This document shows positions 1 to 27,178 of a stretch of 27,178 nucleotides of DNA, piece by piece. Every line of letters starts with the position of its first letter. Positions within the stretch are counted from its first letter, which is position 1. Position numbers and translations under genes: made by a program. The stretch is from Candidatus Micrarchaeota archaeon (lineage in GTDB: Archaea > Micrarchaeota > Micrarchaeia > Norongarragalinales > SBBD01), in contig JAHJQN010000006.1 of NCBI GenBank assembly GCA_018819225.1, positions 1 through 27,178 of the forward strand, in the 5' to 3' direction. A model generated the notes under the pieces. It searched no databases. It was not told the origin of the DNA and was given only the letters and a program-made list of their open reading frames with translations.

Positions 1-2256
1 CTGCTCCTGCACCTCCGGTTCGAAACCCTGCCAGTCAACAGTCGGCGAAGGCGTATCCGTACCCGTGCCCGAAGTAGGAGTCGGCGCCGTCGTCGGAGTA
101 GACGTGCCCGTTGTTCCACCCGTATACCCGCCATTATTGCCGCCGTCGTTACCCCCATCACCACAAATATTCGCATGCGAACACGCGCCATCAGAACACG
201 AATCACTCGTGCAACTATTTCCATCATCACAACTCACACCACAACACAAATCATTTTTCACGCAAACACTCCAAAAACCACTCCCGCAAACACGCGTTCC
301 CCCACACCCACTCACATCACACACCTCCGCCTCACCTTCAACAGCACAAGGCTCAGGAGTCGGCGTAATCGTAACCGTAGGAGTCGCAGTCGCCGTACAC
401 ACACCCAAACAACACACTCCAACACCACAATACCCCGATTCATCTAAAGAACAATCATCCCGCTCACTACAATCATCAAGACACTGACCCCCCAAATCCT
501 CACACGCCTCAACAATCGGCGAAGGAGAACCTTGAGATTCAACGCACTCGGCTTGACACGTGCCCGGATTCTCACAAACAAAATCCGGGCCATAGAGTGA
601 ACACTCAAAATCAGATTCGCAAACTATTTTCTGCTGTCCGCTACAACACCAAGCGTTTTCCGTCAAATACACGCCACCACAACCGCACGCGTTGCCCGCT
701 CCCACTTCCCCCTCCTTGCATTCCAAAAGTAAAATAGCCGCTTCATTCGTTCTCAATGTTATCTCGGAAACTGGACTTAGGGAAAGCGATCCATCCGCTT
801 GAACGACGTAATAGGAATTGCCATAGGGATTGGCTAAACCGTATACTTGAGGATCAACGAACGAGTTGCATCGGGGATCCGTGGAACTCGGAGGACTGCA
901 TTCCTTCAAGGCCTTCCAGCGCCCCAGAACTAAACCGTTCGAAAAATGTCGCGCGACCACCATTCGTTGATAATCAAACGTCGTGCAACTGATCCCGCTG
1001 TCCGGATGATTCCACGAAAAGAACTTGTTGGTTCCAAATTGGCCTTCAAAATCGCGAACTCCCGGCGGATTAATAATGGGTGTCCCGATGTTGATTTCAA
1101 CCATTGGATTGTAATAATCGTATACATTGGAGGAAAACGATTCATCCGCGCCTTCCCAAATGGAGTAATACAAATTGGGGTTGAAAACCAAATAGTATTT
1201 GACCAGAGAGAAAACACGCGTCCAATCCGAATACGGGTAGTTCTGCGTATCCACATGCAAGGGTTTGTTATTGGTGGCGCTTATTGTCCAGGAGTTTTTC
1301 ATGTCCCGGCACGCCTTGCTATGCCACCACGGCATGCTGATTTCAGGCTGCCCTACGTTCGTCGCAACCCATTCCTCGGCATCCAAAAAATCCAACGCGC
1401 TCAGCATCCAAGAAACATACGGAAAATCGGGTTGTAAGTAAAACATGTTGTTTCCGTTCCCGAACCGTTCATACGAACGGCCTTCACGCGCATCCAATTC
1501 GTTCGCAATATAATCAAAATAATCTCGGTGATCCTGGTCGCGAATATACTGCTCGTAATCACTGTCCGGCATGGGAATACCCCAGTACTCAATGGTTTTG
1601 TCACCGTAAGGCGTACGACCCCTCATGACCAACACGTTATCATAAAAAACACCATCCGGAGGAGATGCGCCCCAATAACTAATGATTTCCTGCACTCTCC
1701 ATATACTGAACTCGCGGTATGGTTCGCTGGGATAATGCGGGGATTTCCACACGAGGTAATTGGAAGGCGCCCAATTCGGTACCCGTGCTTCCCATAACCA
1801 TGAAGCAGAAGAACCAGAGCTTTCGCAACCCGTTGCGGGAGTTCCCGTACATTTTAAGGTGACGGGGTCTTCGAGATTGCAACCCGGAAAATCCGTTCCC
1901 CGGTAGGTCACGTCGCACTTATAGTGCATGTACGCGGTTTCCGCTTCCGCGAGCGTATAATCAGAATCCGCAATGAATTGATCGTATTTCGTCTGGTGCC
2001 CATCGGAAAAATACGTGAGCCCTACAAACAAATACGTTTTTACATCCGGATTACGCGTTTTAATTGTGCCGCCAATATTCGCTAGGTTTCCCAAGGCGAC
2101 GTCGTAATGATTGGCTATAAAGTAGGCATCCGTTGTTGTAAAATCGGTATAAAAGGTGTGGAAAATAGTATGTATCCACGGATAATTGTCATAAGCATGA
2201 ACGGAATGGGATAGCATTAAAACAAGGAAAACAGAAAAAATCCACCGAGGATGCAT
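1..2256 (-). CDS. Secreted/surface protein paralog 1 (putative GHL15-like glycoside hydrolase head + Cys-rich and Pro/Thr stalk), 3' end truncated by the window
   Basis: Absent from the ORF track because there is no stop in the window. Manual translation from ATG 2256 is open to base 1: signal peptide MHPRWIFSVFLVLMLSHSVHA, then YDNYPWIHT...IKTRNPDVKT...DGVFYDN...KYYLVFNPNLYY...ARHFSNGLVL, colinear with the 2277..4940 protein, ending ...EVQEQ. Confidence 0.9.
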   Translation of the reverse strand, partial: MHPRWIFSVFLVLMLSHSVHAYDNYPWIHTIFHTFYTDFTTTDAYFIANHYDVALGNLANIGGTIKTRNPDVKTYLFVGLTYFSDGHQTKYDQFIADSDYTLAEAETAYMHYKCDVTYRGTDFPGCNLEDPVTLKCTGTPATGCESSGSSASWLWEARVPNWAPSNYLVWKSPHYPSEPYREFSIWRVQEIISYWGASPPDGVFYDNVLVMRGRTPYGDKTIEYWGIPMPDSDYEQYIRDQDHRDYFDYIANELDAREGRSYERFGNGNNMFYLQPDFPYVSWMLSALDFLDAEEWVATNVGQPEISMPWWHSKACRDMKNSWTISATNNKPLHVDTQNYPYSDWTRVFSLVKYYLVFNPNLYYSIWEGADESFSSNVYDYYNPMVEINIGTPIINPPGVRDFEGQFGTNKFFSWNHPDSGISCTTFDYQRMVVARHFSNGLVLGRWKALKECSPPSSTDPRCNSFVDPQVYGLANPYGNSYYVVQADGSLSLSPVSEITLRTNEAAILLLECKEGEVGAGNACGCGGVYLTENAWCCSGQQKIVCESDFECSLYGPDFVCENPGTCQAECVESQGSPSPIVEACEDLGGQCLDDCSERDDCSLDESGYCGVGVCCLGVCTATATPTVTITPTPEPCAVEGEAEVCDVSGCGGTRVCGSGFWSVCVKNDLCCGVSCDDGNSCTSDSCSDGACSHANICGDGGNDGGNNGGYTGGTTGTSTPTTAPTPTSGTGTDTPSPTVDWQGFEPEVQEQ
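5..129. repeat. 125-bp exact direct repeat, copy 1 (stalk-coding segment shared with 27051..27175)
   Basis: tcctgcacctccggttcg...cccgtataccc is identical at both window ends; the flanking bases differ. Confidence 0.95.
379..514. repeat. 136-bp exact repeat, copy 1 (Cys-rich module shared with 3039..3174)
   Basis: aggagtcgcagtcgcc...cacgcctcaaca is identical at an offset of 2660. Confidence 0.93.
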
Positions 2257-2276
2257 GAAATCGTTACAGAAATCGG

Positions 2277-4940
2277 TTATAAATCGTTTCCGGAATCGGA
2301 TTTTTTGCTCAATATGGATCGAATGACTTGCGAATCGTCATTTTCATCCATCACTTGTTTATCGGAAACCGCCCCGAATTCAGAACGACCTGGAGGAAGT
2401 GCAATCACGTTCCCGGAATCACCCGGAGGCTTCTTGCGCGACGTCGAAGAATAATACAAGGAAATCGCGATAATGATGATCAATCCTCCCAAGGCATACC
2501 ACCAATTAAACGAAGCCTTCGAAGAACGCGCCTTCAAAACCAACTCCTGCAAACGAGCCCGCGCGCGTTCCATTAACGACAACGCCCTCTCCTCATCTCC
2601 CGCATCACTCGCCTCCAACGACTCCTGCATCAACTGCTCAACCCCCCGAATATCCTCACCCGACTCATACATCTCCGTCAACTGCTCCTGCACCTCCGGA
2701 TCCAAACCCTGCCAGTCAACAGTCGGCGAAGGCGTATCCGCACCAACGACAGAAGGAACAGGGGTCGGCGTAGCCGTAGGAAACGGTCCATCATTCGATC
2801 CACCATTATTGCCGCCATCACCACAAACAGCTACATGCGAACAAACCCCACCCGCACACGCATCGCTCGTACAACTATTCCCATCATCACAGTTAACTCC
2901 ACAACACAAATCGGTCTTGACACAAATGGACCATTCACCGGATTCACACGACTGCGAACCGGAACAACCACTAACATCACACGCTCGCGAAATTCCCTCC
3001 TCCTCCGGGGTACAAGGTTCGGGAGTCGGCGTAGCCGAAGGAGTCGCAGTCGCCGTACACACACCCAAACAACACACTCCAACACCACAATACCCCGATT
3101 CATCTAAAGAACAATCATCCCGCTCACTACAATCATCAAGACACTGACCCCCCAAATCCTCACACGCCTCAACAGTCGGCGAAGGCGATCCCTCCGGATC
3201 CGTGCATTCCGCTTGACATGTTCCGGGATTTTCGCAAACCGAACCGCCTCCGAGTATTTGGCACTGAATATCGTTTATACAAACCGTTTTCGGCTGTCCT
3301 CCACAACACCATTGTCCCCCACTTAATTCAATTCCGCCACAACCGCAAGCGGTCCCATCCGGAACTTGTCCTTCATCGCAAGCATTCAATAATAAAGCAA
3401 CTTCATCCGTTCGAAGCGTAATGCTGGAAATGGGATTTGCGGCCAAGGATCCGTCCGTTTGAATCTTATAATAGAGCCCGCCATCGGGATTTGATACAAA
3501 ATGATTCAAATGATATTCCCGGGGATCTTGAAAAGCAGTGCATTCCGGATCGCCTTCCTCCAAGGGGGGGTTACAAAATCGATTGGGTTTGTAGCGCACG
3601 AGTAGCAATCCATTATCAAAATGACGAGCAATCAATAATTCGGGTTGGAAGATATCATTACAACTTAATTGTTGGCCAGGACGCATAAAATCAAAAAACT
3701 TATTGGTGCCTGTTTGTCCGTCAAAATCTTTTACTCCGGGTGGATTAATTTTTGGCATACCAATATTAACTTCCGCCATGGGATTCCAGCGGTAATCCAT
3801 TAATGTTCCGCCGGGTTCTTGTTCCCGAGTCCCATAGTACAAATTGGGATTGGTGACAAGATAGTATTTCGCAATGCCAAATTCACGCGTCCACATATCA
3901 CGGTTCCCACCGGAACCATCATGATTGTAAACTTCCGTATGCAACTTAATTCCATCAATCATAGTATATTGCCAGGCTTCCCTCAAATCCCAGCAATCAA
4001 TGTTCCATGCGGGCCTTTTTTGTTCTCCGTAAGAAGAATGGAATACCCAACCTTCGGGGGTCACGTACTCTAAATTAGCGAGAATCCATTCAATGAATGG
4101 ACCCGTATCAGGAAGGCTGCGAATCCACGCAAATCCGTTCGCATTACCATATCGAAGGAAATGCCTTCCCACATCCGCATCCACTTGATCCATCGTGTTC
4201 AAAAACAAGTCATACAAATCTTGAGTACGCGGGTGCGGTTCAACATCGTCCGAAATACCAGGATAGGTATTCGTATTCTCAATTGTATCGACATATCCAG
4301 GAACATATAGTATATTATCCCAAAAGATGCCGTGCGCTAAATAACCCTCTGGATAATTTTCTTCCACTTCTTGAATACGCCAAGGTGCAAAATCTCGGTA
4401 GGCCCGGCTTTGGTAATTGGGAGTAAACCATTCATACACGTCCCACCAGTCAGGTACGCGTGAGTCTTGCCACCATAAGGCGTTAGATTCTGCACAAACC
4501 GGATTCCGGTTCGGATCTGGAAAGCCCCAACATTCTCCCGTATTCGGGTCCTTCAAGTAACATCCAGGGATTAATCCGGCTCCAAACGATTCCGTGTCAC
4601 AATCGTAATGCAAAAAAGCATCTTCAATTTCGTAATTGCTGTACTGTCCAGGGTTCTCGGAAATAAACCGAAAATATTCGTCTTGCATTCCCGGAGAAAA
4701 ATAACTGAGACTGACAAATTGGAATGTTTTCACATCTGGATTGCGGTCGTGAATCGTTTGGGTAACAGTAGCTAACGCTCCAACCACAATTTCATAATGA
4801 TCAGCAGCAAACACTTTTTCTTGCGAGGTCCAAGAGCGGCCAACCGTCTGTAATGCCGTATGGATCCACGGATAATTATCGTAAGCGGATAACCATGCGG
4901 ACACCAATAGAATACCGATAACAATCGAGGTAAATTTCAT
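2277..4940 (-). CDS. Secreted/surface protein paralog 2 (GHL15-like head, Cys-rich repeats, PT linker, helical domain, C-terminal TM anchor)
   Basis: Likely start MKFTSIVIGILLVSAWLSA (signal peptide, TATA-like tract about 26 nt upstream). Motifs RNPDVKTF, GIFWDN, RHFDNGLLLV, CDDGNSCTSDAC repeat and TM WWYALGGLIIIIAISLYY. The GH assignment is by resemblance only. Confidence 0.88.
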   Translation of the reverse strand: MKFTSIVIGILLVSAWLSAYDNYPWIHTALQTVGRSWTSQEKVFAADHYEIVVGALATVTQTIHDRNPDVKTFQFVSLSYFSPGMQDEYFRFISENPGQYSNYEIEDAFLHYDCDTESFGAGLIPGCYLKDPNTGECWGFPDPNRNPVCAESNALWWQDSRVPDWWDVYEWFTPNYQSRAYRDFAPWRIQEVEENYPEGYLAHGIFWDNILYVPGYVDTIENTNTYPGISDDVEPHPRTQDLYDLFLNTMDQVDADVGRHFLRYGNANGFAWIRSLPDTGPFIEWILANLEYVTPEGWVFHSSYGEQKRPAWNIDCWDLREAWQYTMIDGIKLHTEVYNHDGSGGNRDMWTREFGIAKYYLVTNPNLYYGTREQEPGGTLMDYRWNPMAEVNIGMPKINPPGVKDFDGQTGTNKFFDFMRPGQQLSCNDIFQPELLIARHFDNGLLLVRYKPNRFCNPPLEEGDPECTAFQDPREYHLNHFVSNPDGGLYYKIQTDGSLAANPISSITLRTDEVALLLNACDEGQVPDGTACGCGGIELSGGQWCCGGQPKTVCINDIQCQILGGGSVCENPGTCQAECTDPEGSPSPTVEACEDLGGQCLDDCSERDDCSLDESGYCGVGVCCLGVCTATATPSATPTPEPCTPEEEGISRACDVSGCSGSQSCESGEWSICVKTDLCCGVNCDDGNSCTSDACAGGVCSHVAVCGDGGNNGGSNDGPFPTATPTPVPSVVGADTPSPTVDWQGLDPEVQEQLTEMYESGEDIRGVEQLMQESLEASDAGDEERALSLMERARARLQELVLKARSSKASFNWWYALGGLIIIIAISLYYSSTSRKKPPGDSGNVIALPPGRSEFGAVSDKQVMDENDDSQVIRSILSKKSDSGNDL
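3039..3174. repeat. 136-bp exact repeat, copy 2
   Basis: Identical to 379..514. Confidence 0.93.
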
Positions 4941-4972
4941 TATAAGAACGAACAACGCACTCCATAAAAAGG

Positions 4973-5764
4973 TTATGCGGGATGCACACTGCAATTCCGG
5001 CGCTTCGGAACCTCGAATATTTGAAACGAGTTCTTCAAGCCATCGTGCAGCAGGAACTTGCCCACTAAATTTTCTTGCGCATTCAATGAAGGCATTTGCA
5101 ACTTCAAGAATTCATTTACTTGCAGCGCTGCAATGACGCTGGTGGTCGTCGGAAGCGCTGGCATCTTCGCATCCAATACATCCAAAAACTCGCCGACGCA
5201 CGAATACTTTTTCCACAACAAACGGTAATCGATTTGGGAAAGCGTGCACTCCAGGCACGAACTATCTCCCGCTACCACCTGCACTTTCCCTTGAAAACCA
5301 AACGTGCCGCCATCGACAACCGGAAATTTTCCGTACGAATGCGCGTTCAAGTGCAAGCGCGCATTCAAATTATCCACACACGAAAACGCGGCGTCAAATC
5401 CCTCAAAAAAAGATTCCGGGAGATCCTCAATTTTTTTTAACTCCACGCGAACCTGCGATAACGGGAAAAAATCGTGCGATCGATCGCGAATAACTTCCGC
5501 TTTGAAACGGCCGTTCTCCGCGTCCTCGGGAGTGAAGAAAACGCAGCGGTTCAGATTCGCCTGCGCCACGGTATCAAAATCCACTAACGTGATCCGGTTA
5601 ACACCCAATTGAAGCAAATGCTTGCAGACCTCGTTCCCGAGTGCCCCTGCTCCGACCACAAGCACTTTCGCATCCGAGATCGCACTCTGCATCCAGTGGC
5701 TCACGCGCTTCTGACGATCCCAGTGATCTTTATCCACATCCATGAAGGAACTAATCAAAGACAC
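4973..5764 (-). CDS. ThiF/E1 family ubiquitin-like-protein activating enzyme (start may be ATG 5743)
   Basis: DRQ..., VLVVGAGALGNE Rossmann motif, DFDTVAQANLNR, CVDN...AR, DGGTFGFQG, CLEC and C-terminal CSVH Zn ligands, YSC candidate catalytic Cys. Confidence 0.93.
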   Translation of the reverse strand: MSLISSFMDVDKDHWDRQKRVSHWMQSAISDAKVLVVGAGALGNEVCKHLLQLGVNRITLVDFDTVAQANLNRCVFFTPEDAENGRFKAEVIRDRSHDFFPLSQVRVELKKIEDLPESFFEGFDAAFSCVDNLNARLHLNAHSYGKFPVVDGGTFGFQGKVQVVAGDSSCLECTLSQIDYRLLWKKYSCVGEFLDVLDAKMPALPTTTSVIAALQVNEFLKLQMPSLNAQENLVGKFLLHDGLKNSFQIFEVPKRRNCSVHPA

Positions 5765-5766
5765 AT

Positions 5767-5774
5767 TATTTAAA
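5767..5774. promoter_or_regulatory. Putative bidirectional TATA box between the divergent E1 and dtdA genes
   Basis: ttatttaaac tract about 30 nt before dtdA ATG 5804 and about 26 nt before ATG 5743 on the minus strand. Confidence 0.5.
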
Positions 5775-5803
5775 CTTCATCCGCTTGAAGAAACGCGTTC
5801 CTC

Positions 5804-6640
5804 ATGCCCCTGATCGCGTTCAGCAAAGATAATTTGGCTGGAGAAGTCATTGCGCGTCAACTGATTGAGCGCCATCAATTCGATCCCCAGCCCGAAATCG
5901 TTACTCCCGATACCAGATATGCTTTTCGAAACTGGAAAAACAAGGAGGGATTGCAGCTCATTGAAATCCAGACCACGCACCTCTTTTCCGACTACTTGAA
6001 AGACTATCCGTTGTTCAATGACTCGGATCTCCTCATTTTCGCAAGCACGCACCGCTCCGCAGCCGTCAAACCGTGCGTGACCACGCACCTCGTCGGAAAC
6101 TGGGGGGAAGAAGCGAAACTCGGGGGAACACCCCGCGAGCTAGGTTTCGCATCCGCGCATGCATTGAAATGCGCCTACGAATTTCTTTCCCAACCCGAAA
6201 ACGCCGTAGAGCATTTTCCTCCGTTCATGGAAGCGACGCACCACGGGCCCACCCGATTGAACGCGCCCATATTGTTTATGGAAGTGGGGAGCTCGGAAAA
6301 CGAGTGGAAGGAAGAAAAGCCAGCGGTCAAAGTCGCTGAAGGCATTTTGCACGTGTGCAAGCACTGGAAGGAATCCAAAGGAAAGGTGGCGTTGGGATTC
6401 GGAGGCATGCATTATGCGCCGAAGTTCTCGAAACTCGAGCTCGAAGAATACGCGTTTTCCCATATCGCGAGCAAGCACGTGGCACCGAGCATGACGAAAG
6501 AAATGGTGGAGCACGCCATGGCGAAAACCATTGAAAAAGTGGAAATCGGCATTATTGAAAAAAAGAGTCTGAAAAGTGAGGATCGCCATCACGTCATCCA
6601 AGCATTAGAGCAAGCGAATTTACCCTACCTCTTAGTTTGA
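5804..6640 (+). CDS. dtdA: Archaeal D-aminoacyl-tRNA deacylase
   Basis: ASTHRS, TTHLVGNW, EATHHGPT, FMEVGSSENEW and GFGGMHYAPKF motifs. Confidence 0.95.
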   Translation: MPLIAFSKDNLAGEVIARQLIERHQFDPQPEIVTPDTRYAFRNWKNKEGLQLIEIQTTHLFSDYLKDYPLFNDSDLLIFASTHRSAAVKPCVTTHLVGNWGEEAKLGGTPRELGFASAHALKCAYEFLSQPENAVEHFPPFMEATHHGPTRLNAPILFMEVGSSENEWKEEKPAVKVAEGILHVCKHWKESKGKVALGFGGMHYAPKFSKLELEEYAFSHIASKHVAPSMTKEMVEHAMAKTIEKVEIGIIEKKSLKSEDRHHVIQALEQANLPYLLV

Positions 6641-9309
6641 CGCTTTACGCGCACCAGACCCATGACGGCCAGAAGCACGATAGGAACCATCCAATACGGA
6701 ACATCAGGAACCGTTGCAGTCGTGGCCTTGACTTTACTGATGATGCACGAAGCGTCAATAGGGAATCCAGCATGCGAAGCCGTAATCACGTGCGTCCCTT
6801 CGGAAATAATGAACTTGTTGTAGAAAATGTACTGGCCTTCCTGCCGCACGAAATTCGCGTTGATAGTAATGTCTCCGGTAACGGGAGTGCCGTCACATAC
6901 GGCTCCTTGGTACACGCATTGCAAACGGATTTCCGTGATTTCATCCGGTGCGAGCACGGGGCACTGCAGTTCAAACAAGTCCGCATAAATCGATACCGCG
7001 GATACTTGTGCAGCAGACCGACCGCTTCCGTAAACATCACTCGTATCCCTTGCATACAACCACAAATCCTTCTTTCCGGGAGTATAACATACCAGATCGG
7101 CGGTAATCGTTGCGGCAGGCGTTCCAATTCCTACAGGAATTGAATTAAATATCGCGCATCCTGAAGGGGGCTGGAAGTAAATCTCCTGAATGTTGTTGTT
7201 ATCCGTTGCCGAACCGGAAATGGGTATCGGGATATCAACGGTTCCAAAATACGGACCGGCAATCGCAACCGCGGGAGGCGGGTCTTGAGCTGCTGAGGAT
7301 ACCCTAACCCAAGAAGAATCGACTTTAATCGGAATTTCGTCCGTTTCATACGCGGGTGGCTCGCTTCGTCCGAAAAACGACACGTTAACGATTCCATCAT
7401 TCTCAATACCGGTTTGCACAGTCAAAACTCCGTTCGCAGTAATACTTCCGCCAGTAATATTCGTGCTCCAATTCAGTGAGGGACACGGAGGGGTGGAGCC
7501 ATCTGAAAGAGCGCACGTTGCCGTGTAAGCAATATCATGAGGAAATCCATCGTTCGGAATAAATGATTCGCCGTTGCTGGGAGGCGATGTATGGCGAGGA
7601 CTAATCACTAGGGTGTCTAAATGCAAACATTCCGTGTCCTGCCACTTTTTGAACTGGACTTGAACATCATCGCTTACGATTGGTTGGGGTTTAGACGTGG
7701 TTCCGTTATCCCATGGAAAAACAATATTGACATTTCCAATGGAGTCTAACCGCAATTCCCCACCACCAGACGGCCAACCCCCCATGGAAGAATTGCTTAC
7801 GTTCGAATCAAAATAATACTCTTCATTTCCAGAAATATCAGTCCATTTAAGTGAACTCTGATCCCATTTCCGTATGAACATTTCGGTTTCTTGTTCTTGA
7901 TTCGATCTTCCGACATCCCGAGGACCGCAGTTCTCAAGACAACCGCGCATAGCGATAACAGGATAGTATTGACCACCGTCCTCGTAAAGTTGAATTCCGG
8001 CTAATCCTTCTCGATATTGAATTTCACCCGTAACATTCAAATCAGCTGTATCTCCCTCATTGTCTCTAATATCGACCCATTCGCCAAGTCCTCCCCCGGC
8101 GCTGGGCTCCCACCTTCGATAAAATACGGTTTGTGGAGGTCGACCGCCTATAGATCCAATAGCAGCCCCCCAAGCGACATGTACAATATCATTAGGGTCA
8201 ATAGCGATTCGCACTTCATGAGCATCATAGTTAGTATAAAATGATTCGCCAGAAATAGAGTTTTTACTAACATTGGTAGGCCCAATAAAATTCGGGCTAC
8301 CCGATAGATCACACCATCCACTTGCGTCGGCACACGCTTCCCTAACTAATAACACCCGATCGATATTTTCCCAAAAAGGAAGATTATCACTTGAATCATC
8401 AATCCATGCAATGACGGGAGTTCCATCCGATTTCAAAGCCAAGTCGGGATAATCGCGTTCGAATTCAATTTGGGAATGGCCGTTATCTTCGAATGTTCTA
8501 TAGGTTTTTGATACGTTGATGGGTTCCCCAAAGCCAAGATTTCCTTTCACGTCAACCCATGCGTCTACCCCATTCCATTCCTTGAAATAGACCCATGCAT
8601 CCCCAAGCGGAACTTCGTCCCAACCATAACCTGTTTTTGAACCGTCTATCGCATTCAGATCATATTCAATCCAGGCAATTTTTGGGATAACCGTTCCGAC
8701 GATGGGTTCATATAAAACCAATTTTGGTTTTGTTGAATTGTAAAACCAATTATAACTGACAAGCATTTCCCAATTAGCTGGAGATAAAGGAGTTCCATTC
8801 ACGGAAACCCAATTGGATCCATCCCATTTAGCATAAAAGATTTCAGTAATCCAATCCGGATTGCCTTTTCCTACTTCAATTACTCCAGCAACATGCGGAA
8901 AACCAAGTGAATCCACCTGAACGGATAATTGAGAAAAATTAAGCGCAGGCCAATCGGCTAAACCTTGCTCGATTTGATAAAGAGTGTTGTCGGGAGTTTC
9001 AAATGAAACGTTCAAACCAATACCACTGTAATCCGAACTCGGGTCTCCGGAAACAGTTACCCAGCGCCATTGCGTGGGATCCCACTTCTTCATCATGAAC
9101 GCGTCCGGGAACTTCGTCCACGCGACAAACGGCGTGTCATCAACTGGAGAGAGGGCGAGAGAGGAAAGCATGGGCCGGCCGTCCTCCAGATCAATCGAAC
9201 GCGTGGTGACGTTCAAGCTTTCGTTGTAGTAACCAACGGGACACCAGAACGCCGTAGAATAAGTGGAAAACAGTACGAGAACAGCGAGACCTATTAACGC
9301 GAAACGCAT
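6625..9309 (-). CDS. Large secreted surface protein: beta-propeller-like repeats, Ig-like domains, C-terminal VPD-TM-basic tail
   Basis: Signal peptide; about 6-7 repeats of P.VAW...KWD...W..VSG...NVS; C-terminus TVPDVPYWMVPIVLLAVMGLVRVKRQTKR. Confidence 0.85.
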   Translation of the reverse strand: MRFALIGLAVLVLFSTYSTAFWCPVGYYNESLNVTTRSIDLEDGRPMLSSLALSPVDDTPFVAWTKFPDAFMMKKWDPTQWRWVTVSGDPSSDYSGIGLNVSFETPDNTLYQIEQGLADWPALNFSQLSVQVDSLGFPHVAGVIEVGKGNPDWITEIFYAKWDGSNWVSVNGTPLSPANWEMLVSYNWFYNSTKPKLVLYEPIVGTVIPKIAWIEYDLNAIDGSKTGYGWDEVPLGDAWVYFKEWNGVDAWVDVKGNLGFGEPINVSKTYRTFEDNGHSQIEFERDYPDLALKSDGTPVIAWIDDSSDNLPFWENIDRVLLVREACADASGWCDLSGSPNFIGPTNVSKNSISGESFYTNYDAHEVRIAIDPNDIVHVAWGAAIGSIGGRPPQTVFYRRWEPSAGGGLGEWVDIRDNEGDTADLNVTGEIQYREGLAGIQLYEDGGQYYPVIAMRGCLENCGPRDVGRSNQEQETEMFIRKWDQSSLKWTDISGNEEYYFDSNVSNSSMGGWPSGGGELRLDSIGNVNIVFPWDNGTTSKPQPIVSDDVQVQFKKWQDTECLHLDTLVISPRHTSPPSNGESFIPNDGFPHDIAYTATCALSDGSTPPCPSLNWSTNITGGSITANGVLTVQTGIENDGIVNVSFFGRSEPPAYETDEIPIKVDSSWVRVSSAAQDPPPAVAIAGPYFGTVDIPIPISGSATDNNNIQEIYFQPPSGCAIFNSIPVGIGTPAATITADLVCYTPGKKDLWLYARDTSDVYGSGRSAAQVSAVSIYADLFELQCPVLAPDEITEIRLQCVYQGAVCDGTPVTGDITINANFVRQEGQYIFYNKFIISEGTHVITASHAGFPIDASCIISKVKATTATVPDVPYWMVPIVLLAVMGLVRVKRQTKR

Positions 9310-9383
9310 AAACCCACGAAAAAAGCTAGTGGCTAGCGCTTAAAAAAGGTTGTTGGAAGCGCGAATGAGAATGAAAGAACGGA

Positions 9384-9656
9384 TTACTTGAGCTTCTTGT
9401 CCGCGAGAGACTCGAGTTCCTTCAATTCCTTGCGGGATTCATCAATGGCTTTGTGCAGCGATTTCTTGGGGTTCTTGCCCCGGATTTTCACGACCGCATT
9501 CCCTTTCAAAGGATGGTCGTAGCTGCTCGCAGCAAAAGTCACGTCGCTGTTTTGAAGAAGTTTTTCCACGAGCAAGTTAGTGAATCCTACGTCCTCTTGC
9601 TCGAGAACGAACTCCAGATAGTCCTTCTCGTCTTTGATCACGGAAGCGGATTTCAT
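9384..9656 (-). CDS. rpoL: DNA-directed RNA polymerase subunit L (Rpo11)
   Basis: EDVGFTNLL...VTFAAS..DHPL; 90 aa. Confidence 0.9.
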   Translation of the reverse strand: MKSASVIKDEKDYLEFVLEQEDVGFTNLLVEKLLQNSDVTFAASSYDHPLKGNAVVKIRGKNPKKSLHKAIDESRKELKELESLADKKLK

Positions 9657-9862
9657 GCCGCATCCCTAATCGAAAGGCGGACCACATGAAGAGGGATCAC
9701 GCCCTTGTCGAACTCCATGACGGCAAGCTTTACAGCGGAAATCTCGGGCTCCGTGAGTTTCAACAAGCACGGGGCTCCGGCCGCCAACTGAAGCGCGCGA
9801 GCGCCGATGATGCGCGCTTTCTCATACTTCGTTAAGTCCAATTCCTTTTTCACATGCGACAC
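9653..9862 (-). CDS. rpoK: DNA-directed RNA polymerase subunit K (Rpo6)
   Basis: LTKYEKARIIGARALQLAAGAP signature. Confidence 0.97.
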   Translation of the reverse strand: MSHVKKELDLTKYEKARIIGARALQLAAGAPCLLKLTEPEISAVKLAVMEFDKGVIPLHVVRLSIRDAA

Positions 9863-10006
9863 CCATTGAAACCGTAAACCGTTGCTCAGCGTAAAGAATA
9901 TAGCAAAGAGGAAAGTACTTATCCGGAAGCGACTTTAAAAACGTTTCTTTCAGAGGCACGAAATTCATTCGCCAACGTTTTTATACTGCAGCGGAGTAAT
10001 GGGCGC

Positions 10007-11461
10007 ATGAAAGACCCGTTGAAACCGATGCACATGCCTAAAAGCATGAGGAGTTCAAGTCAAAAAAGCGGGCAAACGCCGCACCAGCACGGAAGGAAGA
10101 AACCCGACGTATTCGTTCAAACGTTGGACGTGGTGCGCAAGATTCCCGTGGGGCCCGTTATTCTACTTATTATAGCTATTTTCCTGATCACGTACTTCGA
10201 TGGAATCGGGTGGATTCAAACGGAAGGGCCCTTGCGAGTGTATGAACGGTGTGGGGATGGAATGTGTAGTCCCACGGAATACGAGTATGGCACGTGCGCG
10301 CAGGATTGCCCGCTGGTGACGGCGACGCCAACTCTCCCGATGTCGTCACCCAAACCCACTTTAAACGTACCCGTGGAGATCGTGTTAGATTACGAAGACC
10401 GGAACTTCGGTTTTTCCGCTGTTCCGCAGGATCTCATGCTGGAAGGGCCGTTGAAGCGAACGGGCGTGCAATGGATTATGGTGGAAGCGAATCCGGCGAA
10501 CCCCGACAAGGAGAAAATTCAAACGTATCTCGATGAAGGCTTTGACGTCGCGATAAGGCTCCAGCTCGCGAATGCGAACGTGGGACACGAGCAAGTCAAG
10601 GACCTCGCCCGATTCTTTGGAAGCGGCGTCGGACCGTACGTAAAATACTATATCGTGTATGAGAATGTGCCGGACGTGATTCGGCCGTTAAGAGATGCAT
10701 TGCGGGAAGGGTGTCCGGCGTGCCAACTCGTGCTGGAAGTGAATCCGAAAGACCTCGAACGAGCGAAAACACTGGCGACCGCATGCGACGGACCGTGTTT
10801 TGACGCGATCGGATTCCAGTTTTATGACAACGAGAATCCCTCGTTAACCTCTTACAATAACCTCCGAGGGTACGCGGACGACTTGAAAAGCATGTTGAAG
10901 AAAACGAGGTTGTCGGGAATGCCGTTGTGGATGACGGGAATCGGAGCGTACGGTGGACGGTTTGACGGATCAAAGTTTCGACGAGACGACCAGCACGCGC
11001 ACGCATTGTTCAAAACGCTGAGTTTTGCGCTCGCCAACGGCTTCGACAAGGTGTTTCTCGCGAATCCCGCGGGCTGTTTTGAAGGCGAGCCGTCCTACTT
11101 CTGCAAAATCGGGATCACGGATCTCAATCGAGAGAAGCCGGCGTACGCGACCTTCAATATTATGCGGGAGAAAATGGATGAGGTCACGTTCGTTGAAGAA
11201 TACCCGTTAATCGGAGAAGCAAAAGCGTTTGCGTACCAAGGAAAAGAAGCGCGCGTTTATGCCGTTTGGAGCGACGAATTCATTCAAGCCTACAAAAGCG
11301 TATCCATTCCCGTTCAAATCAAGACGTTGAGGATAACGGATATTTACTCCGGACAAGAAGGCGAACTGGAAGTGGCGAGCGATTATCTTTCATTAACCAT
11401 CCGAGACAATCCCGTCATCGTGGAAGAGTTGGTTGAAGCGCCCGGTGGATTCGGGGAGTAA
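10007..11461 (+). CDS. Membrane-anchored protein with CGDGxC repeat and GH39/GH5-like (clan GH-A) TIM barrel, catalytic residues degenerate
   Basis: N-terminal TM; CGDGMCSPTE...CAQDC; FDAIGFQFY, PLWMTGIG, EKPAYATF and VYAVW resemble GH39-like proteins. Confidence 0.75.
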   Translation: MKDPLKPMHMPKSMRSSSQKSGQTPHQHGRKKPDVFVQTLDVVRKIPVGPVILLIIAIFLITYFDGIGWIQTEGPLRVYERCGDGMCSPTEYEYGTCAQDCPLVTATPTLPMSSPKPTLNVPVEIVLDYEDRNFGFSAVPQDLMLEGPLKRTGVQWIMVEANPANPDKEKIQTYLDEGFDVAIRLQLANANVGHEQVKDLARFFGSGVGPYVKYYIVYENVPDVIRPLRDALREGCPACQLVLEVNPKDLERAKTLATACDGPCFDAIGFQFYDNENPSLTSYNNLRGYADDLKSMLKKTRLSGMPLWMTGIGAYGGRFDGSKFRRDDQHAHALFKTLSFALANGFDKVFLANPAGCFEGEPSYFCKIGITDLNREKPAYATFNIMREKMDEVTFVEEYPLIGEAKAFAYQGKEARVYAVWSDEFIQAYKSVSIPVQIKTLRITDIYSGQEGELEVASDYLSLTIRDNPVIVEELVEAPGGFGE

Positions 11462-12379
11462 TCAATCCTTTTGCTTCGATAAATACTCGAATACGCGAAC
11501 GCCTGCTTTAGCGCCTTCTCCTGCAGCGACTATGGTCTGCTTTTCAGGCACATCGGTCACGTCGCCTGCGGAGAACACGCCCGGAAGACTGGTTTCCGCC
11601 GTGTTATTGACGATAATCTCGTTCCACTTGTTTTTCTTGACGAGAGACGCGAAATCCGTGGAAGGCAAGGAACCAATCTCAATGAACGCGCCTTGAACGT
11701 CCAGAGACTTGGCAACCCCGTTGTGCTCGAACGTTATTTTCTTTAATAGGACTTCGCCTTCGAAACCCGTGATTTGAGCCTCGCCAAGAACCGTTACTTT
11801 CGATAATTTGGCGAGTTTTTCCTTGTAAATGGGGTCGCACTGCAAGGAAGGCAAGACGTTCAGGACATAAATGGATTTCGCGATTTTATCCAGCTGAAAT
11901 ACGGCATCCATCGCCGAATTCCCTCCGCCAATCACCACGACATCCTTATTCGGAAATAGGGGGGCATCGCACGTCGCGCAATACGTGATTCCCTTGCCGA
12001 AAAAACGGTCTTCTCCTGGAACGTTGAGCTTGCGGGGCAATTTGCCGGATGCAACAATAACGGCTCGCGAGGCATACGTTTTGCCGTTCTTCGTGCGCGT
12101 CGAAAAACCCGCAACCGTTTTTTCTATCGAGACCACGGTCTGAGACTCGCCTTCCTGCAACGGAACCTTATACTGGTTCACGTGCTCGCGAAACTTCTGC
12201 GTGAGATCAAAACCGGAAATTCCGACATACCCCAAATAGTTCTCGATGTGAGAAGACCAAGCGGTTTGCCCGCCCACGTTCTTGGATAGAATGAGGGTGC
12301 TTAAGTTCTTGCGAGCGCAGTAAATGGCCGCGGACAAGCCCGCCGGGCCAGCCCCCACGATAACGACGTCGTACGACAT
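11462..12379 (-). CDS. trxB: Thioredoxin reductase (TrxB/AhpF-C-like)
   Basis: GAGPAGLSAA, CATCD, GGGNSA and TSLPGVFSAGD. Confidence 0.95.
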   Translation of the reverse strand: MSYDVVIVGAGPAGLSAAIYCARKNLSTLILSKNVGGQTAWSSHIENYLGYVGISGFDLTQKFREHVNQYKVPLQEGESQTVVSIEKTVAGFSTRTKNGKTYASRAVIVASGKLPRKLNVPGEDRFFGKGITYCATCDAPLFPNKDVVVIGGGNSAMDAVFQLDKIAKSIYVLNVLPSLQCDPIYKEKLAKLSKVTVLGEAQITGFEGEVLLKKITFEHNGVAKSLDVQGAFIEIGSLPSTDFASLVKKNKWNEIIVNNTAETSLPGVFSAGDVTDVPEKQTIVAAGEGAKAGVRVFEYLSKQKD

Positions 12380-12397
12380 GGTTTCACGAAATCCGTT

Positions 12398-12634
12398 TTA
12401 AGCCAGCGCCTTGTCAACTGCGTCCTTGTCAAAGCCCACGACGATCGTTCCGTCGATGTCAATGACGGGCACACCCATCTGACCGGACTTCTTAACCATT
12501 TCTTCAGCGGCCTGCTGGTCAGCCCCCACATCAATATCCTGAAAACCGATGTGGCGGGACTTCAAGTACTCCTTCGCCATCTTGCAGTACGGACACGTCT
12601 GCGTCGAATAAATGACGATCTTGTGGTCGGCCAT
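12398..12634 (-). CDS. Glutaredoxin/NrdH-like redoxin
   Basis: CPYC and SGQMGVPVIDIDG; GGGTGA Shine-Dalgarno upstream. Confidence 0.95.
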   Translation of the reverse strand: MADHKIVIYSTQTCPYCKMAKEYLKSRHIGFQDIDVGADQQAAEEMVKKSGQMGVPVIDIDGTIVVGFDKDAVDKALA

Positions 12635-12750
12635 AATAAATCACCCATAGATAAATCGTTTCAATGACGCCACCTTTAATAAAAGAACCGGTGCGCCACG
12701 AATACAAGTATAGGCCGTATTCGTAAATAAAAACTCGGTTTAAGCCTTAA

Positions 12751-13275
12751 TCAAACGCGGTGCACGTGCAGCTTGACTTGACAGGCGTCGCACGAAATCG
12801 CTTTCGCCGAATAATATAGGGATACGAGCAACATTAGAAGGGCTAAACCAATGAACTCGAGTTGATACTCGAGCACCATGGCGGCAAAGCCCGTCAAACC
12901 AAGCAAGGTAACAAAAAAAGGGGAACAACAAGCGGTCGCAAGAACCGCAGTCAATGCAGCGCCCAAAGAACCTCCGGCGGTCTTCACTTTCTGCACGCGA
13001 GAGGTCTTCAAATGCCTCCAAACATACAATTGAGATGCGATCGTTAAACCCATCAGAATCGAAGCCAGCGGGACAAAGACTTTCGTGGAATCCTCGATGC
13101 TGAACCACCAGCTATCGAACGACTGACCCGGAAGCGTCGTGAGATAAAACAGAGCGGAAAAGGATGCCGCGGAAGCGAACACGAACAACAAGCGGTAACG
13201 CCAAGTGGACAGAATAATGGCTAGGGATTCCCGCATGAGAAGGGGAGCGTTTCGCAATTCCTCAAGCCAAGTCAT
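12751..13275 (-). CDS. Uncharacterised membrane protein (about 4 TM) with intramembrane ACC and C-terminal CxxC
   Basis: Likely start MTWLEEL (the longer track ORF overlaps the DsbA gene); hydrophobic helices; LATACCSP; CDAC. Confidence 0.8.
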   Translation of the reverse strand: MTWLEELRNAPLLMRESLAIILSTWRYRLLFVFASAASFSALFYLTTLPGQSFDSWWFSIEDSTKVFVPLASILMGLTIASQLYVWRHLKTSRVQKVKTAGGSLGAALTAVLATACCSPFFVTLLGLTGFAAMVLEYQLEFIGLALLMLLVSLYYSAKAISCDACQVKLHVHRV

Positions 13276-13348
13276 GAATACTTCATTCGAACGGGCATTA
13301 AAATAGGGCGGGTTTAACGAAAGAAAAATAAAAAATAAATAAAAAAAA

Positions 13349-14167
13349 TCAAGCCGCCAAAGCGCCATCAATTTCCGCTTGGAACCGTTCCAAAGGCTGC
13401 GCGCCCACCAGCTTCTTCCCGTTAATGAAGAACGTCGGCGTGCCCGAGACTCCGAATTGGGATCCTTCCGCAACATGCGCTTGAACCTCGGCCGTCTTAT
13501 CGCCGTTATCCAAACACGAGTTGAATGCGTCCGTATCCAAGCCCAACGTTTCCGCGTGCTGCTTCAAGCTTGCGGGATCGTACTGGCCGGATTCGAACAC
13601 TAAATCATGGAACGCCCAGAACTGGCCTTGATCCGAGGCACACAACGATCCCTCAGCAGCCTTCGGCGCATTCGGATGCAGTTGTGGAATCGGGTACTGC
13701 TTGAAATAGAAGCGCACCTTACCCGAATCAATGTATTGTTGTTTCAGAGACGGCAGCGTCTGCGATACGAATCGCTCACAGAACGGACAACCGAAATCAC
13801 TGTATTCAACAATCGTTACCGGAGCATCTTCGGGGCCCAAGAAATCTATTCCTTCGATGTTCGGATTCGCGGTTCCTGAGGGGGGAGCCGTGGGTAACGC
13901 CGTCGGCTGGATAGGCGGTACGACGGGCTCGTTACCTCCAGCAGGAGGGGCTACCGGCCGGCTAGCCATCGCCACTTTCACATCCGCTAATCCCGTATTG
14001 ATTTGCTGTAAACTGAAGTTGATGTTGCCGACTGCATACAACATGGACGCGGACAAAATGACTGCCGCAATGATGAAGCTGCCTGCAATCGCGTACGCGC
14101 CGTCCATCTTTCCACTACTACCATGATGCGCATGGTGCTCGTGGTGTTCGTGAGAATCCTCCGTCAT
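13349..14167 (-). CDS. Membrane-anchored DsbA/BdbD-family thiol-disulfide oxidoreductase
   Basis: His-rich N-terminus, TM, EYSDFGCPFC, GVSGTPTFFING and GAQP. Confidence 0.93.
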   Translation of the reverse strand: MTEDSHEHHEHHAHHGSSGKMDGAYAIAGSFIIAAVILSASMLYAVGNINFSLQQINTGLADVKVAMASRPVAPPAGGNEPVVPPIQPTALPTAPPSGTANPNIEGIDFLGPEDAPVTIVEYSDFGCPFCERFVSQTLPSLKQQYIDSGKVRFYFKQYPIPQLHPNAPKAAEGSLCASDQGQFWAFHDLVFESGQYDPASLKQHAETLGLDTDAFNSCLDNGDKTAEVQAHVAEGSQFGVSGTPTFFINGKKLVGAQPLERFQAEIDGALAA

Positions 14168-14290
14168 GTATATAACACCCCTATTTGAAAGCGTGCGATA
14201 ACGCCGTATTAGAGAACGATTAGTTTCTACAGGCAGAATGTTTATAAAACGTGGGAATGGCTAAAGGGAAACCAACATGCGAAGAACGGT

Positions 14291-15892
14291 TCAAGGATAG
14301 AGTTCCGTGTCCGGATAATGGGCGACCCACGCAAACCAGAACGAACCCACGGCATCCAATTGCTTCAGTTGCAATCCGTCATTTCCACTAGGTAATCCCT
14401 TCCCGCGGAAATCCCATTCCGAGCCCGTAGTCACGTCGTACAGTTGATTCGGCCGGATACTACCGCGGAGCTCAAACTCGTACGTTTCGCCGTTCACGCG
14501 CCGATCAAAGAAACGAATCGCCTTGCTTTCAGGATCCGTAACCGCTAAAATGGGAATACCCGCAAACTCGTCATTCAATAGGAGAACGTGCTGCACTGAT
14601 TCCTGAACATACGCTTTGTGAAGGCCATTCAACTCCAAACCAAAAATGAATTTTTTCGCGAATAAGCGGCTGTCCTCATGGGAAACCGGAAAACTAATGC
14701 GGGAACTCGTAGCGTAATCCCCGTAAGGAAATACTCCGTATGGTTTAGGCGCTAGCCCCGTATCCTTGGAAAGCACGTTCCCAACGGGATGCAAGCGTTT
14801 CCAATCCCGCCACTCCACCGTATCCAACGGAAGCATCTTCAAACGCTGACCCGTTAATGGACCCACAACCGCTTTACCGGAAATCTGGTTCCAATACGTA
14901 TCCGTCGCGCGGTCGTACATCAACAAATCAGAATTGTAAAGCTTCCCGCTGACACCGAACGTAGTATCCTGGTTGCCATTAATGTATCCCTCAAAAGCAA
15001 TACCCGTACCGCATAATGGACAATACGTGATCACCACCGGTTGATCACCAAAATGATCGTTCACGATCTCGTGCCAGACCAGAATTTGCAAGGGATAGGC
15101 GCGCACCTCGTCACCGGATTCGAACGAAAGAACAAATTCATTATCAGTAACAAACTCATCCGCTTCTGAAATGGAAACAAATTTGGGGCGATCAATGGAA
15201 GGAATACCGTCCTTGCCCGGGCCTCCGGGAAGCACTTCATCTAAAGGAATAATGTGCTTGATCCCATTGGTAATTTGAATTTCTTCATCGGATGCTGCGA
15301 CACGTGTCCCATCGTTGACGGGAATCACGGACTGCACCCGAATAGTATGTACATTACTCACGAGCTCTTCAGGCGTCAACACCCCATTCTTTTTCCCTTG
15401 AATAATCCCATTCTTATCCACGAAAAAGCTTACGGGCTGCGTACGCACTTGATATAAACTTTTAACACCTCGATTCGGATCCAAAAATAACGGAAACGTC
15501 ACTTGCATCTCTTCACCGAACGCGCGAGCCGCCTCCTCACTTTCCTGCAAATTAACAGCCAGAATCACTACATCATCTTTATTTGAAATGAAAGCCCGCT
15601 GCATTTCAGGAAACTCTTCCCGACACGGGCCGCACCAACTCGCCCAGAAGTTAATGAATACCGCTTTTTCTCCGCGAAATTGACTTAATCGAAAGGTTTC
15701 TCCATCAATTGAAACAAGCTCGAAATCCGGCGCCGCCTCGCCAATATTCAAACCCGTCGGAATCGCTTGTTGATAGGAATTCGGGGTAATAGGGAGTTGG
15801 GACGCAGGACCCTTACCAGATTCAATAAAAAAAATTATGGAGACGATGATAACAATTGCAGTGGCCAATGCCACATGTTTTTTCGATACCAT
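14291..15892 (-). CDS. TlpA/ResA-like redoxin fused to a DUF3179 domain
   Basis: N-terminal TM; APDFEL...NFWASWCGPC; GGPGKDGIPSID, TYCPLCGTG, FGVSGKLYNSDLLMYDR and FWFAW..HYPDT. Confidence 0.92.
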   Translation of the reverse strand: MVSKKHVALATAIVIIVSIIFFIESGKGPASQLPITPNSYQQAIPTGLNIGEAAPDFELVSIDGETFRLSQFRGEKAVFINFWASWCGPCREEFPEMQRAFISNKDDVVILAVNLQESEEAARAFGEEMQVTFPLFLDPNRGVKSLYQVRTQPVSFFVDKNGIIQGKKNGVLTPEELVSNVHTIRVQSVIPVNDGTRVAASDEEIQITNGIKHIIPLDEVLPGGPGKDGIPSIDRPKFVSISEADEFVTDNEFVLSFESGDEVRAYPLQILVWHEIVNDHFGDQPVVITYCPLCGTGIAFEGYINGNQDTTFGVSGKLYNSDLLMYDRATDTYWNQISGKAVVGPLTGQRLKMLPLDTVEWRDWKRLHPVGNVLSKDTGLAPKPYGVFPYGDYATSSRISFPVSHEDSRLFAKKFIFGLELNGLHKAYVQESVQHVLLLNDEFAGIPILAVTDPESKAIRFFDRRVNGETYEFELRGSIRPNQLYDVTTGSEWDFRGKGLPSGNDGLQLKQLDAVGSFWFAWVAHYPDTELYP

Positions 15893-16018
15893 GAATCAAA
15901 CCGAAACCATTCAGGAAACAAAACACAATAGGGTATGCTTGAACCATTCAAACCGTTACGTATAAAGAACGCGATCCCTCACAATAACCGCGTCAAAACA
16001 AGTCAATGAAAAACGTTT

Positions 16019-16717
16019 TTACCGCAGGCTCTCCCACATGATTTCCGAACGCGAATCAACGGTAAATCCGTTGTTATCGATCTTGAACGGCCGGACGCTC
16101 TTGTCATTAGCGGTCCCACGCATCTTGCGAACGAACAGCGAGCGATGCGGAGGGAAAAAGTACAATTGAATGACGCCGTCCGTCAAGAACTCTTCGACAC
16201 CGAACCGTGACATCTCGTCCTTTCTTCCCGTGGTTTCCGTGGTTAAAATCGTGGTGACGTTCATTTTCCGAAGCTCTTCCATTAACACGTACAACGCATA
16301 ACGAATCTTCGGCACTTCCTCAATCCAAAACGAGAACGCGGTAATCGAGTCAATCACCAAACGCTTCGCATCCAATTCCTTCGCCTTGTCCAGAATGCGC
16401 TTGGTCTGGCCCTCAATATCATCCTTCATGTCCAGATTCGGCTCGAACTTGAAAATCTTCAACAAATTATCCTTCTCCAACGGCAGCAAGTCCCACTTGA
16501 ACCGCTGCATGTTCCACCACAAGTTGTGCGGGCCCTCCTCCAACGTCACGTAAATCCCTCGCTCGCCGTAATCCTTCGCCCCATTATACAAATACTGCAG
16601 ACAGAAAATGCTTTTACCCGTGCCCGGTCCTCCGGAAAGCAGAATACTCGAGCTTTCAGGAAAACCCCCTTCCACCAATTGATCCAGACCCGGAATGCCT
16701 GATTTCACGCGATTCAT
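16019..16717 (-). CDS. KaiC-like/RAD55 family ATPase (single domain)
   Basis: SGIPGLD.L.EGG, Walker A GGPGTGKS, TLEE, RLVIDS and KMRGT. Confidence 0.93.
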   Translation of the reverse strand: MNRVKSGIPGLDQLVEGGFPESSSILLSGGPGTGKSIFCLQYLYNGAKDYGERGIYVTLEEGPHNLWWNMQRFKWDLLPLEKDNLLKIFKFEPNLDMKDDIEGQTKRILDKAKELDAKRLVIDSITAFSFWIEEVPKIRYALYVLMEELRKMNVTTILTTETTGRKDEMSRFGVEEFLTDGVIQLYFFPPHRSLFVRKMRGTANDKSVRPFKIDNNGFTVDSRSEIMWESLR

Positions 16718-16729
16718 GTGATTCACACT

Positions 16730-17254
16730 CTATAACGACGGCTTACGAATCTTAAACCTCGAAATCATTAATATAGATGCCGTAAACAACGCCAGCCAAT
16801 TCCAGTACATGGGAGCGAACGCAAACAACGTCGCATAAAACACGATGAGCACGCTGATGGCCGCAACGGGCACCGGCAACCCGTAATAGACTCCCGTTTC
16901 TTTCTGTAAATTGAACATGGATAGACGGATCACCGCAGCCGTCACATACGCTATGCCTGCCAGAATGCTTAAGGGGTCGCGGAAACTGAACACGATCACC
17001 AAAATCGCGGGAGCGACTCCGAACGAGATCACGTCCGCGAGCGAATCCATTTCTCTTCCGAACGCATTCGCCGTCTTGTTTCGACGAGCCAATTTTCCAT
17101 CCATGAAATCGAAGAATCCCGCGGCCAGAATGAAGAAAAATGGAGCGAACGTGTACGCGAGGACCGCCGACGCGATGGCGATAAGCCCGGAAGCCGCGTT
17201 CGCCAGCGTCAACACGTCCTTGGCATTTAAACGCCGGAGCGTCTGGAAAACCAT
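16730..17254 (-). CDS. pssA: CDP-alcohol phosphatidyltransferase (PssA/archaetidylserine synthase-like)
   Basis: DFMDGKLARR...FGREMDSLADVISFGVAP; GLPVP. Confidence 0.9.
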   Translation of the reverse strand: MVFQTLRRLNAKDVLTLANAASGLIAIASAVLAYTFAPFFFILAAGFFDFMDGKLARRNKTANAFGREMDSLADVISFGVAPAILVIVFSFRDPLSILAGIAYVTAAVIRLSMFNLQKETGVYYGLPVPVAAISVLIVFYATLFAFAPMYWNWLALFTASILMISRFKIRKPSL

Positions 17255-17307
17255 GGAAAGTAGAAAACTCGAGCGTATTAATAAGGTTTCTTTACCCTTA
17301 CCAAAAC

Positions 17308-17458
17308 GGGCCTATAGCTTAGCCTGGCTCAGAGCGCCAGACCTCCGCCCTTCAATAGAAGGGAGAAAGGGATGCGAGTCTTATACGACGCCCTTCCGTT
17401 TTGGAAGGGATTGAGCTAGGAAAACTGGTGGTCCCGGGTTCAAATCCCGGTAGGCCCA
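17308..17458 (+). tRNA. tRNA-Ile (anticodon TAT) with two introns (about 17341..17378 at position 29/30 or 30/31; 17386..17422 at 37/38)
   Basis: Spliced sequence GGGCCTA TA GCTT AGCCTGGCTCA GAGC G CCAGT CT TAT AA ACTGG TGGTC CCGGG TTCAAAT CCCGG TAGGCCC A. All stems pair. CTTA/TAGG forms the BHB central helix with an AA|A bulge at 37/38. Confidence 0.9.
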
Positions 17459-17494
17459 CTAGTATTTTTTAAACGGCTTGTTGGTAAGAATAGT

Positions 17495-18265
17495 ATGGTC
17501 AAAGCACGCGCGTTCCCACGATTCGAGGAAAGTTTCGTACTGGTACACGGAAGAAAACCAATCGATCGAAAAATCGCGAGCGATATCGGGGCCCAACTCA
17601 AAATGAATGGTCATTCCGTTTTATTATATGCGGAACCATCCATAAAAAAAAGTCCACATCCCGAAGCGGGAAGTTTCGAAACACCAAAACACGAGGTCAT
17701 GGAATCCGTCGGGTTTCGTTTTCCCGGAAGCCACGTCATCATTCTCTCAAACAGTCATGAAACAGGCCAACCCAAAGCACAAGCGAGTCCGGTCGAACGG
17801 CATGTCGTATATGACGGAATGGGAGAAACCCTCCGTGCGGGTCATCATTACCTTCATTTCGGATCCCCTGAATTGCTTCCCGCGTGGTACGACCCAATAC
17901 AGAATGCGTTTGTTCCGCGCCCTCTCCTGAGACACCACGTGACATTAACAGCGAATGCGGCCCGGTTGGAAAAACCGCCATATCGTCAGCAACTGGTTGA
18001 AAAAGCAATGGGGGCCATCCGAAAATCGCTCGACGCTCAAGAAACTTTTGAAGAAATTCATCGCGTGGGAAAAAGAATCGATCCGTTGTCGTTGCAGCAC
18101 GTCGCGTTAAAAAAAGGCGTTCTGGATCAACGTCCAAATCGCGAATTCAATCCCGATGGAAGACTCGTCCACTCGCACGATACCGATGTCGAGGGATTCC
18201 GCGAAACCATCCGACACGCCTTACGAATAAAGAAGATATTGGAAAAAAGTAAAAAACGGGAATAA
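17495..18265 (+). CDS. Hypothetical protein (basic, His-rich ORFan)
   Basis: 256-aa ORF filling the gap, with a TTTTTAAA promoter-like tract about 25 nt upstream; no motif recognised. Confidence 0.7.
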   Translation: MVKARAFPRFEESFVLVHGRKPIDRKIASDIGAQLKMNGHSVLLYAEPSIKKSPHPEAGSFETPKHEVMESVGFRFPGSHVIILSNSHETGQPKAQASPVERHVVYDGMGETLRAGHHYLHFGSPELLPAWYDPIQNAFVPRPLLRHHVTLTANAARLEKPPYRQQLVEKAMGAIRKSLDAQETFEEIHRVGKRIDPLSLQHVALKKGVLDQRPNREFNPDGRLVHSHDTDVEGFRETIRHALRIKKILEKSKKRE

Positions 18266-18274
18266 TTACGGTCA

Positions 18275-19435
18275 CTATTCCTCGAACACTTGCTTGTAAA
18301 GCTCCTCGTATCCTTTCGCGGACAAGTCCCACGTAAAGTGTTTGACCACGCGCTTGCGGCCCTCGGATTCAAAGCGTTTGCGGAGTTGGTCATCCTCCAA
18401 AAGCAGGTCCATCTTGTTTTGCAAATCACCGATGTTGCGCGTTTCCACGAGCAAACCGCTCTTCGGGGTAATGATTTCAGGGATTCCGCCGGCCGTGCTT
18501 CCAATGACGGCTTTGCCGGAAGCCATGGCCTCGCAGAACACCATCCCAAACGGTTCCCAAACCGACGTGAGAACAAAAAACTCGCACGCGGCATATAATT
18601 GGGTGAGCTCGGCCTCCGTAATTTTTTTGGAGATGAAAATAATATCCTTGGAAATTCCGAGGGATGCCGCTTCCTGACGCAACTGCATTTCTTGAGGGCC
18701 GCGGCCCAGAATCACGAGAACGACGTCGGGATGGTCTTCGACGATCTTGGCGTACGCCTGCAGTAAATACCGGAATCCTTTCTGCGGCTGCAAGCGCGCA
18801 ATGCTCAACAACATGCGTTTTGGGGGAATGCCAAAGCGTTTCCGAATATCCTCTTCCTTGTTGCGAGGATGAAACAAGTCGACGTCGACGCCGTTGTAAA
18901 TCACGCGCTGCTTGCCCCTGAAATCTTTCGGCGCCGTGGTTTCCATGGTATTCCCGCTGACGGCGGCCAAGGCATGGCAGGCCCCCAACAATTTCTTTCC
19001 AAAGAGTGTATCCACGGCGGAACCCACGTGATCCGTCGCCCAATCCACTCCGCGTAAAGCCGCGTTGTGAAGCGTCCACCCCAATTTTTTTCCTCCGAAG
19101 CGTTTCACCAAAACCGCGTCCAGCATCGTGTAAAAGAAACGGTTGTGGAAATGAAACGCGTCGTGCTTGGGGATTTCCTTGATCAGTTCCGTGAGAAAGA
19201 ACGGGGAAACCGGGTAAGGAGGGGGAACCGGATACGGAAGTTCCTGGAATACGACGCAGTCAACCCGCTTGATTTTCACGCCTTGAATCTCGTGGTAATT
19301 CGGGGTTCCGGGACTGCGAGACGTCAAAACCGTGACGTCGTGCCTTTTCGCGAGACGAGTCGAGACCTCCAAAACGTGTTTTTCCGTACCGCCTTGATAC
19401 GGATGAAAAAAGGGGTTGAGCATGCAGATGTTCAT
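18275..19435 (-). CDS. Glycosyltransferase family 4
   Basis: Start MNICMLNPFFHPYQGGTE; IYNGVD, ARLQPQKG and EPFGMVFCEAMASG. Confidence 0.95.
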   Translation of the reverse strand: MNICMLNPFFHPYQGGTEKHVLEVSTRLAKRHDVTVLTSRSPGTPNYHEIQGVKIKRVDCVVFQELPYPVPPPYPVSPFFLTELIKEIPKHDAFHFHNRFFYTMLDAVLVKRFGGKKLGWTLHNAALRGVDWATDHVGSAVDTLFGKKLLGACHALAAVSGNTMETTAPKDFRGKQRVIYNGVDVDLFHPRNKEEDIRKRFGIPPKRMLLSIARLQPQKGFRYLLQAYAKIVEDHPDVVLVILGRGPQEMQLRQEAASLGISKDIIFISKKITEAELTQLYAACEFFVLTSVWEPFGMVFCEAMASGKAVIGSTAGGIPEIITPKSGLLVETRNIGDLQNKMDLLLEDDQLRKRFESEGRKRVVKHFTWDLSAKGYEELYKQVFEE

Positions 19436-19545
19436 TGAAAATCGCCGCTCAAATAGAGGAGGGAGGGGCGACACGCGTGGGGGGAAACGTCCCCCCGAGG
19501 TGTCAAGGGATTCAACATGCAGATGTTCATGCAGATTATCGCCGC
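19410..19545 (-). repeat. Duplicated RBS + first 8 codons of the GT4 gene flanking a GC-rich hairpin (19470..19504)
   Basis: GCGGCGAT...ATGAACATCTGCATG(TTG/CTC)AA(T/C)CCCTT occurs twice, 95 nt apart. Confidence 0.85.
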
Positions 19546-19596
19546 ACTAACCCGTAATCACTGGGAGTTAAAAAAGATGCCGGGAAGAGAAAAAAG

Positions 19597-19860
19597 CTAG
19601 TCGTTCTTGAGGCTTTCGAGCTCGCTCAAGAGATTCCAGATCATGGTGCGAGCGTGCATGGGCAAGTTGATGTCGTTGCTGACTTCATCCAACGCGTATA
19701 CCGCGGAAGAGATCGCGACATCCATGTCATTCGCGTGCTTCAGTTTTTCCTGGGCTTCCGCCAAACGAGCGCGCACGTTCCGGGGAATCGAATTATCCTG
19801 AACCATGACGTCCAGTAGGGAAACAATGGTTTGAAGCTGATGTGGATCCACTTCCGTCAT
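19597..19860 (-). CDS. UPF0147 family protein
   Basis: DNSIPRNVR...LDEVSNDINLPMHARTMIW. Confidence 0.93.
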   Translation of the reverse strand: MTEVDPHQLQTIVSLLDVMVQDNSIPRNVRARLAEAQEKLKHANDMDVAISSAVYALDEVSNDINLPMHARTMIWNLLSELESLKND

Positions 19861-19983
19861 GCAAAGAACCCCCTGGATGGAAATCAATAATCCGCTAACA
19901 TAAGACTATTTAATCCAATCTCATTAAGAACAACTACAGAGAAGAGAAGTATATTAAGGTTTCCTAGTAGAGTAACGAGTCCC

Positions 19984-20664
19984 ATGCCATATCCTCACGT
20001 TTGGAAAAAATTGAAGCGAGGACCACAAGTCATCGCGCTGAAAGATGCCGCCGCCATCGTGGCGCACACGAGTATGCAGCACGGAAACACCGTAGTGGAT
20101 GCGGGCAGTGGAAGCGGATTTCTGGCCGTGTACATGGGAAACGTCGTCGGACCCGACGGAAAAGTAGTATCCTATGAGCGCCGAGCGGACTTCGCTAAAC
20201 TCGCGAAAAGCAACGTGGAAATCGCGGGCCTGCAGAACGTCGTTCAAATTAAGGAAAAGGATGTGTTCAAGGGAATCGACGAAACGGAAGTGGATGTCGT
20301 GACCCTGGATCTCGCGGACGCAGAAAACGCGCTTTCACACGCAAAAAAAGCGGTGAAAGAAAATGGGTTCATTGTCGGATACTTTCCCACCATCGAACAA
20401 GCGCAGCGATTTGTTATGGAAGCGGAAAAATTGAAACTCAAGTTTCTGGAAGCCGTTGAAGTCCAAGAACGCGAATGGAAAATCCGGGAATACGGAAGCC
20501 GGCCGGAACACTTCGGCATGCAGTTTACGGCGCTGCTGGTCATCCTGAAAAACATGAGGGAAAACGTGTTCGAACGCGAACGAAACGCCTTGCAGTTCAC
20601 GAAAAAAGGGAGAAGGGAGCAGCGCATCAAAAAATCGCTGAAACGCATTCAGGAAAGCAGGTAA
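19984..20664 (+). CDS. trmI: tRNA (adenine-N1) methyltransferase TrmI/Gcd14
   Basis: KRGPQVI..KD, DAGSGSG, SYERR.DF and TLDL; the usual N-terminal domain is largely absent. Confidence 0.92.
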   Translation: MPYPHVWKKLKRGPQVIALKDAAAIVAHTSMQHGNTVVDAGSGSGFLAVYMGNVVGPDGKVVSYERRADFAKLAKSNVEIAGLQNVVQIKEKDVFKGIDETEVDVVTLDLADAENALSHAKKAVKENGFIVGYFPTIEQAQRFVMEAEKLKLKFLEAVEVQEREWKIREYGSRPEHFGMQFTALLVILKNMRENVFERERNALQFTKKGRREQRIKKSLKRIQESR

Positions 20665-21269
20665 GGAAGGGCTTCTTCGATGGTCCCCACGCGAAGCACG
20701 CGAATGTCTTTCTCGAGCTCGTCTTGGTAACGAATGTCTTGTTCGTCCGAAACCAAAAACACGCGCTTGCCAAAGGCTTCAGCGGCCAGAATTTTTTCCT
20801 CGATGCCTCCAACCGCTAACAGATTGCCGTCCTCATCCAAGCGAGCGCTGACCATGACGTCGTCGCGGAGCTGCCGGTTCGTGCGCAAAGCCACGAGGGA
20901 AGCCGCAAAAATGGCTCCAGCGGATTCTCCGGACACTTCCCGAAACCATTCGCCTTTCGAACGCACTTCCAAAACCAAATCCTCCCCGTTAAACGGAAGA
21001 CCCAAATAGTTTTCGGTGCCGTGCACGGCCTTCCGGAACGCGACCTCGACGCTGGGATCGAAGGAAGCGGAATCAATGTTGACGAGAATACGGCCGCTTC
21101 CGGGATACGAATGCAAATCGAACTGAACGAGCGTGCCTTTACCGCCCTCCGTAATCGCCGGAGCAAAAAAGGAGACGTGTTTATGAGTCGGAATCGCGTA
21201 ATAGCCGAGCTGCAGCGATACAAGAAACGCGGCGGCAATCAATACCCCAATGAGGCGTTTGGAAGACAT
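20649..21269 (-). CDS. Stand-alone Lon-like (S16) serine protease domain with N-terminal anchor
   Basis: VSGESAG (catalytic Ser), VGGIEEKILAA (Lys) and a hydrophobic N-terminus. Confidence 0.88.
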   Translation of the reverse strand: MSSKRLIGVLIAAAFLVSLQLGYYAIPTHKHVSFFAPAITEGGKGTLVQFDLHSYPGSGRILVNIDSASFDPSVEVAFRKAVHGTENYLGLPFNGEDLVLEVRSKGEWFREVSGESAGAIFAASLVALRTNRQLRDDVMVSARLDEDGNLLAVGGIEEKILAAEAFGKRVFLVSDEQDIRYQDELEKDIRVLRVGTIEEALPYLLS

Positions 21270-21338
21270 GAATCATCACGATGAATGTATATAGGTAAAG
21301 CCCACCGGTATAAAATAATGAATGGTTTAATGAGACGC

Positions 21339-22199
21339 ATGCGCATTATTATTGTCCACGGCGGGGCATGGAATATCCCGGAAGAAGATAAGGAATCGCA
21401 CCGGAATAGCCTAAAGGAAGCGCTGGCAGCCGGCTGGAGTGCATTGAAAGGAAATGGCCGTGCATTGGATGCCGTTGAAGAAGCGGTCGTGCACATGGAA
21501 AATTCAGGCGTTTTTCACGCGGGAAGCGGCGCCTCGTTGAACTCGGAACAAAAAGTGGAACTCGATGCAGCGATCATGACCGGAGACTTGAATCTGGGGG
21601 CGGTCGCCGGGGTATCCTGCATCAAAAATCCCATTTCCTTGGCGCGATACGTCATGGAAAACTCGAAGCACGCCTTGATCGTTGGTACGGGTGCGCAAAT
21701 CTTCGCGAAACAACAAGGCATTCCGCTATGCGATCCCGACGAACTCGTTACCGCGCGTGAACGACGACGTTTCAAGGAAGGCCTGGAAAACGAGTTCGGA
21801 ACCGTTGGAGCCGTCGCACTCGATGGAAACGGAAACATGGCCGTCGCAACCTCGACAAGTGGAACGTACAAGAAAATGGCGGGAAGAGTCGGCGATTCAC
21901 CGCTCGTAGGATGCGGAACGTACGCAGACAAAGAACGCGGAGCGTGTTCGGCAACCGGTCACGGCGAATCGTTCATGAAAACCGTGGCAGCTAAAACAGC
22001 TTGCGATGCACTCGAAAAAGAACCCGACGCGCAAACCGCCGCGGAAAAGACGCTGCAAATGATTCTTAAACGAACCGGAGGAAAAGGAGGATTCATTCTC
22101 CTGAGAAAAGACGGGGATTACGGTATCGCGTTCACCACCCCCGCGATGGCAAGAGGCGTTATGAAAGAGGGAATGGAGGCGCCGGAAGTAAGCGTATAA
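21339..22199 (+). CDS. iaaA: Isoaspartyl peptidase/L-asparaginase (Ntn hydrolase)
   Basis: IIVHGGAW, ELDAAIM, GTVGAVALD (Thr nucleophile), GRVGDSP and TGHGE. Confidence 0.95.
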   Translation: MRIIIVHGGAWNIPEEDKESHRNSLKEALAAGWSALKGNGRALDAVEEAVVHMENSGVFHAGSGASLNSEQKVELDAAIMTGDLNLGAVAGVSCIKNPISLARYVMENSKHALIVGTGAQIFAKQQGIPLCDPDELVTARERRRFKEGLENEFGTVGAVALDGNGNMAVATSTSGTYKKMAGRVGDSPLVGCGTYADKERGACSATGHGESFMKTVAAKTACDALEKEPDAQTAAEKTLQMILKRTGGKGGFILLRKDGDYGIAFTTPAMARGVMKEGMEAPEVSV

Positions 22200-22200
22200 G

Positions 22201-22902
22201 GTGACGCACGTGACGCAGCTTCAAAAAGTGATTCGCGAAATCGAATCCCATTCAGACCCCAAATGCAGGGAAGCCATGATTCGGTTCAAAATTACGTCTA
22301 AAGCGTACGGCGTCCCGATTCCAACCCTTTACCGAATGGCCAAAAAAATCGGAAAAAATCATTCACTCGCAATGCAATTATGGAAGCACGCATGGTTTGA
22401 AACGCGGGTTTTGGCAGCCAGCGTGGCAGAACCCGCTGGTCTCACGGAAAAGCAAATGGAAGCATGGGTAAAAGACTTTGATTCGTGGACCGTATGCGAT
22501 TTGTGTTGCTCGAATCTGTTCGATAAAACCCCTCGGGCCTACGAAAAAGCATTCGAATGGAGTAAGCGGAACAGGGAGTTCGAAAAACGCGCGGGTTTCG
22601 TCTTGATGGCCGTGCTTGCCGTCCACGACAAGCAAGCTTCCGATGCCAAAATGCAACGATTCCTTCCCGTCATCGTCCGCGAATCTTCCGATGAACGCGT
22701 TTATGTGAAAAAAGCCGTAAACTGGGCGTTGAGACAACTGGGGAAACGGAATCGATTTCTCAACAAGAAAAGCATCGCGTTAGCCAAACGCATCAGAAAA
22801 CAGGATTCGAAAGCCGCTCGATGGATTGCCAATGATGCTTTAAGAGAATTGGAGAGTCGAGCCGTTCAAAAGCGATTAGCGCGTCTTGCGTCGAGCCCAT
22901 GA
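22201..22902 (+). CDS. AlkD-like DNA alkylation repair protein
   Basis: YGVPIP, FDSWTVCD, DERVYVKKAVNWALRQLGKRN and ARWIANDALREL. Confidence 0.92.
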   Translation: MTHVTQLQKVIREIESHSDPKCREAMIRFKITSKAYGVPIPTLYRMAKKIGKNHSLAMQLWKHAWFETRVLAASVAEPAGLTEKQMEAWVKDFDSWTVCDLCCSNLFDKTPRAYEKAFEWSKRNREFEKRAGFVLMAVLAVHDKQASDAKMQRFLPVIVRESSDERVYVKKAVNWALRQLGKRNRFLNKKSIALAKRIRKQDSKAARWIANDALRELESRAVQKRLARLASSP

Positions 22903-22926
22903 CTTCGCTCTTCCCCGTTCAAACCA

Positions 22927-23059
22927 TTACGGGTACTTTCCGTTTAACCCCACTAAAAGAAAAACGAACCCGGGCTGTACAATGCATTGTGATTCGCTAT
23001 TCCGATGATGAAAAAAAGACTCCTAGCGCAATAAACACGTCGTAATCTTTGTCCTCCAT
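22927..23059 (-). pseudogene. Possible frameshifted small two-helix membrane protein
   Basis: MEDKDYDVFIALGV.../FIIGIANHNALYS.../VFLLVGLNGKYP* can be pieced together across two frameshifts. Confidence 0.3.
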
Positions 23060-23113
23060 TCCCGTTCAAAGAATCGTTAGAAAAACGAGTAATATAATGG
23101 GATGCGTGCGCCT

Positions 23114-24034
23114 TTAGAATCGAATGGCGCCCATCTTTCCAGACTGATAGTCCCGAAACGCTTGCTCAATCTCTTCTGAGGTATTCATCACGAACGGCCC
23201 GTATTGAATGACGGGTTCGTTTAACGGCTTTCCCCCTAACAACAACAACTGCATAGTTTTCGTTCCATCATTTCGAAAAGAAATCTCGCTTCCAATAGAA
23301 TCAAATATCGCTAGTTGCCCTCCCGCAACCTCCTGCTGGTTGTTACCGAAAGTGCCACTCCCTTCAAACACGTACGCAATGACATGAAAATCATTGGAAA
23401 CCGGTTGAGTGAATTCGGCACCCGGCCGCAAACGAAAATGCAGATACATAATAGGGGTATGCGTTTCGATGACGGCACGTTTCCCCATGCATTCACCGGC
23501 GATAACGCGCGCCCAAACCTCTTTCTTCACGCTTTCCGCAATCGGCAATCGGCTTCCGGGAAATTCTTGATACCGCGGCTTCGCCATCTTGCTTTTCTTT
23601 GGCAAGTTCACCCACAACTGAAAGCCGTGCATTCTTCCACCGTTTTTCTGCATGTGCTCGCTCGGCATTTCCGAGTGCACGACTCCCGCGCCTGCAGTCA
23701 TCCATTGAACGTCTCCAGAACCCAGTTTTCCGTCATGCCCATGCGAATCCTTGTGTTGCATCTCCCCCTCCAAAACGTACGTAACGGTCTCGAAACCGCG
23801 ATGCGGGTGATCCGGAGCTCCTTTCGCTTCCCCTGCACCATATCGAACCGGGCCCATTTCGTCCAGTAAAATGAAGGGGTCCGGATTCTGAAAGTGATTG
23901 GTTGGAAACGGTCTTCGAACAGGAAAACCCGCTCCTTCAAACGTGTTCACGCTTTGAACGACTTCCAATACATCTCTTGAAATCTTCTCACGGCTAATTG
24001 AACGAGTAGTATTCGCTATCGTTTTCGCAGTCAT
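23114..24034 (-). CDS. Pirin family protein
   Basis: DPFILLDE, DHPHRGFETVT, QWMTAGAGVVHSE, FQLWVNLP and YGPFVMN. Confidence 0.96.
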   Translation of the reverse strand: MTAKTIANTTRSISREKISRDVLEVVQSVNTFEGAGFPVRRPFPTNHFQNPDPFILLDEMGPVRYGAGEAKGAPDHPHRGFETVTYVLEGEMQHKDSHGHDGKLGSGDVQWMTAGAGVVHSEMPSEHMQKNGGRMHGFQLWVNLPKKSKMAKPRYQEFPGSRLPIAESVKKEVWARVIAGECMGKRAVIETHTPIMYLHFRLRPGAEFTQPVSNDFHVIAYVFEGSGTFGNNQQEVAGGQLAIFDSIGSEISFRNDGTKTMQLLLLGGKPLNEPVIQYGPFVMNTSEEIEQAFRDYQSGKMGAIRF

Positions 24035-24170
24035 AAACATCTCCGGTATTCTTTTGAAAGCACGTCAAGTCTTTCCGAGAATAAATGCATATGGTTTAAT
24101 GGAGTCCGTTCCTCCGAACCCGACAAAGGTCAATGAAGCAGTTAAAAACAAGTCTTTCAACAAAATAATC

Positions 24171-25973
24171 ATGCCGAAGAAAAGACGACCCGCAGATCGT
24201 CCGGAAGGAAGAACGCGCGCGGAAAGAAGTATGACCCACGCCATCGTGGAAACGCATGGCGGAAACACCATTCTCGCGCTCAATAATCGTGTTTGGGTGA
24301 AGGTCGGAGACCGCGTGATGGAAAAGCAAGTCGTCGACTTGCAGCGCGGAGACAAAGTCTTGGAACGCGCGCCTCATGTTCGGTTATCCCTCAATGCCAT
24401 TCAAGAAGCGCTTCTTCGAGAAGATGCGGCGTATCAAGCGGACCACCGCACGTTACACGAATATGAACCGGGAACCGGAACTCCCATTCCAAAATTGCAA
24501 CAATTTTTATTAGATACAGCGGGATTAACCCGGACACAAGTATCAAATTCCCGAAGTGCACTGGAAGCCGCTCGAAACATTCGCACGAGAATCTATAACT
24601 TAGGAACCCGATCTCGAAATTTAAGCACTAAATGGTGGCATATAACTCCGCAAGCATTGGAACGTTCAGAGCGATCCATCACCAGTTGGATTACCGGCCA
24701 AACGGTATTGCCTTCGGATCCACGACTCTTACGTTTATTGCGAACATTCGATGTTCCGCGTTTTGAACGTTTATTTATGATTAGAAAAAGTCAGCTAAAA
24801 CACAGCGACAGTAGTGCTCCAACGGATTTATTGCGAGCGCATCGAAGCTGGAGAACATCTCACCAAACTTTGACGCGATGGATCAGCGGATTCTCGCGCC
24901 ATGCCATTGCAACAGGAAACGAAGAATTCGAGTTACCTTCTGAAGAGCAAACGCGTGAACGAGATGAAGCCAGCAGTGGAATACCGGCACAACGAGAAAA
25001 GCTTGCAGAACAACGACGACTCATTTATGAACGTCTCATCACCCCCGTTTATGAGAGAGCTCGTGATACGCAATACGGTTTTACTGCAGTAAAAGGTATT
25101 CAGCGCATTTCAACAGCTCACGCACGCCAGCAAACACCCCGATCAGTTCCTAGGCCCTTACTACCTCGAGGCGTATTGATTACGGAACGCGTTAATCCGG
25201 AAGAAGTCAGTGATGTTACTCGAACGAACCCGCGAGAACTACTGCGCGAAGGCACGGTTCTAAGTGGAATGATGGCGCGTGCGTTTGATGACCTTTCAAT
25301 TCAAATCGGGAAAAAAACGGTTACAGGAAGAGGCATGCTGGTTTCTCACTTGTTAGCAAGCGCAAAAAATATTGAACAATCAAGGGAACAAGATGTCTAT
25401 GCGTTATCAGGACCGTTGCTTCGAGAGCGGTTGGATCGCAGTGAAGCGCTTCGAGTCGTTGAACTGGCATTCCGTAAACTGAACTCAGGCGAGTTGGATC
25501 AACGCTATGGTCTTCCCAAAGGTACGTTGCTTAAAGCCCAGGAAAGAACCGATCGATTGCTTCGAGCCATTCCCGTGCGAACCGAAATCAATCAATTCAA
25601 GAATATGGCAGCGGACATGCCACGCATTCCATGGGATCGAATGACCCATGCAGACAGAGAGAAAGTAAGGGAAGAAATTAAGAGAAGAGTTATTCCTTTG
25701 ATTCAGCGCATTAGCTCGTACGGAATCGGCATAAATGGAGTACCTATTCCAGAAAGGGAAAACCTGCACACACTCGCGGATTTGCAGCAGTACGCGAAAC
25801 AAAATGATCCAAAACGTTGGAAAGAATTCGGCGTTCGGGGAACCACGTACATGGAACTGCCCCCCACTTCTCGGGAAGTCGTTCGTTTCGCGAAGCGCTT
25901 GGCTCCAACGGCTTGGAAACCGTTAGTCGAACTTTATGGCAAACGCAACTTCATTCGATTGCCTCGTGAATAG
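24171..25973 (+). CDS. Hypothetical Arg-rich protein (about 600 aa)
   Basis: Long open frame; likely start MPKKRRP; possible HTH-like segment SERSITSWITGQTVLP. Confidence 0.8.
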   Translation: MPKKRRPADRPEGRTRAERSMTHAIVETHGGNTILALNNRVWVKVGDRVMEKQVVDLQRGDKVLERAPHVRLSLNAIQEALLREDAAYQADHRTLHEYEPGTGTPIPKLQQFLLDTAGLTRTQVSNSRSALEAARNIRTRIYNLGTRSRNLSTKWWHITPQALERSERSITSWITGQTVLPSDPRLLRLLRTFDVPRFERLFMIRKSQLKHSDSSAPTDLLRAHRSWRTSHQTLTRWISGFSRHAIATGNEEFELPSEEQTRERDEASSGIPAQREKLAEQRRLIYERLITPVYERARDTQYGFTAVKGIQRISTAHARQQTPRSVPRPLLPRGVLITERVNPEEVSDVTRTNPRELLREGTVLSGMMARAFDDLSIQIGKKTVTGRGMLVSHLLASAKNIEQSREQDVYALSGPLLRERLDRSEALRVVELAFRKLNSGELDQRYGLPKGTLLKAQERTDRLLRAIPVRTEINQFKNMAADMPRIPWDRMTHADREKVREEIKRRVIPLIQRISSYGIGINGVPIPERENLHTLADLQQYAKQNDPKRWKEFGVRGTTYMELPPTSREVVRFAKRLAPTAWKPLVELYGKRNFIRLPRE

Positions 25974-25976
25974 CGA

Positions 25977-26450
25977 TTAGTTCAACTGCCATATACTGAG
26001 GTTCAAGAACGCAGCGAACGTGGTCCAAACCAAATAGGGGACCAATAACCACCCCGCACGCTTATCCACTCTCCAGAATAGTGCCAATGTGAACGCCAGC
26101 ACCATCCACAACAAAGCAATCACGACGAGCCCGTAAAAAGGCGTACGCCAACCAAAAAACGCAAGGGACCACAACGCGTTAAGTACCAATTGGGCTCCAA
26201 AAACCGGGAGGGCACGCCGTGCTTCTTTTTTCTTCTTCGCGTTTACCCAGACCAGGTACAACGCAATACCCATGAGCACGTATAGAACCGTCCACACGGG
26301 TGCAAATACCCAAGAAGGAGGAGTAAACCACGGTTTCACGAGACCGGCATACCAAGTGGGAATCGCAGGCGAAGTAAAGAAACCGCCAATCAATCCCGCG
26401 AGCACGCTCACTCCGATACTCACAACCAATTTGAAATAATCGGTTTTCAT
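25977..26450 (-). CDS. tspO: TspO/MBR tryptophan-rich sensory protein
   Basis: WYAGLVKPWFTPPSWVFAPVWT.LY, QLVLNALWS and LLVPYLVW..FA. Confidence 0.96.
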   Translation of the reverse strand: MKTDYFKLVVSIGVSVLAGLIGGFFTSPAIPTWYAGLVKPWFTPPSWVFAPVWTVLYVLMGIALYLVWVNAKKKKEARRALPVFGAQLVLNALWSLAFFGWRTPFYGLVVIALLWMVLAFTLALFWRVDKRAGWLLVPYLVWTTFAAFLNLSIWQLN

Positions 26451-26689
26451 GTAGGTGAAAAAGGGAAGTAACCCGAGAATAAAAAGGTCTTACCTTGAAC
26501 AGGAGCCTCATCTAAATCACTATTCCAGGACACGCGCATCTTCGCGCGTAAACCCGTTGCCAACTCGATTCGGAAATGGTATTAAATGCGTTCCATTTTG
26601 AAAATGTTGGAAGGAAATACCCAATCAAGATTCTATTCTAACGCTAGGTTTACGCCTCAAATAAAGTCTTAGCTTGGGATTTGCCTTTT

Positions 26690-27178
26690 TTATTCGTTGA
26701 TTTGATTTATTCCATCCACGTACGATGTGAATCGGTTTCGAGTCTCGCCGACCGCGATTGCATTGGTATCGATGGGAGACGCCGGTTTCTCTGGAGGCTT
26801 CCGAAAAGAGGACGCATAGTAAATGGCGAGGCCGACGATGATCACTAATGCTACAAGCGCGTACCACCACGTAAACGAAGCCTTGGAAGAACGCGCCTTT
26901 AACACCAATTCCCTCAGACGCTCTCGAGCCCGATCCATCAACGAAACCGCTTTTTCATCATCTCCCGCATCACGCGCCTCCAACGCATCCAGCATCAACT
27001 GCTCAACCCCCCGAATATCCTCACCCGACTCATACGCTTCCATTAATTGGTCCTGCACCTCCGGTTCGAAACCCTGCCAGTCAACAGTCGGCGAAGGCGT
27101 ATCCGTACCCGTGCCCGAAGTAGGAGTCGGCGCCGTCGTCGGAGTAGACGTGCCCGTTGTTCCACCCGTATACCCACC
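26690..27178 (-). CDS. Surface protein paralog 3, C-terminal part (5' end outside the window)
   Basis: PSPTVDWQGFEPEVQDQLMEAYESGEDIRGVEQLM...KARSSKASFTWWYAL+TM, matching the C-terminus of paralog 2. Confidence 0.9.
   Translation of the reverse strand, partial: GGYTGGTTGTSTPTTAPTPTSGTGTDTPSPTVDWQGFEPEVQDQLMEAYESGEDIRGVEQLMLDALEARDAGDDEKAVSLMDRARERLRELVLKARSSKASFTWWYALVALVIIVGLAIYYASSFRKPPEKPASPIDTNAIAVGETRNRFTSYVDGINQINE
27051..27175. repeat. 125-bp exact direct repeat, copy 2
   Basis: Identical to 5..129. Confidence 0.95.

Follow-up and report, generated by a model that had tools for sequence, protein, structure and literature searches.

The 27,178-nt stretch of DNA from a Candidatus Micrarchaeota archaeon that we analyzed in full (hereafter the window) encodes a tRNA-Ile with the anticodon UAU, and the anticodon loop of this tRNA is carried on a 7-nt micro-exon lodged between two introns. 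We propose that this single tRNA-Ile(UAU) gene supplies the decoder of the isoleucine codon AUA, and we place the probability of the model as a whole at roughly 0.88. Under this model, a 151-nt precursor would be transcribed from its own promoter and would be cut by a three-unit splicing endonuclease (EndA) at two BHB motifs, namely a relaxed one at position 30/31 and an hBH-type one at the canonical position 37/38. The introns would leave one after another, with predicted energies favoring the departure of intron 1 first; the ligase RtcB would join exon 1, the 7-nt micro-exon and exon 3, and the CCA would be added afterwards. The mature tRNA would then read AUA via U34, and in this capacity it would replace the usual archaeal agmatidine-modified tRNA-Ile(CAU), which, together with the enzyme TiaS, appears to be absent from our sample of the phylum.

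A tRNA-Ile(UAU) gene with its anticodon on a micro-exon

The gene is matched by the Rfam family RF00005 with 45.5 bits (gathering score 29, E 7e-7), and it is the sole Rfam match within the 27-kb window. The alignment runs end to end over model positions 1-71 and accommodates an 84-nt insertion between the two anticodon-stem strands. Once the two introns are taken out (Table 1), the joined exons amount to 76 nt and are recognized by ARAGORN as tRNA-Ile(tat) with a perfect cloverleaf, in which all four stems are perfect and the anticodon stem CCAGU/ACUGG closes the 7-nt loop CU-UAU-AA with U33 and A37. The preliminary description of this DNA had read the same stem and loop after removal of a 38-nt and a 37-nt segment, and had given the length of the middle exon as 7-8 nt; the reading stands, and the exon is 7 nt long. 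The boundary of intron 1 can be shifted by as much as 2 nt (CC↓AG, CCA↓G or CCAG↓, the arrow marking the boundary) with the product unchanged. The unspliced precursor is 151 nt in length, and the CCA is not encoded.

The gene is located in a 240-bp intergenic gap. The position of the TATA-like box upstream of it fits archaeal TATA spacing, making the box the probable archaeal promoter of the gene, and the run of six T downstream is probably an archaeal oligo-T terminator. The discriminator A73 and a D-arm resembling that of tRNA-Ile(GAU) of the same genome are compatible with charging by isoleucine. On these grounds 17308-17458 is a real tRNA-Ile(UAU) gene, well supported but ordinary. The sequencing runs listed for this DNA are two groundwater DNA runs, with no RNA run among them.

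Table 1. Positions of the tRNA-Ile(UAU) gene parts, its surroundings and other tRNA-related loci of the same genome. Plain numbers are window positions; C1 to C7 denote contigs.
Feature	Position	Strand	Details
CDP-alcohol phosphatidyltransferase gene	starts 17254	-	flanks the tRNA gene
TATA-like box TATTAATAAG	17276-17285	+	A/T-rich; centred ~27 nt upstream of the tRNA 5' end; probable promoter
tRNA-Ile(UAU) gene	17308-17458	+	two introns
Exon 1	17308-17340	+	acceptor 5' strand, D-arm, G26, positions 27-30 (CCAG); from Rfam and orthologue alignment (by eye) and cloverleaf
Intron 1	17341-17378	+	38 nt; non-canonical 30/31 (or 29/30, same product); relaxed BHB
Micro-exon UCUUAUA	17379-17385	+	7 nt; tRNA positions 31-37; U33 and anticodon U34-A35-U36
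Intron 2	17386-17422	+	37 nt; canonical 37/38; hBH-type BHB
Exon 3	17423-17458	+	A38, stem 3' strand ACUGG (starts AACUGG), variable loop UGGUC, T-arm, acceptor 3' strand, A73
Run of six T	17465-17470	+	7 nt after the discriminator; probable terminator
ORF without Pfam match	from 17495	+	flanks the tRNA gene
tRNA-Tyr(GUA)	C7:4731-4869	-	C1-G72; 20-nt intron at 30/31, micro-exon ACUGUAG (7 nt, positions 31-37), 44-nt intron at 37/38
Initiator tRNA-Met(CAU)	C1:229733-229824	-	A1-U72, three G-C pairs in the anticodon stem, T-loop intron
Elongator tRNA-Met(CAU)	C3:12332-12475		70-nt intron
tRNA-Arg(GCG)	C2:238751-238851	-	T-loop or T-stem intron
tRNA-Leu(GAG)	C3:46447-46566	-	T-loop or T-stem intron
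tRNA-Gly(CCC)	C7:141769-141866	+	T-loop or T-stem intron
GACCUCUUUUCUUU-type introns	C2:331336-331480, C6:106541-106804, C7:51960-52114, C7:4516-4649, C2:200857-200986, C7:235126-235322		
Hairpin element with copy of tRNA 3' end	C1:145497-145685, C2:102742-102987, C5:71290-71472, C7:14708-14895, C7:91703-91892		

Comparison of the anticodon across the order

We searched the DNA of 60 relatives from the same family and order and parsed the loci by script, obtaining 23 that could be read from the acceptor 5' strand to the 3' end. A looser parse, requiring GUCUUAUA followed by an intron starting with YGAC in a tRNA context, yielded 25 loci including that of the window. The loop sequence CUUAUA is invariant in these 25 loci of the order, each of which has an intron at 37/38 (or 38/39) that starts with YGAC; given this recurrence, the arrangement seen in the window's tRNA is far beyond chance. 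Among the 23 fully readable loci, 13 have the 5' strand of a CCAGU-type anticodon stem running unbroken into CUUAUA, with the 37/38 intron as the only one at this place, and 10, including the window, carry an extra intron within that strand. D-loop introns are found in other orthologues, and one from the same family (L007) carries three introns.

Because the 13 orthologues run an uninterrupted stem straight into CUUAUA, they fix the anticodon, and the comparison settles that of the predicted mature tRNA as UAU. The claim of the preliminary description that a UAU anticodon sits on a micro-exon is thereby borne out on two counts, the ARAGORN call for the joined exons and the orthologue stems.

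The same stems weigh against a different course of splicing, in which a single long intron is removed to give another anticodon, or in which positions 17373-17397 are excised and the anticodon is deleted with them. Programs do point in this direction: ARAGORN in its intron mode (-i) calls a tRNA-Phe(gaa) with a 59-nt intron, and a strict BHB scan ranks at the top a 25-nt span (local positions 66-90) with the helix AAGG/CCUU, an inner helix of 3 bp and an outer helix of 4 bp. However, the genome has an ordinary intron-free tRNA-Phe(GAA) (C7:153238-153311), and this separate gene and the orthologue stems together mark the ARAGORN call as wrong. The intron-spanning motif, for its part, would need both stable intron hairpins to be opened and is absent from the minimum-energy fold; it is best seen as a spurious BHB-like structure that arises because the two introns share the words GCCCUUC/GAAGGG. 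We rejected it on these comparative and energetic grounds, the strict 4/4 scan that delivered it being one that recovers intron 2 and not intron 1. A different course of splicing is thus highly improbable, and the two-intron reading with excision at 30/31 and 37/38 is the one followed below.

Splice motifs and splicing enzymes

Both introns were evaluated with a BHB geometry of a 4-bp central helix and two 3-nt bulges, each cut after its second base. In intron 2, the central helix is formed by C32-U33-U34-A35 (CUUA) and UAGG with all four pairs in place, the anticodon stem acts as the outer helix, and the two bulges read UA↓C and AA↓A. The inner helix comes down to one G-C pair, beyond which lie an internal loop and a 7-bp hairpin (CCCUUCC/GGAAGGG), and because this helix is only 1 bp long the predicted motif is classed as the relaxed hBH form of the BHB. 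The central helix pairs 4/4 in 22 of the 23 orthologues, in which UAGG, UGGG, UGAG or UAAG stands opposite CUUA, with the A/G changes falling opposite U33 and U34.

In intron 1, taken in the 30/31 register, C25-G26-C27-C28 faces UGCG with three of four pairs and a C-U mismatch, and the bulges are AG↓A and AG↓U; the central helix has 3/4 pairs in either register, the mismatch being C-U or C-A. The outer helix consists of 3 bp between G22-A23-G24 and C32-U33-U34, and formation of the motif requires the D-stem to open. The intron has an internal hairpin, CCCUUC/GAAGGG. In relatives the corresponding helix is complete (4/4), as CGCC/GGCG at 30/31 in L002, GCGC/GCGC at 29/30 in L003, L004 and L011, and GUGC/GCAC in L015, the last of these being a change compensated on both strands with respect to GCGC/GCGC. 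The site may be counted as a relaxed BHB motif, at which cleavage would depend on the tolerance of the enzyme.

The two introns also display near-identical hairpin words: GCCCUUC...GAAGGGA in intron 1 (17347-17364) and GCCCUUCC...GGAAGGGA in intron 2 (17390-17411). In L002, the closest relative, intron 1 holds another hairpin; we therefore considered a local event, and the shared words may reflect duplication or conversion between the two introns.

A single splicing endonuclease, EndA, is encoded in the genome (ORF L031:889-2049, 387 aa). Its residues 11-387 align with residues 13-387 of the three-unit enzyme of ARMAN-2 (PDB 4FZ2, 4fz2_A) with an E-value of 6e-125, and Pfam detects in it two stretches each of tRNA_int_endo and tRNA_int_endo_N. 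Judged from its sequence, EndA is of the broad-specificity three-unit (epsilon-2) ARMAN-2 type. The preliminary description had argued that the non-canonical intron position calls for just such an endonuclease, and the full-length match to 4FZ2 supplies the candidate. In vitro, the ARMAN-2 enzyme cut not only the strict motif of pre-tRNA-Ile(UAU) but also a relaxed one located at a non-canonical position (PMC3239211). The ligase RtcB is likewise encoded (match with E 3e-174).

Probable AUA decoding without detectable TiaS

The TiaS domain models PF08489 (TiaS_FLD) and PF22641 (TiaS_TCKD) have no match in this 90%-complete genome; as a positive control, both models match in 4 control archaea. 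None of the 61 genomes of the order (the 60 relatives and the genome itself) has a PF08489 match above the cut-off, and a phylum-wide sample of 151 genomes, among which 133 are of high quality, gave no match to this model. Our census of tRNA genes was built by hand with our own scripts and is incomplete, such that an unusually interrupted third CAU gene could escape it; within these bounds it recovered, from the 90%-complete genome, two CAU tRNA genes only, namely the initiator and elongator tRNA-Met, and one UAU tRNA gene, that of the window. The codon AUA occurs 1617 times in the 505 ORFs of at least 300 codons, corresponding to 5.8 per 1000 codons, and since it makes up 10% of the Ile codons, a decoder for it is needed. 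TiaS-independent decoding of AUA, as put forward in the preliminary description, is supported strongly by these observations, though the incomplete census and the 90% completeness of the genome leave room for a missed tRNA-Ile(CAU). The combination of a UAU tRNA and no detectable TiaS holds across the sampled phylum.

Standard tools miss or miscall the gene: ARAGORN in its default mode finds no tRNA in the window, its intron mode gives the tRNA-Phe call discussed above, and a whole-genome Rfam tRNA search did not list the tRNA-Ile(UAU) gene. Automatic annotation would therefore leave AUA without a decoder.

One could also view the locus as a decaying copy, in which intron 1 stays in place on account of its imperfect motif, so that the locus yields no functional tRNA-Ile(UAU) and AUA is read by other means. 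The intron 1 helix, with its 3/4 pairs in either register as against 4/4 in close relatives, is what such decay might look like. Nevertheless, we find this improbable: the gene is the only UAU gene found in a genome with no TiaS match and no third CAU tRNA found, and whose AUA count is that given above; the joined tRNA has four perfect stems; a promoter-like box and a T-run accompany it; and the type of enzyme present cuts relaxed motifs in vitro, as documented for ARMAN-2. We accordingly retain a functional, spliced tRNA-Ile(UAU) as the preferred interpretation.

Distribution of the 37/38 intron

Across the wider class, a pattern search for the loop together with the intron start gave matches in 49 of 151 genomes; we inspected 30 of the loci, and 25 proved to be real tRNA genes. 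Intron-free versions of tRNA-Ile(UAU) (UCUUAUAAGCCGUAGGUCGAGAGUUC and its variants) are found in two families of the class, f13 and f14 (L103-L110 and other matches). The 37/38 intron may have been lost in f13 and f14, or it may have been gained after their split. We interpret it as probably old but dispensable, while the extra intron within the stem would represent local variation that comes and goes between families.

Such dispensability bears on the possibility that the precursor is spliced as proposed, but that the 37/38 intron is retained for an intron-dependent modification of U34 or U36. There is a precedent in yeast, where Pus1 acts on pre-tRNA-Ile(UAU) in an intron-dependent manner (PMC4090602); moreover, all 25 loci of the order keep an intron at 37/38 (or 38/39) with the conserved YGAC start, and ACA is present at intron positions 15-17 in 18 of 25 tRNA-Ile(UAU) introns from other families of the class (L069-L098). 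The window's intron, however, contains no ACA, and within its order ACA is present at that spot in 1 of 25 loci. Further, the intron-free pattern of tRNA-Ile(UAU) is seen in 29 of 46 genomes of f13 and 7 of 25 of f14, and the 37/38 intron of tRNA-Met has likewise been kept by 12 of 13 relatives, so that retention is not special to tRNA-Ile(UAU). We hence give little weight to a role of the intron in modification and continue with an intron that is simply spliced out.

Where the other families of the class carry this ACA, it often lies within the sequence YGAC-NCGYUCU-AAU-ACA.

Order of splicing and alternative folds

The outer helix of intron 1 and the central helix of intron 2 both use C32-U33-U34 of the micro-exon. 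Because both need these bases, the two splice motifs cannot coexist, and because they cannot form simultaneously, the introns would be removed one after the other. Fold prediction puts the minimum free energy of the intact precursor at -67.5 kcal/mol, and the penalty for imposing a splice motif on it is 3.5 kcal/mol in the case of intron 1 and 6.4 kcal/mol in that of intron 2. The minimum-energy fold of the precursor already includes the central helix of intron 1, along with a pairing between the D-loop region and the tail of intron 2. With intron 1 deleted from the sequence in silico, the fold of lowest energy is one that shows the anticodon stem and the canonical intron 2 motif. Ordered splicing is plausible given the competition of the two motifs for C32-U34, and the predictions favor removal of intron 1 first by energies only a few kcal/mol apart.

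In the pairing just mentioned, CCUGGCUCAG of the D-loop region (17323-17332) can join the complementary intron 2 tail UUGAGCUAGG (17411-17420) over 10 uninterrupted bp, the longest such stretch; four bases of this tail have to be paired with the anticodon loop if splicing is to take place. In L003 and L004 the pairing spans 8 bp and is made up of other bases (CCUGGUCC/GGACUAGG), and several orthologues show it again with lengths of 8-11 bp. The 5-bp core of the pairing joins CCUGG to CUAGG, both of which are motifs conserved for other reasons, and the core is therefore forced; the shuffle control that we used for this pairing breaks the core. The pairing may be a real alternative fold or may in part be a by-product of the two conserved motifs.

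A more demanding version would have the precursor fold make the order of splicing obligatory: the shared micro-exon bases and the pairing of the D-loop region with the intron 2 tail would keep the unspliced RNA in a non-cloverleaf form that exposes only intron 1, the loss of which would let the anticodon stem and the cloverleaf form and would present intron 2. We consider this version doubtful, with the odds clearly against it. If true, a tRNA with its anticodon on a 7-nt exon would have its folding checked by the precursor itself.

Relationship to known systems

Nanoarchaeum equitans and Korarchaeum cryptofilum carry tRNA-Ile(UAU). In the genomes of ARMAN-2, -4 and -5, tRNA-Ile(UAU) is present, whereas neither tRNA-Ile(CAU) nor TiaS is (Fujishima et al. 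2011, Nucleic Acids Res 39:9695, PMC3239211). The finding reported here is thus not new in kind, since the 2011 paper on ARMAN already described a UAU tRNA, the absence of TiaS, and tRNAs with two introns and 6-nt exons (PMC3239211). The rarity that the preliminary description ascribed to the UAU anticodon was accordingly overrated, all the more as the anticodon recurs across our phylum sample and micro-exon tRNAs are not confined to this locus (see below).

The pre-tRNA-Ile(UAU) of ARMAN-2, with its 25-nt intron at 37/38 in a strict hBHBh' motif (PMC3239211), resembles that of the window in phylum, anticodon, the presence of a 37/38 intron, the lack of a TiaS match and the three-unit EndA. 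They differ in that the 37/38 intron of the window is 37 nt long with almost no inner helix, and in that the window adds a 38-nt intron at 30/31, which leaves the anticodon on a 7-nt exon. As regards several BHB introns, exons of a few nt and an endonuclease that accepts non-canonical positions, the counterparts are ARMAN-2 tRNA-Pro(GGG), whose introns at 53/54 and 59/60 are six bases apart (PMC3239211, Figure 1C), and, as far as the citing source describes them, the multi-intron tRNAs of the Thermoproteales (Sugahara et al. 2007, 2008, cited in PMC4090602). Unlike in ARMAN-2 tRNA-Pro(GGG), the introns of the window flank the anticodon loop and not the T-loop, and their motifs share three micro-exon bases. 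A further likeness is with the tRNA-Ile(UAU) of eukaryotes and of Mycoplasma mobile, in which U34 is a pseudouridine and unmodified, respectively; in these, too, AUA is read by a U34 tRNA without TiaS or TilS, though the lineages differ (PMC3575796). In the tRNA of the window, U34 may bear some modification that prevents the reading of AUG.

An identical layout is seen in tRNA-Tyr(GUA) of the same genome, which likewise gives a perfect cloverleaf once joined. It differs in having a strict motif at 30/31 (CGUC/GACG, with the inner helix CCUCU/AGAGG) and 3/4 pairs in the central helix at 37/38. This gene is miscalled as Ile(gat) by the intron mode of ARAGORN, and its joined exons are called as tRNA-Tyr(gta). 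An anticodon loop on a micro-exon is also present in three tRNA-Met genes of relatives, and micro-exon tRNAs are common in the order.

Our survey extends the 2011 ARMAN result with 151 genomes of the phylum that have no TiaS match, and the locus documents, with comparative data that support it strongly, how a DPANN archaeon encodes the only AUA-reading tRNA found in it. With two competing motifs and a 7-nt exon, it offers a compact natural substrate for studying the order in which a three-unit endonuclease cuts. Knowledge of AUA decoding itself is left unchanged by the finding.

Further observations on tRNA genes

Many tRNA introns of this genome share the pattern GACCUCUUUUCUUU-loop-AAAGAAAAGxCCUCGAC, followed by an A/G-rich tail. 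The similarity suggests a family of related introns that are probably mobile. Downstream of several tRNA genes lies a short hairpin element (GGUCGAGCUUUCUU...AAGAAAGGUCG), together with a repeat of the 3' end of the tRNA. An intron in the T-loop or T-stem interrupts the initiator tRNA-Met, tRNA-Arg(GCG), tRNA-Leu(GAG) and tRNA-Gly(CCC), and in the Rfam search of the genome these four appear only as truncated or weak matches. Among the relatives, the 37/38 intron of tRNA-Ile(UAU) at one locus (L076, G107:C6) holds a second GGUCUUAUAC, the sequence of the anticodon stem-loop.
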